Positions 1 through 64,000 of a stretch of DNA of 64,000 nucleotides are shown here, one piece after another. This DNA is from a virus, in the IMG/VR virus record IMGVR_UViG_3300032322_001517, positions 41,665 to 105,664 of that record; one strand, given 5' to 3'. How positions within the stretch are numbered: the stretch's first letter is position 1; every line of letters begins with the position of its first letter. The notes under the pieces were generated by a model, which made no database searches, had not been told where the DNA came from, and saw only the letters and a list, made by a program, of their open reading frames with translations. The translations under genes and the position numbers were made by a program.

Positions 1-460
1 CTGCATTCTGAATTGAACCAGGCATCACAAAGAATACCCTCGAGTTATTAGCGAACAATGGAATGAACTGTTCCTTGATAATATTTCGAATAACGATAGT
101 GTTCTTATTGACTAGGCGATACTCAAAATTCAAACCAGAAATCTGACCAGAACGATTATGGAAATTCATACGCATACGGTAATTACCCGGAGGATCTGAA
201 ATATTCCATGTGTTATTACGCAAGAAGATATAAAGTTCACCATCAGCAAGATCACGGATCAACTGAAAACGAGAACCATCTCGCCAATTGATTTCTGCGT
301 AACATGCAGGGTTATCATTCTTTTCAACGTTAGCAGTCACACCATAAACATAGTATGGACCTGGACGAACGTCAACATTAAAAAACTGTTGAGATGCTGC
401 AAAAGCTGAACTCGTGAAAAGCATCGCAGCAAGTGTTCCACTAATAATCTTCTTCATCAT
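1..460 (-). CDS. Hypothetical secreted/periplasmic protein (3'-partial, runs off window start)
   Basis: Read manually: MMKKIISGTLAAMLFTSSAFAASQQFFNVDV..., a Sec-type signal peptide; open to position 1; AAGGTG RBS-like sequence upstream. Confidence 0.75.
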   Translation of the reverse strand, partial: MMKKIISGTLAAMLFTSSAFAASQQFFNVDVRPGPYYVYGVTANVEKNDNPACYAEINWRDGSRFQLIRDLADGELYIFLRNNTWNISDPPGNYRMRMNFHNRSGQISGLNFEYRLVNKNTIVIRNIIKEQFIPLFANNSRVFFVMPGSIQNA

Positions 461-490
461 TTTATTCACCTTTGCAGTAGTTAAAAGATA

Positions 491-608
491 TGGGCTAACC
501 GTGGACCCACGCGAGCTTATTACGTAGCCACCCGAAGAGCTTGACACGCTATCGCCAACGACAGTCGATAGTAACGGACGATTTGAGTCGCTGTGTTGCC
601 CGTGTCAA
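491..608 (-). ncRNA. Putative structured RNA directly downstream of tRNA-Ala
   Basis: TTGACACG/CGTGTCAA closing stem, CTATCG/CGATAG stem, GGCTA/TAGCC and CGTG-GGTC-CACG stems; GC-richer than surroundings; no ORF. Confidence 0.5.
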
Positions 609-610
609 CT

Positions 611-686
611 TGGTGGAGACATGCGGGATCGAACCGCAGACCTGAAGCTTGCAAAGCTACCGCTCTCCCAACTGAGCTATGTCCCC
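611..686 (-). tRNA. tRNA-Ala(UGC)
   Basis: GGGGACATAGCTCAG...TTTGCAA...TTCGATC...TCTCCACCA cloverleaf, encoded CCA. Confidence 0.95.
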
Positions 687-690
687 AATA

Positions 691-765
691 TGGTAGTCCG
701 TGACAGGGTTGAACTGCCGACCTTCTCCGTGTAAAGGAGTTGCTCTTCCACTGAGCTAACGGACC
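691..765 (-). tRNA. tRNA-Val(UAC)
   Basis: Cloverleaf, anticodon loop TTTACAC, encoded CCA. Confidence 0.95.
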
Positions 766-769
766 AAAC

Positions 770-846
770 TGGCTCGCATGGTAGGATTCGAACCTACAGT
801 GGCCTGATTAACAGTCAGGTCCCGATACCAATTCGGGTTCATGCGA
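770..846 (-). tRNA. tRNA-Asn(GUU)
   Basis: Cloverleaf, anticodon loop CTGTTAA, encoded CCA; A rather than the usual U at position 8. Confidence 0.92.
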
Positions 847-864
847 ATGAACTTTATATTACTT

Positions 865-893
865 ATATTACTCTAGACCGGAATTAAAGTCAA
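865..893 (-). promoter_or_regulatory. Sigma70-like early promoter TTGACT-N17-TAATAT with ATTCCGG spacer motif
   Basis: One of four near-identical promoters; directly upstream of tRNA-Asn. Confidence 0.75.
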
Positions 894-2413
894 TAATGTA
901 TTTTATTCCCAACAACCAACATATCGATGCTTTTTGAAGCGAATTCTTTTTCAGCCGAAGATATCTTACTAGCTATTGGCTTCCCCGAAACATTAAGACT
1001 AGTATTCAGCAACGCTGGGCATTCAGTAATTTTATAAAACTCTTCTAATATAGATCTCAAAGCAGTACCATTTTTAGAAACTGTTTGAACTCTACATGTA
1101 CCATCAACATGAGTTACCGATGGAACCGATATCTTAGGTACTCCGACATATAGCATATATGGATTTTCATACATTAACCCAAAGCTATCTTTATGTTCTT
1201 CTAAAACAGAAGCACCAAATGGTCTGAAATATTCTCTATTCTTTATCTGATTGATAATATCTTTACCATTGGTAACTCTAGGATCAAAGAGTATAGATCT
1301 ATTACCTAATGCTCTTGGACCTATTTCACCATTGCCTTGATAAAGAGCTACGACTGCACCATCAGCTAAATGTTTAGCAACTATTTTTGCATTTTCCATA
1401 CTTAGAAAGTCTTTAGGAGCCTCATCAGTTGTGCTAAATGGGAAATTCTTCAACTTCATTTTAGGAAGATTGTATTTTCTCCTAAGCATTTCCATTGCAC
1501 CAATAGATAAACCTTCATCTCCGCAATACGGAACTACAACAAGATTAGGATATTTGTTTTTTAATAAAGTATTCCATATAACATTCTGCGCTACACCACC
1601 AGAATAACCTACACGATCATTTGGGGATACAAATTTATCAAACAACTCTAAAACGATTTCCCCTGTTCTTTCGTGAACAGTTCGAACCCAATTTAATTTT
1701 TGTTGTTTCGATAAACTTTGGGTGTTTAGAAAATTTAAATAATTATCCATATTAAAGAGAGTGTCGCCACCAGATACCCTCTTTCTATAAAGAGCATTTA
1801 CATTGTAAATATTATATTTTTGTAATACTTCAAGGTATTCATAATCTATGTTACCGTAAGATTGTAAACCCATCAATTTTCCAGGTCTGTCGATAGGTCT
1901 TCCGGTATTACTAAGTTCGTCAAAGAGATATGAAATATATGTTATGCCATGACCTATAGATCCATAATCTTGAACAATACCTTTAGTTATTAATTCATCA
2001 CCAAAGTATACATGCCAACAATCATTAACTAATCTATCAGCAGAATCTCTGTACTGAGGTCCAGATCCATCTAACACAATATTTTTATCTACGTCATGCA
2101 TAAAACAAACGCTCAATGCGTGAGCTAGATGATGATTGATAGATGTTATGTTTTTATTGACGCCTGTATCAAGTAATAATTGATAGAGTAAACTGTCAAC
2201 GACAACGATTTCATCCATATTTTGGAAAGATGTATTCCAGTATTTGGAAAAAATGCTATTAAAAAATGTTACACAAAGGTCAACATTAATCTTTTTAAGG
2301 CCAAAATGTTTAGAATCTAAAATTCTTTCCAACTTTAGATAATGTGTATTATCGCCATCAAAATAAGTAATATTTGTGTCGTGAGAATAACCACCAATAG
2401 ATAATAATTTCAT
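890..2413 (-). CDS. Carbamoyltransferase, NodU/CmcH/TobZ family
   Basis: HD...LER, HHLAHA, DGSG, GKLMGL..YG, SGGVAQN, E.GPRALGNRSIL, KNRE.FRPF, HVDGTCRVQTV, LLNTSLN motifs. Confidence 0.92.
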   Translation of the reverse strand: MKLLSIGGYSHDTNITYFDGDNTHYLKLERILDSKHFGLKKINVDLCVTFFNSIFSKYWNTSFQNMDEIVVVDSLLYQLLLDTGVNKNITSINHHLAHALSVCFMHDVDKNIVLDGSGPQYRDSADRLVNDCWHVYFGDELITKGIVQDYGSIGHGITYISYLFDELSNTGRPIDRPGKLMGLQSYGNIDYEYLEVLQKYNIYNVNALYRKRVSGGDTLFNMDNYLNFLNTQSLSKQQKLNWVRTVHERTGEIVLELFDKFVSPNDRVGYSGGVAQNVIWNTLLKNKYPNLVVVPYCGDEGLSIGAMEMLRRKYNLPKMKLKNFPFSTTDEAPKDFLSMENAKIVAKHLADGAVVALYQGNGEIGPRALGNRSILFDPRVTNGKDIINQIKNREYFRPFGASVLEEHKDSFGLMYENPYMLYVGVPKISVPSVTHVDGTCRVQTVSKNGTALRSILEEFYKITECPALLNTSLNVSGKPIASKISSAEKEFASKSIDMLVVGNKIHY

Positions 2414-2442
2414 AAGTTATCCTATGTTTTTTATTATTTATT

Positions 2443-2518
2443 TGGTAGACCGTGAGGGATTCGAACCCCCGTCAAGAGATTAAGAGTCTCCTGCTAAAAC
2501 CAACTCAGCTAACGGTCC
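2443..2518 (-). tRNA. tRNA-Lys(CUU)
   Basis: Cloverleaf, loop CTCTTAA, encoded CCA. Confidence 0.93.
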
Positions 2519-2523
2519 GTGTT

Positions 2524-2601
2524 TGGTCCTCTGTATCGGATTTGAACCGATGCTCTCCGCGCTTGAAAGGCGGGTATGTTTGACCGCTACACCAACAGAG
2601 G
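2524..2601 (-). tRNA. tRNA-Glu(UUC)
   Basis: Cloverleaf, loop CTTTCAA, encoded CCA; C:C mismatch or bulge in anticodon stem. Confidence 0.85.
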
Positions 2602-2653
2602 AAATTCTAAGACCCGTAACTTGATGAGGCGCCAGCGGAGTCACGGGCGCAAA

Positions 2654-2727
2654 TGGTGCTTCTGGATGGTATCGATCCAACGTCTCTCGATTATCAGTCG
2701 AGTGCTCTACCTTTGAGCTACAGAAGC
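2654..2727 (-). tRNA. tRNA-Ile(GAU)
   Basis: Cloverleaf, loop CTGATAA, encoded CCA. Confidence 0.9.
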
Positions 2728-2728
2728 A

Positions 2729-2804
2729 TGGTGCTTCGCCACGGAATCGAACCGCATCCTCTGGTTCTTCAGACCAGCGTACGCACCAGCTATACCAGCG
2801 AAGC
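2729..2804 (-). tRNA. tRNA-Phe(GAA)
   Basis: Cloverleaf, loop CTGAAGA, encoded CCA. Confidence 0.92.
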
Positions 2805-2809
2805 ATTAA

Positions 2810-2892
2810 TGGAGGACTGGGTGGGACTCGAACCCACGATGTTGTATAGCAGATTAAAAGTCTGCGCCGTTCGCCACTACGGTAACCAGTCC
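2810..2892 (-). tRNA. tRNA-Lys(UUU), enlarged variable region
   Basis: GCAGA-CTTTTAA-TCTGC anticodon arm, 11-nt variable region, encoded CCA. Confidence 0.88.
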
Positions 2893-2963
2893 AATTTATG
2901 TGGCTTACGACTTAACACAGACTACATCCATCGACTTTCGTCTTTGGCTATACACATCAATCT

Positions 2964-3039
2964 TGGCTCGGGGTGATGGGCTCGAACCACCAACACACAG
3001 ATTCAAAGTCTGTAGTTCTACCAATTGAACTAACCCCGA
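2964..3039 (-). tRNA. tRNA-Gln(UUG)
   Basis: Cloverleaf, loop CTTTGAA, encoded CCA. Confidence 0.93.
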
Positions 3040-3041
3040 AT

Positions 3042-3204
3042 GTTGTTTCTACATAAACACTACATGTAGCCTAATTTTGGAGTCGGTTGCAGCCGTCCTT
3101 AGCTTCTGGCTCTGGTTATATCAGGACTGGAAAGAAGCCTTACCAGCCCGCCTAGATCGTGCGTCCACGAACGCTACCCAGTGCAGTGTTTATGAAGAAA
3201 CAAC
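3042..3204 (-). ncRNA. Putative ~160-nt structured RNA at the 5' end of the tRNA operon
   Basis: Roughly 22-bp terminal stem (GTTGTTTCT.CATAAACACTGCA / TGTAGTGTTTATG.AGAAACAAC) enclosing several hairpins. Confidence 0.65.
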
Positions 3205-3230
3205 CTTTCGATTGTTTCTAATTTCTAACG

Positions 3231-3243
3231 ATATCAAACAGCA
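3231..3243 (-). promoter_or_regulatory. boxA-like antitermination element TGCTGTTTGATAT
   Basis: Just downstream of the tRNA-operon promoter; resembles rrn leader boxA (TGCTCTTTAACA). Confidence 0.5.
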
Positions 3244-3255
3244 ACTTATATTCTT

Positions 3256-3284
3256 ATCTTACTTTATGCCGGAATAAAAATCAA
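3256..3284 (-). promoter_or_regulatory. Early promoter TTGATT-N17-TAAGAT driving the tRNA operon
   Basis: Shared TTTATTCCGG spacer motif. Confidence 0.75.
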
Positions 3285-3288
3285 GCAT

Positions 3289-3320
3289 AAAAAAAAGCGG
3301 GACTTTTTATGGTCCCGCTT
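3289..3320 (-). terminator. Rho-independent terminator
   Basis: AAGCGGGAC-loop-GTCCCGCTT followed by a T-run. Confidence 0.9.
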
Positions 3321-3341
3321 GAGTAACCTTATTCAGGAAAC

Positions 3342-3602
3342 TTAAACGAGACCCATCGCCTTGGCTTTATAACCAGCAGCGATAAGTTCACGCGATGGAG
3401 TACCAAAACGGTACTTTTGCGTGACGCGACCTTTACTATCTACATGACGATTGAGATAGATCGGGTAGCCGTCCATACGGAGCTGATAAACAGCATCATG
3501 CGGATTGGCAACATTATAACGTGCAGCAATCTGCTTGGCAGTGAGCTGTTCGCCGTTGACGACGAGAGCCTCATATACACGATCAACCTTGGTATTAGAC
3601 AT
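3342..3602 (-). CDS. Small winged-helix DNA-binding-like protein
   Basis: LTAKQIAARYNVANPHDAVYQLRMDGYPI wHTH pattern; AGGAG RBS; own promoter and terminator. Confidence 0.65.
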   Translation of the reverse strand: MSNTKVDRVYEALVVNGEQLTAKQIAARYNVANPHDAVYQLRMDGYPIYLNRHVDSKGRVTQKYRFGTPSRELIAAGYKAKAMGLV

Positions 3603-3633
3603 CAACATTCTCCTAAAGTTACATTATTTAGTC

Positions 3634-3662
3634 ATTATAAAGCATGCCGGAATAAAAATCAA
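3634..3662 (-). promoter_or_regulatory. Early promoter TTGATT-N17-TATAAT
   Basis: Consensus -10 box plus shared ATTCCGG spacer motif. Confidence 0.8.
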
Positions 3663-3673
3663 TAAGTTTTTTA

Positions 3674-4084
3674 TCACCGACGACTCTTAGTTCCAACAGT
3701 AGCCATATCAGTTTCGGGAGTAGCATACTGCAAACCACCCTTATTGAACAATGGCATCACACGACTCGCCTTATCGAGGATTTCCTTGCGGACATGCTCG
3801 GGCTCTTTATGAAGGTTGGTCATTACACCGCGTTTCACAGTAGAAGACGCATCACCTGACAACCCAGCTGAAACGTAGTCGCTTCGATCAACTTTCATAC
3901 TATCAGTATACTTCTGTTTCCAATTTTTGTCAAGCGTTTTTTTCTTGGCGATTTGACCAGGAAGAAGACCTTTCTCAAGAAGCCACTGCTCGTGCTTTGT
4001 CGTAGCAGCAGACTTTGCCTTGAGTTTAGAACTACGCTTGGTGTTATTGGTAGTGAAGTAAGCAGGTAGAATAGGCATAGTCAA
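3674..4084 (-). CDS. Hypothetical basic protein
   Basis: ORF with its own promoter; C-terminal PLFNKGGLQY motif that I recall from T4-like phage hypotheticals. Confidence 0.7.
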   Translation of the reverse strand: MTMPILPAYFTTNNTKRSSKLKAKSAATTKHEQWLLEKGLLPGQIAKKKTLDKNWKQKYTDSMKVDRSDYVSAGLSGDASSTVKRGVMTNLHKEPEHVRKEILDKASRVMPLFNKGGLQYATPETDMATVGTKSRR

Positions 4085-4108
4085 CCTTTCGATTTATCCT
4101 ATATCCTT

Positions 4109-4137
4109 ATATTACCTCTTGCCGGAATTAAAGTCAA
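4109..4137 (-). promoter_or_regulatory. Early promoter TTGACT-N17-TAATAT
   Basis: Shared TTAATTCCGG spacer motif. Confidence 0.75.
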
Positions 4138-4318
4138 CCTCTATTTGATCAAGCTTGACTATGAGCTCTTTGACGATTGGGTCGTATTGTGTTTCTTTGA
4201 TATGGAAAAACTGTCGATAATTGTTGTATTGTTTTTCAGCCATCATCGTAAATCTAATATCCATCATTTGCTCTATTAGATTTACTATGGATTCAGAATG
4301 TTTCTCTTGCTTCAACAT
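4112..4318 (-). CDS. Hypothetical protein
   Basis: ORF packed within the minus-strand operon. Confidence 0.6.
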   Translation of the reverse strand: MLKQEKHSESIVNLIEQMMDIRFTMMAEKQYNNYRQFFHIKETQYDPIVKELIVKLDQIEVDFNSGKR

Positions 4319-4649
4319 CTTGATTATCCCCGTCGTCTACGATGATATACTTTGCTTCATTATCTAATTGTGCATATGCTTCAAGTAACCTTCTAGCATC
4401 GTTCAATCTATCTACTACTTTACTGATAGTTTTTCGAGCAACAGGGTCGTTATGACCTTCTTCTAAATCCATTAAGACTGCATCTAAGTTAGAATCTACA
4501 GAATAGTCTATATGGAATTTTACCTTAGTTCCGTCGTTGCCCATTTCTTCTTTTAATTCTAACGGCGGAAACAATATCTTTTTAATCTGCTCTAGCTTTT
4601 CGTCTGCTGGAGTTTCTACTTTCTTTTCAATTTTCCACGGAAATCTCAT
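4293..4649 (-). CDS. Hypothetical protein
   Basis: ORF; ATG overlaps the upstream stop (TAATG). Confidence 0.7.
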   Translation of the reverse strand: MRFPWKIEKKVETPADEKLEQIKKILFPPLELKEEMGNDGTKVKFHIDYSVDSNLDAVLMDLEEGHNDPVARKTISKVVDRLNDARRLLEAYAQLDNEAKYIIVDDGDNQDVEARETF

Positions 4650-4840
4650 TACGAACAATACTCCCTAGCACTTTTCCAACATTCACATTTTTCACATTGT
4701 AACAAAGGACTTTCCGAATCGCATCTCTGTTGTTCGGAAAGATGCCTATATGTTTTATACTTTTTAAGTTCGCGCTTGTTTTGTTTTAAAGTTTTTCTGA
4801 GTTCGTTTATTTCTCTTTGAACGTCAGCGCAAGTTTTCAC
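4649..4840 (-). CDS. Hypothetical protein with C-terminal Cys cluster (CEKCECWK)
   Basis: Overlaps the regA stop. Confidence 0.6.
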   Translation of the reverse strand: MKTCADVQREINELRKTLKQNKRELKKYKTYRHLSEQQRCDSESPLLQCEKCECWKSAREYCS

Positions 4841-5238
4841 TTCTTTTTACGTCCCATATTGTACTTAGCTTCAAGCGTCCAATCATTCTTTTCTTTATGG
4901 TTGATAATCTTAATCTGACTCATAGAAGCTAGAGGTTCCTTAATCCGATCAGATTCAACGATCTTTAACAGACCCCAATCTTGAAGAAGTTCAGCTATCT
5001 TATTTCTGCGACCCTTGTCTTCTTCAGAAAAATTAGATGGCTTACCATCGATAGCAAACATTTCTTTAAAGTGCACGATATAATACTTGCCTTGCTTGTG
5101 AAAAATATGACAAGATTGGTAGAGCTTTTTTTCTTTGCGAGAAGCAACGCCTATGCGAGTTAGAGTTTCTTTAATTTTTAGAAAGTCTTCTTCTTCAGCG
5201 ATCCTCACCTCAATTAAGTTATCTAGCATTTCATTCAT
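4837..5238 (-). CDS. regA: Translational repressor RegA
   Basis: DFLKIKETLTRIGVAS...LYQSCHIFHKQGKYYIVHFKE signature; follows gp62. Confidence 0.97.
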   Translation of the reverse strand: MNEMLDNLIEVRIAEEEDFLKIKETLTRIGVASRKEKKLYQSCHIFHKQGKYYIVHFKEMFAIDGKPSNFSEEDKGRRNKIAELLQDWGLLKIVESDRIKEPLASMSQIKIINHKEKNDWTLEAKYNMGRKKK

Positions 5239-5239
5239 T

Positions 5240-5710
5240 TCATCCGCCTTTTATTTTCTTTTTTATATATTCCAATTGATCCTTAGTGAGGATCTTTCTA
5301 GCTGCCTTTGCTTTGGCAATATTGTATTTATAATATTCTCGTATTAGGCGGAGTTCTTGCTGTTCTTTCTCGATTTCTCTTTCTTTTTCAATATCTTCTT
5401 TGGTTTTCTTTTTACCAAACCTCTTAACCTTTCTAATCGAATGGAAAAGATAGTGATAGTGCATTTTGTCAGTAAGATGATAGTTAATATTCATCTCATT
5501 GGCAGCAAATATTGTATCAGAAAAATTAGAAAGGGAACTATTGGTTCTCCATTGGTCGTACTTAAACTCTTGTACACCATCTAAACTCAACAGTTCTTTT
5601 CCATAATTGATTGAGTTCTCAAATCTCCAATCGTACTTTGGTTTTACAACAACTTCTTGTTCTTTTTTTGCCTCTCTAGGCTGAAGAGTAACATCTAGAA
5701 ACTGTTTCAT
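5240..5710 (-). CDS. 62: Clamp loader small subunit gp62
   Basis: ANEMN...LFHSIRK..RF, IREYYKYN..KA; position between 44 and regA. Confidence 0.9.
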   Translation of the reverse strand: MKQFLDVTLQPREAKKEQEVVVKPKYDWRFENSINYGKELLSLDGVQEFKYDQWRTNSSLSNFSDTIFAANEMNINYHLTDKMHYHYLFHSIRKVKRFGKKKTKEDIEKEREIEKEQQELRLIREYYKYNIAKAKAARKILTKDQLEYIKKKIKGG

Positions 5711-6645
5711 ACCAACTCTGCTTCAAGCATAATTTCAGACAAAAATGCAGCGAAGTTGATTTCCGGATTGGCCGAAAACGCATTTTGATATTGATACTTT
5801 GCAATCAACATAATCAAAATGGGTAAAGTTCTCTTAGAAAAATACTCAGAAGCATTGTCATAAAATTCATTGTACAACTGATTGACATCTGTATCAATGT
5901 TATTCTTAACCCACTTTCTGATCTCAGTGAGATTCTTATCCTTCATCAAGGCGATAAGTTCCTTGATAGAAGTTTGCTGCATGTTAGCGAGAATACCAGA
6001 GTCGATTTTGCCTGTAGCTGAATACCGCTGAAGTTCATTAAGAACACGACGCCAATCTGGAAAGTGCTTGTTGATTACTTCAGCAACAACAGCAGGATCA
6101 AACTCAATGGTTTCCTTCTTGAGGATGCACTGGACACGCTTAAAGAACTGACCAGCGAGCTTGGCCATATCCTTCTTGCTGATCTTAAAGTCTACAACTG
6201 AGCAACGCGAATGAAGTGGATCGATGATGCGATTCTTAAAGTTACAGGTGAGGATGAATCCACAATTCTTGCTAAATTCCTCCATAAAATTTCGCAAAGC
6301 TGGCTGTGTTGAGTTTGCGTTAAGGTAATCTGCTTCGTCAAGGATAACGTACTTACGACCTCCAGAAAGAGATACACTGGACGCGAAGTTGAGAATTTCA
6401 TTTCGCAGGGTATCGATATTACCATTCATAGATCCGTTAATTACAATATAGTCACATCCAAGTTGTTCAAGCATAGCTCTTGCTACTGTTGTTTTACCAA
6501 CACCAGCGGATCCAGATAGGATAAGATTAGGGATATTTTTTTGATCAACGAATCGTTGAAAAGTTGCTTTTAAATCAACAGGTAGGATAGTCTCTTCAAT
6601 AGTTTTCGGACGATACTTTTCAACCCACAAAAAATCATCAAGCAT
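5707..6645 (-). CDS. 44: Clamp loader ATPase subunit gp44
   Basis: LWVEKYRP, GSAGVGKTT, DEAD, SRC motifs; start placed at MLDDF behind a GGAG RBS. Confidence 0.97.
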   Translation of the reverse strand: MLDDFLWVEKYRPKTIEETILPVDLKATFQRFVDQKNIPNLILSGSAGVGKTTVARAMLEQLGCDYIVINGSMNGNIDTLRNEILNFASSVSLSGGRKYVILDEADYLNANSTQPALRNFMEEFSKNCGFILTCNFKNRIIDPLHSRCSVVDFKISKKDMAKLAGQFFKRVQCILKKETIEFDPAVVAEVINKHFPDWRRVLNELQRYSATGKIDSGILANMQQTSIKELIALMKDKNLTEIRKWVKNNIDTDVNQLYNEFYDNASEYFSKRTLPILIMLIAKYQYQNAFSANPEINFAAFLSEIMLEAELV

Positions 6646-6660
6646 AGTATTCTCCATCAT

Positions 6661-6690
6661 AAAAAAAGGGGAGCCTTATTTTAGCTCCCC
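6661..6690 (-). terminator. Rho-independent terminator between gp45 and gp44
   Basis: GGGGAGC-loop-GCTCCCC followed by T7. Confidence 0.85.
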
Positions 6691-6707
6691 TGACACTTTA
6701 AGTCAAC

Positions 6708-7361
6708 TTAGAAAGTTGACGATTGTTCAACAGCAATCCAATACTCAGCTTCCTTGCCAGAGAAGTGCGAAATACCTCGCGAACAAATACTAACTTCATA
6801 ATCTCCAGGAATGATCTTAATATTTTCCAGCTTGAAGATAGCCTTAAATGTCTTTGTCGTTTCACCAACTTCAATAGAAAAAGTATTTCCATTAGTCAGC
6901 TTTGTATCATCAGCCTGAAGATACAACTTAGAACCATCGCCAACTATTACCATTTCAGGAAGGCTGTTAATACCAGCAGCCTTTTCAATCTTCTTAAAAT
7001 GATCCTGAGAAAGCGTAAAAGAAACATCAATGGATGGCAAATTGATTTCCTTTTCAGGCGGAGCCTTAATTGCGCTTTCATCAGCGAAAGGAATTACCTG
7101 CTTGAGATTACCCTCACGGATAACAAGCTGAGCATCGCCTAGCTTAACCTCAGGATCATTGAACATGCTCAAATTAGCAATGAATGAATCAAGGTTGTAG
7201 ATAGCAAACCTCTTATCGAAAGAGGTTTGAACTTGAGCCTTGGCCATTACAGTCTTTGAAGTTGAAATGGTCTTCAAAGTGTTTCCTTCCTGAATAATAA
7301 TGGAAGGATTAATCTTAGCAAAATTCTTAAGGATATTCACAGTATTGGTATCAATCTTCAT
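6708..7361 (-). CDS. 45: Sliding clamp gp45
   Basis: ILKNFAKINPSI, FAIYNL, KIIPGDYEV, YWIAVE. Confidence 0.96.
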   Translation of the reverse strand: MKIDTNTVNILKNFAKINPSIIIQEGNTLKTISTSKTVMAKAQVQTSFDKRFAIYNLDSFIANLSMFNDPEVKLGDAQLVIREGNLKQVIPFADESAIKAPPEKEINLPSIDVSFTLSQDHFKKIEKAAGINSLPEMVIVGDGSKLYLQADDTKLTNGNTFSIEVGETTKTFKAIFKLENIKIIPGDYEVSICSRGISHFSGKEAEYWIAVEQSSTF

Positions 7362-7389
7362 ATCAAACTCCTTTAGTGGATACTTTCAT

Positions 7390-7418
7390 AGTATAACTTA
7401 CATACTATAATTTGGCAA
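7390..7418 (-). promoter_or_regulatory. Promoter TTGCCA-N17-TATACT upstream of gp45
   Basis: Sigma70-like boxes in the intergenic gap. Confidence 0.55.
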
Positions 7419-8273
7419 TTACTTTTTGCCCTTCTTAAGAGCAGTGGGATCAGCTGTTGCTGCAGCCCCAATAGTCGCAAGATCAGCGAGCGAACCACCG
7501 AAGATGTAAGTACCAACATGCTGCATCTTCATCCATGGGCAGAACCATGTCTTCAAACCAATTTCCTGCGCCTTCTGACAGAACCAATAATCCTCAGAAA
7601 GATAACGCTTAGAAGCAGGATCGACTTCAGCCTGGAAGTACATCATAATTTCGCGAGAACCATCGAAATGTTCAGTACGAACATGGTCTGGCTTATAGTT
7701 ATACTGAGGATAGCTATCATTGAACTTCTTCATAGCTTCCTTGCTTACCATCATGAAACCTGTACCAATCTCAAGTACTTCGCATGGCTCGCTGATCTGA
7801 ATGCTCTGTTGACCACCCTTGGGATTAAAGACATAATCGCCAACAAACTTTTCAAGAACGTTAGGATCTTCGTCAGCAACGCCCTTATCTACAGCTTGCT
7901 TGATCTTTTCCCAACTGATACACTTCTTAGGATATGGACCACCAATGATGTCATACTTTTCAGTTTCTATTGTCTGCAAAGCCATCAATGCAATAACATC
8001 TTGAGGATTAAACCCAATGTCTGAGTCAATAAACATAAGATGCTGTGCGTCTGAACGCATAAACTCATCACAACAATAGTTTCTTGCACGAGTAATCAAA
8101 GATTCGTTGAACAAGAAATACATCTGAAGTGGGATGCCATAATTGGCACAAAGAGCTGAAAGGTCTGCTACAGAACGAGCAAACATACCAGCGCATTGCC
8201 CGCCATACATAGGCGTAGCAATAAATAACTTTCTTTCGCGAAGCTGTTCAATCGGGATTTGAATTTCCATCAT
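7419..8273 (-). CDS. Putative GT-A fold glycosyltransferase
   Basis: LFIATPMYGG, ESLITRARN, FIDSD (DxD), GTGFM, LSEDYWFC. Confidence 0.75.
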   Translation of the reverse strand: MMEIQIPIEQLRERKLFIATPMYGGQCAGMFARSVADLSALCANYGIPLQMYFLFNESLITRARNYCCDEFMRSDAQHLMFIDSDIGFNPQDVIALMALQTIETEKYDIIGGPYPKKCISWEKIKQAVDKGVADEDPNVLEKFVGDYVFNPKGGQQSIQISEPCEVLEIGTGFMMVSKEAMKKFNDSYPQYNYKPDHVRTEHFDGSREIMMYFQAEVDPASKRYLSEDYWFCQKAQEIGLKTWFCPWMKMQHVGTYIFGGSLADLATIGAAATADPTALKKGKK

Positions 8274-8593
8274 TTACCATCCTTATAATGATCTACGTAT
8301 AAACACATCAATACATAATGTATTGTTTTCATAAGATCGTCTTTATTAGAGCCGTTCTTTTTTCCGTAACGCCAAAGATATTTTAATGCAGTATTTCTAA
8401 AGGTAGGAGTAGAATCACCAAGAGCAATCCAAGCATCAAAACATTCAATTGACTGTTGTTCAGTCTTATAATGCTGACTATAAGTCTTATCGATATAAGA
8501 TTTGAAGTCGGCTATAATACGATCTTCAGCATATTTATATTCTATTTCTTCCTTCTTGTATGTGTTTTGGTGTACTAAGGAAAAATCTTTCAT
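8270..8593 (-). CDS. DUF3310-like protein
   Basis: HY...IECFD...KYLWRYGKK...DDLMKTIHY pattern. Confidence 0.7.
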   Translation of the reverse strand: MKDFSLVHQNTYKKEEIEYKYAEDRIIADFKSYIDKTYSQHYKTEQQSIECFDAWIALGDSTPTFRNTALKYLWRYGKKNGSNKDDLMKTIHYVLMCLYVDHYKDGK

Positions 8594-8603
8594 TATGAAC
8601 CTC

Positions 8604-9392
8604 TTAAAAAAATGAATCCAATGTCGCTCCAATTTGTTTACTATTATCCTTTAATCTAAGCTCAGCCATACCAGTTGTTTCGCGTATGTACATGGTGCAG
8701 TAATCTGGAAACATCTCAGCAATTTTACTGATAGATTCATGAACATATTCTTTGGTTCTAATTGTTTGAAGACCACCATCTTCCTTGTAGTAATTTGACT
8801 TTACAGTATAGTCATCAAATCGAACAACAGCACCGTTACGAATATACTGACGAATAGAATATTCATAATCTTCACCATGATTAGTTACGCGAGCAAGGTC
8901 ATCATGATGTTCGACAATAACACCAAACATCGAAGCAATGATATAGCAGAGCTTAGTATAAACTCTTTCCTTCATAAAGTATGCATTGGCAGCAGCGTAA
9001 ATACCAAATGTTTTAGCGCCTACCTTTTCGCACTCTTCAAAGCCACGAAGAATAATTTCCTTCTCAAGGTCATCAACACGACCCAACTTCTGTTCGCTGA
9101 TTTTCTTTTGAACCTCTTCAACGTCATCATCAAACATCATAAGGTAAGTACCTTCTGGGTAATACCTTTCAATGAAGTTACGTTGAGCGCCAATAGTAGG
9201 AACACCAACTACAATGTTTTGGTAGGGAGTATCCTTAAGAGAAAACTTGTATGCTTCATATTCGTTTTCATCAGCAACAAATATGGTGATCTTTGAAGGT
9301 TCTATATTGTAGCTTTCTAGAACCTTCAAAGTTTTCTTTTTAATTGTTTCAGGTCGCTTATATGAAGGAATCGCGATCTCATAATTAATCAT
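8604..9392 (-). CDS. TET-associated glycosyltransferase (TAGT-like, GT-A fold)
   Basis: IAIPSYKR, QRNFI, MMFDDD, GEDYE, GGLQ motifs; stop/start overlap with the TET/JBP gene. Confidence 0.8.
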   Translation of the reverse strand: MINYEIAIPSYKRPETIKKKTLKVLESYNIEPSKITIFVADENEYEAYKFSLKDTPYQNIVVGVPTIGAQRNFIERYYPEGTYLMMFDDDVEEVQKKISEQKLGRVDDLEKEIILRGFEECEKVGAKTFGIYAAANAYFMKERVYTKLCYIIASMFGVIVEHHDDLARVTNHGEDYEYSIRQYIRNGAVVRFDDYTVKSNYYKEDGGLQTIRTKEYVHESISKIAEMFPDYCTMYIRETTGMAELRLKDNSKQIGATLDSFF

Positions 9393-10699
9393 GCAAAAAA
9401 GCTCTCCAAATTAACTGTTTTATTTTTACCGTATGGATCCTTCATATCATGCTTATGAAGGTAATCATACCATTCCTGATCTTCCCACATTCCTGGAGAA
9501 ACACCATTCCACAGATTACGCTGAAGAGGATGATCCTTATTCAAGCGGCGCTCATCAACATACTGCTTGCGGAGATTTTCATATTCCCAAGACTGGAGTT
9601 CAAGCATCTTTTCGCGGAAGTATGCAACAATAGTCATACGGTCGTTATCATCACCTAGAAGAGCATCATTACCATGAATACCACCATGGTTATTTACAAG
9701 CAACATGTCTCCAGGTTGGATATTGATTGCGATACGATACTCAGGAAGAATAAACTCACCACCTCGCCAACCCTTACCGTCGGGTCCAGTTACACCACAG
9801 ATGTTAGAGAAACCTTCGTGAAGGTCGCCAGCATCTCGGTGACAGGCAGTACGCCAGTTGTGATTAACTGTAAGGGTAGTAAAAACAGTATCCGAAATAC
9901 GGAAACGATGATCAAGTTGTTGAGCAGCGTTGTTTTGCTTAGCCCAACGATTAGGAAGAAGTTCCTTGAACTGCTGATCCAACTTGCGCAGATAAGGATA
10001 CGAAAGCGCAAACTTCTCAAGGTTCTTTTCAGTATAAGAAGTTGCACGTCCATAAGGAATGCGAGGATAACGATCAAAGTAACCAGCGATGCCAGACATA
10101 ACGGACTGAGCGTAATTAGTTTCAGAAATGTAATTCTTAGCTACATACTCAGCTTCTTTACGCTGTTCTTCGCGTGTCATATTACCTAGACCATCAACCC
10201 ACTTGTCGAACCAACCGTGGTATTCAGGATACTTCTTGGTAACTTCTGAACGAAGCCATACTTGACCGCGAGTTTCTTCTTTCTTTGAAGATGCCTGGTG
10301 ACGAGCACGAATTGAGTCAATGCTATCATCTTCAACAATAGCATTCTCAGGTCTTAGAAGAAAATCGAGTATGTCAATATGATATTCCGTAACCCAATCT
10401 CTACCGCCGCGACCATTAGCGCCAAGCATATCGCCACGTGGTCCTGCAGCCAACCCGCGATTTTGTGACTCAACAGCAGCTTCTCGTAAACCAGCATACG
10501 CAGCATCTTGCTCTTCCTTTGTAAAAACATTTTTTCTATACTTAAAAATTATGTTTTCTTCAGAGATAGATCCATCAAGCGACTCAGCATACAAGTCACA
10601 ATCTTCGTTGATTACACGATCAGCGTAATCCTTAACTGTGATGAAAGCACCAAGAGTTTCTTCTGAATCAATTTTTTTTCTAACTATAATTTCTACCAT
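9389..10699 (-). CDS. TET/JBP-family 2-oxoglutarate/Fe(II) dioxygenase
   Basis: FTTLTVNHN.RTACHRD.GD (HxD), GGEFILPEY, GDMLL, IHGN (distal His), RMTIVAYFRE (2OG-binding Arg). Confidence 0.88.
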   Translation of the reverse strand: MVEIIVRKKIDSEETLGAFITVKDYADRVINEDCDLYAESLDGSISEENIIFKYRKNVFTKEEQDAAYAGLREAAVESQNRGLAAGPRGDMLGANGRGGRDWVTEYHIDILDFLLRPENAIVEDDSIDSIRARHQASSKKEETRGQVWLRSEVTKKYPEYHGWFDKWVDGLGNMTREEQRKEAEYVAKNYISETNYAQSVMSGIAGYFDRYPRIPYGRATSYTEKNLEKFALSYPYLRKLDQQFKELLPNRWAKQNNAAQQLDHRFRISDTVFTTLTVNHNWRTACHRDAGDLHEGFSNICGVTGPDGKGWRGGEFILPEYRIAINIQPGDMLLVNNHGGIHGNDALLGDDNDRMTIVAYFREKMLELQSWEYENLRKQYVDERRLNKDHPLQRNLWNGVSPGMWEDQEWYDYLHKHDMKDPYGKNKTVNLESFFA

Positions 10700-10745
10700 A
10701 TTACGCTCCTGTTGTTAGTGAATTACCATAGTATATATGCAACAA

Positions 10746-11156
10746 TTATAGCGTAATTATGTCATTAATCAAATTTTCTCTTTCATTTTGCAAAATTTTT
10801 GCAACATTCGGTGGTTGCCACCCAGCTGGCTTGAGGATTTTGCCATCTTCACGACGGAGAGGTTTACCATCCACCAACTTTGCCATGTTAGAATTATGAA
10901 CTTCTTCGAAAACCTTATCAAGGGGAATACCATAAGACACAGCTGTACCACAAGCAATGTAAATAATATCTGCTAGCGCATCAGCGATCTCAACGAGATC
11001 GTTGTTATGCTCTGCATCCTTGTATTCTGTAAATTCTTCAGTTAGAAGCTTGACTCTCAATGCTCTCTCAGCCTCGCCAGGAAGCTCAGGAAGCCTTCCT
11101 ACACGCTGACCGAAAGAACGATGAAAGTCCATTACATCTCTATACCAATTACTCAT
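10746..11156 (-). CDS. MazG-like / PRA-PH-like all-alpha NTP pyrophosphohydrolase
   Basis: V.DFH..FG, LLTEEF.E, ADALAD..Y, EVHNSNMAK, REDGKILKP. Confidence 0.88.
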   Translation of the reverse strand: MSNWYRDVMDFHRSFGQRVGRLPELPGEAERALRVKLLTEEFTEYKDAEHNNDLVEIADALADIIYIACGTAVSYGIPLDKVFEEVHNSNMAKLVDGKPLRREDGKILKPAGWQPPNVAKILQNERENLINDIITL

Positions 11157-11688
11157 TAATCCACTCCGGAGGTTGACGGTTAGTCCACTTATGCATGGAA
11201 ACTTTACCTAGTCTATAATAATTACGATAGTTTGTCAATGGGTCATTAGAAACTTTGTACTCGTCTGCCATAGCGGAAGGCATTGGTGTTGCCTCGTATC
11301 GCTTGAGATTATTTGGCGGAGATTGAAGCATATAAGAAAGCTCGCCGTAACACTTATGTTCTTTGTTGTAACGATAAGTGTATTCTGCCATCAGTGCATA
11401 AAAGTGATCAGTAAGCCAATTGTAATTCTCAACTGACTCACGGCACCAAACAGCTGAAGGATGATTGATGTGCGTTGCTTGATACACAACAGGGTCGCGT
11501 GCATCATCAAGAATCCAACGGCGAGCTTTACGCCCAGTCTTAGACTTACCTTCTACTTCACGACCATCGAGCAAGCGATGAGCAGTAGAAAGAAGTTGTG
11601 CTGACTCGAGGATCATTTTGACAACATGCTTGTCAACCATCCACTGAGCAGCTTGCGCTGGGTCTTTATCGATGTAGAAGATATTCAT
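11149..11688 (-). CDS. Pyrimidine-dimer DNA glycosylase family (DenV-like) protein
   Basis: MNIFY.D..P..AA....DKHVVKMILESAQLLST, THINHPS..W. Confidence 0.8.
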   Translation of the reverse strand: MNIFYIDKDPAQAAQWMVDKHVVKMILESAQLLSTAHRLLDGREVEGKSKTGRKARRWILDDARDPVVYQATHINHPSAVWCRESVENYNWLTDHFYALMAEYTYRYNKEHKCYGELSYMLQSPPNNLKRYEATPMPSAMADEYKVSNDPLTNYRNYYRLGKVSMHKWTNRQPPEWINE

Positions 11689-12205
11689 ATGAGCCCAAAT
11701 TAGATTTGATGTTGATCGAAGATTTAATACCTCGACGCCATTTGTCTAGTGCTTTATCACGATGAACGCGATTAGCTTTGTTGAAAAATATAACGCCGTC
11801 TAGATGATCTAGCTCATGCTGGAAAATACGAGCTGACATACCAGTAAACTGCTTAGTCAAGGTATCTCCATTAGGAGTTTGGAATCTTACTCTTACATGT
11901 TGAGAACGTTTAATTTTAACGTATAAACCTGGATAAGTCAAGCACCCTTCTTCAAGGACTACCTCAGCCTCTGAGGGCTGAACAATTTTCGGATTGAAAC
12001 AAACAAAGTTCTCAGGAGCAGCACGCATAGCAAAAATACGATATGGCACTCCCACTTGATTGGCAGCAAGACCGATACCGTTGTTATCATACATACACTT
12101 AACCAACTCCTTAGAAAAGTCAATGGGATCAAAAGGAGGATGTGAAAAATCAAAATGCTTGCAAGGATTAGTAAGTATAGGATCGTCATTCTTCACTAAA
12201 TTCAT
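11666..12205 (-). CDS. def: Peptide deformylase
   Basis: GIGLAANQVG, EGCLT, QHELDHLDG motifs. Confidence 0.95.
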   Translation of the reverse strand: MNLVKNDDPILTNPCKHFDFSHPPFDPIDFSKELVKCMYDNNGIGLAANQVGVPYRIFAMRAAPENFVCFNPKIVQPSEAEVVLEEGCLTYPGLYVKIKRSQHVRVRFQTPNGDTLTKQFTGMSARIFQHELDHLDGVIFFNKANRVHRDKALDKWRRGIKSSINIKSNLGSYEYLLHR

Positions 12206-12371
12206 TTTTCTTATCCGTTAATGTGTAGGTTCCATTTTTGTTATCAATCCAAAAAAGATCTGTTCCTTCTGCCCACCCCATTTGAGAAAGCAGATCAACA
12301 GGAATAGGAAGAATCAATTCTCCAGTTTCAATATCTTCTTGAACTTCTACCGTATATGTATTTGCTACCAA
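12186..12371 (-). CDS. AbrB/MazE-like small protein
   Basis: GELILPIP..LL...GW.EG..L swapped-hairpin pattern. Confidence 0.65.
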   Translation of the reverse strand: MVANTYTVEVQEDIETGELILPIPVDLLSQMGWAEGTDLFWIDNKNGTYTLTDKKNEFSEE

Positions 12372-12514
12372 TGTCTTATAACTCCAGCTATGATAAACAA
12401 GTTAGTTATAATATAACAAAATACTATTAGAGTTCTAATCAAAGCAATTTTATCTGCTTCTTTATCGTTTACACCTGCTTTTTCACCAAGAGCTTTAGAC
12501 CAAAGACGCCACAT
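12365..12514 (-). CDS. 49-aa membrane protein (not in the ORF track)
   Basis: MWRLWSKALGEKAGVNDKEADKIALIRTLIVFCYIITNLFIIAGVIRHW; ATG overlaps the gp46 stop; fills the gap exactly. Confidence 0.8.
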   Translation of the reverse strand: MWRLWSKALGEKAGVNDKEADKIALIRTLIVFCYIITNLFIIAGVIRHW

Positions 12515-14220
12515 TACAATATCCTAGAAAAGTTTTTATGTTTTCCAAACTTGATGACCTTCTCGAACTTGTCATAAAGCTGATCTGTTTTATGAGATAT
12601 AATAAACGTATTTGTATCAGAAGTCAACTCATTTATTATCTTGAGGAATTCCTCTGTGCCATTAGAATCCAGAGATGAATCAAAGACCTCGTCCATAATA
12701 AGAATGTTAGTATTGATAGAGTTACGTAGCTTGGCGAGAGAACGCCAAGTGAAAAGAATGGCAAGATTAATACGCATCTTTTCGCCTTCTGAGAAAGAAG
12801 CATACGAAAATTCATCTCTATACCTCGACTTAATTGTTTCGTTGAACTCTTCATCAAGTTCGAACTGACACATAAACTCCATAGAAGAAAGATACTTGTT
12901 GATTAGCTTGTTGATGATAGGAATATACTGCTTGATGATACGAGCTTTAATACCACCATCTTTCAGCAATGAAGAAGTAACATTCAATAAGTTTTTATCT
13001 TCAGAAAGTTCATTGAACTCTGCTTCTATTTGCCTCAACTCTTTTTCTAATTCAGGTATCTTGTTATCTTCTTTAACAGAGTCTGACTTACCAAGAGTTT
13101 TTAACTCTTCCTCTAGTCTATCTCTATATTCTATAACGGAAGATATTCTAGTTCTTACACTGTTTATCTCCATACGAATATCATTTATTTTGGATTGAGT
13201 TTCCAAAATTTGTTTTAGTTCACTGTTCTTTTCTTCGTATTGCTTAGTAAGCAGTTCTAAACCAGAGTTGTATTCTTCAATTTGTTTATTTTTTGTGTCA
13301 ATAGTTTCGCACTTGAACTCTTCATTTATTTCTTGCTTACAGGTTGGACAGTTGTCATGTTTTTCAAAAAACGTAACTTCTTTTTTAACCAATACCAAGT
13401 TAGCTTCTATTTGATGCCTTAACTTAGAAAGTTTTTGTAGCATTTTAGAAACACATTCAGAATCAGGAATGTTTTCTATTAAATCTTTTCTTTCGTTTTC
13501 TAACTTCCAATAATCCTTATTAAGTTGATCAATTTTTTTATTCGTGTCTTGAATCAACTCTTTCTTTTCATTAATCAGCTGATCTGTATTGTTCTGAAGT
13601 TGCTTAAGATGATCTTTGATAAAATCAATTTTTTCTTGAGTTACTTTTTTCTTCGTTTGAATTTCAAAAAGTTTTTCAGTATTATTAAGCAATTTATTTT
13701 TAAGAATAGAGTTCATCGTAGTAAAGATTTGAAGGTCAAGAAGATCTTCAATAATTTCTCTACGCTGACCAGCAGACAACTGCATAAAAGGTTGGAACGT
13801 AGCAGATCCAAGAACTACTACCTGACAAAAAGACTTATGGTTAATCTTAAGAATTTGCTTCTCAAGAATTTCTTGATAGTCTTTCATCTCCGCTGACTGA
13901 TTCATCAGCTTATCATCTTTGTAAACTTCAAAAACGTTGGGCTTCATACCACGAACAATTTTAAAGTTGTTCTTGGCGATAGAAAACTCAACTTCAACTA
14001 CAAGTTGTTTCTGAGTTATAGTATTAATAAGCTGTGGCTTGTTGATTTTACGAAACGCCTTGCCAAACAAAACAAATGACAATGCGTCAAGAATGGTAGA
14101 TTTACCTGCACCATTCTCACCAACAATCAAAGTTGTATTGTACTTGTTAAGTTCGATTTCAGTAAAAACATTACCAGTGGATAGTAAGTTTTTCCATCGC
14201 AGTTTCTTAAATAAAATCAT
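12514..14220 (-). CDS. 46: Recombination endonuclease ATPase subunit gp46 (Rad50/SbcC-like)
   Basis: GENGAGKST, CPTC zinc hook, FSEGEKMRI, MDEVFD, ISH. Confidence 0.97.
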   Translation of the reverse strand: MILFKKLRWKNLLSTGNVFTEIELNKYNTTLIVGENGAGKSTILDALSFVLFGKAFRKINKPQLINTITQKQLVVEVEFSIAKNNFKIVRGMKPNVFEVYKDDKLMNQSAEMKDYQEILEKQILKINHKSFCQVVVLGSATFQPFMQLSAGQRREIIEDLLDLQIFTTMNSILKNKLLNNTEKLFEIQTKKKVTQEKIDFIKDHLKQLQNNTDQLINEKKELIQDTNKKIDQLNKDYWKLENERKDLIENIPDSECVSKMLQKLSKLRHQIEANLVLVKKEVTFFEKHDNCPTCKQEINEEFKCETIDTKNKQIEEYNSGLELLTKQYEEKNSELKQILETQSKINDIRMEINSVRTRISSVIEYRDRLEEELKTLGKSDSVKEDNKIPELEKELRQIEAEFNELSEDKNLLNVTSSLLKDGGIKARIIKQYIPIINKLINKYLSSMEFMCQFELDEEFNETIKSRYRDEFSYASFSEGEKMRINLAILFTWRSLAKLRNSINTNILIMDEVFDSSLDSNGTEEFLKIINELTSDTNTFIISHKTDQLYDKFEKVIKFGKHKNFSRIL

Positions 14221-15281
14221 TCAACAGCCAATGCCTCATTATACAGATCTACAATTTTTCTAGAAAGTTTATCTTTGTTGACGTTTTTCAAATCGTAATT
14301 GTCAATATACTTTTTGAAAATATCAAGAGTCGATTCAGCTTCATTAATAATATCCATATCGTCTTCTAGATCTAGATTAAGATGATCTTCAACGATCTGA
14401 ATATCGATAGGGGTTTCGCTTTCAATATTTTCGATAAACTTATCGAACCAGTATGGATTAGTTTTATTTGTTACAATAACCTTCAGCAATGTATTTTTAA
14501 AACTAGAGTAATCTACATCAGCATTTAGGAAATTTTCGTCAACGTCATTATACCATACCTTCTTAAACATCTTATATGGATTTTCAATGAAAGTCAACTC
14601 ACGCGTTTCTGTATCCAAGATATGAAACCCTCTAGGATCATCATAATCAGACCAGGTAAACTCGCCATGAGAACCAAGATAGAAAATAGTACCATCAGTG
14701 GAACGGTGATGATAATGACCGCTAAGAACCATGTCAAAGCGCCCAAATAAAGAACGGTCACTGCCATGAGATACGATACTTCCGCGATACATTTCGAAAC
14801 CTTGTATCTCAAGGTGTCCTGCGCACACTGACGTATTAGCATTCTCAATCGCTGAAAGGATTTGTTTGTTGTTGTCATCACATATCCATGGAATAAAAAG
14901 AATAGGAAGGTTATCGAACGTTACTGTTTCAGCATAACGATCGTAGATATGAAACGGATACTTACCATAAACAAGTTCACGAAGTGCATTAATCTCATTC
15001 GTGTTTTTAAAGTAAGTATCATGATTACCAGCAATCAGATGAACCTCAAGGTTTCTACCTAAAAGTGGATCAAGGAAATCATTTTTTAAACGGTTCCCAG
15101 TATTGTAGTTAATATATTTACGCCTATCAACGAGATCCCCAAGGTGAACAACATTACGAATTCCATGTTTTTCCAAATAAGGAAAAAAAGTATTATCAAG
15201 GAACAACTTGCTGTTGTCAAGAAACGCCAAGTTATCATTACGAACTCCCCAATGAGTATCTGTTATCAGTGCAATTTTCAA
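14217..15281 (-). CDS. 47: Recombination endonuclease subunit gp47 (Mre11/SbcD-like)
   Basis: DTHWG, LGDLVDRR, GNHD, SGHYH. Confidence 0.97.
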   Translation of the reverse strand: MKIALITDTHWGVRNDNLAFLDNSKLFLDNTFFPYLEKHGIRNVVHLGDLVDRRKYINYNTGNRLKNDFLDPLLGRNLEVHLIAGNHDTYFKNTNEINALRELVYGKYPFHIYDRYAETVTFDNLPILFIPWICDDNNKQILSAIENANTSVCAGHLEIQGFEMYRGSIVSHGSDRSLFGRFDMVLSGHYHHRSTDGTIFYLGSHGEFTWSDYDDPRGFHILDTETRELTFIENPYKMFKKVWYNDVDENFLNADVDYSSFKNTLLKVIVTNKTNPYWFDKFIENIESETPIDIQIVEDHLNLDLEDDMDIINEAESTLDIFKKYIDNYDLKNVNKDKLSRKIVDLYNEALAVE

Positions 15282-15472
15282 CGCATAACTCTCGTGTTAG
15301 GTCTAGTAACTGGCTTGCTGGTGTTATGTTTGTTGATTACAACAGAACAATAATCTCTAATAGCTTCTAGTCTCAAAATATAGTTCATTTTTTCATTCTC
15401 ACGAACTGTTGGCGAGTTAGATTTTTCACCTATATCTAAAACTATAGGTGGAATCAAATGTTCATTTTTCAT
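15278..15472 (-). CDS. Hypothetical protein
   Basis: Overlap-coupled ORF between 55 and 47. Confidence 0.7.
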   Translation of the reverse strand: MKNEHLIPPIVLDIGEKSNSPTVRENEKMNYILRLEAIRDYCSVVINKHNTSKPVTRPNTRVMR

Positions 15473-15995
15473 TATTATCTCCTAAAAATTTTTCTATTCC
15501 AGATATTTTATCCTCTTTTTTTGGTTTAGTCAACTTATTTTCATAAGATCGAACTACCTCAGCAGAGTACTCATTAACTCCTATCTGAATATCATTATCG
15601 CCATTGAACAACTCGTTCATCAAATACAAGTTCTCAAAGTTTTTGTGTTTAATATAAGTCTGCTTCTTTTCCTTGTGGATCCTTCGGATGAAGGCATTCC
15701 ATGCGATCTGAGTAAAATAAGCAAAAGGGTTGTTGGTTTTATCTGGATTAAAGTTATCTACTGCAGCTATACAATCAATCATAGCATCAGAGATCATGTC
15801 TTCTTTGTATGTGTATCCAGAAAAGTTAGGCTTCTTGGCTAGATTGTTACAAATTAAAACAATAGATTCACCTATGTACCTAGGAACTTGTGGCTTCTTT
15901 TTATTTTTTTGTTCAGCTTCCCTAAGAGAGTTCTTATAATGAATCATAGCACCATAAAGAGTTTTGTTATTAATGTAATTATTAGTTCTTGCCAT
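15462..15995 (-). CDS. 55: Late-transcription sigma factor gp55
   Basis: YINNK, NFSGYTYKEDMISD, NPFAYFTQIAWNAFIRRI.KEKKQ. Confidence 0.96.
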   Translation of the reverse strand: MARTNNYINNKTLYGAMIHYKNSLREAEQKNKKKPQVPRYIGESIVLICNNLAKKPNFSGYTYKEDMISDAMIDCIAAVDNFNPDKTNNPFAYFTQIAWNAFIRRIHKEKKQTYIKHKNFENLYLMNELFNGDNDIQIGVNEYSAEVVRSYENKLTKPKKEDKISGIEKFLGDNNEK

Positions 15996-16053
15996 TTTAC
16001 TTTACCTTTTCAATTTTCATAGTATAATCACTTTGTGCCAATGATAATATATC

Positions 16054-17505
16054 TTAGATAGTCAATGCTACTTTATAGATCTTGTATTCAAACTTCTCTT
16101 CGTTGTAAGTCTTAATACGTTCCATAAAATGGAGAAGAGTGTAATTTTTCTTAGTTTTCCAAGACATATCGTCAGCAATATCAAATAGAGTAGCTGAATC
16201 TTTAGTATCCGACTTACGTAGTCCTCTACCAATCGACTGTAAGTTTCTTACCTTCGATTTCGAAGGCGAAGCAAATATAACGTTGTGGAGGTTCTTGATG
16301 TTAACACCAGTGGAAAATGTACCAAACGATGCAACGATGATAGAATTCTTTTCAGTTTCTACTATCTTACGTATACGTTCTCTATCATCTCCATCAACTT
16401 CGCCGGAAACATAGAATACTTTCTTATCGCCAGCTTCTCTCTGAATCATATCATGTAAAACTTTACCATGTTTTTCCACGAACTGAAACAGCAACAGAGT
16501 GTTACCTTCTAAGGATAGAGTAAGATTCTTGATGAAATTATTGCGTGCTTGAAGTTTGACAATATAATCTATCTCTGCCTGATAGTCAGAAGCTCTAGTA
16601 ATCATCTGACGTATTTCGTCAGGATATGTAAGAACTATTGCTTTGATCTTGAAAGCAGCGAGGTGCTTTTGCTCAATGAGTTCTGCTGTTGTTGTAACTC
16701 TTCTAACGGGTCCGAAAAGTCCTTCAAGAACAAGCTTGTGAGTTTGTGTGCCATCCAAGGTGCCAGTAAAACCAAAGCGATACTTGCAAGTATCCAGCTT
16801 ACTGAGAATAGAAGTGAGTGACTTAGCTTTAAATAAATGCGCTTCATCGCCTATGACCACATCAAATTGTTGGAAATATTCTTTAGGAAGTTTATAAATC
16901 GATTGCCAGGTTGAGATGGTAATTTGTTTATCTGTTTGTTTATCTTGCCCTGCGTAGATTCTATGGACATGCTTATTGGCATCAAAACCATAATCAGCAA
17001 AGTCACTGGCAAGCTGACTAACAAGAGAAGTAGTTGGCACAATAATAAGAGTACGGGCATTATAGTACCTCGTTATAAGATAGATAATAAACGACTTACC
17101 GGAAGCCGTCGGAGATAATAACAAAGCTCGACGCTCTCTTACTGCATGTACAAAAGCGTCGAGCTGATAATCTCTTGGTTGTAGTTTTAAATTTAATTTG
17201 TTTGTATATTCTTTAGCTTCTTTAATAGAAAATTCTTCGCTTGAATTATCGTAATCGTATTCTATTTCGTATTTTCTTGACTTACAAAACTCTTCTAGAT
17301 ACTTTGTTAAACCGACATATAAAGTACAAGTTAAAGCATTGAACAATCTTATTTTTCCATCCCAGATTTTATTTCTAAAAGCTGGCATAAATTTAGCTCC
17401 TGGTACATCAAAGGTGAAATAATCATTCAACTCATATGCTGTACTAGGTTCGCATTCAATCTTATTATATATTTCGTCTAACTTATGTATTACAATTTTT
17501 TCCAT
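16054..17505 (-). CDS. uvsW: DNA helicase UvsW
   Basis: WDGKIRLF, PRDYQ, SPTASGKS, DEAH, LQSIGRGLR. Confidence 0.96.
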   Translation of the reverse strand: MEKIVIHKLDEIYNKIECEPSTAYELNDYFTFDVPGAKFMPAFRNKIWDGKIRLFNALTCTLYVGLTKYLEEFCKSRKYEIEYDYDNSSEEFSIKEAKEYTNKLNLKLQPRDYQLDAFVHAVRERRALLLSPTASGKSFIIYLITRYYNARTLIIVPTTSLVSQLASDFADYGFDANKHVHRIYAGQDKQTDKQITISTWQSIYKLPKEYFQQFDVVIGDEAHLFKAKSLTSILSKLDTCKYRFGFTGTLDGTQTHKLVLEGLFGPVRRVTTTAELIEQKHLAAFKIKAIVLTYPDEIRQMITRASDYQAEIDYIVKLQARNNFIKNLTLSLEGNTLLLFQFVEKHGKVLHDMIQREAGDKKVFYVSGEVDGDDRERIRKIVETEKNSIIVASFGTFSTGVNIKNLHNVIFASPSKSKVRNLQSIGRGLRKSDTKDSATLFDIADDMSWKTKKNYTLLHFMERIKTYNEEKFEYKIYKVALTI

Positions 17506-17936
17506 TATGTTCCCATAGTAAACTTTCTATAATCAATAGCAGCTTTAATATTATAACCTCTGTATTGAAAAGATTTTATTATAGATTCTAAAAATTCGAT
17601 TTTTTCTTGTTGATAACCTATCTTTAATGAATGTTCAACAATTTCTTTATCTGCTTCTATGTAAGAAGGTATATCTGATTTTAATATCATACCCCTAGCT
17701 GGGAGTTTCCAATGCTTAGGAGTATCTTCGTTTGGACCTTGTGTATAAAATTCTACCTTATCTAGTTTTAGTTTTTTAAATTCAGCTTCGTATTTTCTTA
17801 AAAGTAATTTTTCTTTTATGTAAATCTCATAATACTTATGATGAAGCTTGGCAATTTTGATAGCTTCAATATCCAGATCAGCTGTATCTATTTTAGAATC
17901 AACTTCCCAGAGAGCTAAAATTTCATCAATATTCAT
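17505..17936 (-). CDS. uvsY: Recombination mediator UvsY
   Basis: W..DSKID, LHHKY, RGYNIKAAIDYRKF; position. Confidence 0.9.
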   Translation of the reverse strand: MNIDEILALWEVDSKIDTADLDIEAIKIAKLHHKYYEIYIKEKLLLRKYEAEFKKLKLDKVEFYTQGPNEDTPKHWKLPARGMILKSDIPSYIEADKEIVEHSLKIGYQQEKIEFLESIIKSFQYRGYNIKAAIDYRKFTMGT

Positions 17937-17966
17937 TGCTTTACTTTCCTTTAAAACCTTAGTATT

Positions 17967-17994
17967 ATTATACTATAGATCCTCGAAAAGTAAA
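17967..17994 (-). promoter_or_regulatory. Promoter TTTACT-N16-TATAAT upstream of uvsY
   Basis: Consensus -10 box; same -35 variant as upstream of the Seg gene. Confidence 0.55.
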
Positions 17995-17995
17995 G

Positions 17996-18520
17996 TTATA
18001 TCTTGGTTATTGTGTAAATTGTGTATCTAAATTCTACTCTAGCCTCTAGATATTTTACGTCAGTATTAGTTGTATTAAAAGTCATAGCAGATAAAGTAGT
18101 TGGAAACGCATCGATAAAAGCTATATCGTAATTTGGCATTTTAGTGCTTGATAAAACTATTAATGATATATCAGAATATAAACCTTTACCGCTACCAGGA
18201 GGAGCGTTTTGTAGAGCTTCGTAATCGCCGTCTCTACCATAATCTCCTAAAGCTTTAATCCAATTGAATATTTCTAGATAATTTTGTAAATCTTCATCAA
18301 CTTTAAACTTCAAACTTAAAGGAGAAAAAGTAACATGTTCTCCATGTATTGGAATATTAATTAAAATGTTGGAATAAACAGGAGTAGGATTAATAGATAT
18401 TTGAGGTAAGATAACTTCTTGTAAAAAAAAGTTCATATGTGGCGCTCTTTTTAAGACGAGCTTAAAATTAAGCGGTGATAAAAAGTTTTTGTTTTCCGGT
18501 ATATTTTCTATAGCAGTCAT
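17996..18520 (-). CDS. 3: Tail tube terminator / tail completion protein gp3
   Basis: NFLSP..F, FKVDEDLQNYLEIFNWI, F.DAFP..LS; GGAGG RBS. Confidence 0.88.
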   Translation of the reverse strand: MTAIENIPENKNFLSPLNFKLVLKRAPHMNFFLQEVILPQISINPTPVYSNILINIPIHGEHVTFSPLSLKFKVDEDLQNYLEIFNWIKALGDYGRDGDYEALQNAPPGSGKGLYSDISLIVLSSTKMPNYDIAFIDAFPTTLSAMTFNTTNTDVKYLEARVEFRYTIYTITKI

Positions 18521-18539
18521 AGTAACCTCCAATTATCAT

Positions 18540-18547
18540 TATTTATA
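18540..18547 (-). promoter_or_regulatory. T4-type late promoter TATAAATA
   Basis: Exact consensus upstream of gp3. Confidence 0.75.
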
Positions 18548-18549
18548 AT

Positions 18550-18574
18550 AAAAAAAGGGGAGCCGTAGCTCCCC
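18550..18574 (-). terminator. Terminator after gp23
   Basis: AGGGGAGC-TACG-GCTCCCC followed by a T-run. Confidence 0.9.
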
Positions 18575-18610
18575 TCGGATAGTTGTCGATCTTTTGATCG
18601 CTTTATTATC

Positions 18611-19969
18611 TTACATAAGATTGTTAACAATAACGCGACGATAGTACTTGTTAGTGCTAATGGTAGTAGTACGACCATTACCCTTAGTAAGACCTTCAGC
18701 GAATGGGTTTGCAACCATGCCGTAACGAGTCTTAAAGCCAATCTTAGGCTGGAAGCTGTCCTGGTCAACAGCACGTACCATCTGTAGTGGAACGTATGGG
18801 CAATAGAAGAGACCTGCGTCGAATGCAGAAGAACCCTTATAACCAACAGTCAAGTAGTTACCACCGATTGCGTATGGGTCGATGTAAACACGGAGACGAC
18901 CGTTAAGAACACCAGCGAAAGTGTTACCAGTGTCGTCTACCTGGAGGTTGTTTGAGTTAAGAGCAGGAGCGTAGTCAAGAACACCAGCCATCTGTAGAGC
19001 GGAAGCAACGTCCGAAGAACAGATAACGATGTTACCCTTACCACGACGAGTCTGCTTAGCAATCTGGTTAGCTTCGCGTTCTAGCTGGAACATAAGACCC
19101 TTGAACTTTTCAACTGACCAACGACCGTTTGAGTCAGTGTCAAGATCGAAAATACCAGCAGTTGTAGTATTTTCCTGAGCACCAGCTTCAGCAGTGATGT
19201 TGATAGTACGAACTACTTCACGGTTAATTTCAGCAAGAATTTCAGCTGAAAGAATGTTAGCAAGTTCAGTTTCTGCGTCTAGACCATGGATTGCCTTAAG
19301 ATCCTGGGCAAGTTCCATAGTGTACTCTGCCTTGAGAGCGCGAGTGTTAGCAGTTACAGTAACCTTCTCGATTGAGAAAGCCATCTGTGGGAATGCTGCG
19401 TTACTAGTAGTACCAAGAGCTTCAGCCTGAGCACGAGCCATACCAACACCAGTGTTATAGGTGTTAACAGCAGTAAGAGGTGAAGTGTTAGTTGCGCCTG
19501 GGATAGTACCAATGAAACGGCTACCTAGAACGTTGTTAGCACCAGTTGGAACAGTTGAGAACGCAGTGTTAACTTCGTTGTAGAATGTTTCATCGCCAGT
19601 CTGGTTGCTGTAGCGTGAACGCATAGCAAAGATAAGTCCAGTTGGACCAGTCATTGGCTGAACACCGCAGATGTCATAAGCCATAAGGTTTGGCATTGCA
19701 CGGCGAACGAGAGAGATAAGAACTGGGTCGAAAGTATCGATACCACCAGCGCCAGCTGTTGAGCTTGATGCGCCCATGAAGTTTACAGGAATATCACCTT
19801 CTGTAAGAGTCTGATACTGACCATGAGCAGCTGCTTCTCTGAGAGACTTTTCAGTGTTCTCAAGCATAACAGCAGTTACTGAACGACGGTGAGCGTCCTT
19901 GATAACGCCAAGAGCGTCATGGTCAAGAACTGGTGCCCACTTATTTTGAATTTCCTCAGCTAGATACAT
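18611..19969 (-). CDS. 23: Major capsid protein gp23
   Basis: DPVLISLVRR, GVQPMTGPTG, RALKAEYTMELAQDLKAIHGLDAE, FQPKIGFKTRYG. Confidence 0.99.
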   Translation of the reverse strand: MYLAEEIQNKWAPVLDHDALGVIKDAHRRSVTAVMLENTEKSLREAAAHGQYQTLTEGDIPVNFMGASSSTAGAGGIDTFDPVLISLVRRAMPNLMAYDICGVQPMTGPTGLIFAMRSRYSNQTGDETFYNEVNTAFSTVPTGANNVLGSRFIGTIPGATNTSPLTAVNTYNTGVGMARAQAEALGTTSNAAFPQMAFSIEKVTVTANTRALKAEYTMELAQDLKAIHGLDAETELANILSAEILAEINREVVRTINITAEAGAQENTTTAGIFDLDTDSNGRWSVEKFKGLMFQLEREANQIAKQTRRGKGNIVICSSDVASALQMAGVLDYAPALNSNNLQVDDTGNTFAGVLNGRLRVYIDPYAIGGNYLTVGYKGSSAFDAGLFYCPYVPLQMVRAVDQDSFQPKIGFKTRYGMVANPFAEGLTKGNGRTTTISTNKYYRRVIVNNLM

Positions 19970-20007
19970 TTAAGTTTCCTTTCTTTTATAACTAGGATTC
20001 TAATTTT

Positions 20008-20015
20008 TATTTATA
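20008..20015 (-). promoter_or_regulatory. Late promoter TATAAATA
   Basis: Upstream of gp23. Confidence 0.8.
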
Positions 20016-20020
20016 AAAAC

Positions 20021-21061
20021 TTATTTCTTAACAGTTTTCGAGATAGCCTGTACATAACGATTTACTTGTGGATCGATATGATGAGTGCTTTCTGTCAATT
20101 CGCCTTCAAAAGTTTCTTCTTCAATATTTGAAGAATTGAATGAAGCTTCGCCCTTGAAATAATTTTCTTTGATGATTCTCAACTTCTTTTCATAAGTTTC
20201 AAGATTACCATCAAACTCGATACCTTCAGCAAGAGCTGCGAACTTTTCCTGCTGTGTTAGTGCAAGGTCAGAAGAAAGACCTTCGAAAATTTCATGAGCA
20301 TGAGATTCTACAAGAACACCCTTTAACTCAGTATTTTCTAGGATTACTTCATCGAGTTTACCTTCAAGTGCTTCTACCTTTTCAGCTAGAGCTTCAATAA
20401 CGTCAACCTTTTCCTGAGGAATATTGATAAAATGCTCAGCGAAAAGATTCTTCAAACCTTCCATAAACTCTTCAGTGAGTTCGTTACGAAGAGTTGATTC
20501 AATAGCTACTTCATTATCGCTCATCCATTGTTCCACAACATAATCGAGATAAGAATCTAGTCTAGAGTTAACTTCATTTTGGAACTGAGCTAGTTCTTCC
20601 TGAAGCATTAATTCATATTCTTCTTCAAGGCGAGCAGTTTCCAAAGTCAAGCGAGCAGAAACAGCAGCTTCGAATAGAGTTTCTACGCTTTCCTTAAATT
20701 CTTCTGAGAGGTCGTGTCCAGCAAACATTTCTTCAATGTCTTCCTTAACATTAACCTTACCCTTCATTGCAATAGTTGCAGCGTTTTTCTTTGAATTGTC
20801 GCCAACGCCATAGTCTTTATTTGGTCCAAACTGTGACATAGTAGCAGCAAATTTGTTTAGGTCATCTTTTGACATACCACCAGCTGCTGACATAATTGAA
20901 CTCAACAAGCCCAATTTCGATTTATCATCAGAAACTGACTTTGCTCCTGGCTTCAATGTGCTAGCAGCAAGAGTTTCTTCATCAAGTTCTTCATCAGCCT
21001 CAGACGCGTCAACCTGATCAACGATATCGTCTTCTAGCTCATTAGTTCTTTTGTTAGCCAT
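20021..21061 (-). CDS. 22: Prohead core scaffold gp22
   Basis: LSEEFK....LFEAAV, YLDYVVEQW..DN..AI; acidic coiled coil. Confidence 0.93.
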   Translation of the reverse strand: MANKRTNELEDDIVDQVDASEADEELDEETLAASTLKPGAKSVSDDKSKLGLLSSIMSAAGGMSKDDLNKFAATMSQFGPNKDYGVGDNSKKNAATIAMKGKVNVKEDIEEMFAGHDLSEEFKESVETLFEAAVSARLTLETARLEEEYELMLQEELAQFQNEVNSRLDSYLDYVVEQWMSDNEVAIESTLRNELTEEFMEGLKNLFAEHFINIPQEKVDVIEALAEKVEALEGKLDEVILENTELKGVLVESHAHEIFEGLSSDLALTQQEKFAALAEGIEFDGNLETYEKKLRIIKENYFKGEASFNSSNIEEETFEGELTESTHHIDPQVNRYVQAISKTVKK

Positions 21062-21091
21062 TAGAAAGGTCTCCTTTTAAAGAATTTAAAT

Positions 21092-21099
21092 TATTTATA
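21092..21099 (-). promoter_or_regulatory. Late promoter TATAAATA
   Basis: Upstream of gp22. Confidence 0.75.
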
Positions 21100-21772
21100 T
21101 GTTTTTATTTTTTGAGGCTAATGAAGATAAAAACTCTTCAAAAATAGCCAAACGTTGTTCTTCTAATTTTTTAGATGATAATCTATGAACTGATTTTTTG
21201 ATTGACTCTGCTTTTTCTTGCAACCAAACACCATTAGCTTCATCATAGAACCATTCTACATTTTCCATAATACCTTTAACAAAAGCTTCTGGTGCTGAAG
21301 GATCAGCAACAATGTCAGCAGCTGTTGAAAGTTTAAGATCGCTCTGAACAACCATAACTCCACGTTCTTCTTTAAGAGAACCCATAGCTCTAGAAGAAAC
21401 ACCAAGCTGACCGCCTGACTCCATAATACCACGAGCAATATTGCCCATTGGCGTTTCGGTAATTTTAGCTTTACCAATAAAGTTGTTCTTATCTCTTTTT
21501 AGTTCAGTGATAATATGAGATACACGATCAAGATTAATTGATGGACCAGAAGGATGACCTAGTTCGCCGTAAGCACGGTTATGTGATACGACCTCTGTCA
21601 TATAACGCTTAACTTCGCTCTCAAGAACATTGATAGGATACATACGACCGTTACGGTTTTTGATTTCTGCCTGAAGGAAAATACCCTCAATGTACATATC
21701 CTTCTTGCCAGACTTTTCGTTGGCTTCAGTAACGTACTGAACATTTTCTGTAAGTTCTGTAATGAGTTTCAT
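21095..21772 (-). CDS. 21: Prohead protease gp21
   Basis: MKLITE, IEGIFLQ..KNRNGRMY, GELGHP, GVSSR, DIVADPSAP. Confidence 0.97.
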   Translation of the reverse strand: MKLITELTENVQYVTEANEKSGKKDMYIEGIFLQAEIKNRNGRMYPINVLESEVKRYMTEVVSHNRAYGELGHPSGPSINLDRVSHIITELKRDKNNFIGKAKITETPMGNIARGIMESGGQLGVSSRAMGSLKEERGVMVVQSDLKLSTAADIVADPSAPEAFVKGIMENVEWFYDEANGVWLQEKAESIKKSVHRLSSKKLEEQRLAIFEEFLSSLASKNKNI

Positions 21773-21773
21773 T

Positions 21774-22019
21774 TTATCCTCTATAAGCAGAAGCTGTAGC
21801 AAAAACTGCTACGTTTGACGCTATTGTATCTGTTGGGTTCTTAGAAACAAAAATGTATTGATTAGCAGGAATAGTAAATGTTCCTAGTGTTGTTCCTGTA
21901 TTGGAAGCAACAGTGATCAAGGCTGCTGATGGTGCACCAATATAAACAATCGGTGAGTTGTAAACATTATTAGCAGTAGTTAAAGATATTTGATTAGCTG
22001 ATGCTTTAATAATATTCAT
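21774..22019 (-). CDS. Small head-module protein
   Basis: Tightly packed ORF between head genes. Confidence 0.7.
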   Translation of the reverse strand: MNIIKASANQISLTTANNVYNSPIVYIGAPSAALITVASNTGTTLGTFTIPANQYIFVSKNPTDTIASNVAVFATASAYRG

Positions 22020-22900
22020 TATACTCTTCCTGTATCGCCAACCATGCTACTTGGAGTAGCAACGTGAGTATCTGCTTGTTCGCTCTTCATAGCCTTTTTA
22101 CGGATGTAGGCAAAGTAAACTTTTTTGCCTTTTTCATCACCATACTGCTTTTGCATATTGGCTTTCATACCTGAATCGTCGTATTTTGACTTTAGCTTCT
22201 CTTCTCTTTTTTTGTCAGCTGCAGTCATTTCGCGTTCTTCAATTTTCTTTCTATCAGTGATAAGCTGACGACCTTCCTTTTTCTTACCATTATATCTTGG
22301 CTCTTTATCTGTAGCGCCAGCTGACTTGTCCTCTGAACAAGACTTCATGCCATGTACTTCGCACATAGTACCAGCTTCTGTCATATTACATTTAGAATCT
22401 TCTGTCATTTCAGTTGCATAATAATCAGCAGCTGTTTGGATATAATCTTTAGCTAAAGTAATTTTCGACTGAACCCATTCAGGAAGATTAGTATCTGGCT
22501 TCAACATACCCATAAGTTGCTGAGAGTGATTCATAATAGACTTAATTTGGGAGATAGCCATCTCGCCTTCATAGTCATACTCTCTAGTATCCTTAGCTTC
22601 ATTTGCTAACTTGTAAGCAGTTTTAGCTTTTGGATCTGGGTCATGACCATGGCGTTCCATCTTAGCTTTTTTTACCTTAGAGGCATTGTAAATATCATCA
22701 TCATTTCCTACACGATCTGGAAATTTTTCAGTTTTATGAAGAGCAACAAAATCTCTTTCGTCCTTCATTTTACCAGCATAATCTACGCCTGGATCATCAC
22801 CAGTTGAACCTGGAACAATTTTAGGAGTTCCTATTGCACCATAAATGCGTGTACTAGATTTGTTTACACCTTTAAGAATATCACTAAGATCCTTAGCCAT
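22019..22900 (-). CDS. Putative prohead core / internal head protein
   Basis: Lies where T4 has gp67/gp68; highly charged; YEGEMA..Q...LPEWVQSKIT motif. Confidence 0.6.
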   Translation of the reverse strand: MAKDLSDILKGVNKSSTRIYGAIGTPKIVPGSTGDDPGVDYAGKMKDERDFVALHKTEKFPDRVGNDDDIYNASKVKKAKMERHGHDPDPKAKTAYKLANEAKDTREYDYEGEMAISQIKSIMNHSQQLMGMLKPDTNLPEWVQSKITLAKDYIQTAADYYATEMTEDSKCNMTEAGTMCEVHGMKSCSEDKSAGATDKEPRYNGKKKEGRQLITDRKKIEEREMTAADKKREEKLKSKYDDSGMKANMQKQYGDEKGKKVYFAYIRKKAMKSEQADTHVATPSSMVGDTGRV

Positions 22901-22904
22901 TTAA

Positions 22905-23120
22905 TTAATCCTCTTCGTATTCTTGTTCTGTTTCTGGATCATTATATTCTTCAGGGTCATAACCATACATTTGCTGGGCTATTTCGATTTTTTTATTTTC
23001 TATAGCAGTATGCAACTTATCAACTATTAAGTTGCCAAAGGCTGATTCAAAATCTAAAGGTTTTTGTTCAACAGCAGAAACTATTAAATCAGTAGTATCA
23101 TATTTATTATTATCAGTCAT
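22905..23120 (-). CDS. Prohead core protein (gp67-like)
   Basis: Small acidic ORF directly after the portal. Confidence 0.6.
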   Translation of the reverse strand: MTDNNKYDTTDLIVSAVEQKPLDFESAFGNLIVDKLHTAIENKKIEIAQQMYGYDPEEYNDPETEQEYEED

Positions 23121-23136
23121 TTATTCACCTCAATAG

Positions 23137-24891
23137 TTATTGCGCGCCCAAACTATTTGCTATTTCTTTATTTTTAGCTATAATTTGAACTGCTTGTTTA
23201 TACTTAGATTGATCTTGGATAGAGCGATTATTTACGCCCTTTTCTTTCATTTGCTTCACAAAAATCATAGCTTGGCGCACTCGTTCCATTTTATTATCCT
23301 CATCAGGAGGTTGCTGTTGATCTTGTGGCATACCTTGCTGTTCAGGAGGAACTTGTGGTTGCATTTGTTGAGCGTTTTGCTCAATAGCAGGATTTAACCA
23401 ACGAGGATCGCCAGATTTATTTTCTTCTACTATTTCTTGATCGTTAGTTTCAATATCGTCGTCAGACTGCTGGAGAATATTTTCTCTAATCCATTTATGC
23501 GAATAATACTTGCCAGCGAAATCTTGAATCTGACCTGCAAGATTAATACGATTAGAAATAATTTCAGCGTCTTTAAGTTCGGTGAAATAATTGTCCTTAG
23601 CGAAATCGTACTTAATTTGACCCGAAATAGAAGCCCAATCTTCTGGAGTAGTAATACCTTTAAGAACTAACTGCCTTTCTAACATTTTTGTAAATAAAAC
23701 AGAAAATCTAGCACGAAGTCTAACTACAAAACGGTTAAACTTTAATTCGTCTCTAGTAATTTCCGTTGCTCTGCCCAATGAATACATTGAGTCAGAGTTC
23801 AAACGATTTACTGGAACGTTAAGTGTCTGGAGAAATTTTTTTTGGAAGTAGAGAACATCATCCATCTGACCTAAGTTCTGACCACCAGGAAGGGTAGTAA
23901 CCTCCGTACCTCTTCCGCCCTCTCTTCTTGGAAGCCAATAGTCTTCCAACATAGTCATAAACTTACGATCATCTCTAATTTCGCCAGACGACGCGTCATA
24001 GATCAAACGATTTTTATGTTTGACCATAATGTCGCGTACATATTGTTCAGCTTTCATCTTTGGCAAATTACCAACATCGATATACCAAATACGACGTTCT
24101 GGCGCTCTTGCCAATCTGTAGATAACCAAAGCGTCTTCAAGAGTTCTTAACTGATTAATAGCCTTGATTGCTTTGTGAAGATATGAAAGTACCATTGTAC
24201 CTTGGTTATCTGTCAAACCTGATACAATGTGCAAAATAGAATCTTTAGCAATTTTCAAACCAGTTGTTGATGGTCCGATTGCCTTGTTACCGTAGTTAAA
24301 CCCTTTGTCATTAAAAATGAAATATTCGTTAACAGTTTTTGTAACTGTTGTATCAGCAGGATTATCAGTTCCTCTGATTCTTTTTCTTTGAACTTCTCTG
24401 ATTTTACGGATTTTTCTAGGATCGATATAACGTATTTCTTTAATACCGTCTTTTGGATTTTTTTCGTCGATAACAACGTGATAATATAAACGACCATCGA
24501 TATACCAACGACGGTAAATTTCATAAGCGTATTTGTTAAATTCTAAAATATTTAAACAGTTTTCGAATTCAGTTTTGATTATTTTTTTAACAGGATCTGA
24601 AATTTTAACTTCGTCTAAATTAATTTCAACCAATTCTTTTTCGTCAATAGAAATAGATTCGTTGATAATTTCGTCAATCGCAGCATCACATTCTGGCTGT
24701 AATGCCATTTCTCTATATCTTGTAACTAACTCTGCTTCTGATCTTACTGTACCATCAAGGTCTACATAAGTACCATAAGCTCCTCCAGCTGTAATGACTG
24801 TAGAGCCATCATCTGACTCTTTAGGAGGAGCAAAAGAAGGTAGTTCTTCTTTTACCTTACGTTTAAATTCGAAACCAAATAACTCTGCCAA
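23137..24891 (-). CDS. 20: Portal protein gp20
   Basis: WYIDGR, IDPRKI, YLHKAIK..NQL..LED...IYR..RAPERR, EDYWLPRREG; TTG start. Confidence 0.98.
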   Translation of the reverse strand: MAELFGFEFKRKVKEELPSFAPPKESDDGSTVITAGGAYGTYVDLDGTVRSEAELVTRYREMALQPECDAAIDEIINESISIDEKELVEINLDEVKISDPVKKIIKTEFENCLNILEFNKYAYEIYRRWYIDGRLYYHVVIDEKNPKDGIKEIRYIDPRKIRKIREVQRKRIRGTDNPADTTVTKTVNEYFIFNDKGFNYGNKAIGPSTTGLKIAKDSILHIVSGLTDNQGTMVLSYLHKAIKAINQLRTLEDALVIYRLARAPERRIWYIDVGNLPKMKAEQYVRDIMVKHKNRLIYDASSGEIRDDRKFMTMLEDYWLPRREGGRGTEVTTLPGGQNLGQMDDVLYFQKKFLQTLNVPVNRLNSDSMYSLGRATEITRDELKFNRFVVRLRARFSVLFTKMLERQLVLKGITTPEDWASISGQIKYDFAKDNYFTELKDAEIISNRINLAGQIQDFAGKYYSHKWIRENILQQSDDDIETNDQEIVEENKSGDPRWLNPAIEQNAQQMQPQVPPEQQGMPQDQQQPPDEDNKMERVRQAMIFVKQMKEKGVNNRSIQDQSKYKQAVQIIAKNKEIANSLGAQ

Positions 24892-24908
24892 ATTTTATAC
24901 TCCAAAAT

Positions 24909-24929
24909 GGAGGGGCGATTAACCCCTCC
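24909..24929 (-). terminator. Hairpin / weak terminator after gp19
   Basis: GGAGGGG-loop-CCCCTCC followed by ATTTT. Confidence 0.6.
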
Positions 24930-24943
24930 TAATCACATTAAAA

Positions 24944-25558
24944 TTAAGCTGGTCCTGCAGGACCATCAACATCAACTAATCCACCGTAATTATTTACGCC
25001 ACCAGCCTTCTTATCAGAAGATTCAATAGCTGGTACCCAGTAATCGTAAGCAAAAGTAACACTGAATTCTTCAATAGCATTAGCACTATCCCAGTTCAAA
25101 CCAATTGAACCAATTGCTGTTGGGAATGCGCCAACAAGCTGGTAGGAACGGATTACTCCACCATCCTTAGCGTACTGAATAACTTCTAGGTCCACCTTGT
25201 ACTGTTCAGCTGAAAGAGCTGGGTCGCGAACGTTAGAAACATGGCGGTTAAGAGCGTTAGACCAAGCTTCAAACATAGCACGAACTGAGAAGTCTTCGTC
25301 GTTTAGTACGCTTACTGACCAATCAGCAAAAGCTCTTTCGCCAGCAACTTTAATTCTACGACCGAAGTATGGAACATCGATAGAAGAAACAGTTGACTCT
25401 GGCAATTCAGCTGTTTTACACAGAAAACGAAACTTGTTAACTGAAACAGTATCGATACCGATACCTGCTGGCGCGCTCATGAATACTTGGAATAGAGATG
25501 GTCTGGCACCACCGTATACCAGACCATTAGATTTGAAAGCGTCAATATTAAATGGCAT
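24944..25558 (-). CDS. 19: Tail tube protein gp19
   Basis: GGARPSLF, AGERAF.DW, FP..I..I.L.WD, EEFSVTF.YDYW. Confidence 0.96.
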   Translation of the reverse strand: MPFNIDAFKSNGLVYGGARPSLFQVFMSAPAGIGIDTVSVNKFRFLCKTAELPESTVSSIDVPYFGRRIKVAGERAFADWSVSVLNDEDFSVRAMFEAWSNALNRHVSNVRDPALSAEQYKVDLEVIQYAKDGGVIRSYQLVGAFPTAIGSIGLNWDSANAIEEFSVTFAYDYWVPAIESSDKKAGGVNNYGGLVDVDGPAGPA

Positions 25559-25590
25559 TTATTTTACTCCTTTGAGTTTTAATCTATTTA

Positions 25591-27933
25591 TTAGAAACGA
25601 CCAACTACTTCGGAGAATTGAACGCCAGTTCCAACAGCCACAAAGTTCAACTGAATAAAGTTAATTGAACGAGCTGGCTTGATATAAATGTCACCAACAA
25701 ACTGGTTAGTATCAATGATCTGTGGAGTATTGTTAGTATCGTCACAAACAACCAAGAAGTCTGTAATACCACGGCGACCTTGAATATTACGAAGATATGG
25801 TGTTACAAGGTTCTTAAACTGCGCTCTAGTGAATGCATCGTTAAACTCGAATAGAGAAAACTTAGCAGCTCTAGAAATAGCTTTTTCAAGAACAATAAAC
25901 AAGCGACGAACATTGATGCGGTCGAAAGCTGATGGTTTAGCCTGAAGAGTTCTATCACCATAAAGAATAGTGCCCTGACCTGGGAATGATACAACAGGGT
26001 TGATTCCGTTTGGATACAAAACATCTCTTTCAGCTTGACGTGGGTTATAAGCAAGCTTGATGATGTTCTTGATATTACCACGGTTAAAACCAGCTGGTGA
26101 CCACCAAGCATCATTAGTATTATCTGTTCTTACGCAAAGACCAGCAATGTCACCGTTTAGAGGGATCCAACGATTGACATCGTTATAACGGTCGTACTGA
26201 TACTTGTAACCAGAATCAAGAACAGCATAAGAACTGCTTCTAACTGCGCCTCTCCAAGCTACAAGGTTAGTTGCTTGGTTGCCGAATGCGTTTAGAACTT
26301 CATTCTTATCTGGTGAAATAAGAGCAATACAATCCTTACGAATTTCGCAGATGTTATCAATGATATAGTTTGCAAGCTGGAAGTTTTCAACAGTTACACC
26401 ATTGATTGCTGTAGAACCACCTAGTGGGCGACCCTGCATAACAAGCGAAATATCCACATCTTCTGCAGAAGCGAACAAATCGTAAGCAGCTGCGATAGAA
26501 GAAAAAATTCCAGTATTTGATTCTGCATGACCATCAGAACCAACAACGAAATTATAACTTCCTGGAGCTGTAGTAGTTGAAGATGTAACATTCAATGCTG
26601 TATTTGAAACGGCATTACCTCTGTCATTAGCCCACCAAACATATGCCGAACCCTGGTTAATAACATTCTTATAGTAGTTATCAGAACCATCATCGTTCTT
26701 AGCATCAGTTGCTCTTGACAAACCTCTATAAACTTCAAGAACCTGACCTGGAGTTCCTGTAAAACCACCGTCTTCATCAACAACAACTACGTGAAGTTCG
26801 TCTTGAGCTGAAGTATTACCATAATTTGCTACATAATTAGACTGACCTGGAGCAACATCAACCAAGTTAAAGAATTCCCAATAACGCTGAACATTGTTGT
26901 TCAATGTGTTATTAGCAACAAAATTAGTAGACAATCTGTATGGGTCTTCAAATGTAACGTCGAAGTAAGCAGCAGAAGCATTAGAAGAAACACCGCCTAC
27001 TGCAGTAACCTTCATGTATTGAACGCCAAGAGTTGCGTTACCAACTTTGATGTTATCGCCAACGCTTATTGAACTTTGAGCGATTGCAGCAACAGACTGT
27101 GCGTTAGTTACCGAACCACCAGAACCTGGAGTATATACGAAATTACCAGTTGTATTACTTACATTTACAGTAAATACGCCTGAAGTGTTACCCAATATGA
27201 CATAAGTATTCATATAAAGATTAGAAGTAAAGCTTCCAGCGTTATCGCAAACAGAAATTCTCAATGAGTTACCAAGAGCGCCTGGGTATTTAGCAACATA
27301 AAGAAGATCCGAATCAAAGTTACCATCCTTAACTAAGTAATCTTCGTCGTTCTTAACAATCTGATTTACTACATTTGAAACAACAGCATTAGTTTCAAAG
27401 GCAAGAGATGAATAGGAAACACCTAAATCGCCGAAAATGAGACCAACGTTAGTATTAACAGTAGCATTTGAACTTAGAACAACCGCTGTGGAATTAACAG
27501 AAGTAACTGTTACACTATTGCCGTAAGGAATTACGCCAGTATTAGTTGAAAATAGAACATACATTCCTGGAATAATTTGACTTGAATAATCAGCGCCAGT
27601 CAAAAAAGCATTGTTTGGAGCAGCTGGAGTAGCTACTGTGTTAGCTATAGCTACATATGGCGTTACACCACCAGTGTTAGCAGCACGAGAAACATACAAG
27701 CGATTGCCATAAGAAAGGAAGTTAGCAGCTGTAAAAAATGTTTCAGCATTGTGGCTAGTTGGCTTACCGAATCTATTTACAAGATTATTTTCAGAATCTA
27801 CCAAAGATCTTTGGCCAATTGGACCCCAACGGAAAACACCAGCAATTGCTCCATCAGAAGTAGCAACTGCAGGCACAACTGTTGTAAGATCAATTTCGCT
27901 TACATTAACGCCTGGACTTAGTTGAAATGCCAT
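25591..27933 (-). CDS. 18: Tail sheath protein gp18
   Basis: LSPGV...EIDLT, WWSPAGFNRG, SAFDRINVRRLF, IKPARSINFI. Confidence 0.98.
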   Translation of the reverse strand: MAFQLSPGVNVSEIDLTTVVPAVATSDGAIAGVFRWGPIGQRSLVDSENNLVNRFGKPTSHNAETFFTAANFLSYGNRLYVSRAANTGGVTPYVAIANTVATPAAPNNAFLTGADYSSQIIPGMYVLFSTNTGVIPYGNSVTVTSVNSTAVVLSSNATVNTNVGLIFGDLGVSYSSLAFETNAVVSNVVNQIVKNDEDYLVKDGNFDSDLLYVAKYPGALGNSLRISVCDNAGSFTSNLYMNTYVILGNTSGVFTVNVSNTTGNFVYTPGSGGSVTNAQSVAAIAQSSISVGDNIKVGNATLGVQYMKVTAVGGVSSNASAAYFDVTFEDPYRLSTNFVANNTLNNNVQRYWEFFNLVDVAPGQSNYVANYGNTSAQDELHVVVVDEDGGFTGTPGQVLEVYRGLSRATDAKNDDGSDNYYKNVINQGSAYVWWANDRGNAVSNTALNVTSSTTTAPGSYNFVVGSDGHAESNTGIFSSIAAAYDLFASAEDVDISLVMQGRPLGGSTAINGVTVENFQLANYIIDNICEIRKDCIALISPDKNEVLNAFGNQATNLVAWRGAVRSSSYAVLDSGYKYQYDRYNDVNRWIPLNGDIAGLCVRTDNTNDAWWSPAGFNRGNIKNIIKLAYNPRQAERDVLYPNGINPVVSFPGQGTILYGDRTLQAKPSAFDRINVRRLFIVLEKAISRAAKFSLFEFNDAFTRAQFKNLVTPYLRNIQGRRGITDFLVVCDDTNNTPQIIDTNQFVGDIYIKPARSINFIQLNFVAVGTGVQFSEVVGRF

Positions 27934-27996
27934 TTTTATCTCTCCTTTGATGCGAGAATATGATTTATTTTATTGTTATTTATTAAAAGCGATTTT

Positions 27997-29664
27997 TTAA
28001 AAATTGCTGTGTTTATTCCACATCCACGAGTCCGGCACAAACTGTTCAATTGCTTCATCGTATTCATCACGACCGTCGAATACAAAACCAAAAGGAGCTA
28101 GATCTTGCTCCATATCTTCCTCTGTTTTTTCTCTTAAGGACATAAGAGTACTTATGTCAGTGTAATCTTTGAAATACTGCTGTTCAGTCAGCCAAGCAAA
28201 GAGCACTAGACACATTACAAGGTCGTCGTGTTTTCCTGGCTCTGCTTCGTAAGAATTGTTCTTTCTAGAAAATGTAGAAAGTTCATTTATAGTATGAAAG
28301 TCGTTAATTATAAGTTGATTACCTTCAATCAACAACTTCAAAATAGAACAACCAACTGCCTTAACTACTTTGGTAGTTCTAATTCCTTTATCTTTTTTAC
28401 CTTTAGCTATAGAATTTCCTGTACCACCAAACCCTAAAGTAATACGTTTACCGCTTCTTCCAGCATTTTCAGTAAACAAAACATTGTCATATGAAAAGTC
28501 ATAATGTAAAGTATGCGCTGTTTGTTCACCAATATCATTTACTTCAACAAGCACCGAAGCATTATTATACGCCTTGGCTATTCTGTGAATAACATCAGCA
28601 TAATCTGCAGGTGTTACAGCGTTGTTTCTATAAACAGCTACCTGACTGTATGGCATTTTAGAAACATCTATAACCTGGAAAGCTGAATAGTCTAGTCCTT
28701 TACCGCGACTAACGTCGCAAATAATCATATAGATATGCTGCTCTTCTGGAGAGTTATATTGAATTAGTCCTTCACGTTCTACTACTGGGTTTTGGTGCAC
28801 TAATTCTTTCAACTTCCAACCAGCAATAAGCGTACCAGAGCTACCAAGGAATTCGCAATTGTACTCCTGATCAAACTTCTCTAAATCGAAGTTCATAGCA
28901 GCAAGAGTATTTTCTCTCCACTTTTCGTCACGCCCTGGAACGTTTTCCCAACGAACGAACATGTAATTATATCCGTTTCTATTTTCTTTGGCGTTTACCC
29001 AAATACTGTAGAAGTGGTTCAAACCGTTAGGCGTAGAAACTAGAATAATTTTAGATTCTTGACCAGATGAAATAGTAGGATAAACTGAGGTGAAGAACTC
29101 GTCCCAGTTTTCAATGAACGCAGCTTCGTCGATAAACAAAAGGTTGATAGAATAACCACGGATAGCATCAGAGCTAGTAGCAGCAGCAAGAACACGCGAA
29201 TTATTTTCAAGTTCAAAAGAACCTTTGTTCCATTCTTTAACACCCTGCTGTAACCATCTTGGTAAATGCTGATACGCAAGCTGAATACGACCTAAAATTT
29301 CACGAGCCGTATCGCCTTTGTTAGCCAAGAGAGCAACAGTTTTATCAGCATGAAATATGATGTACCAAAGAATAAAGGCGCAGGTTGTAGTAGACTTACC
29401 AGCCTGACGGGCAGTAGTTACGATATTGAATCTGCCTTTGGAAAAGTTATACAACATTTGCTTTTGATAAGGGTACAGTTTAAAATTGACAAGACCTTTA
29501 TCAATGCTAATGATTTTCATATATGTTTCAGTAAAATATACAACGTCTTGAGAACAACGTATATACTCTTGAACAAGTTCTGGTGTCCAATCAATAGGCT
29601 GATTGGATCTTTTTAGATTAGCATTACCTTTATAACCACGTAAGTCTAGGTTATCCATTACCAT
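27997..29664 (-). CDS. 17: Terminase large subunit gp17
   Basis: RQAGKSTT, IDEAAF, STPNGLNHF, DVSRG.G.DYS, HDDLVM. Confidence 0.98.
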   Translation of the reverse strand: MVMDNLDLRGYKGNANLKRSNQPIDWTPELVQEYIRCSQDVVYFTETYMKIISIDKGLVNFKLYPYQKQMLYNFSKGRFNIVTTARQAGKSTTTCAFILWYIIFHADKTVALLANKGDTAREILGRIQLAYQHLPRWLQQGVKEWNKGSFELENNSRVLAAATSSDAIRGYSINLLFIDEAAFIENWDEFFTSVYPTISSGQESKIILVSTPNGLNHFYSIWVNAKENRNGYNYMFVRWENVPGRDEKWRENTLAAMNFDLEKFDQEYNCEFLGSSGTLIAGWKLKELVHQNPVVEREGLIQYNSPEEQHIYMIICDVSRGKGLDYSAFQVIDVSKMPYSQVAVYRNNAVTPADYADVIHRIAKAYNNASVLVEVNDIGEQTAHTLHYDFSYDNVLFTENAGRSGKRITLGFGGTGNSIAKGKKDKGIRTTKVVKAVGCSILKLLIEGNQLIINDFHTINELSTFSRKNNSYEAEPGKHDDLVMCLVLFAWLTEQQYFKDYTDISTLMSLREKTEEDMEQDLAPFGFVFDGRDEYDEAIEQFVPDSWMWNKHSNF

Positions 29665-30070
29665 TCTTCATCTGTTCTATCATTTTTTGTAGTTCTGCAG
29701 TAGATCCCACAAATAAGTTGTTATTAATAGTCTTAGCCTTTTCATTTATTGGGCTATCTGCAGCATCTAATTCGCGAATATCTTTTTGAAGACCCATAAG
29801 ATCTTTATTAGCCTGAAGCATAGTTTCCATCATCTTAGCAAGAACTTCGAAAGCTCTTGGGTGCTGAGATTGGGTCGCTATTTGCGTTAGTTTGTGCATA
29901 GCATCTTGACCTTCTTCTATCATGGTCAAGATATTTGCTCTTGCTGTTTCGAAATCAGCTTTGGCGCTATCGTTATGAGCATCAGCTACGATATTACTAA
30001 TAGTAGAAGTTGTTAAAGGGTTTATGCCTAAAGCTCTACCAATTGGATCATTATTAGATTGTTCATTCAT
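29651..30070 (-). CDS. 16: Terminase small subunit gp16
   Basis: HPRAFEV, NNNLFVGSTAELQK. Confidence 0.93.
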   Translation of the reverse strand: MNEQSNNDPIGRALGINPLTTSTISNIVADAHNDSAKADFETARANILTMIEEGQDAMHKLTQIATQSQHPRAFEVLAKMMETMLQANKDLMGLQKDIRELDAADSPINEKAKTINNNLFVGSTAELQKMIEQMKNGNG

Positions 30071-30930
30071 TCTATTTCAGTTTCGTCATAAATCATAGTT
30101 ATAAATCCATAGTCATCGTCAACGTCTATTTCATTGTAACTAACTGTTGCAAGATTACTGTTCGCCTGACCATAATAATTTAAAGGCGAACCGTTAGAAT
30201 ACATTCCAGGTTGTACCGTTACCTTTTCAGCTATAGCTGTATTGCCTACTGCTGTAACAAGTTTACCATCTTCTACATTTGGTATGTAGAAATTAGCATT
30301 AACAAACTTAATAATACCACCGCTTTTAACTGGTCCGTAAATATACCCTTTAAGAGTTAAATCAAGTTCCCATATGATAGCTCTACGTTGTTTGTAAGAA
30401 CCATCATAAGTATCATTATAACTAATATTATTTAATATAATTGGAATATCCATAGTAACTTCCATTTCAGGAATCAAGTTTACCGTAGTAGTCCAATCAG
30501 GTGTAAAGTATGGAAGTATCTGTTCAATTATTTTTGTAGCATCATCAGTTTGTTTAGCATAGATATAAACTTTAAAATCTATATTATACGGAACTGGGTT
30601 GTACTGATATTTAAATTTGTCAGCATCAGTAGCATTTTTTACAGCCATTCTACCAGTTGTTGGTAGCTTTCTTTCTCCATCATATGACATCTTGCCCATT
30701 TCGAAAGAAATAAGAGGCAATGGAGCTGTAGCTGTAGGTCTGTCAATACCAGGATCCTGTATAACACGAGCTAACATTTTATCTTTTGGAGCGTATGTAA
30801 TAGGAACTTTTAACAGGGAAGTAACATCGCCTGAGGAGTTTGTTCTAGTTATTCTAATATTGTTAAACAAAGTTCCAACAAGAATAACATATTTTCTAAT
30901 AAGACTAAAATAAAATGGACCACCAAACAT
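30067..30930 (-). CDS. 15: Tail sheath stabiliser gp15
   Basis: FY...IRKY....GTLFN, PVPYNI, EQILPYF.P. Confidence 0.93.
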   Translation of the reverse strand: MFGGPFYFSLIRKYVILVGTLFNNIRITRTNSSGDVTSLLKVPITYAPKDKMLARVIQDPGIDRPTATAPLPLISFEMGKMSYDGERKLPTTGRMAVKNATDADKFKYQYNPVPYNIDFKVYIYAKQTDDATKIIEQILPYFTPDWTTTVNLIPEMEVTMDIPIILNNISYNDTYDGSYKQRRAIIWELDLTLKGYIYGPVKSGGIIKFVNANFYIPNVEDGKLVTAVGNTAIAEKVTVQPGMYSNGSPLNYYGQANSNLATVSYNEIDVDDDYGFITMIYDETEIE

Positions 30931-31653
30931 TATATTGATCTTTCTGAGAATGGATCGTAAGCTGTAAAGTCAACAAACAGATCAGACTCCCTCTGAATCT
31001 CATCATTATCTGCAGCAAATATTAAGTTATCTACGCTAGAACCTTCAAGAACAATCAGATCACCATCTTCTGTAAGAATAGGACCGCCGTCTTCATCTTT
31101 TACAGTCCAATGATATTGGTTTGTATCAAATAGTTTTTGAAGTTTATCAATTTCAGGTATACCAGTATTAATAGTTTCACCAGCATACTCAAACAACTCG
31201 CAAGTCATTTCCCATGTTTGTAATGTGCCAAGCTGATAAAACATTTCATGCTTATTAACATACTTAATCTGGAAACACTTTTGGTTTAATGGAAAATAAA
31301 TTAGATCGCCTTCATTTGGTCGAACTTGTGTAGTATACGATCCAACTTCATCATTAAAAATTCTGCGAGCTACAGAAAATATTACTTGGTCTCTAATTTC
31401 TATACCAAACTTAGACATAAAATTGCCATCGCCACTAAATCCGTCAACAGACTTAATGTACATTTCTATCATATATGCATTTTCATAACTTGATTGATCG
31501 TCAGCGCCATATACTTCATCGTAATTGTTTAGCTTACGAGGTATATAATACATATCTTCGCCGTAAATCTTAATAGATTCTATAATAAGATTTTCAAGAA
31601 GTGTTTGCTCTTGAGACGATTGAAAGTTATTGAAGAAAAAAGTTTGTAGACAT
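30930..31653 (-). CDS. 14: Neck protein gp14 (apparent 1-nt frameshift near the 5' end)
   Basis: MSKFG, RPNEGDLIYFP, CELFEY motifs; the conserved N-terminus (MSTNFFFNNF...EQ.LLE.LI.ESIKIYG) is out of frame because of one extra T. Confidence 0.9.
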
Positions 31654-31680
31654 CAGTCTAAGCCTCCCATTAGTAAGGCG

Positions 31681-32361
31681 TTAAACGCATAAAAATTTTT
31701 GTTTGCATTTATCGTTGTGGTATCTAGCAACATTACCTTTGTTTCCTACGAATTCGCAATATGCGCATTTAATTTTCATACTATTTAGGGTTTTAAAGGC
31801 TGTGGTTTCTTTTATTTTGTTTTTGTGTTCTTTAGTCAATTTACGACCACGGTTTGCTGCTGCTGCCATTGCAAGAGCTTTAGAATTGTCCTTACCTACA
31901 TTTTTACCGATCATAGATTGACGACGTTTTTCACGAACTTCTAGTTCAGAAGATCTATTATCTCTAGTAGATAAACCAGCAAAATATTTTTCACGAACTT
32001 CAGGACGATACATTGCTTCTTTTGTTTTTTGAGAAATTTTTTCTGATATTGACAATTTTGTATTTTCGTCTGTGGTCCAGTGACCCCATTTATGTTTTCT
32101 CAAATTGTAATATTTTTTACCAAGATCTTTTTCTTCAATTAGAGACATCCATCGATGCTCTTCTTCGAACATTAGTTCTCTGTTAGAAATGTTACTTGAT
32201 AATATTTTACGTTTGAAATCAGCTGGTCTTCGTTTGTACGCCTTACGCATTCTATTTGAAGAACAGATATAACCATCAGTTTCAACACCCCAATGACAAC
32301 CTATATAATACATTTTACGTTTCTTATCGAACCAAAGATAAACGAAACCATATTTATTCAT
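31681..32361 (-). mobile_element. Free-standing Seg-like GIY-YIG homing endonuclease with NUMOD3-like repeats
   Basis: GFVYLW...YYIGCHWG..DGYICSS, KYYNL, KLTKEHKNKI; sits between genes 13 and 14. Confidence 0.88.
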
Positions 32362-32387
32362 AAAACCTCCTTATAAAGTAAAGATAA

Positions 32388-32416
32388 ATTATACTATATA
32401 AAGAGTATTTAGTAAA
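32388..32416 (-). promoter_or_regulatory. Promoter TTTACT-N17-TATAAT for the homing endonuclease
   Basis: Boxes plus an AGGAGG RBS downstream. Confidence 0.6.
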
Positions 32417-32438
32417 GCGGTCGTCCAAGCGGTCGTCC
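32415..32438. repeat. 12-bp tandem direct repeat AAGCGGTCGTCC x2
   Basis: Exact duplication at the gp13 stop / endonuclease junction. Confidence 0.9.
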
Positions 32439-33178
32439 TAGCCTATCATATCCGTTGCTGGTAGTGAGTAAGAGAATATCATTTCTCTTTCTAAAGCTTC
32501 GCGTTCATTGGTAGCTTCATCATATATTTTTTGACCATTAAATGTCAAACCACCTGGCATCTTCATACCGTCAAACTTTTTAAGGTTAGTGCCCCACTGC
32601 TGTTTAATCAAACAAGCAGCGTAACGAAGCAACCAACGATCAGACCAAGCGTCAGTATATACATCTGGGTCTACTACTTGATAAGCTTCTACAATAATGT
32701 ATTCGCCTACGTTCATACGATCCCAGTCCATATCGATATAAAGTTTGTTGATATGGCGATTGTATCTTAGTGGCTGTTTACCAACAAGCATAAACTCAAG
32801 AAACTGAATATGTTGCATAGCCATATAGTATGGCACCATAGATACAGATGTTAAGGTGTAAAGGTCATTAAGAGCGATCTGATAACGAATATTGAATAGA
32901 TTGTTAGTACCAAGAGCGGACCCAAGATCAAATATATTAATAACGCCAATGATATTTTCTGGCATTGTAATATATTTGTTGTCTTTGTCTTGTTGAGTAA
33001 CTTGATACTTGTAATGAACTTTTTCAGCGCCGTCGAAATGATAGTCCCAGAAGTAGCGAAGAGCTTCATCGATCCTATCCTCAACCTGATCATCATCAAC
33101 GTTAATTTCAATAACAGGTTTACCTAAACGACGTAGGCAATTTTCTTTAAAATCTGATCTGGTTGTTGGTGACGCCAT
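32438..33178 (-). CDS. 13: Neck protein gp13
   Basis: LRRLGKPVIEINVD.DQ..DRIDEAL, KQQWG.NL.KF.G...PGG. Confidence 0.95.
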   Translation of the reverse strand: MASPTTRSDFKENCLRRLGKPVIEINVDDDQVEDRIDEALRYFWDYHFDGAEKVHYKYQVTQQDKDNKYITMPENIIGVINIFDLGSALGTNNLFNIRYQIALNDLYTLTSVSMVPYYMAMQHIQFLEFMLVGKQPLRYNRHINKLYIDMDWDRMNVGEYIIVEAYQVVDPDVYTDAWSDRWLLRYAACLIKQQWGTNLKKFDGMKMPGGLTFNGQKIYDEATNEREALEREMIFSYSLPATDMIG

Positions 33179-33197
33179 TTAAATACCTCTTTTTAAT

Positions 33198-33205
33198 TAT
33201 TTATA
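33198..33205 (-). promoter_or_regulatory. Late promoter TATAAATA
   Basis: Upstream of gp13. Confidence 0.75.
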
Positions 33206-33206
33206 A

Positions 33207-34370
33207 TTATTTTAACCAGCAGTTGTTATTAAGTAGAGTGTACTTTGAACTAAACCATTCATTAGTATCTGTTGGATTTAATAATTTTGAAAATTTTTCA
33301 GGCGATTGTTCAATTTCTGATTTAAAAAAGTATGTATAATTTTCATCAATTAGAACGGGCACTTTATCTTCTTGGATCAAATCTCTAAAATTTCTTAATT
33401 CGAAAAAATCTAATAATTTAACGTTTGATCTTTCTGAAGTTTTTTGGTTGAAATATTTTTCGTTTTTATCAAATTCAAAAATTTCCTCTTTCATTATATA
33501 CTTGAAAGATGGCGCATCATTTTTAATCTTCTTATCATGGTTAAGCATCGACCAGATTTCAAAATCAGTTGTTCTGAAAAATGGTTTAATATTATTTTCA
33601 AAAATATTTTTATCGTAAAAAGAGTTCCATCTTAGTGGTTTAAATCTATTGTTATTCCATCTTATAGAAAAACATAGCCACCACATGAAATCAAAAACAG
33701 TTTTAATTTTAACCGGAGACTTATCTAACCAAGGTTTAATATTTGACATAAACCATTTGGCTTTTTCTTTGGAGTCAAACTTACTGAGAACCCACGGTAT
33801 CCAAGACTCGTTCTTTGAGTCAGAAAACGAAACAAAAGAGAAACCAAATATTTGTGGTATCTGATCGCCTGTAACAAATAATTGATTTTCTGTTGGTATA
33901 ATTTTTGGATAATATTCCGTAGGTTCTATAACTTTTAATTTATCTTTTATGTAATTTATATAAAATTTATCATTTTCCATAATTGAAAAATTGTACATTA
34001 AAACAGATATTTGGGAAGTGTCACTGCAATTTTTTAGTAGAGATACTAATGCATAAGTAGCATCTATGCCTCCAGACCAAGAAACAATTATTTCTTTTCC
34101 AGTAGATAGTAACTCAATCGATCTTTCAGATGCTATATCAGAAAACGATTTATTAAAATTAGAAGGTAGTTCAGGTATAGGATCGACAATTGCCTTATAT
34201 CTTCCTGCAAATGTGTTAGTTCTATCTGTAATTTGACCCTTTGGCTTTGAAGACAAAGCCATCAACATCTCTGTAATATTAATTTTATTTTCAGCGTCTG
34301 GATCAATTAAATTAGCTAAATCTCGTCTATCTTCTGCATGATAAAGGACATTATTACCAACTTCTTTCAT
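33207..34370 (-). CDS. PP-loop ATPase, asparagine-synthetase-like domain without glutaminase
   Basis: VSWSGGIDAT, VTGD...QIFG, PFF, KYIMK motifs paralleling the AsnB C-domain. Confidence 0.7.
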   Translation of the reverse strand: MKEVGNNVLYHAEDRRDLANLIDPDAENKINITEMLMALSSKPKGQITDRTNTFAGRYKAIVDPIPELPSNFNKSFSDIASERSIELLSTGKEIIVSWSGGIDATYALVSLLKNCSDTSQISVLMYNFSIMENDKFYINYIKDKLKVIEPTEYYPKIIPTENQLFVTGDQIPQIFGFSFVSFSDSKNESWIPWVLSKFDSKEKAKWFMSNIKPWLDKSPVKIKTVFDFMWWLCFSIRWNNNRFKPLRWNSFYDKNIFENNIKPFFRTTDFEIWSMLNHDKKIKNDAPSFKYIMKEEIFEFDKNEKYFNQKTSERSNVKLLDFFELRNFRDLIQEDKVPVLIDENYTYFFKSEIEQSPEKFSKLLNPTDTNEWFSSKYTLLNNNCWLK

Positions 34371-34395
34371 AGAAACTACCTTTTTTAGTGTAAAT

Positions 34396-35316
34396 TTATT
34401 GATTATTTATATACCATTGATAGTCTTCTTTAATTTTGACAGATAGCTCTTCAGGTCCCAAACAGGCGTGTTTGCGGTTAAATGACACCAACATCTTTTT
34501 AAATACGTCTTCATTACATATTTTTAACATTGTTGGTCTTAGTTCTTCTGCAAAATCAATATATTGACGAGGTATAGTAAAGAAAGTTTGTGCCTCTGAA
34601 ACAAATTCAGTCATGCCTATCTGTATACCAGTTGGCACTTCTGGGTAATAGGGATTGGTTTCCCTTGTTCCCATTAACATCAATCTCGTACCTTCAGTTA
34701 ACATATTCTCAGGCGTAGTGACCCCAAAATCAATCTCTTTTGCTAACAAAGATAATAGCATATCAGTTTTGGCTCTAAAAGAAACTGGTTTGATGTTAGT
34801 CAAATTATAATGCTTTAAAAACAACTCACTGAGCACTTTAGTTCTAGGGGAATTATTAGAAACACCATAGAATATGATAGGTTTTTTTCGCAAAGTCTCA
34901 ACCATTTCGTCTAATGATAAGACATTTAATGAAGATATCAATCCATGAGCAGATGACCCAAACCCCTGTACATGATAAAAATCTCTTTGTTTATCATATT
35001 CAAACTCATTGTCTACAGTTTCCATATGTTTGTTAAGAGTAAAAACATCTAGACTGGTGAACAAAAGATTTCTAGTTCCTGCTCTAGCAGCTGCTAATGA
35101 TCTGCGGGCAGAGGTTTCGCCGAATGCTCCTGGCAAAACGCTAATACGAAACGAATATTTATTATTTTCATCATTCATTCTATTTACAATATAAACCAAT
35201 TGTTTATGCGCCAAATCACTGACTGAATATCTAGAATAAATTGTAATTGTTTCTTTAGCAGTTACTGTGTTAGAAACAAAAAATAAAGCCATAATAAACG
35301 TTAGTATTCTCATCAT
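34396..35316 (-). CDS. TctC/Bug-like periplasmic solute-binding protein (divergent)
   Basis: Signal peptide; LPGAFG, VSFR......LL..EID, YPEVPT motifs. Confidence 0.65.
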   Translation of the reverse strand: MMRILTFIMALFFVSNTVTAKETITIYSRYSVSDLAHKQLVYIVNRMNDENNKYSFRISVLPGAFGETSARRSLAAARAGTRNLLFTSLDVFTLNKHMETVDNEFEYDKQRDFYHVQGFGSSAHGLISSLNVLSLDEMVETLRKKPIIFYGVSNNSPRTKVLSELFLKHYNLTNIKPVSFRAKTDMLLSLLAKEIDFGVTTPENMLTEGTRLMLMGTRETNPYYPEVPTGIQIGMTEFVSEAQTFFTIPRQYIDFAEELRPTMLKICNEDVFKKMLVSFNRKHACLGPEELSVKIKEDYQWYINNQ

Positions 35317-35317
35317 T

Positions 35318-36553
35318 TCAAACTCCGAATTTAGGATTAAATTTACCTATAAAATATTTGCGAGTGTTTATAGGCATTTTGAGATATTTGATTGGTATAT
35401 TAGGATATTTTTTTATAACTCCTGTATTATATTCAAGTATCGCATCTTCAATATTTGTTTTTCCAAAAAAAATTTCAGATGCAATAATATCAGCGCTCTT
35501 TTTCCATTCTCTACGATATTGTATTTTTTTAGGCGTAGAATACTTGTATACGTATGGCGAAAACAATCGATCAATTGACAACTTATCATATATCAATCCT
35601 TTCACCATTAATTTATCTCTAACGCCTCCTGATTTCCATAGTCTAAACGCATCATATATTTCTTTATCATTTTCTAAAACTTTTTTAATTATATGAGCTT
35701 GTTTTATCGGTATCAGGGGTGATTTTGTCGACCAATAAAATTGTTCAAAAAAACATCTTTTGTCAAAACTATGTGTGTTTACCAATCTAGCAGAAACATA
35801 AACAGTATCATTAAAATTAAAATAAAAATTTTCATTTTCGATTTGAACAATTGGTTTTTCTATGCCTGTTATCATGGCAGTTTTTTTATTTGCGTTGATA
35901 TATTTTTGATTATGTTCATAATTTACAGCGGTGATACATCTGCTTGTTCTAACAAGCGGAAATCTACTTGTTGCTATTTTTTTATATTTTGGGTTAAACG
36001 TTGAAAAATTACCAGATATAATGTCATCTAAGAAAAAATCTGTCGCATCGATATCTACTATTTTAGTATTAGGACTTCTTTTCTTAATTTCCTTTAGATG
36101 TTCTAAAGCGCAATCATCATATTCAGTAAAAATATCCAATCCCTCTTTCTTAAGATAATTTTTATCAAGGTTTTTTATTAAATTTGAAAAGTGAAATATC
36201 TGTACTTCATCTAAGAATATTCCATTATCTAAAAACGTGTAAAGAATTTCAGTTGAATCAGTGCCACCAGAAAATGAAAGTATGAGATATTCATATTCTT
36301 CTCTCAAAGATTTAGCTCTTTGTCTATAAAGTTCTTCTAAAGAAAACGGTGGTTCTTCTGACCAGTTTAGATATTTAAAATAATTATCATGAAAATTAAA
36401 GGATATATTTTTATCAAAAGTATTTTTTTGTTCCATATAATCGAATATCAATTCTCTAGATATAAATAACTTGTTGTCATGTTCATAATATCCATTATAA
36501 AGCAACGGTTTTTCATCAAAAGCGTATATCTTATTTGATATAATTTTTAGCAT
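35318..36553 (-). CDS. PP-loop (adenine nucleotide alpha-hydrolase-like) protein
   Basis: W.EEP..SL.ELY..RA..LR..Y.YLILSFSGGTDS. Confidence 0.7.
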   Translation of the reverse strand: MLKIISNKIYAFDEKPLLYNGYYEHDNKLFISRELIFDYMEQKNTFDKNISFNFHDNYFKYLNWSEEPPFSLEELYRQRAKSLREEYEYLILSFSGGTDSTEILYTFLDNGIFLDEVQIFHFSNLIKNLDKNYLKKEGLDIFTEYDDCALEHLKEIKKRSPNTKIVDIDATDFFLDDIISGNFSTFNPKYKKIATSRFPLVRTSRCITAVNYEHNQKYINANKKTAMITGIEKPIVQIENENFYFNFNDTVYVSARLVNTHSFDKRCFFEQFYWSTKSPLIPIKQAHIIKKVLENDKEIYDAFRLWKSGGVRDKLMVKGLIYDKLSIDRLFSPYVYKYSTPKKIQYRREWKKSADIIASEIFFGKTNIEDAILEYNTGVIKKYPNIPIKYLKMPINTRKYFIGKFNPKFGV

Positions 36554-36576
36554 AACTTAATCATTCCGAGTTGAAA

Positions 36577-37530
36577 ATGAAAAAAATGAAATTTATATTA
36601 TTACTTTTATTTATCTTTATATCGACGACTTCCTTAAAGAGTCAAGAATTGAACATCATTCTGTCTTCTGAAAGCGATGGTCATACAACCAGCGCAAGAA
36701 TTTTCGGAAAATATCTTGGTATGTATATGCGTGAAAATCCGAGAGTGGTTTACCGAGTTGTTCCTGGTGCTGCTGGATTGAACTCAACAAATTATTTGTA
36801 TAATATCGCCCCCAGAGATGGTAGAACTATTGGTATTATGTTTAAAAACATACCTATCGTCGGAGCTATTGGTGGACCAAATATCAATTTTGATGCTAGT
36901 AAATTTACTTGGATTGGCTCATTTGCTGATGGCAGACTAGACGCATCTATTCTTATTTCCAACAAACAATTATCAGAAGATAGAGAACTTATTGTTGGCT
37001 CTGATAATGTTGTTTTGGCAAATCCTGTAGATTTTATTGAAAGGTATGCTGGTTTAAGAATGAGAAAAATTGTTGGATACAATAGCTCCAACGCTATTCG
37101 TTTAGCTTTTCTAAGAGGCGAAGTGGATGCTTTTGTGACTAGCATCCTAGGCGTAACGACCTTTGACCCAACATGGCTAGAAAGGTATCCTGTTATAGTA
37201 CAGTTTGGTAATGGTAAAAACAGACATCCTCAGTTAGTTAGAGTTCCAACTCTTGCCGAAATGGTAAAAGACCAAGATGGTCAGAGGATTCTTAAGATAA
37301 TCGAAGATCAATTCGCTTTGATTAGACCTTACGTAGCTCCTCCGGAAATACCAAAAGAAGCTGCTGCAGAATTACGTCGAGCTTTCGCGAAAGCTGTTGA
37401 GGACAAACAATTTATCGAGGAAATTGGTAAATTACAAATTAATGTAAATCCAATTTTTCATGAAGAAGCTCAAGCTATCGTAAACCAAACAGTTAACATA
37501 GACAAAACTTTAAGAGATAAACTCAAGTAA
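36577..37530 (+). CDS. TctC/Bug-family tripartite tricarboxylate transporter substrate-binding protein
   Basis: Signal peptide; VPGAAG....NYLYN.APRDG.TIG, F.WIGS, GY......LA..RGEVD, RHP.L..VPTL.E, RP.VAPP.IP. Confidence 0.85.
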   Translation: MKKMKFILLLLFIFISTTSLKSQELNIILSSESDGHTTSARIFGKYLGMYMRENPRVVYRVVPGAAGLNSTNYLYNIAPRDGRTIGIMFKNIPIVGAIGGPNINFDASKFTWIGSFADGRLDASILISNKQLSEDRELIVGSDNVVLANPVDFIERYAGLRMRKIVGYNSSNAIRLAFLRGEVDAFVTSILGVTTFDPTWLERYPVIVQFGNGKNRHPQLVRVPTLAEMVKDQDGQRILKIIEDQFALIRPYVAPPEIPKEAAAELRRAFAKAVEDKQFIEEIGKLQINVNPIFHEEAQAIVNQTVNIDKTLRDKLK

Positions 37531-38566
37531 TATAATAATTTTTAGTAAAAATTTCGTATCTATTTTTTAAAGGAACTTGTTTCATAAGTTTCCTCAAAGC
37601 TTGACGATAAACTTCGTATATACATGAATTTTTGTGGTTTAAAATATACAAATCTCTACCACTTAAAAACATGTTAGAGTTTTTCTTAGAAATCCATTCT
37701 AAAGGATAACGCAAGTCATAAATCAGTTTATGAATTATGTTATTATAATTACTATCAAAATTTTCTTGAGATATGCTACGTTCAACAACTACACATCGAA
37801 TATAAAAATCCTTAATGATGTGTAGTTGTTTTCTCATTATATTATGGGCTTCCGGATCGCTATAAAAATTAATCTTAACATTATGATCGAATTCAAACTT
37901 AGAATAGGTGCAGATAGAAGCATCTGAAAAATTTAAATACAATTTTCCTGATTCTTTTCTTTTTAAAGACGGTTTTTCGTTACCGAAAACTAAAGCTGTG
38001 TTCCTTTTCGTTTTCAAAAATTTACCTAAATCGTACCAAAACAGATAGGTGATACTAGGATACGCTCCTATGTATTTGTAATAATCATCACCATAATCAT
38101 TCAACAAAGAAAAGTTGTTTAGATTATTAAAATATTCTGTATAATCAATAAACGTTTTCTTAGTATTAGGCAGATGTAGTCTGTTTAAGTTGTTTTTAAC
38201 ATTACAATAAATGTCTTTATTGTTGTATAAGTCTATTTCTTTATCAGGGTGTTGAGAAAACGAACCGATAGAAACGATCTCGTCAATATGAATGTTATTA
38301 TAATAAAACGTTTCTAAAATATTGGTAGAATCGATGCCACCAGAATAACAAAGAACTACGTAATCGTAATCATTTCTGATCTGCTCAGCTCGTTCTTTAT
38401 ACAATTGCGGTAAAGATTCTTTCGGTTCTGTTTTCCAATCAATTTTGTCGAATTCATTATCTCTCCAATACAAATTGATTGGAGCGTATTTTTTAATATT
38501 ATCTTGCAAAGCATCGTATCTGTTGTCGTAAATATGATTATTTACTGCATTATAATAATAGTACAT
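37523..38566 (-). CDS. PP-loop protein, paralog of 35318..36553
   Basis: DW.TEP..SL..LYKERA.QIR..YDYVVLCYSGGIDS; start coupled to the upstream stop. Confidence 0.7.
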   Translation of the reverse strand: MYYYYNAVNNHIYDNRYDALQDNIKKYAPINLYWRDNEFDKIDWKTEPKESLPQLYKERAEQIRNDYDYVVLCYSGGIDSTNILETFYYNNIHIDEIVSIGSFSQHPDKEIDLYNNKDIYCNVKNNLNRLHLPNTKKTFIDYTEYFNNLNNFSLLNDYGDDYYKYIGAYPSITYLFWYDLGKFLKTKRNTALVFGNEKPSLKRKESGKLYLNFSDASICTYSKFEFDHNVKINFYSDPEAHNIMRKQLHIIKDFYIRCVVVERSISQENFDSNYNNIIHKLIYDLRYPLEWISKKNSNMFLSGRDLYILNHKNSCIYEVYRQALRKLMKQVPLKNRYEIFTKNYYIT

Positions 38567-39369
38567 TAAAAATTTCTTTTTAAAAATTCTGAAGCGTTCA
38601 TACGCCAACTATATTCAGGTATACGTTCTTTATTAGTCTTCAGCCATCTAAACCATTCTAATGTAAGCGGCGACAACTTCAAAGTAATTTTATCACGATA
38701 TGGTATGTTGTATAACCTACACTTAAATTGTTGTGAATTTTCATCAGGCGTGTTACACATTTCTGAAACCATTGAATAAACGATTTCAGGTGTGTGTAAA
38801 AAAAAATCGTAAGTATAACCTGGATATAACACATCAGTATAAAAATCCCATTCATTAATTTCAGTACAAACTTTGTTTTCCATATCTCCGACCATATGTT
38901 CGCCCTTAATATATATTCCACCATTTTCTCTAGCATATTCTGCCATTACCAGAGCTGGAATAGAACCTATACCGAAGCTATTAATAACATCATGAACTTG
39001 AGTTTTATGGCGAAATATAATGTCTTTCTCATCAATGTTTATAACAGTAGGATTTACACTATACTCTTTACAAATATCAAAGGCTATAGAGCTTTCTTCT
39101 TTATAACATGTAGAATAAACGATAACTGGTTTAAAAGGAATATTAAGTTCTGTTAAACGACGGAACACATACTCTGAGTCGATTCCACCACTTAGCCCAA
39201 CAAACAGCTTGTTGTTTAAAGCATAGAGTTTTTCAGCAACCTCTTTAGTTGCTTCATCAAAGTTAAGTTTACGGTATTTCGGTATGTTGAATTTGACTTG
39301 TAAGTCAGCATTTTTGTTTCGCAGTCTTTCACGTAAGTTATGAGTAAGCCAATCATTTTCCGTCGCCAT
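38566..39369 (-). CDS. PP-loop protein
   Basis: LFVGLSGGIDSE motif; probable start MATEND. Confidence 0.7.
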   Translation of the reverse strand: MATENDWLTHNLRERLRNKNADLQVKFNIPKYRKLNFDEATKEVAEKLYALNNKLFVGLSGGIDSEYVFRRLTELNIPFKPVIVYSTCYKEESSIAFDICKEYSVNPTVINIDEKDIIFRHKTQVHDVINSFGIGSIPALVMAEYARENGGIYIKGEHMVGDMENKVCTEINEWDFYTDVLYPGYTYDFFLHTPEIVYSMVSEMCNTPDENSQQFKCRLYNIPYRDKITLKLSPLTLEWFRWLKTNKERIPEYSWRMNASEFLKRNF

Positions 39370-39799
39370 AATATTTCCAAGTTCCAAATAATATATCCCA
39401 AATAGGAAAAAACACACCATAATTATAATTTTTGTGGTAATGGTGCACCATATGCCACTTACCGCTAGTTAAAATAGGATAAATGCTAAAATTAGGATTG
39501 TGTTCTACAGCTTCTTGAATAAAAGCAGCCCAAATATAATATACAACAAACAACCACCAACCAAATATAAAGCTCATAAGGATAGTTGGAATAACCTCAG
39601 TGTACCACTGATCTAATGTGCTTTTAGGAGAGTCAAAATACAGAAACAAATTTTTCCAGTTCAACCCCTGAAATGTGTTCTGTGATATTTGCTTATGGTG
39701 GTCTGCATGTATGTGTTTGAAATAAGGAAGAATATGAACTAATCTATGAGTCCAGTAAATTATAAAAGTCCAAAAAACAAAGACTAGAACATAATACAT
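39353..39799 (-). CDS. Sterol desaturase / fatty-acid hydroxylase family membrane protein
   Basis: His boxes YWTHRLVH, HADHH, HMVHH and NYG....WD.LFGT. Confidence 0.85.
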   Translation of the reverse strand: MYYVLVFVFWTFIIYWTHRLVHILPYFKHIHADHHKQISQNTFQGLNWKNLFLYFDSPKSTLDQWYTEVIPTILMSFIFGWWLFVVYYIWAAFIQEAVEHNPNFSIYPILTSGKWHMVHHYHKNYNYGVFFPIWDILFGTWKYYGDGK

Positions 39800-39807
39800 T
39801 TACCATT

Positions 39808-40137
39808 TTACTCCTCGTAAAACCCTCTTTCAACAGACCATTTTGTCGCACCGATATTGATAGGAACTTCTAGTTTTGGTATATTATTTGGATAGCTAGG
39901 ATCAATTTCTTTTATAATTTCGTAGAGCTGCCTTTCTTCCTCTGTAATAGGTATTTCGTTCAGAGTAATTTCTACTAGCTTATAATTTTCAGGAACAGGA
40001 TCTTCGAAAGTATTAACCATAATAATATTTTCTACAATATTAGTAGATAAATTTACCAAAGCAGCTTTTTTCGGCGATAGATTACCTACAATTTCAAATG
40101 TATCTAAATTTAACATTGCAATGTTATCGACAGACAT
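39808..40137 (-). CDS. Hypothetical protein (tail-fibre associated?)
   Basis: Overlap-coupled ORF; IVENII motif. Confidence 0.6.
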   Translation of the reverse strand: MSVDNIAMLNLDTFEIVGNLSPKKAALVNLSTNIVENIIMVNTFEDPVPENYKLVEITLNEIPITEEERQLYEIIKEIDPSYPNNIPKLEVPINIGATKWSVERGFYEE

Positions 40138-40760
40138 TATTTTATCTCCAGTAATTTTGGTATGTCTAACTTATTATTTCCTAACTTTTCAACAATATTT
40201 AAAAAGTTATCATTGGTAGTCATCACTAACTTAATGTTTTCTATTGCTGGTAAAATATCAGATTGGAATTGAGGATGCTGTCTCATAGTTTGTAAAAGGT
40301 CTGTGGAAATAGAACCAGATGCTAACAAACTATTTTCAGCACGTTTAACCAATTCAAATTTCCACTCTTCCATCTGAATAGCCTCATGCGCTTCATGATC
40401 AGATAGGTGTGAATATTTTCTGTAAGGTTGCAAACGATCAATGCATTTTTGAATAAAATCTAATTCTCTTTTTGCAGCTTCAATGTTTCTACGAAGGAAA
40501 TCTTCGTTGTTTTTCATATCAACCAACTCAGCCTTACCTTCTAAAACAGTCGCAGGATCATCAGAATCAATCATTTTTTCAGCGCGCAAAATTTTAGCTT
40601 TGGCTCGAAGTTCATTGCCCTCGATTTGAGCCAAAGCCATTTCGCGTTCTTCTTGTAAATCTTTTAGCAGAGAATATGCAGCATCAGGTGTATGACAAGA
40701 ACCAGCTAAAAAATAAGCAATTTGAAAATCATGATTAACTCTATTATTTTTAGAAGTCAT
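40137..40760 (-). CDS. Hypothetical coiled-coil protein
   Basis: ORF with GAGGTGG RBS after the Gly-rich/propeller gene. Confidence 0.7.
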   Translation of the reverse strand: MTSKNNRVNHDFQIAYFLAGSCHTPDAAYSLLKDLQEEREMALAQIEGNELRAKAKILRAEKMIDSDDPATVLEGKAELVDMKNNEDFLRRNIEAAKRELDFIQKCIDRLQPYRKYSHLSDHEAHEAIQMEEWKFELVKRAENSLLASGSISTDLLQTMRQHPQFQSDILPAIENIKLVMTTNDNFLNIVEKLGNNKLDIPKLLEIK

Positions 40761-40773
40761 ATTACCACCTCAA

Positions 40774-42594
40774 TTACGAAAAATACGAACCTGTAACGCC
40801 TGTGCCAGTAGTTTGGAGTCTAGGAAATGATAAGTTAGAACCAGTAGAAGTGGTTTCGTTTGAATAACGATAAATTTCTACTGAAGCTAGAGGACTTGTC
40901 CAAAAATTGTTGGATTGACCATAAGAAACTATACCAGCTACATTAGAACTAACAGAACCGCCTGCCCATCTAAATGTAGAAAGCGTAGTACCAGAAGTAA
41001 CAGTATCTCCTGAATATGTATATTTATACGTACTTCTATTTTCTCCAGCTGATTGGATACCGCTTGTAATAAGTCCTACAGTAGAGTTTCCTAATGGAAC
41101 AGCCCATCCTTTAGGATTTGTTAAAGATGTTGCAGCTGCCATAACGTTAGAAGAGTATGTATACTTTTCAGTAGTAGCGATATAGTTAATTGTATTAGAA
41201 CCACCACCAGCATAAATTGCCACTGTCGACTTATCTGTTATAGCTGAATGTAACCATCTTCTTGTAATCAGAGCAGCTGCCGAAGTTCTAGTTTCAGCTG
41301 CATAATTATATTTGTCATGCCTTCCAGCAAAAGTTCCTGGCGAAGTAAGGTTTATCGCGCCACCAGAAACATAACCATCTGTTGTAGTTCCAGTAGCAGC
41401 TCCGTAATTAGCAGCATTAGCGATCGTAGCTCCTGCTGCTACAGCATCTCCCGAATAGGTATACTTAGCAGTAGTCGCAATAGGAGAAGCCGTTTGATTT
41501 GCGCCAGCGAAGAAAATAGCTCTGGTTTCATTTCCAGAACCAGCAGTGCCCATAGCGTGTCTTACAAGGGTAAGGTTAGTTCCAGTTGTAGTAGCGTCTG
41601 TCGCATAATAATATTTTGATGTAAGTGCTGTTGAAACTGTAGTATAACCACCAGCAATGACGCCAAATTTAGAAGAAGAGAGACCGTAGCCAGAAGACAT
41701 GGATATTTGGCCGCTAGGAACACTTAGTAAAGTTCTTACGCTTAAATCGTCCAAACTATTTGATAATGTACTAGGGAAACCAAGAGCCAAGTTTACGTTA
41801 GACATACCGATACTACCAGAAGCTGGTAAAGCAACAGGAGTCCATTCCCAAGAAACTATAATTGCTCCTTGTGCTCCTTCACTGTAATTACTTCCGTCAG
41901 GTTGCCCAGCACTAATTATCGCAGTTCCGCCACCACCGCCGCCAAAAAGACCACCAGAACCTCCAGGGTAAAATGTGTCTGGCCCATCATCACCAGCATC
42001 CCTGCTTTTGGCTCCAGTTCCACCAGACCCAGCATAGTTAGTACCATAAAAATTACCACGAGGAGCGTCTCCGCCCGTGGATGTTACGCTTGCAGCGCCA
42101 CCAGTTGCTCCTCCAGCGCCTGAAGTACGTCCACTGCCATTACCGCCCGCTGCAGTATCACCACCTGCTCCACCACCACCACCATAGTTTTGTCCAGATG
42201 AATGTGTTGCTGAAGCTCCGTTACCACCGTTCCATTTGGTTGTACCAGTGGAATTAGTAGCAGAACCACCTGTGCCACCAGTGCCAGAAGTCGCAGCTCC
42301 GCCGTTACCACCCTTGGCTAATACAGTACCACTATTGAACGAAGTATCACCGCCTACGCCATTAATAGCACCACCAGCTCCAATACTAACCGGAATTGAA
42401 GCTCCAATAGTTAACGAAATATTATTACTGATTGCACGTGCGCCACCGCCGCCGCCACCAGTTGCTGCTCCACCAGTGTTAGCGCCACCACCACCGCCAC
42501 CACCAATACAGGAAACGCTGTTATTTGAGTTGTTCCAAGATTTTGGTACGGTCCAAGTTGTGCCGGAAATAATAACAACTGTGCTTCTTGGCAT
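40774..42594 (-). CDS. Glycine-rich protein with Kelch-like repeats; putative tail adhesin
   Basis: N-terminal GGGGGG domain; about six ~47-aa GG...T.KY.Y......L repeats. Confidence 0.7.
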   Translation of the reverse strand: MPRSTVVIISGTTWTVPKSWNNSNNSVSCIGGGGGGGANTGGAATGGGGGGARAISNNISLTIGASIPVSIGAGGAINGVGGDTSFNSGTVLAKGGNGGAATSGTGGTGGSATNSTGTTKWNGGNGASATHSSGQNYGGGGGAGGDTAAGGNGSGRTSGAGGATGGAASVTSTGGDAPRGNFYGTNYAGSGGTGAKSRDAGDDGPDTFYPGGSGGLFGGGGGGTAIISAGQPDGSNYSEGAQGAIIVSWEWTPVALPASGSIGMSNVNLALGFPSTLSNSLDDLSVRTLLSVPSGQISMSSGYGLSSSKFGVIAGGYTTVSTALTSKYYYATDATTTGTNLTLVRHAMGTAGSGNETRAIFFAGANQTASPIATTAKYTYSGDAVAAGATIANAANYGAATGTTTDGYVSGGAINLTSPGTFAGRHDKYNYAAETRTSAAALITRRWLHSAITDKSTVAIYAGGGSNTINYIATTEKYTYSSNVMAAATSLTNPKGWAVPLGNSTVGLITSGIQSAGENRSTYKYTYSGDTVTSGTTLSTFRWAGGSVSSNVAGIVSYGQSNNFWTSPLASVEIYRYSNETTSTGSNLSFPRLQTTGTGVTGSYFS

Positions 42595-42596
42595 AA

Positions 42597-45269
42597 TTAC
42601 TCTTTCTTAAGTTTTTCGACTTCAGCAGAAAGTTCCTTAACCGCTTCAATCAATAAAGCAACGATTCTGTCATATTTAACAGCTTTTATACCATCATCTC
42701 TTTCAGAAACAACTTCTGGTAAAACTTTTTCGATTTCTTGTGCAATAACACCAACATCGTGTTTCTTAACAAAATATTTATCAACATGATTACGAGTTTC
42801 AATATATTCGTCGCTCCAATCAAATTCTACACCACGAATTTGTTTTACTTTTTCAAGAGCATTTGAAATTTTCACAACATTATTTTTTAATCTTGCGTCG
42901 GAAGAATAAAAAGCTGTTACGTCACCATAAACATTAAAATTAAAATTGCCTGAGGCAAAAGTAGAACCTGCGACAGCATTAGTACCTTCAATTTGAAATC
43001 TACTAGTGGTAGCAGTTTCATCAGTTATATGAAAATAACCGTCGTCCTTTTGCAAAACTCTCCAATCTCTTCCGCCTGTAGCATTTTGTAATTTAACGCC
43101 ACCATTTATTCCAGTTCCATTTATTGTAATTAACCCTGTTAATGTATCTGCGCTATCACTTCTAGCATAATTAGCAGCAGCAACACCACCCAAAAACGAT
43201 GCGTTGTTAGCGGACAATGTTCCAACATATGTAGTATTAACAAATAATCCAGTAGAGTTCGCAACAATACCTGTATTCGCAAGAACAAACAATCCAGTAG
43301 CATTAGCGACGATGCCATTATTCGCAAGTACAGATACCGTTCCTGTTGTTGTAACAGGTCCACCTATCATACCATTACCAGTAGCAACAGATGTTACTGT
43401 ACCACCAGAGGTATCATCAGCAGCCCAATAGGTTGCTGTGCCATTAGTGTGAAGAACATGTCCAGCAGTACCAAACGAACCGTTGGCAGATAAACCAGAA
43501 GAACCTAATATGACGTTTGCGCCAAAAGTAGTTACAGCACTTCTTGTAAATGCTGTTGAAGTTGTGTAAGAAACAGCATTAGTATAAGCTGTACCAGCTT
43601 TCGTTGTTGCGTCAGAAGCAGCAACAGAAACAGCATTAGTATACGCAGTAGCCGCTGTTGAGTCACTATAGCTTCTCAAGGTTGCGGCAGTATTACCACC
43701 AACAGTAGCAGCACTCACACTAGTTAAAGAAGCACCATTACCAGAAACGTTTACTGCAACTAAATTATTGGCGTATACATTTTGCCATCTTAATGTGTTT
43801 AATCCAAGATCCCAGCTATTGTTAGCTGATGGCATCAAACCAATATTAAATTCCCAAGTATTTGATGCAAAAGTATAACGCATCGACGCACCAGAAACAT
43901 CAACAGACAATCCAGCGCCGTCAGTAGCAGCAGCAGATGCTGCATTTTTAGCTACTGTAATATTTTTATCAGCAACATCAAGGTTAGTTACGTTAGCATA
44001 TAAAGTAGTGCCAGTAACAATCAAGTTACCTGTAATAGTAACGTTAGCGTTTACGTTAACAGGACCAGTAAATGTATCACCAGCTTTTAGAGCATAAAGA
44101 GTTAGGTTGCTAGAAAGCTGAGCGCTGTTAACATACGCAGAATTAATATGAACGCCAGTAGCATTAACAACTAGACCTGTATTACCAAGTACAGCAACAC
44201 CACCAGATGTTACTGTAATACCATTAGCGGCAGCTACAGCTATTGCATCAGCAGAAACAGAAACACCGTTACCAGCGCCAACGTCTAATGTAACAGCTCC
44301 TGAAGTACCACCACCTGTTAAACCGTTACCAGCTGTTACAGCTGAAATATCACCAACTTCAGTTGCCCAATAAGTAGCGCTACCATTTGAGTGAAGCACC
44401 TGACCAGCAGTACCAAACGTACCGTTGGCTGACACTCCTACAGAACCAAAAGAAACGTTAGCATTAAACGTAGTATTAGCGTTGAATGTAGTAACACCAG
44501 TTCTTGTGAAAGAAGCAGTAGTGTTAATAATATTAACTGGTATTTGAGCGTATGGTAGAGTACCAGAATTTATATTAGTAGCGTTGGTATAAAAGGAAGC
44601 TTCTTGACCATTAAAATGAGTAGTATTGTTAGCAGTTAGTCTAGCAACGTTAGCAGACAATCCAGCAGTTGTCTGATAGTTCGTTAAGTTTGCAGAAAGC
44701 TGAGAATTAGAAACAACGTTAGCAGCGGAAACTGTTCCAACAAAGGATGTATTATTAGCTGTTAATGTAGCAACGTTAGCAGACAATCCAGCAGTTGTCT
44801 GATAAAGAGCCAAATTGCCAGATAATTGAGCTGTGTTAACAACTGCAGCAGCTGATGTAGTACCAACAAAAGATGTATTATTAGCTGTTAATTTAGCAAC
44901 GTTAGCAGATAGTCCAGCAGTTGTTTGGTAGTTTGCTAAATTATTAGTTAAGTTTGTAGTTGTTACATAATTGGCAAGATTACCTGAAAGCTGTGCGGTG
45001 TTAACGACAGCAGCTGCAGCAGTAGTACCTACGAATGATGTATTGTTAGCAGTGCCTGTAAATGATGTAGAGTTAACTGTAACATTGGCAACAGTGTTAC
45101 CTATTATTAAAGTAGTCGCAGTAACTCTAACATTGGCAGTGCTGTTACCAACAGCAACAGTAGAAGTATTAACTGCTACGTTTGAACCAAGGTTTACTTG
45201 AGTAGAATTTGCAGTAAAAGCTGTGTTTACTACTAGACCGTTTTTTACTACAAAATCGAATTCTGCCAT
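42597..45269 (-). CDS. Tail fibre protein with C-terminal intramolecular chaperone (peptidase S74)
   Basis: SSDARLKNN...GVIAQEIEKVLPE...V.YD.IVALLIEAVKEL. Confidence 0.88.
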   Translation of the reverse strand: MAEFDFVVKNGLVVNTAFTANSTQVNLGSNVAVNTSTVAVGNSTANVRVTATTLIIGNTVANVTVNSTSFTGTANNTSFVGTTAAAAVVNTAQLSGNLANYVTTTNLTNNLANYQTTAGLSANVAKLTANNTSFVGTTSAAAVVNTAQLSGNLALYQTTAGLSANVATLTANNTSFVGTVSAANVVSNSQLSANLTNYQTTAGLSANVARLTANNTTHFNGQEASFYTNATNINSGTLPYAQIPVNIINTTASFTRTGVTTFNANTTFNANVSFGSVGVSANGTFGTAGQVLHSNGSATYWATEVGDISAVTAGNGLTGGGTSGAVTLDVGAGNGVSVSADAIAVAAANGITVTSGGVAVLGNTGLVVNATGVHINSAYVNSAQLSSNLTLYALKAGDTFTGPVNVNANVTITGNLIVTGTTLYANVTNLDVADKNITVAKNAASAAATDGAGLSVDVSGASMRYTFASNTWEFNIGLMPSANNSWDLGLNTLRWQNVYANNLVAVNVSGNGASLTSVSAATVGGNTAATLRSYSDSTAATAYTNAVSVAASDATTKAGTAYTNAVSYTTSTAFTRSAVTTFGANVILGSSGLSANGSFGTAGHVLHTNGTATYWAADDTSGGTVTSVATGNGMIGGPVTTTGTVSVLANNGIVANATGLFVLANTGIVANSTGLFVNTTYVGTLSANNASFLGGVAAANYARSDSADTLTGLITINGTGINGGVKLQNATGGRDWRVLQKDDGYFHITDETATTSRFQIEGTNAVAGSTFASGNFNFNVYGDVTAFYSSDARLKNNVVKISNALEKVKQIRGVEFDWSDEYIETRNHVDKYFVKKHDVGVIAQEIEKVLPEVVSERDDGIKAVKYDRIVALLIEAVKELSAEVEKLKKE

Positions 45270-45298
45270 GGTTCACTTCCCCTTTTTGGCTTTATTTT

Positions 45299-45306
45299 TA
45301 TTTATA
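45299..45306 (-). promoter_or_regulatory. Late promoter TATAAATA
   Basis: Upstream of the 890-aa fibre gene. Confidence 0.7.
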
Positions 45307-45309
45307 TAA

Positions 45310-45498
45310 TTACAATTTATCTGGAGGCGGGCCAACTTCTCTTGGCATATTTTTAACTTGCGAGTCAGCTTGTTTTTGAATTTCTGCAATCAAAGGAGCT
45401 ACGGCTTCGTAAGGCAAACGAACCAAAGCTGCCATAATCATATTAGTCTGTTCAATAGTAAATTCAAACTTGATACTATTCATATTATTTCCTTTCAA
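45310..45498 (-). CDS. Small tail-associated hypothetical protein
   Basis: E..N.I..AL..LPY..V..LI..I..Q motif. Confidence 0.65.
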   Translation of the reverse strand: MKGNNMNSIKFEFTIEQTNMIMAALVRLPYEAVAPLIAEIQKQADSQVKNMPREVGPPPDKL

Positions 45499-45507
45499 TA
45501 TAATAAA

Positions 45508-45858
45508 TTATGTATTAGCAGTTACAGTATTAGATTCAGCCCATGGAAGTGGCTTTTCTACCACAGGATTTTTCTTCAAATTAATTTGTTCTTGGATTCG
45601 CCAATCAATATGTGATTGATCTGTAATTGAATCTTGTATCCATTGAATAACTATATCTTGTGTTAATTGATCATATGGTACAAAATTTTCAGGATCTACT
45701 GATGATATTGACAGTGGAGTTGCGCCTGAAAACGAACCCTCATTACCATCTTCATCAACACCTGTTTTAACCCAATATGTTTGAATGACTACATTTTGTA
45801 AATCTGTAGTATCAACCACTTTCATTGATGTTACTTTCCACGTATAAGTAATAGCCAT
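45508..45858 (-). CDS. Tail-fibre-associated hypothetical protein
   Basis: YTWKV...FVPYDQLT...VIQW...LPW pattern. Confidence 0.7.
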   Translation of the reverse strand: MAITYTWKVTSMKVVDTTDLQNVVIQTYWVKTGVDEDGNEGSFSGATPLSISSVDPENFVPYDQLTQDIVIQWIQDSITDQSHIDWRIQEQINLKKNPVVEKPLPWAESNTVTANT

Positions 45859-45859
45859 T

Positions 45860-48800
45860 TCAATTTACTCCTTTGAGACTATTTATCTCTTTGGTTAGAG
45901 ATTGTATTTGAGTTTGCTGTTCTTTGATAGCTTCTATAAGCAACGGTATAAGTTTTTCATATTGTACCGTCTTATAGTTTTCACCGGAAATAGAAACTTC
46001 CTGACCATCAACATATTTTGTGTCAAACGGTGCGCTCTTGACAATTTGAGGCAACACAGATTCGACTTCTTGTGCGATAACACCGACTTGCTCAGACTGA
46101 TCTTTATATCCATATTTTGCCGCTGTTTCGTTACTAGTATATAGTACACCAGACAACGACATAACTTTATCAAGAGCATTAGGGATAGTTGATTTAATAT
46201 CCTTTAGTCTTTTGTCTGAAAAATATGCGGTAATATTATTTGTTGCACGAATTTCGCCAGTTGTACCAGAAGCTGCTGTTCCTACACCAAGAGTTGTAAT
46301 TTGTGCATTGTTTATAATAGATGTAGAAGCTGGGTCAACATAGAACGCTGTATTGTTGTTATCGTAGAATATATTCGCAAACAAGTTCGCCATATAAACG
46401 TCGCGATAATCTGTACTTGTAACCGATTGCGCTCTAATTCTGATGTGACCATCAGAATACATTTTAATAGCAGCAGCTGCGATGTTACTCCAATGGAAGT
46501 ATATACTAGGAGCATAATCTGAGCCTGTTTGAGTGTTTGTTACTCCATTGACTTCGCGAATTTCTATAGAGTCATTCCAAACATCGTTCGTCACAGTCAA
46601 AGGAAAAATTCTTGTGTGTCTTAGAAGAGATGTTCCGTTAGGATTAAGATAATACCCAGTATCATTAGAATCATAGAAGATAGGAGCTCTAAAATCTGAT
46701 ATAGCAGTACCAGTTCTACCAATAACACAATCATTATTAGTAAGATTTACGTAAAATGGCCATTGACCGTCAACTTGAGTCCATGATGTGCTGTCGTTTC
46801 CACCACGGAGAATATAGAACAGATTGCTATTCACGTGAATCATAGCAGAGTTATGATCCGTATCTCTAAAGTAAATTGTTGGCGAAGAACTTCTCATAAC
46901 CATAGCACCAGCAGACCAATATGCATTGGTATCTGAAGAACTATAGAAGAATGGTGCACGATACGAAACAGCAGCGTCAACGTTACCGCTAGTATCAATG
47001 TTAAAGCGATTTGAAGCAGCAACCGAAGAGTATATTGAAAAGTTTTTGGTCCCGTTGCCATTCGAATCTTGAAGAACTAGCCAATTATCCAACGACAAAG
47101 CTGCTCTTCTAGAAGATGCATGTGTGCTAGGCGCGATATTGAGTGCTGTTGTAAACTGTCCCGATCCTGTCGCTACAGTATATGGGTTCAGAGTGTTTAG
47201 TACGCTAGTGCCAGCGGGATCAACGTAATATGCTGTATTATTTGTATCGTAAAATATAGGTGATCTAATAGAAGTCCCATTGAATAAAAATGCACCCGCT
47301 CTATTGATTGATAACGCAGTTCCTATATATGAACCAGCATCATTAAAAGTATTGATAAAGAAGTCAGAACCAGCACTTGACCCAGATTCAGCAACGTTAT
47401 CGATGCCCATATCAAATCTATTAGAACCAGAAGTACGCCAACTCATATATGAATAATTTCCAGCAGCTCTATCAAAACGAATAGCATCAGTGACATAGTC
47501 TAAAGTTATTCTATTCATCACAGACGTGCCAGCCGGATTTGTATAATATGCTGTATTGTCTGAGTCGTAGTATATTGGACCTCTGTAATCAGTATTGGTA
47601 ACAACCGAACCATATAGTCTAACAATACGACCAGTAGCAGCCGCAGTTTGTGTGCCAACGATATTCAATCCGGTGGCAAATAAACCTGCACCTATTTTAC
47701 CATCATTAACATCTGTTTGGTTAGCAGAACCAAATCTAATAAAAATACTTTCAGTTATATCTTTACTGGCATCTGTTCTTAAATAATTAGCTGCTGCAAT
47801 ACCACCGAGATTGTTAGCGTTATTAGATGTCAAAGTAGCTACATTCGCGGAAAGAGTGGAGTTTAACTGATAAGATGCGCCTTGTACTCCATCAAGAGTA
47901 TCAGCATCTAGTCCAGAGCCAGCGCCATCGTTACCTGCGTGCCAAACTTTATTTTTAACAGCGCCATAAGACCAACCACCAACAAACAAATCATTCGTTG
48001 TGCCATCTATACCAAAATGACCAGCAAAATCACCATTAATATGAAAGGTCATGAAAGCGTCAGCACCAGCTGTTGACTGATACACCTGAAGACCGTTAAC
48101 GTTTCCTGTATTAGAACCTAAGATACCAGCATCATTTCTAAATTCAGCAACACCTCCACTAAAAGTATCACCGGTGTCTGATCTAAAATAAGAAGCTGCC
48201 GCAGTGCCACCAAGGAAAGAAGCATTGTTAGCAGATATCGTGCCAATATATGTTGCATTAACAAACACACCAGTAGCATTAGCGACGATGCCAGTGTTAG
48301 CTAACACGGAAACGGTGCCTGTAGTGGTAATAGTTCCACCAGTCATACCGTTGCCAGTAGCAACAGATGTTACTGTACCGCCAGAGTTATCATCAGCAGC
48401 CCAATAAGTAGCAGTTCCGTTGCTATGTAATACGTGTCCAGCAGTTCCGAATGAACCGTTAGAAGATAGTCCTACAGATCCTAAAACAATGTTTCCTGAA
48501 AATGTAGTAATACCACCAATTGCAACATTACCAGATACGTTAGCAGTACCTGTAATATGTAATCTAGCGTTTGGTGATGAATTGCTGATACCAACATTAC
48601 CACCTGCATCAATCCTAATTCCTCTTGCTAAATCTGACCATTGACCAATAACTAAAGCGCCAGTGTTAGATGTGCCGTCAGAGTAAATAAATGCATGATC
48701 ATTGTTTGCGACCATAGGATTATATGCACCAGCACTTTGGCGAGAATTCAATTGATACCAATAAGAACCTTCAGTCGCCCAAATCTCGCCACCAATAGTT

Positions 48801-51673
48801 TGTCCTGATGATCTTTGTATTTGTAATTTAGAGTTTGTTGGTGTAGAAGTTCCAATACCAAAATTTCTTGATGTATTAAAATATGATTCAAAGTCAGGTG
48901 TTCCACTGATACGAGTGGTAGCAACTCCGCCGTTTAGTAATTGAATAAGACCGCCATCGTTTGTAGTTGCATTCGATCCGAGAATTTCAACAGCATTTAC
49001 TGTACCATTATTTAAAGTAATACCTGTATATTGTGTATTAGTAGAAACAGTAAATCTAGAAGATGGACTAGATGTTCCTATACCTACAGCACCAGTACTA
49101 GTGATGCGCATGCGCTCCTGAAGCGAACCCGCACTGTCTGACGTGTTAAGGATCAAGAACCCACCGTTTCCGGTGCCGTCCTGCTGTCCATAGATCTCCA
49201 CGCGTGATCTGCCGTTCGAGTAGAGATCTAAAACGGCGGTTGAGAAAGAAGACGTGTTCGGGTTGCTAATCCGCAGCCGTGCATCAGCAATGGTTGATCC
49301 CGCGCCAACTACTTCAAGTCTTCCGAACGGCGACGACGTTCCGATACCCACGTTGCCACCGCTCGTGATGCGCATACGCTCGTTTGAATTGGTCCAGAAC
49401 GTAGTGGCATTGTCACCCGTAAACCTAATCTGCTGCTGTCCTGCAGTTTCATCGACGTTTCTGCGAATGATAAGATCAGCAGTCGTCCAGTTTGTCGGAC
49501 TAGATGCGGTTCTAGAATATAAGAAATCTAATGCATCTCCATTGCCGGTGTTGTTGTAAGCTCTAAACAAGGAAGCACTGTTTCCAGATGTTGCCCCTAG
49601 TGCACTACCTTCAATCTGAAACTTGTATGGTGTCGCTGAACCACCGATAATCACGTTACCATTAGCAAGGAAATATGCTGCTGTACCAATTGTAGCTACA
49701 TTAGTAGTCGTTGTTAAATTAGCTGAAGTAAGAGCACCACCAATAACGACATTACCAGATATATTTGCTGTGCCAGTAACTGCTAATCTAGCGTTTGGAT
49801 TTGTGTTTCCAATACCAAAGTTACCACTATTTAATACAGTAGCATATTCGAAAAATGTATTCTGTGATGTATTTGATGCAGGATAAGCACCAATTCTTAC
49901 TGCAACTGTATCAGATCTTCTACCGTAAAGCGCCGTCGCCCAAGCTAAACTTTGGCCAGATCCTGTATCTCCATGATGTAGATCTACACCAAATGCGTTA
50001 TCTGTCCATAATTTTATACCAGCATTTCTAACGTTATTAGCAGTTGATGCACCATTTTGTAATAAAATATTACCTTGTACTTGTAGTTTTTCTGCAGGTG
50101 TTGTATTTCCAACACCAACATTTCCATTAGCAACAAAGTATGCAGCTGTGCCAACAGTGAATGTATTGGTTACTGAAGAATTGGCAAAAGTTGCAGAATT
50201 AGAAGAAATCGTATTAATATACGCAGCGTTTACATATATGCCCGTAACATTAGCTACAATGCCTGTGTTAGCATCAATAGTAGAAAGAACTTTTCTCCAA
50301 GAAGTGTTTCCTGCAGATCTTTCTCTAAACCAAAGTTGATTTATAGAAGTTCCTAAAAGGTCGAATCCTCTTGATGAAGTATCTCCAGCGCCCATGATAA
50401 AACGATAACCAAGACCACTTGCTGCTCCTGTTGGAACATTAGTAGAAGAGGCCATATTTACAAAGATAGTAGAATATAATTTTGGATACGTATCAAAATC
50501 ATGAACTTCATAATTTCTACCGCCTTGTTGATTGGCAGAAGATATTAAAGTTCCATCAGTATTAAATATAGTAGATCCTACACCTGCCCCACCAGAAATA
50601 GTTGAAAATGTAGCAGAATTAGAAGAAATCGTATTGATATACGCAGCATTAACAAACACACCAGTAGCATTAGCGACTATGCCAGTATTTGCAAGAACAG
50701 AAACAGTTCCGGTTGAAGTAATCGTTCCACCAGTCATACCGTTGCCAGTAGCAACAGATGTTACTGTTCCAACACCTGCTGACGACCAATAAACAGTTGT
50801 CCCGTTCGAAGTCAAAACTTGGCCAGATGTTCCAGGTCCACCATTAGCTATTATCGCTGTTGTGGTACCAAATCTAACGTTTCCGCCACTAAAATCTAAT
50901 GGTACAGAAAAATTTAAATTACTGCTAACACTATTTGCGAAAATAGAAAATACAGCTCTTTGCTGATTTACAGTATTTGTACTATAGAAAACAAAATTGT
51001 CATCGTTCTGTTGAACGAAAAATACGTTAGAACCACCAGCTAATGGCGCAAACGAAATACGTCTATTATTTGTTGATATGTTAAGATTGTCAGAAAACGT
51101 TGTTATACCGCCGATTACAACATTACCAGAAATATTTGCAGTTCCAGTAACCTGTAATCTAGCGTTTGGTGCTGTATTACCAATACCAACATTGCCTGAA
51201 GGTAAAATTCTCATATACTCGGTATATGTTGAACCGTCTGTGGTACTAATACCACCAAATGTATGACCTACAGTAGCATTAGCCGGTACGAAATATCTAA
51301 GCTCGTTGCTTTGAATACCAAATCCATAGCGCGTAGTCCCAGATTCCCACATTAACAATTTTTGCGCTGCAGTAACGTTACCTAGAGATAATAATGCTCT
51401 TGGCGAAGCTGTACTAATACCTAAATTGCCATTGGCAACAATATAAAAACTGTTGCCGACAGTTAAATTATTTGTTGAAATATTTTGCGTAGTATTATTA
51501 GAACCAATTTCAATTACAGCAGATCCATTAGACGAGTAAAGGATACCGTCGGCCATATTAAGCGCAAGTTCGCCAGCTGAAATGTATTGGGAATTAGTTG
51601 CGTACGAGCCAGTTGTGTTTGGTGTACGTCCAGATGTGCTGGTTCTTTTTAATATGATTCTATTATTAGCCAT
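45860..51673 (-). CDS. Long tail fibre protein with C-terminal S74 chaperone
   Basis: N-terminal RIILKR...GELALN; repeated GNVGIG..P and FYD.NNTAYYVDP modules; FSDKRLK...LIEAIKE. Confidence 0.9.
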   Translation of the reverse strand: MANNRIILKRTSTSGRTPNTTGSYATNSQYISAGELALNMADGILYSSNGSAVIEIGSNNTTQNISTNNLTVGNSFYIVANGNLGISTASPRALLSLGNVTAAQKLLMWESGTTRYGFGIQSNELRYFVPANATVGHTFGGISTTDGSTYTEYMRILPSGNVGIGNTAPNARLQVTGTANISGNVVIGGITTFSDNLNISTNNRRISFAPLAGGSNVFFVQQNDDNFVFYSTNTVNQQRAVFSIFANSVSSNLNFSVPLDFSGGNVRFGTTTAIIANGGPGTSGQVLTSNGTTVYWSSAGVGTVTSVATGNGMTGGTITSTGTVSVLANTGIVANATGVFVNAAYINTISSNSATFSTISGGAGVGSTIFNTDGTLISSANQQGGRNYEVHDFDTYPKLYSTIFVNMASSTNVPTGAASGLGYRFIMGAGDTSSRGFDLLGTSINQLWFRERSAGNTSWRKVLSTIDANTGIVANVTGIYVNAAYINTISSNSATFANSSVTNTFTVGTAAYFVANGNVGVGNTTPAEKLQVQGNILLQNGASTANNVRNAGIKLWTDNAFGVDLHHGDTGSGQSLAWATALYGRRSDTVAVRIGAYPASNTSQNTFFEYATVLNSGNFGIGNTNPNARLAVTGTANISGNVVIGGALTSANLTTTTNVATIGTAAYFLANGNVIIGGSATPYKFQIEGSALGATSGNSASLFRAYNNTGNGDALDFLYSRTASSPTNWTTADLIIRRNVDETAGQQQIRFTGDNATTFWTNSNERMRITSGGNVGIGTSSPFGRLEVVGAGSTIADARLRISNPNTSSFSTAVLDLYSNGRSRVEIYGQQDGTGNGGFLILNTSDSAGSLQERMRITSTGAVGIGTSSPSSRFTVSTNTQYTGITLNNGTVNAVEILGSNATTNDGGLIQLLNGGVATTRISGTPDFESYFNTSRNFGIGTSTPTNSKLQIQRSSGQTIGGEIWATEGSYWYQLNSRQSAGAYNPMVANNDHAFIYSDGTSNTGALVIGQWSDLARGIRIDAGGNVGISNSSPNARLHITGTANVSGNVAIGGITTFSGNIVLGSVGLSSNGSFGTAGHVLHSNGTATYWAADDNSGGTVTSVATGNGMTGGTITTTGTVSVLANTGIVANATGVFVNATYIGTISANNASFLGGTAAASYFRSDTGDTFSGGVAEFRNDAGILGSNTGNVNGLQVYQSTAGADAFMTFHINGDFAGHFGIDGTTNDLFVGGWSYGAVKNKVWHAGNDGAGSGLDADTLDGVQGASYQLNSTLSANVATLTSNNANNLGGIAAANYLRTDASKDITESIFIRFGSANQTDVNDGKIGAGLFATGLNIVGTQTAAATGRIVRLYGSVVTNTDYRGPIYYDSDNTAYYTNPAGTSVMNRITLDYVTDAIRFDRAAGNYSYMSWRTSGSNRFDMGIDNVAESGSSAGSDFFINTFNDAGSYIGTALSINRAGAFLFNGTSIRSPIFYDTNNTAYYVDPAGTSVLNTLNPYTVATGSGQFTTALNIAPSTHASSRRAALSLDNWLVLQDSNGNGTKNFSIYSSVAASNRFNIDTSGNVDAAVSYRAPFFYSSSDTNAYWSAGAMVMRSSSPTIYFRDTDHNSAMIHVNSNLFYILRGGNDSTSWTQVDGQWPFYVNLTNNDCVIGRTGTAISDFRAPIFYDSNDTGYYLNPNGTSLLRHTRIFPLTVTNDVWNDSIEIREVNGVTNTQTGSDYAPSIYFHWSNIAAAAIKMYSDGHIRIRAQSVTSTDYRDVYMANLFANIFYDNNNTAFYVDPASTSIINNAQITTLGVGTAASGTTGEIRATNNITAYFSDKRLKDIKSTIPNALDKVMSLSGVLYTSNETAAKYGYKDQSEQVGVIAQEVESVLPQIVKSAPFDTKYVDGQEVSISGENYKTVQYEKLIPLLIEAIKEQQTQIQSLTKEINSLKGVN

Positions 51674-51707
51674 ATGGCATCCTCGTCAAACGCCTATCTA
51701 GGCGAGG

Positions 51708-51914
51708 TTAAAAATCAGAAGTAGGAACTTCCTTTAATTTCTTTTTATTTAGTTTTTCAACTTGCTGTTCTAATTGAGATATTTTATTTTGAAATTCAGT
51801 GTTCATTCTTTCAGTGTATCTCAATTGGGTTTCAACAAGGAGCCGATTTTTAGTCAGCTCCGAAATTTCTTGTAACAATCTTTCAATATACATATTGACT
51901 ATTTCAGGATTCAT
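51708..51914 (-). CDS. Small coiled-coil protein
   Basis: ORF between fibre genes. Confidence 0.7.
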   Translation of the reverse strand: MNPEIVNMYIERLLQEISELTKNRLLVETQLRYTERMNTEFQNKISQLEQQVEKLNKKKLKEVPTSDF

Positions 51915-51944
51915 AGTATAATCACCTATGTGCTAATGATGATA

Positions 51945-53768
51945 TTAGAACGTTCCACCATCGAGTGTATCATAAACAAGAGCAGTACCATTCGACTGAA
52001 GAACATATCCAGAAATACCCAATGCTAATCCAGTAACACCACCAGTGCTATTAGTAAATAGAACATCTTGATTACTTCTACCAGATAAAGTAAGAACGTT
52101 AGCTGAAATACTGACACCAACTGTTGAGTTAGCAGTAATAGCAACGTTAGTAGCATTAGTTACCAAACCACCAGACAACAAATATGTTGTAAGATTAGCC
52201 AATGAAAACGAAGGATCGGTAACTATAATTTGGTTATTTTCAACTCTGGCTTCATCGCCATATGTCGAAAATAGATAATAATTCTTATTTGAAGGTTCGC
52301 GGACCAAACCAGTGTGGTTAGTAGCATTACCAAAACCATTATAGTGACCAGCGAAACCGATATAAAGCGTATCACTAGTGGTGTTATTAACGGCGAGCTT
52401 GATTAATGGGTCTGTTACCGAAAGAGAAGAAACGTTAACAGTAGTTACGTTACCAGCAACAGTAAGATCGCCGCCGATAGAAACGTTGCCGCTGATTGTA
52501 GCGAAGTTAGAAAAAATATTGTTAGAGTGAACGTTATTCCATCTTAGTGCTGCTGTACCTAAATCGTAAGTTAAATTAGCAGATGGAACTATGTTAGTGT
52601 TTACTCTAGCAGTAATAGAAACTATATCTGTAGTATTATCGCCAAGAGCAGTATTTCCAAATACAGTAAGTAATGTAGTAAATACGTTAGCGAATGTTAC
52701 ATTACTTGTTGTAGAAACTGGCTGACCGATGAAGATACCAGTTGAGTTAGCAACAACACCAGTGTTAGCAAGAACCGAAACAGTAACAGCAGCAGTTTCA
52801 GAACCGCTACCTGCAACAACTATACCATTACCAGCTGCTACAGTAGCAACATAGTTACCAGATGTTTGAGTGCCAAGAGCAACATCGCCTGTTAACTGAG
52901 AGGTAGCAATTGAGAATGTTGCAGCGTTAACAAATACACCAGATGTGTTAGAAATAACACCAGAGTTACCAGCAAGAACGTTAACGCCATCTGCAGTTAC
53001 TGAAATACCATTAGCGCCATCAACATACACACCAGTTGCGTTGGCAATAATACCGTTGTTGGCAAGAACAGAAACAGTTCCTGTATTAGTAATGGTACCA
53101 CCGGTCATACCATTGCCAGTTGCGAGAGATGTTATACCATCGTCAGCTGCCCAATATACAGTAGTTCCATTTGAGTGGAGAGTTTGACCTGCAGTACCGA
53201 TACCACCGTTAGCCTGTAAGCCGACTGCAGTACCAATAACTAATCTGCTGCTGTTGGCTATTACTGAAGGACCTACTTGAATAGTAGTAGCGTTAACTGT
53301 AGCGCCAGAAAAAATTGATCCAACTACTGTTAACGTGTCAGTAGTTTTATTGTAGGTTAAACCAGCATCAGCGCCTAGAGAGCCGCCGTCATTAAACTGT
53401 ACTTGTGTATCAGAACCAACAACGCTTGGAGCAGGAGTGTTCCAATATACTACAGAGCCATTAGAAGTAAGTAATTGACCTGCAGTGCCAGCAGCTCCGT
53501 TAGCCCAAATTGTCGTAGGAACAAGATTAGCTACTATAACTTTATCAATACCAGAGGTAGAGTTAGCAACCAGCGATTGGTTAGCTGTTAGAATACCAGG
53601 ACTTCTTGCACCACCAATGGAAATAACGTTAGCAGAGTTAGCAGGGTCACCAATCGCAAGAATATAACCATTCGATGTAAATACTAACTCGCCAGCATTA
53701 ACCGAAGGAGTAGTATTCGTAATCGCTGTGGTTGTACTTCTTTTAATTTGAATTCTGTTATTAGCCAT
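51945..53768 (-). CDS. Tail fibre / structural protein
   Basis: N-terminal RIQIKRS...GEL, GSDTQVQFND module, C-terminal LDGGTF. Confidence 0.8.
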   Translation of the reverse strand: MANNRIQIKRSTTTAITNTTPSVNAGELVFTSNGYILAIGDPANSANVISIGGARSPGILTANQSLVANSTSGIDKVIVANLVPTTIWANGAAGTAGQLLTSNGSVVYWNTPAPSVVGSDTQVQFNDGGSLGADAGLTYNKTTDTLTVVGSIFSGATVNATTIQVGPSVIANSSRLVIGTAVGLQANGGIGTAGQTLHSNGTTVYWAADDGITSLATGNGMTGGTITNTGTVSVLANNGIIANATGVYVDGANGISVTADGVNVLAGNSGVISNTSGVFVNAATFSIATSQLTGDVALGTQTSGNYVATVAAGNGIVVAGSGSETAAVTVSVLANTGVVANSTGIFIGQPVSTTSNVTFANVFTTLLTVFGNTALGDNTTDIVSITARVNTNIVPSANLTYDLGTAALRWNNVHSNNIFSNFATISGNVSIGGDLTVAGNVTTVNVSSLSVTDPLIKLAVNNTTSDTLYIGFAGHYNGFGNATNHTGLVREPSNKNYYLFSTYGDEARVENNQIIVTDPSFSLANLTTYLLSGGLVTNATNVAITANSTVGVSISANVLTLSGRSNQDVLFTNSTGGVTGLALGISGYVLQSNGTALVYDTLDGGTF

Positions 53769-53796
53769 TTAAGATGGTCTCCTTGATTTTTATAAT

Positions 53797-53804
53797 TATT
53801 TATA
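53797..53804 (-). promoter_or_regulatory. Late promoter TATAAATA
   Basis: Upstream of the 607-aa gene. Confidence 0.7.
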
Positions 53805-53808
53805 AAAT

Positions 53809-54078
53809 TTAAAACGTACCACCGTCTAAATCGCCAATTACATTAGATATGTCAAGTTTTTGTACTATGTATTTGTCAGTCGAAGCGTCATAAACTAAAG
53901 TCGCTCCATTAGATTCGTTATTCGCAACCACATCAGTCAATTTATCAAGTCTAGAGATACCTGAAGTTATTGAAGGGTTATTTTTTATAGTTACTGGAAC
54001 CGAGGTATCAATTATTCCAGCTGTAGCGTTTGCAGAAACTTGTACATTTCTTTTTCTTGCTACTACTACGTTAGTCAT
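53809..54078 (-). CDS. Small structural protein ending in LDGGTF
   Basis: L.DV......GATLVY motif of fibre-linker proteins. Confidence 0.7.
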   Translation of the reverse strand: MTNVVVARKRNVQVSANATAGIIDTSVPVTIKNNPSITSGISRLDKLTDVVANNESNGATLVYDASTDKYIVQKLDISNVIGDLDGGTF

Positions 54079-54408
54079 TTATCTTGTTACCTGTGGAGTT
54101 ACTGTAACTATACCCTCTACTATTCTAGATACTTCAGAACCATCGTTTATTTCTACGTCATAAACATATCTTCCAGCAACCAAATTAGATGTTTGGTTCG
54201 GAGTTAAACTTAAAGTTATAACTCCTGATTGAACATTTATAGAAGTTGCAAAAGTAGCAGCTGGGTTGGCGGAAGTATACCATTTTCTCATTTGAGAATT
54301 GGCTGTATAACCAAACAATACTATAGGATCGCCATTTTCATCAGTAAGCGTCAAATCAGTAGAAAACGTAGAACCTTGATCTATTACCAGATTAGATTTA
54401 GTGGCCAT
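54079..54408 (-). CDS. Structural protein (BppU-N-like fold)
   Basis: NL.IDQGSTF, G.I.LSL...QT..L..GRYVYDVEI, RIVEG.V.V.P. Confidence 0.75.
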   Translation of the reverse strand: MATKSNLVIDQGSTFSTDLTLTDENGDPIVLFGYTANSQMRKWYTSANPAATFATSINVQSGVITLSLTPNQTSNLVAGRYVYDVEINDGSEVSRIVEGIVTVTPQVTR

Positions 54409-54409
54409 T

Positions 54410-57400
54410 TTACACCGTAATTAAAACTTTATGTACCTTTACGGATACAGTAGAAGTTGTTGGAGTTCCGAGTAAGTTTATATTACCACCACTTATAGTT
54501 GTTCTAAAAGCGCACAAAGTATTGTTAGTTGATATAGAACCAAACTGAGTTGAGTATGGTTCTGTTCCATTGTGAACAACCAAAATTCTAGCTATGCTGT
54601 AACTGTTTGTAGCAGTATCAGTCATTTGAATAGAATAGTCAGCTGATCTATATGTTGAAACTGAGAACGTGTCAACAGTAGTTTCTGCAGTTGATGAGAA
54701 ACTGAAAGAAGAAGTTACGCTATGAGAAACAGAGTTTAGAGTTACAGTATTAGATATCAAGCCTCTTGTAGCAATAAAATTATTAGCTACTGTTGCATTG
54801 TTAGATGATTTGTTGTAAACAAATCCTGCAGCAGCGCCAAGAACACCAGCATCATTAAATTGGACTTGCGTATCAGAACCAGCAACTACAACAGCTGTAG
54901 ATAAGAAACTACTGTCTGGGAATACTATTCCAGAACCAACCGTAGTAATAGCAACGTTGCCACCTGAAATTGATAGCTTGCTTCCAGGATTAGTATTTGA
55001 AACACCAACTCTAGAGTTGGTAGCATCTACGAACAAGATACCAGAGTTAAAATTAGTGTTTCCGGTAGCTACTGATATTCCTGTAGTAAATGTTCCAGAA
55101 TTAGCGAAAAGTTGCCATCTATTAGTAGTATTACCTAAATTAATACCGTTAGTAGAAGGAACTAGATCAGCGTCATAAAGAGTAGTACCAACAATTGTTT
55201 GATTACCAGAAACTAACAAACTTCCAGTAATAGAAGCATTGCCAGAAACTGTTAATATACCACCTACTGATGCATTTCCACTAGCAGAAAATACACCGTT
55301 AGTAGTTATAGATATAGAACTAATATTAGTGAAAACAGTAGAATTACCTACTCTAATAATTGTAGAATTAGCGAAAGTATTAACTGTAGTATTACCAATA
55401 GTAAGAGCAGCAGTCGTTAAATTAATATTGGCACCAACATTAAGAGCTACTGATGTATTGGTAGTACCTGTAATCGAAGCTCCACCAGAACCAGTAAACA
55501 AACCAGTTACACCAAGAGTATTGCTCAGTGTTACTGCTCCAGTAACACCTAAAGTATTAGAAAGCGTGGTTGCTCCAGTAACTGCCAGTGTTCCATTAGT
55601 AGAAACTGCAGCAGCAGAAATTACTGTATTAACTGTAGAGTTACCGATTCTAACTACTGTAGAATTAGCAAAAGTATTAACTGTAGTATTACCGACAGTT
55701 ATACTTGACGTAGTTAGATTAACGTTGGCGCCAACGTTTAATGCTACAGAAGTATTAGTTGTGCCAGTAATCAGAGCACCATCAGAAGCAGTAATAAGAC
55801 CGCTAACTCCGAGAGTGCTGTTTAAATTAGTAGCTCCTGTAACACCAAGAGTATTGCTTAGTGTAGTTGCGCCAGTAACTGATAGTGTGCCATTTGTAGA
55901 AATAGCAGTAGAATTGATAAACGAAAATACAGCATTTCCTACAGTTATACCTGATACAAGAACTGTTGTATTTGATACTGAATTTCCTACTCTTAAAGCT
56001 GATGTGTTTACTGAAGCATTCGCACCAACATTAATAATAGTAGCTACGTTTGCTGAAGCTGCTATGGTTAAATTGGCAGAGCCAGTGATATTACTGTCGA
56101 CCTGCAAAGTATTAGCAATAGTTACTGCGCCATTTACGCCGAAGGTGCTTGAAATATTCGCAATAGATAACTGTGTGTTACCAGTTACTGAAAGTGTATT
56201 GCTTAAAGTAGCTGCGCCTGTAACACCTAATGTATTAGAAAAAGTAGCAGCACCAGTAACACCGATTGTATTTGATAGAGTTACGGTTCCCGTAACACCT
56301 AATGTATTAGAAAAAGTAGCAGCGCCAGTAACACCAAGAGTATTGCTTAAAGTAGTTGCTCCAGTAACCGCCAGTGTTCCATTAGTAGAAACCGCTGCAG
56401 CAGAAATTACTGTATTAACTGTAGAATTGCCAGTTCTTATAATAGTAGAATTAGCAAATACACTAGAAATAGCATCGCCTAAAGATAAACTGCTAGTATT
56501 AATATTGAGATTAGCGCCAACATTAAGAGCTACTGATGTATTGGTAGTACCTGTAATCGAAGCTCCACCAGAACCAGTAATAAGTCCTGATACTAATAAT
56601 GTATTGGAAAAAGTAACAGAATTAAGTACTGCTAAAGTAGCATCAGTATCGATACTTGCGCCTGAAATTACTGTATTAACTGTAGAATTGCCAATTCTTA
56701 ATTGAGAAGAATTAGCATATGTGTTTACAGTAGTATTACCAATAGTAAAATCGGCAGTCGTTAAATTGATGTTAGCGCCAACATTGAGAGCTACAGAAGT
56801 ATTAGTAGTACCTGTAATAGTAGCGCCGCCAGAGCCAGTAAATAAACCAGTAACATTTAAAGTGTTACTAAATTGAGCATTACCAGTTACCGCTAGAGTA
56901 TTACTAAATTGAGCATTACCAGTTACAGCGACAGTATTGGAAAAGGTAGAATTACCAGTAACAGCAATCGTGTTACTAAATATCGCGTTTCCTGTTGTAA
57001 TTACTGAATTGCTAAAAGTAGCATTACCAGTTACTGTTAATCTAGCTGAAACTGTAGTATTACCTGTAGTTTCTACTAATCCATTTAATGTAGTATTAGC
57101 ATTAGTTGTAAAATTAGTGCCAGAAATAGTAACATTTGAATATATGTTAGTAGTTGTTGCATTAGCAGTAATAGTAAGAGCGTTACCATTGGCTACAAAC
57201 ATAGTATAGCTACTGTTAGCTTTTAGTGAAGTATTTCCTGTTAGGAAAGAGCTACCAGCGTTTACTGTTAATACAGAGGATACTATATTAGTATTAGTAG
57301 ATAAAATGCTAAAATTATTAACATTGAAATAAGAATTAGATGTAGTATTTACCGATAAATTATCGACTATAAAATTTACATTAGTAGATGTAGTGTTACC

Positions 57401-57685
57401 AGTAATAGTTACTAAATTTGAGCTACTGTATGTAAAAGCTACGTTTGAAACTACTAGTAGTGTATTAGAAGTTACAACATTACCGCCTCTTAATCCATTA
57501 ACAGCAAATAAAGTTGTAGAACCAAATATACCGTTTACTGTACCATTGCCTGAGGTAAACCCTCCAACTACAGAATTTGCAGTTGTAACAGCGTTAGCTG
57601 AAATTATAGAAGCTATTTGATTTGTTCTAGCTAACCAAGTGCCAAAACTTTGAGAATTTGTAACTGGTGTTACTGAAACTGACAT
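54410..57685 (-). CDS. Repeat-rich tail fibre / structural protein
   Basis: Tandem 12-aa VTGAATFSNTLG repeats; C-terminal YRSADY.IQ...VVHNG domain. Confidence 0.8.
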   Translation of the reverse strand: MSVSVTPVTNSQSFGTWLARTNQIASIISANAVTTANSVVGGFTSGNGTVNGIFGSTTLFAVNGLRGGNVVTSNTLLVVSNVAFTYSSSNLVTITGNTTSTNVNFIVDNLSVNTTSNSYFNVNNFSILSTNTNIVSSVLTVNAGSSFLTGNTSLKANSSYTMFVANGNALTITANATTTNIYSNVTISGTNFTTNANTTLNGLVETTGNTTVSARLTVTGNATFSNSVITTGNAIFSNTIAVTGNSTFSNTVAVTGNAQFSNTLAVTGNAQFSNTLNVTGLFTGSGGATITGTTNTSVALNVGANINLTTADFTIGNTTVNTYANSSQLRIGNSTVNTVISGASIDTDATLAVLNSVTFSNTLLVSGLITGSGGASITGTTNTSVALNVGANLNINTSSLSLGDAISSVFANSTIIRTGNSTVNTVISAAAVSTNGTLAVTGATTLSNTLGVTGAATFSNTLGVTGTVTLSNTIGVTGAATFSNTLGVTGAATLSNTLSVTGNTQLSIANISSTFGVNGAVTIANTLQVDSNITGSANLTIAASANVATIINVGANASVNTSALRVGNSVSNTTVLVSGITVGNAVFSFINSTAISTNGTLSVTGATTLSNTLGVTGATNLNSTLGVSGLITASDGALITGTTNTSVALNVGANVNLTTSSITVGNTTVNTFANSTVVRIGNSTVNTVISAAAVSTNGTLAVTGATTLSNTLGVTGAVTLSNTLGVTGLFTGSGGASITGTTNTSVALNVGANINLTTAALTIGNTTVNTFANSTIIRVGNSTVFTNISSISITTNGVFSASGNASVGGILTVSGNASITGSLLVSGNQTIVGTTLYDADLVPSTNGINLGNTTNRWQLFANSGTFTTGISVATGNTNFNSGILFVDATNSRVGVSNTNPGSKLSISGGNVAITTVGSGIVFPDSSFLSTAVVVAGSDTQVQFNDAGVLGAAAGFVYNKSSNNATVANNFIATRGLISNTVTLNSVSHSVTSSFSFSSTAETTVDTFSVSTYRSADYSIQMTDTATNSYSIARILVVHNGTEPYSTQFGSISTNNTLCAFRTTISGGNINLLGTPTTSTVSVKVHKVLITV
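55434..56580. repeat. Exact 64-nt internal duplication (55434-55497 = 56517-56580) plus other near-exact repeats
   Basis: Direct sequence comparison. Confidence 0.85.
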
Positions 57686-57895
57686 TTACTTACGATCCAT
57701 TAATTGTAAAAGAAGTTGTTTAATTTCTGATATGTCTTTTTTAATTTCTTCATGCTCCGAAATTACTTTTTGCATTTGAACAAATCTTTCTCTTTCTTGT
57801 TTGTATTTATTCAATGCATCATTATTCACATTTAGGATAGCATTAGATTTGCTATCCCTAACAAGGTTCGGTTCATCAGTTACTTTTATATACAT
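57686..57895 (-). CDS. Small conserved structural-module protein
   Basis: LVRD..S.AILN...EIK.LL pattern typical after DUF4815 genes. Confidence 0.75.
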   Translation of the reverse strand: MYIKVTDEPNLVRDSKSNAILNVNNDALNKYKQERERFVQMQKVISEHEEIKKDISEIKQLLLQLMDRK

Positions 57896-60800
57896 TATAC
57901 ACTCACAGCAATAGCTCTGTAATCTTGAATTCTAGGTACAATACTAGAATCGCTAGAAAGCAATACTATTTTTACAGCAAAAGATTTGTAAGTATCAAAT
58001 ATTTGGCCAGCTTCATTAGTATATCTAATAATGTTATTATTATTAGTATTCAAGTATGCAGTTTTATCGATAGGAGCAGTGTTAGGCACATTATACACAT
58101 ATTCGATAAAATCATAAGCATTAGCTTTGCTACTTACCAAAGTATTTTCTGTATATAACTGAGTCCATTCCTTGTCTTCGAATACTTCGCTATCAGTAGA
58201 ATTCCAGAATTTAGCGAATACAAGAATATTCGTAGAAGCTGGCTTATAAGCTGCAACGTAAATTTTCAAATCTTCAGCGTCTTGTCCGTCAGCAAGGATA
58301 ACCTTTTTCGAAATATATCGAGAAAATGATACGCCACCATCTGCTGATTTTTCAGACAATAGAACTGAAGTAGAAGTTTCTACAGAAGCAGCATTAGCAA
58401 CAACGTTAGCTGCAGTATTGCTTATATTTTTAATTGTATTATTATTACCAAAATTAGCAGTTGCGACTGATCCTTGATCGACGATAATACGACCATTCGC
58501 GCCACCATCATTAACTGCGTAAATAACTGTACCATTGGCGTTAGTAGTTAAATCTTTTACTACATCTCCAATGTTAAAGACGCCATTAGCAGTATTGTAT
58601 ATAATTAAAGCGCCAGTGTTTGCGTCATAATTTACAATATTTCCAATAACTTCCGCTGCAGCTTTTACAGTGTCTATGACAGGAGAATTTTTTTCTGAAG
58701 TAGATACCATAGAAAGAGACATCTTAAATGACTTATTGCCACTGTTATTTAAAATTTCGTTTGTACGACTCATGACAACTCTTTCTTTGTCAATAAATGT
58801 CGTAGATTGTTCGAATGATAAATTAGTATCAGAAGTATCGTTTACAAGATTATTAGAAATACCTCTAACAGCAAGACCTAAACTTGTACCTTGAGGGACG
58901 CTAGTAGCAAATTTAGGCATAACTACACTGTAGTGCCTGTTGTTAACCGACACAATTCTTACAGAAGCTCCAGAGCTTTCAGCTATCACATAAGCATTTG
59001 GTGTTAGATATGACGTTGAATTAGCAGTAGAGTTTCCAATTACCATATATCCATTAGATACATTGATAGTTTTCGCGGTACCGGTAAATCCACCATTACC
59101 ACTAAGAACACCAACTTTAGTATCAATATCTGTAAATGTAGGCGCAGTGTTTATAACAAATGCGCTAGAATTGGTAACAGAAACAACATTTCTAACTATA
59201 GAATTAATACCAGTATTGCTTTGTAGATAAACCTTAGTGTTTGAGCTAAATCCTGCGGTATTAACATTTGTTACAAGAGTGCTGGTTGAGGAAACATTAC
59301 CTGTGTTTGTAATTCTATTGTTTGAGAAGTATACTCTTTCTTCTGCGCCAAACGAACCTAAGATAGAATCAACTGTTAAATACTCAGCATCATCATTGTT
59401 AAGAACACAAGTTGCACTTAATGGAGAAAATGATGCTCTATTGATAGAAAACTTAATGTCTTCTTTTTGATATGGCGTCCAAGTTTTGTTGTCAGAACTG
59501 GTAAACATAACGCCAACGCCGCTATTATTAAAAATAGGCGATTTAGTAGCAATATCTACTTTGCCGAGTTCAGAAACCCAAATTGCATAATTAGGATTGT
59601 TACCATCAGGCTTAAGACAGAAAGCGTAACTGTTATTGTTTTCTAAGAAAACAGGAGCATCAAAGGTAAATCTAGTTCTAGTGCTACCATCTGCTGAAAC
59701 ATTTATTTCTGACGAAGACAAATGTTTAACGCTGAATGGAATTACGTTATAACCTGGAAAACCATTTATAACATTTCTTATTTCTAATGTCACGCCTAAA
59801 TTTGGATCTTTAGTATTGAAGAAAACGTCAATAGAAGTTATATGAATTCCTGGTATAACGTTTGGCTCTTTAACTGAAAATGTTTGAAGTATAGGATCAT
59901 TGTCTCCAGGGTTCCATCCACCGCCGTCGCCATCATCGCCACCATCGATACTGATTATATTAAATTCCCAATTAGTTTCTGTATCAACAGTAGTGATAGT
60001 TCTATCATCAGTAACATTATCTACAGTTACCTGAGCTTCAGTAGTATTCAATGTGATATTATTTTGGGCATAAGAAACGTTTGAACCAAAATATCTACTG
60101 GTCGCAAAAGACTGTATATTGTCTCCAAACAATGTGAGGTTAGATACGTCGACAAGCTTGAAAGTTCTTTCGCCGACAAAGAATGTGTTTGCTGGTATAG
60201 CAAACACACCAAACAATGTGCCTTCAGACGAAGATTGTAATACACTAGCAGAGGCTGCAGGAACGAAATTACTATCTGTTTTTAAGCAGTATATCGAAAC
60301 TGGAATGTCATCAAAAAACGCATAAAAGATAGTATTCGGCTTGAGACCGAAGGCAGTAAACTTAACTAATTTAGGTCTCAAATAAGGCTGAATATTCAAA
60401 TCTGTAAGATATGAACCAAATTCGTAAACATTTTGAGTATTGTTTACAGAAAGTTGTGTTCCTGCATTTGTTTGAGCAGAGGTCGTAGTAGTTGTGGTGG
60501 TTGTGGAAGTTGCAGAAGTAGTAACAGATGCACCACCACCGCCAGTAACTGTTGATAAAGTTGTATCAACTTGTGTAGAAGAATTTGTGCTAGAAGAAAC
60601 TTCTTCCCAACCTCCCCACTGAGTACCCCAAGCCTCTTGAAGGTTTAACCAATTAGAGTACAGATCAAGATTTACTGTGACTGCAGGATTAATAGTAATA
60701 TCAGGCGCAAAATCGCCTTCTGGGTTTAGTAATACTGTTCCATTCCAAACATAATTAACATCTTGAGAGCAATTTCTTACTTTGCTGGCAAATGGTTGAC

Positions 60801-63800
60801 TGATATATTTTTCAACTTGAGTATAAGCCAATGATATAAGTCTTCCGTTATTAGAAATTGTTGTGCCGCTACTCAAACCTGAATTGTATTCAGAGTCAGT
60901 TAAGGTTGTTTGGAAAAATGGTCTGGCTTCTGTTTCTTTAGAATCGATAGCGATTTTGTATTGGGGATCTAAAGTGTTACCAATATCATGACCGATGAAA
61001 GCGTCAGCCAAAATACCATGCTGGAATCGATTTCCTCCAGTTGAACTAGGTATCAACAAGCTCTTTGTTGATAGTTCTAGAGTGCTCAAAGATGTATAAT
61101 ATTCCAATTGAGTGATACGGCGATCAAGTGTGCCGATATCTCTCATAGTATATCTACGATTCTTATAATAAGTTAAATTTGTTGTAATATCATATCTTCC
61201 GCTTGAGCGAGCCTCTGATGGAGAAAGAGATGGATATGGCGGAATGTTAACTACTGCAAGACTCATCATATTAGGAATATCTTGCGGTATGGTTGGGGTT
61301 TCGCTCGGAGCGCCTTCTAGAACCTTAACATTACCTCTGGGATCTATACCAATTTTATCGAATCTGCCAACATAATATTGAAGGTCGGCTTCGAATGAAG
61401 AATCTGGTGTTGGCGTAAACCCTGTAGTCAATGCATTAAATGTTACATTGTTTGATGGATTGACTGTAGCAGACGCGTCTGAAGTAGTATATACTGCTGT
61501 ATTAGTAGTATATACTCTAAAATCGATAGAACTTCTAAGATCGCGAGCTCCCGAAGAGGGCGATTGATAAATTTGTATGTTTTGAGTTAGAATAGTATTA
61601 GCGGTAACACCAGTATCATCTATAGGATAAGAGTCAATACTGAAATAACCGATACCTTGAGATGCATCTACTTGGAATGCATCTAGTTCTACTAAAATTT
61701 TAGAAGCTGAAGGTAAAGAAGCTCCTGACTTTAATCTTAACTGAGCTAAGTCATAAAACGCATCTTTTTGACCGTTATCTAAAATAAAAGAACTAAGAAG
61801 GTCAGGATTAGAATTTGAGTAAGTAGAACCAACATATACGTGCTTCAAACGAAGAACATCTGGATAACCAAGGCACCATGGGCCAGTTGTACCGCTGTTA
61901 GCTGTATCGATTTTTACTTTGGTATCAACATAAAGAGTTTTTCTTAATGGGTTAGCTGTTGTTCTACGAACGTCGTAGTATACTTGAGCGTTAAAAGATG
62001 TATTAAAATTTTTACCAAGGTAAATTGATGCGCTTGTAGAAGAAGCAATGTTAATATAAGCACCATTTAAAGTTGATGTATTAATAACATCTCCTGGAAC
62101 AATAGACCAAGACACATTAGCTCCTGACCAAGGATTAGTTAAGTTTGTAGCTAATTCTAAGCTAGTAGCACTATTAATTTTACTAATTTTTTTAACTTCA
62201 TTAACTGTGCTGTTACCTATTCTAATAGAAAGTCCAACAGATAAATCATCAGTAAAGTTAGTTGATACACCTATCAAAGCATTCGCAGTAGTGTTAGAAA
62301 CAGAACCTGAGATATTGGCGCTGGTTGCAGGAGTTGTTGCAACAATAATAAACTTTTCTTCGTTAGTATTACTCAACACTCCAGTGCCATACGGGAACTG
62401 ATTGATGCCACCAGTTCTACTAGGTATAGTTATAACCGCATTGCCAGAAGACGCGAATACTACAGTATTTGAAGTTCTGAAGTCAAATTCTGCTTGGTTG
62501 TTAGCGCCGAATGCGTATAGAGTTTTTACAGCTTTTTGATTAAATGGATAAGTAAGTGCTTGTAAATTTGGCTCTTTTAATACAGCCACACCACTTTCTA
62601 ATACTAAATCAGCAAAACCTTTGTTTGAAGAACTGTCGATAGCATACAAACTTCTAACTGAATAAAAATTTTGACCGCTATTCATTTTAATATTAAAGAG
62701 GTAAATTCTATAGACAGAAGAGGCTGAACCTGGAGTACCGTCATCTAGTTGAATCGCGAGTATGTTAGCAGTGCCAATTTCAGAACCAGCTGCTGAAAGA
62801 CCATTGACTGAAGTACCAATACCAACTGTTGATGTTACAGCTGTAGCTGCAGAGCTTCTTAGAGAAACATATTGTAAACCATTAGTATTAAAGATACCTG
62901 CATATTCTTTAACGAATACATAGCTACCCAAAGTTGTAGTTAAAACTTGTTGATTCAATGACTTTACGTCAGTTCCTCTGCGAACTGAGTTTACAAGTTT
63001 ACCGATAGTTTCAACTCTGTAACCGTTGACATATGCAAGACCAGGGTCAATTTCTAATTTAAGTAGATCAGCGACAATGTCGTTATTAGCGTCAACTTTT
63101 CTGCCAAGACGAATGTTAAAAGGTTTGATAATATAATTACCGCTTTCGTCCATAGTTCTTTGTGCTAACTGTTTACCCAAGCTTGAATAGTTTGGGTCAG
63201 TACGTACTATAGATGGACTTCCCTCAGCGAAATCAACAATAGAAAAGAAAGTTTCAGTATTTGAAGTGTCTAAAGTTCCTCTTGACACTAGAGTAGGTGT
63301 CAACTTTAATCTGTGCGCGCCAGGAGCAGAAAAATTAGGAGCTCCTGCTGCATTATCTAGCAATGATGTATTAGATTCAGGAGTTTCAATAGTTTCGATA
63401 GTTTTGTAACCTACAGAAACACCATCTGGTCTATTACTGTATTTTGTTAAAATTAAACTTTGTGGGGCTGTTGCTATAAAATAACCTTTTTGAAAAATAA
63501 CGCCCTCTTGAGCATGGACAATATATCCTGAGCCTGTTGGATTACTATTGCCAGAAACAGCGTTACTAGCTACAGTTACGCTGCCAATTAAGTTATTTGA
63601 GCTAGTAAAAATTGAAATAGTTTCTTGTGGAAAAAATACGTTTTGTGTGCCATCATCAGAAGAGCTAGTGTATTTTACATAAAGAGTGTTAAGATCAGGC
63701 GATCTAGCTAATGATCCTTGAGAAACATTTATGATAACAGCATTAACGTTTGCTGAGTTCCTAGCATAAAATCCATTAAGGTCAGAAACAGTTAGAGCTG

Positions 63801-64000
63801 TACCGTTTGAATATGTATCAGTGATTTTAATATAAGATACATTGTTATCAAAAGAAAGTTGGCAACCTTCAACTACAGAACCTTCAGTAAAAATTTGTCG
63901 ACCAAATTTGTTAATTTGGTCTTGTTGAATAGACTGAGACTCGTTAAGCTCTCTAGTTTGTACTGCAACGGATGGTCTATAAAGAACTTGGTAATGATCG
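57895..64000 (-). CDS. Large DUF4815-type virion structural protein (5'-partial)
   Basis: Frame stays open to the window end and reads QVLYRPSVAVQTRELNESQ...FGRQIFTEGS; APGAHRLK, RTMDESGNY, RRYTMRDIG.L..RI..LEYY. Confidence 0.88.
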   Translation of the reverse strand, partial: DHYQVLYRPSVAVQTRELNESQSIQQDQINKFGRQIFTEGSVVEGCQLSFDNNVSYIKITDTYSNGTALTVSDLNGFYARNSANVNAVIINVSQGSLARSPDLNTLYVKYTSSSDDGTQNVFFPQETISIFTSSNNLIGSVTVASNAVSGNSNPTGSGYIVHAQEGVIFQKGYFIATAPQSLILTKYSNRPDGVSVGYKTIETIETPESNTSLLDNAAGAPNFSAPGAHRLKLTPTLVSRGTLDTSNTETFFSIVDFAEGSPSIVRTDPNYSSLGKQLAQRTMDESGNYIIKPFNIRLGRKVDANNDIVADLLKLEIDPGLAYVNGYRVETIGKLVNSVRRGTDVKSLNQQVLTTTLGSYVFVKEYAGIFNTNGLQYVSLRSSAATAVTSTVGIGTSVNGLSAAGSEIGTANILAIQLDDGTPGSASSVYRIYLFNIKMNSGQNFYSVRSLYAIDSSSNKGFADLVLESGVAVLKEPNLQALTYPFNQKAVKTLYAFGANNQAEFDFRTSNTVVFASSGNAVITIPSRTGGINQFPYGTGVLSNTNEEKFIIVATTPATSANISGSVSNTTANALIGVSTNFTDDLSVGLSIRIGNSTVNEVKKISKINSATSLELATNLTNPWSGANVSWSIVPGDVINTSTLNGAYINIASSTSASIYLGKNFNTSFNAQVYYDVRRTTANPLRKTLYVDTKVKIDTANSGTTGPWCLGYPDVLRLKHVYVGSTYSNSNPDLLSSFILDNGQKDAFYDLAQLRLKSGASLPSASKILVELDAFQVDASQGIGYFSIDSYPIDDTGVTANTILTQNIQIYQSPSSGARDLRSSIDFRVYTTNTAVYTTSDASATVNPSNNVTFNALTTGFTPTPDSSFEADLQYYVGRFDKIGIDPRGNVKVLEGAPSETPTIPQDIPNMMSLAVVNIPPYPSLSPSEARSSGRYDITTNLTYYKNRRYTMRDIGTLDRRITQLEYYTSLSTLELSTKSLLIPSSTGGNRFQHGILADAFIGHDIGNTLDPQYKIAIDSKETEARPFFQTTLTDSEYNSGLSSGTTISNNGRLISLAYTQVEKYISQPFASKVRNCSQDVNYVWNGTVLLNPEGDFAPDITINPAVTVNLDLYSNWLNLQEAWGTQWGGWEEVSSSTNSSTQVDTTLSTVTGGGGASVTTSATSTTTTTTTTSAQTNAGTQLSVNNTQNVYEFGSYLTDLNIQPYLRPKLVKFTAFGLKPNTIFYAFFDDIPVSIYCLKTDSNFVPAASASVLQSSSEGTLFGVFAIPANTFFVGERTFKLVDVSNLTLFGDNIQSFATSRYFGSNVSYAQNNITLNTTEAQVTVDNVTDDRTITTVDTETNWEFNIISIDGGDDGDGGGWNPGDNDPILQTFSVKEPNVIPGIHITSIDVFFNTKDPNLGVTLEIRNVINGFPGYNVIPFSVKHLSSSEINVSADGSTRTRFTFDAPVFLENNNSYAFCLKPDGNNPNYAIWVSELGKVDIATKSPIFNNSGVGVMFTSSDNKTWTPYQKEDIKFSINRASFSPLSATCVLNNDDAEYLTVDSILGSFGAEERVYFSNNRITNTGNVSSTSTLVTNVNTAGFSSNTKVYLQSNTGINSIVRNVVSVTNSSAFVINTAPTFTDIDTKVGVLSGNGGFTGTAKTINVSNGYMVIGNSTANSTSYLTPNAYVIAESSGASVRIVSVNNRHYSVVMPKFATSVPQGTSLGLAVRGISNNLVNDTSDTNLSFEQSTTFIDKERVVMSRTNEILNNSGNKSFKMSLSMVSTSEKNSPVIDTVKAAAEVIGNIVNYDANTGALIIYNTANGVFNIGDVVKDLTTNANGTVIYAVNDGGANGRIIVDQGSVATANFGNNNTIKNISNTAANVVANAASVETSTSVLLSEKSADGGVSFSRYISKKVILADGQDAEDLKIYVAAYKPASTNILVFAKFWNSTDSEVFEDKEWTQLYTENTLVSSKANAYDFIEYVYNVPNTAPIDKTAYLNTNNNNIIRYTNEAGQIFDTYKSFAVKIVLLSSDSSIVPRIQDYRAIAVSV

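What the first reader, a model, noticed from the sequence alone, without database searches (positions are those of the whole stretch)
3042..3204. Unnamed ~160-nt structured RNA leading the tRNA operon
Seen (minus strand): a ~22-bp terminal helix continued by GTAGC/GCTAC; internal hairpins TCGTG-GACG-CACGA, GGGCTGG/CCAGTCC and GGA-CGG/CCG-TCC; and a possible pseudoknot between loop GGCTTCT and downstream AGAAGCT. It starts about 45 nt after the predicted TSS and ends 2 nt before tRNA-Gln, so tRNA processing would release it. Known: T4 encodes stable RNAs C and D in its tRNA cluster. Inference: an abundant stable phage ncRNA, possibly a decoy for polymerase or defence nucleases.
Basis: partly seen in the sequence, partly recalled or inferred. 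Interest (0 to 1): 0.7.

Follow-up and report, generated by a model that had tools for sequence, protein, structure and literature searches.

The report
Pseudoknotted RNA cassette heading phage tRNAs
A real, conserved ~160-letter folded RNA with a long closing stem and a pseudoknot sits at the front of the tRNA operon of an uncultured freshwater T4-like phage; it matches no catalogued RNA family, it is set into its operon much as rRNAs are set into theirs, and its job is still unknown.

Summary
The flagged RNA is real. Window 3042-3204 (minus strand) folds far better than shuffles (z -4.9). I found 31 distinct homologues in uncultured, mostly lake, phage contigs. Across them 93-95% of cells pair, and 23-24 pairs show changes on both sides. 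Rfam has no match, and there is no homology to T4 rnaC/rnaD.

Context is the main new result. A promoter is followed by a boxA-like 12-mer, a small leader hairpin, the stem-closed RNA, and then same-strand tRNAs. This resembles an rRNA operon (boxA plus leader-trailer helix). Relatives carry at least 15 unrelated interiors in the same stem at the same place, 1-3 in tandem.

Best reading: an exchangeable cargo RNA excised by RNase P and probably RNase III. Its target is unknown.

A Ro60/Y-RNA link was tested and not supported.

Earlier notes of this scan describe the same constant-stem cassette family on other phage DNA.

The parts
3256..3284 (-). Probable promoter of the tRNA operon: TTGATT (3284-3279), 17-nt spacer, TAAGAT (3261-3256)
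   Evidence: Read. It matches 8 of 12 consensus positions, so the scanner did not list it. Relatives have TTGACT/TTGACA-17-TATAAT at the same position. The upstream gene's terminator is at 3320-3295.
3231..3242 (-). boxA-like 12-mer GCUGUUUGAUAU in the transcribed leader
   Evidence: It is the only exact match to GCTSTTTGAYAW in the 64-kb window. A version (GCUCUUUGACAU/GCUGUUUGACAU) lies 27-42 nt before the first stem in most related operons. The E. coli rrnH boxA read here is TGCTCTTTAACAA. Identity to it is 10 of 12 in relatives and 8 of 12 in this window.
3196..3219 (-). Leader hairpin AGAAACAAUC-GAAA-GGUUGUUUCU. Its 3' arm is also the base of the 5' strand of P1, so it is an alternative pairing.
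   Evidence: Read. In relatives the 5' arm tracks changes in the stem (GAAACAA/UUGUUUC, GAGACAA/UUGUCUC, GAGAUAA/UUAUCUC) and the loop is GAAA or UUCG. The minimum-energy fold of the whole leader still prefers P1.
3182..3204 (-). P1, 5' strand of the closing stem
   Evidence: It pairs with 3042-3064. There are 20-21 modelled pairs, 7-8 of them with changes on both sides. The basal sequence GUUGUYUCUUC is shared by at least 15 other interiors.
3178..3181 (-). P2, 5' strand (CUGG)
   Evidence: It pairs with 3112-3115 (CCAG). The second pair is UA 8, AU 18, GU 3, GC 1.
3155..3172 (-). P3 hairpin with invariant GACG loop (3162-3165)
   Evidence: Five of 7 pairs covary and the loop is invariant in 31 sequences.
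3124..3149 (-). P4 hairpin. Its 12-nt loop (3131-3142) holds the 5' strand of the pseudoknot (3133-3139).
   Evidence: Four to five pairs covary.
3112..3123 (-). A-rich joining strand (UGAUAUAA) followed by the 3' strand of P2 (CCAG)
   Evidence: The pattern C-U-N-A-N-A-Y-A-A-C-C-N-G-A is nearly invariant.
3101..3110 (-). P6 5' strand (GCC, 3108-3110) and pseudoknot 3' strand (AGAAGCU, 3101-3107)
   Evidence: Pseudoknot pairs 69-101, 70-100 and 71-99 switch together (11 versus 20 sequences, none broken). The P6 middle pair is CG 13, UA 7, UG 3; the other 8 sequences (this window's clade) use GCC/GGC one base over.
3079..3098 (-). P5 hairpin (GGA-CGG / CCG-AC-UCC), with invariant GCA in the loop and an invariant GAC bulge
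   Evidence: The inner helix covaries (CGG/CCG, GGG/CCC, UGG/CCA, CCGG/CCGG).
3065..3078 (-). Invariant AAAUU strand, P6 3' strand (GGC, 3069-3071), and a short linker to P1
3042..3064 (-). P1, 3' strand of the closing stem
2964..3039 (-). tRNA-Gln(UUG), first tRNA of the operon, 2 nt after the stem
   Evidence: ARAGORN and Rfam tRNA (63.8 bits).

Best explanation
The stretch encodes a small non-coding RNA: a 115-nt pseudoknotted core (three-way junction P1/P2/P6, hairpins P3-P5, H-type pseudoknot) held in a 22-bp closing stem. It is transcribed first in the phage's main tRNA operon, behind a boxA-like leader.

Proposed mechanism, all inferred unless marked:
1. The boxA-like element recruits host NusB/NusE, so that the long untranslated operon escapes Rho termination, as in rRNA operons.
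2. The 5' strand of the stem is first held in a small leader hairpin, then pairs with the 3' strand once the core has been made. This is the analogue of a leader-trailer helix.
3. RNase P cutting at tRNA-Gln sets the 3' end. Host RNase III, or trimming back to the stem, sets the 5' end. The result is a stable, closed-ended RNA.
4. The core is the functional part. It is one of many interchangeable interiors that related phages mount in the same stem, and it most likely binds a host or phage factor in trans. The partner is unknown.

Shown here: the fold, its conservation, its fixed place and strand, the shared stem with different interiors, and the conserved boxA-like motif.
For: - Fold and covariation: z -4.9. 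94.8% of cells paired against 84.4% in shuffles, and 24 of 51 pairs with double changes. On a structure-blind alignment: 92.9% paired, 23 of 53 pairs, slid controls 33-44%.
- Core under selection: the unpaired core positions are more conserved than the paired ones (30 of 54 invariant against 21 of 62). That is expected for a functional interior and not for a mere spacer.
- Fixed place: single copy in its genome. It always lies on the tRNA strand upstream of a tRNA array. A tRNA follows within 2-7 nt in 18 of 32 contexts, and that tRNA is Gln, Lys, Asn or Pro.
- boxA-like motif: 27-42 nt before the first stem in most contexts, including two phages where the unit sits inside the tRNA cluster with its own promoter. 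The E. coli rrnH boxA was read for comparison.
- Shared stem: the same stem base encloses at least 15 unrelated interiors, 1-3 in tandem, at the same locus.
- Published precedent: boxA to boxC spacing, leader-trailer helices and looping by the antitermination complex (PMC10250234; PMC4807359); RNase III takes part in T4 tRNA maturation (PMC4810235).
Against: - There is no expression, end-mapping or cleavage data, and the host is unknown.
- The window's boxA-like motif has G where E. coli boxA has the C whose mutation (nutR C38A) weakens NusB/NusE binding (PMC2800207). NusB binding is therefore an inference.
- No RNase III gene was found in this phage or in two relatives, so a host enzyme must be assumed.
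- The stem ends only 2 nt from the tRNA, which may hinder RNase P unless the stem opens or is cut first.
- The pseudoknot has only two states, so it may reflect a single evolutionary event.
- The homologues are 64-100% identical, and their relatedness inflates the shuffle statistics.
- My search for other interiors looked for the stem sequence, so 'shared stem' is partly by construction.
Confidence: 0.6

Rival explanations
1. It is purely a cis-acting leader. The stem and core exist only to help transcription, folding or processing of the tRNA operon (an RNase III entry site, a put-like antiterminator RNA, or a shield for the 5' end), and the excised piece has no job of its own.
For: It lies at the operon head next to a boxA-like motif. 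The leader hairpin and P1 are alternative pairings that both track each other's changes, which could tune access of RNase P to the first tRNA. One relative has only a 48-nt bare hairpin in the same stem (L002 2847-2894). RNase III is known to act in T4 tRNA maturation (PMC4810235).
Against: A processing site would not need 30 invariant unpaired nucleotides, a pseudoknot and a three-way junction. The core is kept while the downstream tRNA changes (Gln, Lys, Asn, Pro) or while other RNAs are inserted between them. Very different interiors occupy the same frame, which argues that the frame serves processing and the interior serves something else.
Confidence: 0.2
2. It is a ligand-sensing or self-cleaving RNA (an aptamer, or a ribozyme that helps to free the first tRNA).
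For: The fold is compact, with a pseudoknot and many invariant junction nucleotides, which is typical of aptamers and small ribozymes. It lies directly upstream of an RNA that must be cut free.
Against: No Rfam riboswitch or ribozyme family scores even at E <= 10 on this stretch. No terminator or start codon follows that a switch could control. RNase P already accounts for the downstream cut.
Confidence: 0.08
3. It is a Y-RNA-like partner of the Ro60-shaped protein that this phage encodes about 22 kb away, with the closing stem as the docking handle.
For: - The RNA has a long stem made from its 5' and 3' ends, with a modular head.
- G000 encodes a DUF2828/DUF7788 protein, which earlier notes of this scan call Ro60-like, next to six stem-closed small RNAs.
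- Those RNAs carry C(A/C)GCA, and the P5 loop here reads C-N-GCA-A.
- D. radiodurans Yrn2 is co-transcribed with a tRNA (PMC4201824).
Against: - The element occurs in a 98%-complete and an 85%-complete relative that have neither TROVE nor DUF7788.
- There is no Rfam Y_RNA/YrlA hit.
- The GNCGAA motif of bacterial Y RNAs is absent from the stem (read; the motif is defined in PMC4201824).
- The genome's own Y-like units use a different, 7-10-bp handle.
- The shared 5-letter motif sits in a different structural context.
Confidence: 0.05
4. It is a DNA-level mobile element (MITE-like, with terminal inverted repeats) or a recombination scar, not a functional RNA.
For: It has 22-bp inverted ends around a ~115-bp core, and the number and order of units vary between related phages.
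Against: There is one copy per genome, at one locus and in one orientation. The internal hairpins and the pseudoknot covary. The invariant G66-U104 pair and frequent G-U pairs would be C-A mismatches on the other strand. The reverse strand scores 30-40 bits against 120-197 bits for the forward strand.
Confidence: 0.02

Closest known systems
rRNA operon design: boxA antitermination leader plus leader-trailer (RNase III) helices around 16S and 23S rRNA
   Same: The order is promoter, boxA-like 12-mer, a few tens of nucleotides, then the 5' strand of a long-range helix of 20 bp or more that closes around a structured RNA, with tRNAs after it. The helix is supported by covariation. Two relatives repeat promoter plus boxA plus stem inside the tRNA cluster, as rRNA operons repeat boxA before 23S (PMC10250234).
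   Different: The enclosed RNA is a 115-nt unknown fold, not an rRNA. The same stem sequence is reused for many unrelated interiors. The hairpin follows boxA (as in lambda nut) and does not precede it. Binding of Nus factors and cutting by RNase III are untested.
Phage T4 small stable RNAs C and D (rnaC, rnaD)
   Same: They are small non-tRNA RNAs encoded in the tRNA cluster of a T4-type phage, with unknown function (PMC3014915, PMC9697503).
   Different: T4's lie at the promoter-distal end. rnaC carries a tRNA-type T-arm and has no 22-bp closing stem. There is no sequence or structure match (best 6.9 bits).
Y RNAs / YrlA with Ro60 (Rsr)
   Same: They have a long stem formed by the two ends and a modular structured head, and some are co-transcribed with tRNAs (PMC4201824).
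   Different: This RNA has no Ro60-binding motif, no T- or D-arm mimic and no Rfam hit. It is present in near-complete phage genomes that lack any TROVE or DUF7788 gene.
Constant-stem RNA cassettes of uncultured freshwater phage tRNA arrays
   Same: A stem of about 20 bp with a nearly constant sequence closes very different interiors in tRNA operons of lake phages, and interiors are swapped between phages. I reached the same picture independently.
   Different: Here there is a single cassette at the head of the operon. I could not compare stem sequences with those notes directly; a look-up with two neighbouring cassettes found no look-alike.

Membership tests
Any Rfam 15 family | Covariance-model score at or above the family's gathering score, or at least a suggestive E-value | tested here: not met
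   The window at gathering threshold gives only 9 tRNAs. With E <= 10 on 2900-3350, nothing falls on 3042-3204. Eighteen related loci give only tRNAs.
T4 rnaC/rnaD | Sequence or structure homology to the T4 genes | tested here: not met
   Model R1 with filters off on the T4 tRNA region gives a best score of 6.9 bits, E 0.42. The folds differ.
rRNA-operon-type frame (boxA + leader-trailer helix) | boxA sequence (E. coli TGCTCTTTAACAA) in the leader | tested here: inconclusive
   The window has GCUGUUUGAUAU (8 of 12) and relatives have GCUCUUUGACAU (10 of 12), at a fixed distance from the stem. The window variant changes a C that matters in lambda nutR.
rRNA-operon-type frame (boxA + leader-trailer helix) | Long-range helix of 20 bp or more between the flanks of the enclosed RNA, kept by covariation | tested here: met
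   P1 has 20-21 pairs, 7-8 with double changes, and 95-99% of cells paired.
rRNA-operon-type frame (boxA + leader-trailer helix) | NusB/NusE binding and RNase III cleavage | not testable with these tools
   This needs binding and cleavage assays. No phage RNase III gene was found.
Y RNA / YrlA | Stem formed by the 5' and 3' ends | tested here: met
   P1.
Y RNA / YrlA | GNCGAAN0-1G (Ro60-binding) motif in the stem near the 5' end (PMC4201824) | tested here: not met
   The stem reads GUUGUYUCUUCAYRRAYACU. UCGAAAG occurs only in the loop of the leader hairpin, and there it is replaced by CUUCGG in relatives.
Y RNA / YrlA | Encoded within about 4 kb of a Ro60/TROVE gene | tested here: not met
   No TROVE match in G000, G001 or G002. 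The DUF2828/DUF7788 gene of G000 is about 22 kb away and is absent from G001 (85% complete) and G002 (98% complete).
Y RNA / YrlA | T-arm and D-arm look-alikes | tested here: not met
   There is no GGUUCGAAUCC-type hairpin in this core. Some other interiors in relatives do have one.
Constant-stem cassette family of phage tRNA operons | The same ~20-bp stem sequence around unrelated interiors, within tRNA operons | tested here: met
   After removing reverse-strand duplicates and chance hits, at least 15 interior types share the stem base, 1-3 in tandem, at the homologous locus. Caveat: they were found by searching for the stem.
H-type pseudoknot | Hairpin-loop bases pair with a downstream strand, kept by compensatory change | tested here: met
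   Pairs 69-101, 70-100 and 71-99 are UA/UA/CG in 11 sequences and CG/AU/UA in 20. Pairs 66-68 with 102-104 are invariant. The helix has 99.5% of cells paired. There are only two states.
MITE / mobile inverted-repeat element | Several dispersed copies in either orientation | tested here: not met
   There is one copy in the 105.7-kb record, and the locus and strand are the same in all relatives.

The most novel reading that the evidence does not exclude
The RNA is one cargo of an RNA-cassette system. Lake T4-like phages would use an rRNA-operon-style frame (boxA plus a constant processing stem) to produce, early and in bulk, a changing repertoire of small folded RNAs. These would act in trans as decoys or sponges for host factors such as defence nucleases, RNA-processing enzymes or immune signalling nucleotides. 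This pseudoknotted fold would be a widespread member with its own specific target.
Probability: 0.2. Interest if true: 0.85.

Novelty: new variant of a known kind. Interest (0 to 1): 0.6.

Why it matters
The result adds a well-supported new RNA fold to phage biology: a three-way junction plus a pseudoknot, with 30 invariant unpaired nucleotides and no Rfam counterpart.

It also suggests that phage tRNA operons borrow the logic of rRNA operons (Nus-dependent antitermination and a leader-trailer helix) to produce RNAs that are not tRNAs.

Related phages swap the interior while keeping the stem. That pattern is what one expects of parts under pressure from the host. The function of such RNAs has been open since T4 RNAs C and D were found.

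The frame gives direct handles for experiments: mutate boxA, the stem or the core separately.

Tried and rejected
- Rfam at gathering and at E <= 10: nothing.
- Cultured phages (INPHARED), blastn: only the tRNA matched. E. coli genomes: no match, so there is no detectable similarity to E. coli chromosomal DNA, rRNA genes included. One representative genome of each of 185,579 species: three chance pattern hits, none confirmed by the model.
- T4 rnaC/rnaD homology: rejected. The T4 leader before tRNA-Gln has only an 11-bp hairpin.
- A possible base triple between column 31 and pair 60-77: the three columns track each other, but there is no helical context and only three clades, so I left it as unexplained.
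- Ro60/Y-RNA link: tested via TROVE and DUF7788 in near-complete relatives, and not supported.
- Phage-encoded RNase III: none found.
- MITE reading: rejected.
- By-eye resemblances: the AAAAUU...AUGUA strand to the RegA SELEX site, CUAAGGA to a Shine-Dalgarno sequence, and GGGUAGCG/GGACGC to the c-di-GMP-I aptamer. I judged these too weak and did not test them beyond the Rfam scan.
- The two other inter-tRNA gaps in the window (2893-2963, 2602-2653) do not fold better than shuffles.

Full report
WHAT THE WINDOW IS. The window is part of a 105.7-kb IMG/VR virus record, estimated 63% complete. Upstream of the finding lie genes typical of T4-type phages: clamp loader gp44/gp62 and the RegA translational repressor. 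The nearest cultured relatives are distant T4-like phages of Synechococcus, Stenotrophomonas and Methylophilales. On the minus strand, an 88-aa winged-helix gene (3342-3608) ends in a clear terminator (3320-3295). After it come a promoter-like TTGATT-17-TAAGAT, the flagged stretch, and six tRNA genes starting with tRNA-Gln at 3039.

THE OBSERVATION. The 163-nt RNA folds at -61.9 kcal/mol, with z -4.9 against dinucleotide shuffles. Rfam 15 has nothing for it at gathering scores or at E <= 10. The cultured-phage collection matches only the neighbouring tRNA.

HOMOLOGUES.
- I fetched loci that encode relatives of the upstream 88-aa protein and scanned for exact core motifs.
- I built a covariance model from seven copies and searched everything fetched.
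- This gave 32 hits, 31 of them distinct, scoring 121-197 bits with pairwise identity down to 64%.
- Nearly all come from lake metagenomes. None was found in one representative genome of each of 185,579 bacterial and archaeal species.

STRUCTURE.
- On the model-fitted alignment, 94.8% of cells pair (shuffles 84.4%), and 24 of 51 pairs have changes on both sides. Sliding the partners by 1-3 columns drops pairing to 35-45%.
- A structure-blind MAFFT alignment gives 92.9% paired and 23 of 53 pairs with double changes.
- Supported helices:
  - P1 (22 bp);
  - P3, with an invariant GACG loop;
  - P4;
  - P5;
  - the pseudoknot between the P4 loop and the downstream strand, where three adjacent pairs switch together (UUC/GAA against CAU/AUG);
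  - a 3-bp P6 (A-Y-C/G-R-U, with CG, UA and UG forms; GCC/GGC in this window).
- The fold is therefore a three-way junction (P1, P2, P6) carrying an H-type pseudoknot.
- Unpaired core positions are more conserved than paired ones (30 of 54 invariant against 21 of 62). This points to tertiary or intermolecular contacts.
- Invariant or frequent G-U pairs, and the much lower reverse-strand scores, fix the RNA strand as the tRNA strand.
- Caveats: the sequences are related, so the shuffle control overstates significance, and the pseudoknot has only two states.

CONTEXT, THE MAIN NEW POINT.
- Order of elements. In all related operons the order is promoter, a conserved 12-18-nt motif, a small hairpin, then the stem. 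The motif is GCUCUUUGACAUUGUUGG or GCUGUUUGACAU; in this window it is GCUGUUUGAUAU at 3242-3231, the only exact match in 64 kb.
- Leader hairpin. It has a GAAA or UUCG loop, and its 3' arm is the base of P1.
- boxA likeness. The motif resembles boxA. The E. coli rrnH leader read here has TGCTCTTTAACAA, followed by boxC inside the 5' strand of the 16S leader-trailer helix (PMC10250234). Identity is 10 of 12 in relatives and 8 of 12 here. The window variant alters a C that matters for NusB/NusE binding in lambda nutR (PMC2800207), so I call it boxA-like and treat binding as an inference.
- Repeated units. Two relatives place promoter plus boxA-like motif plus this RNA inside the tRNA cluster (L087, L090), as rRNA operons repeat boxA before 23S. 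The short second tRNA operon of the window (846-611) has neither motif nor stem.
- What follows. A tRNA follows within 2-7 nt in 18 of 32 contexts (Gln, Lys, Asn or Pro). In the rest, 60-1000 nt of other non-coding sequence come first, holding further stem-closed or other folded elements where I looked.

THE STEM IS SHARED; THE INTERIOR IS NOT. At the homologous place, relatives carry other RNAs closed by nearly the same stem base (GUUGUYUCUUCA.../...UGWAGARACAA). There are 1-3 in tandem, 48-200 nt long, in at least 15 unrelated interior types. Some hold a tRNA-type T-arm hairpin. None hits Rfam. In this genome the flagged RNA is the only such cassette. Because I found the others by their stem, the count is a minimum and the shared stem is partly by construction. 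Their common locus and tandem order are observations.

EARLIER NOTES OF THIS SCAN. After reaching this picture I consulted earlier notes. Several unchecked notes on other phage DNA describe the same constant-stem cassettes in tRNA arrays of lake phages, with the same rRNA-operon comparison. The family has therefore been seen before in this scan, on other DNA.

RO60 LEAD.
- Notes on this genome report six stem-closed Y-like RNAs next to a Ro60-shaped protein about 22 kb away. I confirmed the array and the protein (DUF2828 plus DUF7788).
- The present RNA also occurs in a 98%-complete and an 85%-complete relative that have neither TROVE nor DUF7788.
- Its stem lacks the bacterial Y-RNA motif (PMC4201824), and the local Y-like units use a different short handle.
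- The P5 loop (C-N-GCA-A) resembles their C(A/C)GCA signature. I record this only as a lead.

COMPARISON WITH T4. T4 rnaC and rnaD lie at the far end of the T4 cluster, and rnaC folds with a T-arm. My model finds nothing in the T4 tRNA region. Their functions are still unknown (PMC3014915, PMC9697503). RNase III is reported to take part in T4 tRNA maturation (PMC4810235).

HOW IT MOST LIKELY WORKS (INFERENCE).
- The host polymerase starts about 45 nt upstream.
- The boxA-like element loads Nus factors, which protect a long untranslated operon from Rho. As proposed for rRNA, they also keep the 5' strand of the stem near the exit channel.
- The leader hairpin holds that strand until the 3' strand appears. 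The 22-bp P1 then wins; the minimum-energy fold of the whole leader keeps P1.
- RNase P at tRNA-Gln and RNase III or trimming at the stem release a closed-ended, stable RNA.
- The conserved interior then acts on an unknown partner.

RIVALS. These are a purely cis-acting processing or antitermination element, an aptamer or ribozyme, a Ro60 partner, and a mobile DNA element. The last two are largely excluded by the tests above.

VERDICT. This is a real, well-supported, uncatalogued structured RNA, a member of a constant-stem cassette family framed like an rRNA operon. Its function is unknown. It is of clear interest for phage RNA biology, but the family has already been met elsewhere in this scan, and nothing here reveals the target.

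Noticed in passing
window 2524-2601 (-): A tRNA with anticodon UCA lies inside the operon (ARAGORN labels it tRNA-SeC; Rfam tRNA, 54 bits). It could be an opal (UGA) suppressor. Related phages carry an odd 69-nt 'tRNA-???' at a similar place.
   Followed up: no
window 890-2413 (-): A 507-aa NodU/CmcH-type carbamoyltransferase gene is wedged between two tRNA clusters (Pfam Carbam_trans_N/C; PHROG 1601 at 3e-123).
   Followed up: partly
L104 3672-3763, L121 3247-3338, L013 ~3160-3245, L112 ~690-770; also L072, L074, L081: A second conserved ~90-nt element (UUGUAGCAGUAUGGCACUGCUGGUGAAGCACCUACGGAGAUGGUAGG...AAAUGCCAA) lies directly before the first tRNA in several relatives. It has no constant stem and no Rfam hit.
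   Followed up: no
L116, L093, L121: about 100 nt upstream of the element: In three relatives the boxA-like leader is replaced by another conserved folded stretch (..AGCCCCUGACUGGUACU..GGUGGUUUCCAGCAGGG..).
   Followed up: no
L004 2909-3027, L005 2910-3028; L014 2842-2947; L081 489-611; L089 (cluster 2): Several other interiors in the same constant stem contain a tRNA-type T-arm hairpin (GGUUCGAnUCC). In L005, ARAGORN calls the interior of one a 95-nt 'tRNA-His' (2923-3017), that is, a tRNA look-alike whose acceptor stem is prolonged into the 22-bp stem.
   Followed up: partly
G000 20565-22735 (outside the window; locus L139): Six small stem-closed RNAs with a C(A/C)GCA signature are followed by a 479-aa DUF2828/DUF7788 protein. 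Earlier notes call the protein Ro60-like. The Pfam TROVE model does not detect it, and PDB sequences give no hit.
   Followed up: partly
window 3284-3256, 893-865 (-): The two tRNA-operon promoters share the spacer motif TT(A/T)ATTCCGG after the -35 box, as another reader noted. The upstream 88-aa winged-helix protein (3342-3608) is conserved next to tRNA operons in more than 80 phage contigs.
   Followed up: no
alignment A5, columns 31, 60, 77 (window 3174, 3145, 3128): The variable base of the invariant GUA-N-CG strand tracks the P4 pair 60-77 (G with U-A, C with G-C, U with A-U or G-U). This may be a base triple or only shared ancestry.
   Followed up: partly

Follow-up and report, generated by a model that had tools for sequence, protein, structure and literature searches.

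An uncultured, T4-like phage encodes, within its replication gene block, what we read with moderate confidence as a post-replicative thymine hypermodification module. A TET/JBP enzyme would hydroxylate thymine in phage DNA to 5-hydroxymethyluracil (5hmU), and a TAGT-family enzyme, the single GT-A enzyme of an exchangeable slot, would then glycosylate that hydroxyl group with a nucleotide-sugar as donor, giving a base-J-like glycosyl-5hmU. Both enzymes would probably be brought to newly copied phage DNA through their [ST]L[DE]xFF tails by the gp45 sliding clamp, whose gene lies 1.2 kb away; motif homology suggests this, because the gp43 polymerases of relatives bear the same peptide at the RB69 clamp-binding position. 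The idea of a thymine substrate, raised in an earlier note on this DNA, is right but not new, because phage T-dioxygenases have already been shown experimentally (PMC13229309) and the chemistry is published for other phages. What sets this locus apart from the published chemistry is that both enzymes end in the peptide that relatives' DNA polymerases use for holding the sliding clamp.

The gp46-gp45 block and its exchangeable slot

Coordinates are positions in the window, a 64,000-nt stretch of IMGVR_UViG_3300032322_001517 (record positions 41,665 to 105,664); the whole contig is 105,664 bp long, 63% complete and contains 228 ORFs. Profile searches found every gene named in the earlier note on the minus strand and where it had been placed, and added a peptide deformylase gene that had been overlooked between the DenV-like gene and gp46.

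6708..7361, (-): gp45 sliding clamp (PF09116; phrog_223, E 9e-71)
7419..8273, (-): protein of predicted GT-A fold, 284 aa (phrog_1574, no Pfam match)
8270..8632, (-), probable ATG start 8593: DUF3310 protein (PF11753, 24.3 bits, cut-off 24 bits; phrog_480, E 2e-22)
8604..9392, (-): TAGT-family GT-A glycosyltransferase, 262 aa (PF20691, 62.8 bits, cut-off 27.5 bits; phrog_842, E 4e-17)
8607..8624, (-): TAGT C-terminal tail TLDSFF, putative gp45 clamp-binding motif
9389..10699, (-): TET/JBP (5mYOX) Fe(II)/2OG dioxygenase, 436 aa (PF12851, 62.4 bits, cut-off 34.9 bits)
9392..9412, (-): TET C-terminal tail NLESFFA, putative gp45 clamp-binding motif
10746..11156, (-): PRA-PH/MazG-like nucleotide pyrophosphohydrolase (PF01503, E 1e-19; phrog_671)
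11149..11688, (-): weak T4 endonuclease V (Pyr_excise, DenV-like) protein (PF03013, 24.5 bits, cut-off 23 bits; phrog_624, E 6e-56)
11666..12205, (-): peptide deformylase (PF01327, E 2e-40)
12514..15281, (-): recombination nuclease subunits gp46 and gp47, bordering the island on its upstream side (phrog_77, phrog_100); gp46 alone, 12514-14220
15462..15995, (-): gp55-like late sigma factor, called because it follows gp47, an order also seen in DLP6 and phiM12, not by family search

The HMM searches suggested in the earlier note thus matched both TET_JBP and TAGT. The identity and catalytic residues of the TET are established: H287, R288, D289, H342 and R354 (HRD..H..R) are invariant in 53 orthologues, and the best PDB matches of the predicted structure are CcTet, TET2 and NgTet1. 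IMG/VR held 151 TET orthologues. Pfam gave no match to a J-DNA-binding or SNF2 domain in the TET, and the database label of its orthologues, "SNF2 DNA repair protein," is a misnomer. We predict that the enzyme is a thymine dioxygenase with 5hmU in DNA as its product.

TAGT alone fills the variable slot in this phage; its reading frame has a 4-nt overlap with the TET stop codon, and 13 distinct orthologues occupy the same slot in sister loci. R..DDD..EDY motifs are visible in its sequence; phage GT-A glycosyltransferases that carry them resemble JGT and add sugar straight onto hydroxymethylpyrimidine in DNA (10.1101/2023.12.21.572611). We predict that the substrate of TAGT is 5hmU in DNA. In T2/T6, the PF20691 member adds glucose to a base that already bears one, sugar onto sugar and not first sugar onto base (PMC13216743), a precedent that counts against TAGT as the first-sugar enzyme here.

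We defined the slot as the interval between TET and DUF3310 and counted its contents in the 57 sister loci with both borders. The TETs of these sister contigs are 58-99% identical and are followed by a swappable slot, which holds TAGT in 20 of the 57 loci and AADT (PF18724) with Ploopntkinase3 (PF18751) in about 30, often together with GATase and GNAT. Neither the AADT nor the Ploopntkinase3 family matched anywhere in this contig. Enzymes of both families have been shown to work on 5-hmdU in DNA (PMC8989533). On the TET tree, loci of the two cassette types are intermingled, with at least nine changes of the TAGT label on well-supported branches, and TETs that are 87-93% identical were found with either cassette. 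DUF3310, a conserved gene that follows every cassette type, closes the slot on its downstream side. A weak ParB-like protein occurs in 11 sister cassettes and none in this window; some clade C1 TETs lacking ParB are inactive in E. coli (PMC13229309), which is a point against the proposed pathway.

The modification likely serves to protect phage DNA rather than to terminate transcription. It is somewhat unlikely that 5hmU is instead formed at limited sequence contexts and that the glycosyl mark is regulatory, serving replication, packaging or gp45-mediated late transcription and not bulk nuclease protection. Such a role would fit the characterised phage T-dioxygenases, which select their sites by sequence (YTY, NTR), with 1-35% of T modified (PMC13229309), as well as the position of these genes among replication and late-transcription genes, with a clamp motif common to gp55-type factors. 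However, the rapid cassette exchange among near-identical TETs resembles the arms-race diversification commonly seen in anti-restriction modifications.

A polymerase-type tail on the modification enzymes

TET, TAGT, AADT and other slot enzymes share a C-terminal [ST]L[DE]xFF, which is also the tail of relatives' gp43 polymerases; gp43 is not on this contig, and the polymerase match is seen in relatives only. Among the 228 ORFs of the contig, only TET and TAGT have an L[DE]xFF C-terminus. The tail is conserved in 62 of 68 distinct TET orthologues and in all 13 distinct TAGTs. Across 81 loci with 1,081 distinct products, 101 of the 103 tail-bearing proteins were TET or slot enzymes (Fisher p ~3e-117).

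The gp43 tails read ATLDSFFA in DLP6, ATLEDFFG in C48C1 and, as a variant, ADLSSLFD in Cr30. The TAGT tail TLDSFF matches the final residues of DLP6 gp43 exactly, and Cr30 shows an L-F variant ending also in its TET (ATLF) and TAGT-like protein (DLSKLF). The C-terminus of RB69 gp43 is the clamp-binding peptide (PMC2988020), and the DLP6 gp43 tail aligns with it end-to-end; because of this alignment, the base modification is probably clamp-tethered through the enzyme tails. A glycosyltransferase, T4 alpha-GT, is known to bind gp45 (PMC13216743).

The shared peptide might serve another role, for example mutual enzyme assembly, degradation tagging or capsid packaging, and two observations lean that way. 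The tail is missing from the P-loop kinase, another DNA-acting enzyme, and in this clade the G[IV]EKF motif of the gp55-like protein, shared by most of 24 distinct sister sequences, lies close to the C-terminus but internally, not at the very end. We consider such a role unlikely, since the same tail stands on gp43 of DLP6 and C48C1, with a variant in Cr30, at a site whose counterpart in RB69 is the clamp-binding peptide, and the enzyme tails vary together with the polymerase tail in Cr30. In addition, the tail is absent from TET and TAGT of S-CBWM1, HTVC112P, P12024L and Donny, phages outside the T4-like group.

Substrate and flanking genes

The earlier note had reported no methyltransferase in the window and called for a search of the rest of the genome for a C5-MTase or hydroxymethylase. 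The observation extends to the contig: PF00145, PF01555, PF02086 and PF00303 were not found in its 105,664 bp (63% complete), leaving the contig without a match to methyltransferases of the C5, N6/N4 or Dam type or to a hydroxymethylase. PF00145 was also not found in five sister contigs (64-99 kb) or in the complete genomes of DLP6, Cr30 and C48C1, cultured relatives with an orthologous TET. The view that phage TETs usually have a C5-MTase as neighbour is outdated, as only ~6% of mined 5mYOX pathways show this and phage T-dioxygenases have been demonstrated (PMC13229309). Thymine is the likeliest TET substrate because TETs 87-93% identical serve TAGT or a 5hmU cassette alike, and glycosyl-5hmU is the likely product here; both suggestions of the earlier note, thymine over 5mC and a base-J-like product, agree with the missing C5-MTase and with the AADT and 5-hmdU DNA kinase cassettes beside near-identical sister TETs. 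The cassette argument presumes that AADT and kinase act on 5hmU in this clade; Burke et al. (PMC8256090) thought a 5hmC role possible for such kinases.

We regard as very unlikely the known glycosyl-5hmC route, in which a C5-MTase from the missing 37% of the genome or from the host makes 5mC, TET converts it to 5hmC and TAGT glycosylates this. Characterised clade A/B phage TETs do act on 5mC, phage GT-A glycosyltransferases do glycosylate 5hmC (PMC8256090; 10.1101/2023.12.21.572611), and the contig is incomplete, so a C5-MTase could sit in the missing part. However, PF00145 is absent from all of the sequences above, orthologous TETs feed AADT and 5-hmdU kinase cassettes, and characterised C5-MT/TET pairs are adjacent (PMC8256090), whereas all neighbours here are accounted for.

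The genes for MazG, the DenV-like protein, DUF3310 and the 284-aa GT-A protein belong to the conserved flanks and are not specific to the pathway. The GT-A fold of the 284-aa protein is supported by modelling: its ESM Atlas structural neighbours are GT2-like clusters (TM 0.80-0.94), Foldseek matched GT-A enzymes at E ~1e-4 from a predicted structure with a pLDDT of only 66, and it has a D83-S-D85 motif. The protein is a conserved gp45 neighbour in the wider T4-like lineage and is not TET-dependent: it is equally present beside AADT/kinase cassettes, phiM12 has a homologue in a gp46-gp45 stretch without TET or cassette gene, and most phages holding it in the phage collection, phiM12-type phages included, gave no TET match. 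MazG adjoins regA, away from TET, in DLP6 and Cr30, and the sister-locus survey found no clamp tail on DUF3310, MazG or the 284-aa protein. The proposals that the second GT-A extends the sugar and that MazG sanitises the nucleotide pool are therefore not supported, both genes being conserved whatever the cassette. The DenV-like protein is present in nearly all sister loci and had no PDB sequence match. We give very little credence to the 284-aa protein as primary DNA glycosyltransferase with TAGT adding a second sugar; the T2/T6 enzyme, the fold and DxD motif, and a gene 330 bp downstream of TAGT would allow it, but its presence with other cassettes or without TET, and its want of the tail of the DNA-acting enzymes, oppose it.

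Comparison with known systems

Formation of 5hmU is published for phage T-dioxygenases that have no C5-MT beside them and in many cases have glycosyltransferase partners (O'Toole et al., PNAS 2026, PMC13229309; TET89, Burke et al. 2021, PMC8256090), and 5mYOX clades C1/C2 include ParB-independent and ParB-dependent forms (PMC13229309). The TET here shares their TET/JBP fold and the lack of a neighbouring C5-MT. Clade C2 is linked to glycosyltransferases and clade C1 to GATase, P-loop kinase and AADT, comparable to TAGT here and to the AADT/kinase sisters. Post-replicative conversion of T to 5hmU is demonstrated for members of these clades, whereas the TET here is likened to them by fold and gene neighbours. 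It differs in length (436 aa against ~290-300 aa for tested ParB-independent T-dioxygenases), in its place among T4-like replication genes between gp46 and gp45, with no ParB in the window, and in its polymerase-type clamp tail, of which PMC13229309 and PMC8256090 make no mention.

The kinetoplastid base J pathway (JBP1/JBP2 and JGT) has the same two predicted steps, T to 5hmU by a TET/JBP dioxygenase and then GT-A glycosylation, and JGT structurally resembles phage GT-A DNA glycosyltransferases (10.1101/2023.12.21.572611), though the TET here lacks the Pfam J-DNA-binding and SNF2 matches. The sister contigs are exactly of the type of the metavirome clusters with TET_JBP, 5-hmdU DNA kinase and AADT (aGPT-Pplase2) described by Lee et al. 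(NAR 2021/22, PMC8989533), with the same orthologous TET as predicted supplier of 5hmU; in this window, one TAGT replaces kinase and AADT. The T2/T6 beta-glucosyl-HMC-alpha-glucosyltransferase belongs to PF20691 like TAGT. However, T6 is a phage with a dCMP hydroxymethylase, and its enzyme adds to a glucose already present on hmC, whereas TAGT is the only glycosyltransferase in the slot of a TET phage with no hydroxymethylase found.

The clamp-binding motifs of T4/RB69 gp43, gp55 and gp33 (PMC2988020, PMC7892883, PMC13216743) are likewise short acidic-hydrophobic C-terminal peptides on proteins working on clamp-loaded DNA, and the T4 alpha-glucosyltransferase-gp45 interaction (PMC13216743) is a precedent for a gp45-binding DNA glycosyltransferase. 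T4 alpha-GT, in contrast to the GT-A enzyme TAGT, belongs to the GT-B class, and its substrate is hmC that was incorporated pre-replicatively. Compared with T4/RB69, the polymerase-type tail is found here on unrelated folds: a DSBH dioxygenase, a GT-A enzyme, AADT and several unknown families.

The gp47-gp45 block and its enzymes

The contig that holds the window is linear, 105,664 bp long and 63% complete by CheckV, and the window spans its bases 41,665-105,664. The whole gp47-gp45 block lies on the minus strand, with transcription running toward lower coordinates.

Genes of the gp47-gp45 block (window coordinates, strand, product)
14217-15281, minus, gp47
12514-14220, minus, gp46
11666-12205, minus, peptide deformylase (PDF)
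11149-11688, minus, weak Pyr_excise/DenV-like protein (24.5 bits, cut-off 23)
10746-11156, minus, PRA-PH/MazG
9389-10699, minus, Tet_JBP (TET; 62.4 bits, curated cut-off 34.9)
8604-9392, minus, TAGT (62.8 bits, cut-off 27.5)
8270-8632, minus, DUF3310
7419-8273, minus, 284-aa protein, phrog_1574
6708-7361, minus, gp45

A 4-nt overlap joins TET to TAGT and likewise DUF3310 to the 284-aa gene. These annotations confirmed the gene list that the earlier note had drawn up from sequence alone, the peptide deformylase being its sole omission; an NCBIfam search added nothing. Cultured phages gave zero megablast matches to the locus, leaving cultured relatives detectable at the protein level only, and phmmer against PDB sequences found no match for the TET, TAGT or DenV-like protein, so that the fold search alone was informative. 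Scanning 6500-12600 for sigma-70 promoters and terminators gave a site total not above chance. Directly 3' of gp45 (6691-6667, minus strand) is a strong hairpin that, with its T-run, resembles a terminator, and sigma-70-like hexamer pairs occupy the block's only two intergenic gaps, at 7390-7418 before gp45 and at 10745-10772 (minus strand) before the TET.

By profile, residues and double-stranded beta-helix fold, the TET belongs to the TET/JBP (5mYOX) dioxygenases. The PF12851 match spans residues 212-363, and the iron triad and 2OG-binding arginine (H287-R-D289, H342 and R354) are invariant across 53 orthologues. The AF2 model (pLDDT 78) had CcTet, TET2 and NgTet1 as its top Foldseek PDB matches, with E values from 4e-7 to 3e-5. 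Pfam found only the Tet_JBP domain in this protein, with no fused J-binding (JBP1) or SNF2 (JBP2) domain, and the N-terminal 210 residues matched no family. Orthologues are present in the complete genomes of the cultured Stenotrophomonas phage DLP6 (50% identity), C48C1 (45%) and Caulobacter phage Cr30 (41%), where they are mislabelled "SNF2 DNA repair protein" or unnamed.

The R...DDD...EDY motifs defined for phage GT-A DNA glycosyltransferases (10.1101/2023.12.21.572611) are present in the TAGT as QRNF, FDDD and GEDYEY. TAGT and TET genes are linked in 20 sister loci, taken from IMG/VR contigs that carry an orthologous TET, and in S-CBWM1, and they also lie close together in DLP6 and Cr30. 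The 284-aa protein carries a DSD motif and has a GT-A fold; its structural neighbours in the Atlas are GT2-like clusters (TM 0.80-0.94), and Foldseek matched its mediocre model to GtrB, ArnC, PBCV-1 A64R and the LH3 GT domain (E ~1e-4).

The earlier note had proposed that this second glycosyltransferase extends the sugar and that the MazG-like enzyme sanitises the nucleotide pool. The 284-aa protein accompanies every type of cassette found beside the TET, and it has more than 8,000 homologues in the protein collection; a near-identical copy (283 aa, 100% identity) is encoded on a contig of 149,928 bp. The phiM12 copy sits immediately between gp46 and gp45, in a stretch with neither TET nor cassette gene, and further copies are found in Ochrobactrum phage OC, Synechococcus ACG-2014f phages and two pelagiphages; searching the phage collection gave a TET match for none of these phages, phiM12 included. 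MazG, in turn, adjoins regA, apart from the TET, in DLP6 and Cr30. Both proposed pathway roles are therefore unsupported.

An exchangeable slot and the product of the oxidase

This TET is encoded on no fewer than 151 IMG/VR contigs, 80 of which we fetched for comparison. They share a fixed frame of gp47, gp46, PDF, DenV-like protein, MazG, TET, a variable slot of 0.76-5.4 kb, DUF3310, the 284-aa GT-A protein and gp45, with the DenV-like protein and DUF3310 as constant flanks outside the proposed pathway. Slot contents were tallied in the 57 loci with both slot borders.

Slot contents in 57 loci
TAGT alone, 15/57 loci, the window among them
Uncharacterised 254-aa protein and TAGT, 5/57 loci
Two uncharacterised proteins, F10 and F11, 7/57 loci
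AADT (PF18724) and Ploopntkinase3 (PF18751), about 30/57 loci

The AADT/kinase cassettes are either bare or joined by extra genes: the uncharacterised protein F9; a set of GATase, protein F4, GNAT and a 425-485-aa protein; a GT-B-like enzyme with an LMW phosphatase; or inositol-1-phosphate synthase. The 425-485-aa protein, found in 11 of these cassettes (e.g., L072:11553-13003 and L080:11514-12934), has a weak N-terminal GIY-YIG match and a weak ParB/Noc-like core (PDB 7ng0, E 0.003; ParB_N, 17 bits). It may be a counterpart of the ParB-like proteins that activate T-dioxygenases; TETs that are nearly identical are found both with and without it. Several slot families had no Pfam match, namely F9 (L066:8095-8669), F26 (L074:3466-4505), F10/F11 (L071:1446-2868), F12 (L042:2868-3631) and F4 (L056:2497-3413). 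F4, F9, F10/F11 and F12 also had no PHROG match, and F26 had one weak match to a PHROG of unknown function.

The cultured relatives vary the arrangement. DLP6 (L001, KU682439.2, locus 4045-8335) has the order TAGT (AAY80_028), a 563-aa sugar nucleotidyltransferase with an NTP_transferase domain (AAY80_029, named ModA in the DLP6 paper) and TET (AAY80_030, which bears the label "SNF2 DNA repair protein"); the existing annotations of this stretch look wrong. In Cr30 (L002:9196-13474) the TET is followed by four small genes and then by AADT, a TAGT-like protein and inositol-1-phosphate synthase; a protein with a dATP/dGTP-diphosphohydrolase N-domain is also encoded downstream of the TET. In C48C1 (L003:8323-10355) an uncharacterised 344-aa protein and UDP-galactopyranose mutase follow the TET, the mutase hinting at a furanose sugar.

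Cassettes have changed hands among closely related oxidases. A quick IQ-TREE search gave a TET tree on which TAGT labels are interspersed with AADT/kinase ones, with at least nine changes of the TAGT label on well-supported branches, and TETs with different cassettes are 87-93% identical in pairs (92.6% for L064/L056 and 89.6% for L016/L019). Since near-identical TETs stand beside either cassette and the labels are interleaved, one oxidase product appears to feed both. Biochemical work has shown that AADT and the P-loop kinase use 5-hmdU in DNA as their substrate, and in some metavirome clusters TET_JBP replaces the dUMP hydroxymethylase (PMC8989533).

A methyltransferase is the other item that bears on the substrate. 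METHYLTRANSFERASES None of PF00145, PF01555, PF02086 or PF00303 was found in the entire 105,664-bp contig. All neighbours of the TET were identified, and no C5-cytosine methyltransferase adjoins it. PF00145 was likewise not found in the complete genomes of DLP6, C48C1 and Cr30 or in five more sister contigs of 64-99 kb, so the earlier observation that the window encodes no methyltransferase holds, for PF00145, across the contig, these sister contigs and three complete relatives. Given the acceptor of AADT and the kinase, and with no C5-methyltransferase found, the TET product is most likely 5hmU. A substrate call from active-site residues (D292, three residues past the Asp of HxD) was rejected, as we know of no validated determinant of T versus 5mC.

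Neither AADT nor the P-loop kinase was found in the window's own contig, and the predicted fate of 5hmU here is thus glycosylation by the TAGT. We know of no chemical demonstration of glycosyl-5hmU in phage DNA. The central idea of the earlier note, a thymine substrate leading to glycosyl-5hmU, appears right, and it had already been published as a prediction. Phage T-dioxygenases were shown in 2021 with TET89 (PMC8256090) and systematised in 2026, the ParB-independent ones often lying beside glycosyltransferases, the ParB-dependent ones being linked to GATase, kinase and AADT, and a C5-methyltransferase occurring in only 6% of mined 5mYOX pathways (O'Toole 2026, PMC13229309). Most contigs with a glycosyltransferase and a 5mYOX enzyme lack a methyltransferase and probably make 5hmU (10.1101/2023.12.21.572611).

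Outside the window, on the plus strand (G000:C1:27667-32324; L087:7667-12324), the contig encodes AdoMet decarboxylase, a cytidylyltransferase-like protein, a SIS protein (GmhA-like), a HAD phosphatase (GmhB-like), transaldolase, a GT-B enzyme (Glycos_transf_1) and a GHMP kinase, in that order. This cluster looks like a nucleotide-activated heptose pathway with a transferase. As a sugar source 20 kb away it was set aside, its co-occurrence with TAGT giving no clear link: judged by homologues of the GHMP kinase, Cr30, one TAGT contig and another contig of undefined cassette type have it, and DLP6 and C48C1 do not.

A C-terminal tail shared by the TET and slot enzymes

The TET ends in NLESFFA and the TAGT in TLDSFF, and among the 228 contig ORFs of at least 60 aa these are the only two with an L[DE]xFF C-terminus. 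We extended the search to 1,081 distinct ORF products from 81 loci, using the pattern [LIV][DE]x[FL][FMLY] within the final 8 residues. It occurred in 103 products, 101 of which were TETs or slot enzymes (Fisher p ~3e-117): TET 62/68, TAGT 13/13, AADT 17/32 (a looser pattern adds others), F9 6/7, GT-B-like enzyme 2/2 and FkbM-like protein 1/1. The pattern was found in none of gp46, gp47, PDF, DenV-like protein, DUF3310, 284-aa GT-A protein, gp45 or gp44 and in 1/51 MazG proteins; the P-loop kinase, GATase, F4 and ParB-like protein are also without it. F9 ends in TLDNFF and F26 in L[NT]DFF, and these tails make both families candidate new DNA-modifying enzymes.

Similar termini are found on the gp43 polymerase, which ends in ATLDSFFA in DLP6, ATLEDFFG in C48C1 and ADLSSLFD in Cr30. 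The tail of DLP6 gp43 can be aligned from end to end with the RB69 gp43 C-terminus, the last 11 residues of which have been co-crystallised on the RB69 clamp; T4 gp43, gp55 and gp33 have clamp-binding tails of this sort that can replace one another (PMC2988020, PMC7892883). DLSSFFN is the ending of the DLP6 TAGT, and in Cr30 the polymerase, the TET (ATLF) and the TAGT-like protein (DLSKLF) all have L-F endings. Outside the T4-like group, the tail is absent from the TET/TAGT proteins of S-CBWM1, pelagiphage HTVC112P, Nonlabens phage P12024L and mycobacteriophage Donny. We infer docking on gp45 for the TET, the TAGT and the majority of slot enzymes. Neither the contig nor five sister contigs carry gp43, so the tail match was read in DLP6, Cr30 and C48C1 and docking is argued from motif homology only. 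When the gp45 trimer was modelled in complex with residues 380-436 of the TET, the score was 0.48 and that of one control 0.31, which weighs neither for nor against docking. T4 alpha-glucosyltransferase binds gp45 (PMC13216743), and gp45/clamp is named among neighbour annotations in the glycosyltransferase preprint (10.1101/2023.12.21.572611). In papers that mention both 5mYOX enzymes and a clamp, and in a further literature search on sliding clamps and DNA modification, we found no description of a polymerase-type clamp tail on these enzymes.

Two other C-termini were recorded. In the gp55 homologue of this clade, recognised from its location after gp47, a conserved G[IV]EKF motif precedes an acidic stretch that is variable, and a 187-aa ORF outside the window (G000:C1:26271-26834, plus strand) ends in the acidic-hydrophobic ADEIVDFY.

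The tail might further serve as a portable label, by which gp45 would deliver tailed slot enzymes (GT-A, AADT, the Pfam-less F9 and F26, and the GT-B-like enzyme) to newly replicated phage DNA as a plug-and-play hypermodification toolbelt, the T4-like counterpart of ParB. We regard this reading as plausible while stopping a little short of calling it probable; if true, it would account for some such TETs being inactive when expressed alone in E. coli.

Significance and relation to known systems

The locus is real, and its chemistry, a phage T-dioxygenase with a glycosyltransferase, is already published and adds no new kind of system. The added interest lies in the exchangeable slot and the probable clamp tether. 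If correct, a large and abundant environmental T4-like group makes base-J-like or amino-acid-decorated thymines post-replicatively, and the retention of the oxidase while the decorating cassette swaps would clearly exemplify arms-race modularity. Through the clamp tail, post-replicative enzymes would have a concrete mechanism for finding phage rather than host DNA and for keeping pace with replication, and the tail suggests co-expressing the cognate clamp and loader where such TETs seem dead in heterologous assays. The cultured relatives DLP6 and Cr30 put the prediction within direct reach of testing.

ParB-dependent T-dioxygenases have a cognate ParB-like activator, whereas PF02195 (ParB) was found in neither the window's contig nor DLP6, Cr30 or C48C1. 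These activators are CTP-dependent DNA clamps in small phages and, were the tail a portable label, ParB and gp45 would be two independent means of placing the same oxidase on a ring that slides along DNA. HTVC112P (L095: ParB-like protein, TET and FkbM methyltransferase) and Donny (L097: ParB-like protein, TET, TAGT, deacetylase and kinase) show ParB-associated arrangements without LDxFF tails. T-even hmC glucosylation features a thymidylate-synthase-family hydroxymethylase, whereas PF00303 is absent from the contig. The locus is not a member of the kinetoplastid base J system (JBP1/2 with JGT), but it is predicted to work like it.

Follow-up and report, generated by a model that had tools for sequence, protein, structure and literature searches.

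A TET/JBP-type dioxygenase and a TET-associated glycosyltransferase (TAGT), encoded next to each other in the DNA of this T4-like phage, both terminate in a short peptide that we consider likely to be a gp45-docking tail of the kind carried by the polymerase gp43. The mechanism favoured here is one of tethered modification, in which bases, most likely thymine, are probably modified from the sliding clamp on newly copied phage DNA. The motif itself, its conservation, its identity with the gp43 tail of the lineage, its restriction to a few families of DNA-modifying enzymes, its co-variation in Caulobacter phage Cr30 and its absence from four phages that are not T4-like were observed directly; the docking on gp45 is inferred by homology with T4 and RB69, in the absence of binding or activity data. 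The window referred to below is the whole stretch of DNA analysed (64,000 nucleotides), which belongs to a contig of 105.6 kb.

Gene arrangement and C-terminal tails

The two enzymes, their neighbours and the clamp genes are arranged in the window as follows.

9389-10699, minus strand: TET/JBP-type 5-methylpyrimidine dioxygenase (5mYOX), 436 aa, Pfam PF12851
9392-9412, minus strand: C-terminal tail N-L-E-S-F-F-A of the dioxygenase, a clamp-binding-type motif
8604-9392, minus strand: TAGT, 262 aa, Pfam PF20691
8607-8624, minus strand: C-terminal tail T-L-D-S-F-F of TAGT, from ORF translation and DNA reading
8270-8593/8632, minus strand: DUF3310 protein, a tail-less neighbour (phrog_1574/PF11753 cited for this cluster pair)
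7419-8273, minus strand: GT-A-like protein of 284 aa, a tail-less neighbour (other member of the same pair)
6708-7361, minus strand: gp45 sliding clamp, the proposed docking partner; PF09116 (C-terminal domain), phrog_223
5707-6660, minus strand: gp44 clamp loader; Pfam Gp44_lid/AAA, phrog_168
5240-5710, minus strand: gp62 clamp loader; Pfam Phage_clamp_A, phrog_225

Both enzymes were recognized with Pfam profiles, Tet_JBP (PF12851) giving 62.4 bits against a curated cut-off of 34.9, and PF20691 giving 62.8 bits against 27.5. The Fe(II)/2OG ligand motif H-x-D...H of the dioxygenase (H287, D289 and H342), together with R354, is invariant in 31 homologues, and the protein starts with about 200 aa of N-terminal extension and continues with the catalytic domain, the linker and the tail. 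The TAGT gene adjoins that of the dioxygenase, the stop of the latter and the start of the former overlapping as ATGA. Directly before their stop codons, the dioxygenase ORF ends in ...KNKTVNLESFFA (last residues VNLESFFA) and the TAGT ORF in ...KQIGATLDSFF, so that the LESFFA and LDSFF ends given in a preliminary description of this DNA are confirmed by both the ORFs and a reading of the DNA. Both tails were modelled as disordered extensions: the TAGT model (pLDDT 84.9) is globular until about residue 248 and has pLDDT values below 50 at residues 252-262, and residues 426-436 of the dioxygenase are predicted with similarly low values (below 50).

A cognate clamp of the gp45 family and its loader are both encoded in the window. 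The profile of gp45, built on 27 homologues, matches the RB69 clamp (1B77/1B8H) with an E-value of 4e-35 and also, over the full length, the T4 clamp (1CZD). The TAGT stop lies 1243 bases from the gp45 start, in agreement with the distance of about 1.2 kb stated in the preliminary description. Homologues of the two intervening proteins never carry the tail (0 of 66 for the GT-A-like protein and 0 of 73 for DUF3310).

Conservation and distribution of the tail

The tail, with the consensus [ST]-L-[DE]-x-F-F plus 0-1 residue at the extreme C-terminus, exists in 185 of 195 distinct dioxygenase homologues and in 132 of 134 distinct TAGT homologues, as the preliminary description required for its motif. 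In these homologues the entropy at L(0), F(+3) and F(+4) is only 0.11-0.23 bits (not above 0.25 bits at any of the three in the 185 anchored homologues of the dioxygenase), as against 2.5-3 bits at the linker positions; position +1 is D or E and position -1 is S or T. Among 30 representatives of 50%-identity clusters with lengths of 400-520 aa, 12 fit the pattern and 3-4 more are near-variants, the matching ones extending down to 39% identity, and most of the short representatives (roughly 300 aa) have no tail. Conservation of this kind marks the tail as a short linear motif, lying behind a variable linker for which model confidence is low.

Among the 441 ORFs of at least 40 aa in the contig, ends of the L[DE]SFF type are found only in the dioxygenase and TAGT. 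When the related loci were included, 158 of 2321 ORFs met the strict pattern; 155 of these belong to four families of DNA-modifying enzymes (a count that takes in a small, divergent transferase-like group), two are gp43, and one is a MazG protein, the only such case among 87 MazG homologues. A chance origin of the tails is ruled out by the two tallies. By family, the strict tail was found in 99 of 108 dioxygenases, 24 of 26 TAGTs, 11 of 12 methyltransferase-like proteins and 20 of 51 amino-acid:DNA transferases (ADDT), most of the remaining ADDTs ending in G[LI]ExFM(E). In the same set of sequences it was never found on gp45, gp44, gp62, regA, gp46, gp47, PDF or a DenV-like protein, nor on DUF3310, the GT-A-like protein or the P-loop kinase. 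Some enzymes that would be expected to act on DNA are without a tail, which counts against the reading: the P-loop kinase, the GT-A-like protein, the ADDT of Cr30 and the protein adjoining the dioxygenase in the relative G006. The sugar-nucleotide enzymes of phages DLP6 and C48C1 are tail-less as well. In the complete 173-kb relative G007, only four of 213 ORFs bear the tail, namely gp43, the dioxygenase, a methyltransferase-like protein of 201 aa and an ADDT-like protein. A role of the tail in capsid targeting or as a degron was rejected, because it is present on gp43 and otherwise only on a few families of DNA-modifying enzymes.

A weak Pfam match (E-value = 0.004) and Atlas feature scores of 0.85-0.87 are all that supports the label of the 201-aa family, and its methyltransferase-like identity is a lead rather than a finding.

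The polymerase and other clamp clients

The C-termini of T4 gp43 (ASLDFLFG), gp33 (NTLDFLL) and gp55 (PSLDFLYEAND), taken from NC_000866, all fit the pattern [ST]L[DE]x[FL][FLY], and they are experimentally defined, interchangeable gp45-binding epitopes (PMC2988020); this genome sequence and review agree with what the preliminary description had said of them. The TLDSFF and NLESFFA ends fit this type of C-terminal pattern. Within the lineage itself, 80 of 80 sampled polymerases end in ...[ST]LE[DEGS]FFx, for example ATLEDFFQ in G006, ATLEDFFG in G007 and STLEDFFG in G008, three relatives that were obtained by a second IMG/VR scan together with a gp43 scan. The preliminary description had suggested looking for the motif on the phage's own gp43 and gp33. 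On gp43 it is present in the relatives, from which the polymerase tail is inferred: the contig is only 63% complete according to CheckV and contains no gp43. A search of it with T4 proteins recovered only gp45, gp44, gp62, gp55 and RNase H, and not gp43, gp33, gp32 or gp59; PF00136 likewise detected no polymerase in five partial relatives of 64-99 kb. For gp33 the check fails, the homologues of the lineage ending in ...ENLNILKRGARLPI without the motif, and not all known clamp clients use the tail in this lineage.

The gp55 of the lineage bears a variant of the tail, which is located in the window as follows.

15462-15995, minus strand: gp55 late sigma factor (phrog_234, E-value 4e-52)
15483-15497, minus strand: motif I-E-K-F-L near the gp55 C-terminus, followed by GDNNEK; counterpart of ...SLDFLYEAND in T4 gp55

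In most of the 43 gp55 homologues of the lineage a motif of the G[VIL][ED]xF type precedes an acidic stretch; a few are without it.

The comparison was extended to further phages. The T4-like phages examined encode gp45 and have the tail: DLP6 ends its gp43 in ATLDSFFA, its dioxygenase in ATLGDFFV and its TAGT in SDLSSFFN, and C48C1 has ATLEDFFG on gp43 and ISLEEFFV on the dioxygenase. In Cr30, the tail co-varies with that of gp43 (FF to LF), the ends being ADLSSLFD for gp43, SDLSKLF for TAGT and GATLF for the dioxygenase. The dioxygenases and TAGTs of four phages that are not T4-like, HTVC112P, P12024L, Donny and Altadena, have no tail, and in three of the four (HTVC112P, Donny and Altadena) a ParB-like gene adjoins that of the dioxygenase. 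Phage S-CBWM1 has a tail-less dioxygenase and a TAGT ending in ...ELEDLLP; no match to a gp43-type polymerase was found in it, so that these ends count neither for nor against the reading. With blastn, the region gave only weak, partial matches in the cultured-phage collection. Cr30 and DLP6 are culturable relatives.

Complex prediction and alternative explanations

Prediction of a complex of three gp45 chains with residues 400-436 of the dioxygenase gave a score of 0.47, the best of three controls scoring 0.00, with at least 51% contact agreement between runs and a partner pLDDT of at least 38. Of 80 solved complexes, 58 reach this mark, as do two of 110 mismatched pairs; with scores of 0.60 or under, only seven of those 80 reach it, along with both of the passing mismatches. 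Because a similar complex has been solved (1B8H), the pass may reflect the predictor's memory of that structure. The modelling suggested in the preliminary description lends docking only weak support; most of the in-silico checks suggested there were favourable, this one and the one on gp33 being the exceptions.

Such a weak model leaves room for docking on a different ring or hub, such as the host beta clamp or another replisome protein. The Cr30 sequences DLSSLF, DLSKLF and ATLF do resemble the bacterial beta-clamp motif, the consensus of which is QL[SD]LF. We regard a partner of this kind as very unlikely, since an unrelated protein put in the place of gp45 scored 0.00, and since the tail occurs in the examined T4-like phages that encode gp45 and not in the four others. 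In addition, the tail is the one that ends gp43 in every polymerase sampled, and the gp43 tail of T4/RB69 binds gp45 (1B8H; PMC2988020). That the segment is intrinsic to each enzyme, serving folding, activity, oligomerisation or turnover, and resembles the polymerase tail by convergence without a common partner, is scarcely credible: four unrelated folds and a polymerase have a single motif in common, placed identically at the terminus behind variable, low-confidence linkers, other phages have complete homologues that lack it, and in Cr30 it changes together with gp43.

The tails might also bind gp45 mainly for regulation rather than for processive modification, either by licensing the enzymes after the onset of replication or by competing with gp43 and gp55 for pockets and thereby tuning replication or late transcription. 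The clamp is indeed an activator of late transcription as well, with pockets common to gp43, gp33 and gp55 (PMC2988020), and in T4 the contact of alpha-glucosyltransferase with gp45 did not set the share of modification (PMC13216743). Nevertheless, a mainly regulatory role seems unlikely to us, as four unrelated enzyme families of the modification clusters bear the tail and no regulators do, a restriction that tethering explains more directly.

Substrate and proposed mechanism

No PF00145 match indicating a C5-methyltransferase was obtained in G000, G006 or the complete G007. Because no such enzyme was found, thymine is the likely substrate, as an inference without substrate data. The absence from a complete relative fits the idea of the preliminary description that no methyl mark is needed, because thymine would be the substrate without a C5-methyltransferase. 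Sister loci contain T-hypermodification genes (PMC13229309), namely those for GATase, P-loop kinase 3 and ADDT. No ParB-like activator gene was detected beside the dioxygenase here: a ParB_N search gave no match in G000, G006 or G007, and its sensitivity is limited, as it matched the control HTVC112P and missed the annotated ParB-like protein of Donny.

In the tethered modification favoured here, each enzyme would be composed of a globular catalytic domain, a flexible, variable linker and the terminal [ST]-L-[DE]-x-F-F. The gp44/62 loader would place the trimeric gp45 ring onto primer-template junctions of replicating phage DNA, and the ring, in keeping with the 'toolbelt' view of T4 gp45, would present three hydrophobic pockets. 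Tailed enzymes may take the pockets that are free of gp43 and slide with the clamp; the dioxygenase would oxidise a 5-methylpyrimidine, most likely thymine to 5-hydroxymethyluracil, and TAGT would then glycosylate the oxidised base near the DNA just made. In the sister phages, a route by P-loop kinase and amino-acid:DNA transferase takes the place of the TAGT step. Coupling to replication, selectivity for phage DNA, stimulation or localisation dependent on gp45, and the identity of the substrate are all inferred, and the propositions in the preliminary description that the system modifies DNA as it is made and selects phage DNA have the same status.

Because host and phage DNA both contain thymine, an oxidase that acts on it after replication faces a targeting problem from which an enzyme dependent on a methyl mark is free. 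The solution would lie in a portable clamp-docking peptide common to enzyme and polymerase, because the phage loader puts gp45 only on replicating phage DNA. It would also provide a sequence rule, by which the gp43 tail marks DNA-acting enzymes in T4-like genomes, and the rule already flags the unannotated methyltransferase-like family. Tethering may be dispensable for catalysis, since the T4 alpha-glucosyltransferase contact is not share-setting and other phage T-dioxygenases function in E. coli without a phage clamp (PMC13229309).

A more general possibility, which we put forward only tentatively and hold to be doubtful, is that gp45 is a toolbelt for post-replicative hypermodification throughout the T4-like phages, with dioxygenase, glycosyltransferases, amino-acid:DNA transferases and a methyltransferase-like enzyme sharing one portable peptide, and the tether replacing the ParB-like activator of other phages. 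If this were true, a partner that encircles DNA would be a general requirement of phage T-dioxygenases for finding phage DNA and confining themselves to it.

Comparison with known systems

As in the T4 and RB69 gp43, gp33 and gp55 epitopes (1B8H), a flexible linker leads to a hydrophobic-acidic peptide of the form [ST]L[DE]x[FL][FLY] at the C-terminus or close to it, the lineage's own gp43 carries this peptide, and a homologous clamp is present. The situation is different in that the bearers are base-modifying enzymes and not polymerase or transcription factors, that the lineage consensus is L-[DE]-x-F-F and not L-D-F-L-F, and that gp33 lacks the motif. T4 DNA ligase provides a related known clamp contact, through an internal clamp-binding loop (6DRT).

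T4 alpha-glucosyltransferase co-purifies with gp45 (PMC13216743, confirming Sommer et al. 2004), although this contact does not determine the share of alpha-glucosylation. It is likewise a phage DNA glycosyltransferase that contacts the clamp, and its gene lies in the 45-46-47-55 region. However, this GT-B enzyme (PF11440) ends in ...KEQFDIITK, without a polymerase-type tail, and it uses 5hmC incorporated before polymerisation, whereas the pathway here is post-replicative and the canonical tail is found on both an oxidase and transferases.

The phage 5mYOX pathways, which include ParB-dependent and ParB-independent T-dioxygenases (PMC8256090, PMC13229309, bioRxiv 10.1101/2023.12.21.572611), similarly combine a TET/JBP dioxygenase with TAGT, or with GATase, P-loop kinase and AADT, and without a C5-methyltransferase 5hmU is the likely product. 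They differ in that no ParB_N match was obtained in G007, by a search whose sensitivity is limited as the case of Donny shows, and in that the enzymes here have a clamp-type tail. The same papers name gp45 or clamp genes merely as neighbours, and no mention of a clamp-type tail on these enzymes was found in the literature searched.

The consensus L-[DE]-x-F-F is similar to the central part of the eukaryotic PIP box, by which DNMT1 and PCNA couple DNA methylation to replication. In both cases, a DNA-modifying enzyme would be brought to new DNA by a short clamp peptide with an L-x-x-F-F-like core; the clamp lineage, the enzyme and the chemistry are different, and the PIP box includes a conserved Q and, in DNMT1, lies elsewhere than at the C-terminus. 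Tethering by the gp43-type tail would parallel the coupling of DNMT1 to PCNA, and would stand beside the ParB-dependent 5mYOX class, described in 2026, as its counterpart.

Organization of the locus

The window belongs to a 105.6-kb viral contig of a T4-like myophage, and its minus-strand genes include regA, gp62, gp44, gp45, a GT-A-like protein, a DUF3310 protein, TAGT and TET/JBP, and further MazG, a DenV-like protein, peptide deformylase, gp46, gp47 and gp55. The two tailed enzymes, both assigned above the Pfam curated cut-offs, are as follows.

8604-9392, minus strand: TAGT (TET-associated glycosyltransferase), 262 aa, C-terminus GATLDSFF
9389-10699, minus strand: TET/JBP (5mYOX-type dioxygenase), 436 aa, C-terminus VNLESFFA

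The stop codon of TET and the start codon of TAGT share the sequence ATGA (9389-9392), which suggests translational coupling of both enzymes, and the TAGT stop lies 1243 bases from the gp45 start. No other ORF with such a C-terminus was found in a search of the whole 105.6-kb contig. The GT-A-like protein (7419-8273, minus strand; 284 aa, phrog_1574, no Pfam family) adjoins gp45 or sits at most about 1 kb upstream in the window, in the relatives G006 and G007, and in phages DLP6 and Cr30; it has a conserved basic C-terminus, ATADP(T/S)ALKKGKK, and a clamp-type tail in 0 of 66 cases. Amid tRNA genes lies a NodU/Nol-like carbamoyltransferase (890-2413, minus strand; phrog_1601, E-value = 3e-123), speculatively a decorator of the sugar added by TAGT.

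Conservation and form of the tail

Nearly all of 120 close homologues per enzyme (66-99% identity) share the final few residues, and the preceding residues vary. After genes from about 105 related loci in IMG/VR had been added and the set was anchored on its motif, the terminal motif noticed in both enzymes proved to be kept: of 195 distinct TET sequences 185 have it, and of 134 distinct TAGT sequences 132. Leucine at position 0 (entropy 0.15-0.23 bits) and phenylalanine at +3 (0.20-0.23 bits) and +4 (0.11-0.13 bits) are nearly fixed; S or T at -1 and D or E at +1 are not invariant, +2 is free, the linker before the motif is variable (2.5-3 bits), and no more than one residue follows. AlphaFold2 models of TET and TAGT place the tail past the last structured element, with pLDDT <50. 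Judged from alignments and models, the tail bears the hallmarks of a docking motif of the short linear type. Among 50%-identity cluster representatives of 400-520 aa, 12 of 30 fit the pattern and three to four others have near-variants; the matches extend down to 39% identity, and most short, catalytic-domain-only representatives have no tail.

Likeness to polymerase and T4 clamp-binding tails

The T4 tails (gp43, ASLDFLFG; gp33, NTLDFLL; gp55, PSLDFLYEAND), as read from NC_000866, are as the preliminary description gave them, and share with the window's TET and TAGT tails a common fit to [ST]L[DE]x[FL][FLY]. These T4 tails are highly similar, interchangeable, hydrophobic-acidic gp45-binding epitopes, as reviewed together with the RB69 clamp-peptide crystal structure (PMC2988020). 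The window's gp45 profile matches RB69 1B77/1B8H and T4 1CZD over the full length. Because gp43 was not found in the window's contig, relatives with both gp43 and TET were examined.

C-termini of gp43 and the modification enzymes
Relative G006 (141 kb, TET identity 72%): gp43 ATLEDFFQ; TET ASLEDFFV
Relative G007 (173 kb, TET identity 74%, CheckV 100% complete): gp43 ATLEDFFG; TET STLDSFF
Relative G008 (79 kb, TET identity 61%): gp43 STLEDFFG; TET ASLEDFFDD
Stenotrophomonas phage DLP6: gp43 ATLDSFFA; TET ATLGDFFV; TAGT SDLSSFFN
Phage C48C1: gp43 ATLEDFFG; TET ISLEEFFV; TAGT not present
Caulobacter phage Cr30: gp43 ADLSSLFD; TET GATLF; TAGT SDLSKLF

Scanning with the C-terminal half of gp43 returned 80 loci, and in every one gp43 ends in [ST]LE[DEGS]FFx or a close variant, so the motif anticipated on the lineage's polymerase is there. 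In Cr30, both TET and TAGT mirror the polymerase change from FF to LF. In G006 (137151-140393; L128) and G008, gp43 is divided between two ORFs of about 424 and 448 aa, which flank a further ORF of ~220 aa; in G007 it is a single 822-aa gene.

The gp55 of the window ends in SGIEKFLGDNNEK, and most of 43 gp55 homologues have an acidic run after a motif of the G[VIL][ED]xF type, mirroring the T4 gp55 C-terminus. The motif was likewise anticipated on gp33 and is absent there: the lineage's homologues (phrog_254; G007 6879-7106, G006 35373-35567) end in ENLNILKRGARLPI, and Cr30 gp33, ending in KLNYLPKRTRIPGFE, has no T4-type clamp epitope. This suggests that gp33 contacts the clamp or RNA polymerase differently.

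Proteins carrying the tail

The strict tail is confined to four of the 213 ORFs of the complete genome G007: gp43, TET, a protein of 201 aa encoded immediately downstream of it, and a 359-aa protein of the ADDT (amino-acid:DNA transferase) family (PF18724 / phrog_3271). When 2321 ORFs of the related loci, the window's contig, G006 and G007 were clustered, strict tails appeared in 99 of 108 TET, 24 of 26 TAGT, 11 of 12 of the 201-aa family (possibly of class I methyltransferase fold, on weak leads only), 20 of 51 ADDT-like proteins (the majority of the others have the ending G[LI]ExFM(E)) and one of 87 MazG. None occurred in the clustered gp45, gp44, gp62, regA, gp46, gp47, deformylase, DenV-like, DUF3310, GT-A-like or P-loop kinase families. 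The tail is also absent from sugar-nucleotide-making enzymes, e.g. the DLP6 nucleotidyltransferase and C48C1 UDP-galactopyranose mutase, and from the Cr30 ADDT and the protein adjoining TET in G006. Within the examined clusters, it is a mark of proteins that would be expected to work on polymeric DNA, though some of these are without it. Motif-like but off-pattern ends occur in G007 on an unannotated 186-aa ORF between gp45 and gp44 (102867-103427; ATLKDFLGV) and on gp32 (9754-10656; DDESLEFFKKLAG).

Prediction of the gp45-tail complex

Three copies of gp45 (27-row alignment) were modelled with TET residues 400-436 (31-row alignment). The complex scored 0.47, against 0.00 for the best of three controls, with contact agreement of at least 51% and partner pLDDT of at least 38; the outcome was 'weak support'. 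Of 80 solved complexes 58 reach this mark, as do two of 110 mismatched pairs; at 0.60 or below, it is reached by only seven of the 80 and by both passing mismatches. A similar complex, 1B8H, is already solved, so passing may come from the predictor's familiarity with that structure. The proposed docking of the tails on gp45 gains only minor support from the TET tail model, and there are no binding data.

Substrate and modification pathway

Searches for a C5-cytosine methyltransferase (PF00145) gave no match in the window's contig (G000), G006 or the complete G007, and sister loci have, in place of TAGT, a class II glutamine amidotransferase, a 294-aa protein, ADDT and P-loop nucleotide kinase 3. 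From these, the dioxygenase product is inferred, without measurement, to be most likely 5hmU from thymine, which the window's TAGT would glycosylate to a base-J-like product. The amidotransferase directly follows TET in many sister phages (L014:7040-7723 in a related locus; 42 homologues in related loci) and has a nearly invariant extreme C-terminus, [IVAY]-[EK]-D-L-Q. Because of this end and that of the DLP6 gp33 homologue, ATLEAFQET, [LI]-E-x-[FL]-Q may represent another, weaker tail of the clamp type. The 294-aa protein after it (L014:7720-8604; 34 homologues, faint Amidoligase_2 match) carries at its C-terminus a distinct conserved basic motif, G-K-x-R-[KE]-F-[LI]-x-V.

Comparison with known systems

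In the TET/TAGT homologues of four non-T4-like phages checked (Pelagibacter phage HTVC112P, Nonlabens phage P12024L, Mycobacterium phage Donny and Arthrobacter phage Altadena), the tail is absent and the proteins stop where the globular domain ends. A ParB-like gene adjoins TET in all of these except P12024L, in agreement with the ParB-dependent 5mYOX class (PMC13229309). A search of limited sensitivity found no ParB_N match in G000, G006 or G007.

Clamp-binding tails are textbook features of gp43, gp33 and gp55, and DNMT1-PCNA is a eukaryotic analogue. T4 alpha-GT contacts gp45, yet the alpha-glucosylated share is not governed by this contact (PMC13216743); unlike the window's TET and TAGT, alpha-GT has no polymerase-type tail. 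The searchable 5mYOX literature names gp45 and clamp genes merely as neighbours, and tails of the TET/TAGT type are undescribed in the full texts searched (subscription journals were outside coverage). What the analysis adds, with docking on gp45 inferred by homology, is the presence of the tail on ADDT and a methyltransferase-like family as well, its count of four among the 213 ORFs of a complete genome, its co-variation with gp43 in Cr30, and its absence from the non-T4-like phages checked, where TET mostly has a ParB-like neighbour.
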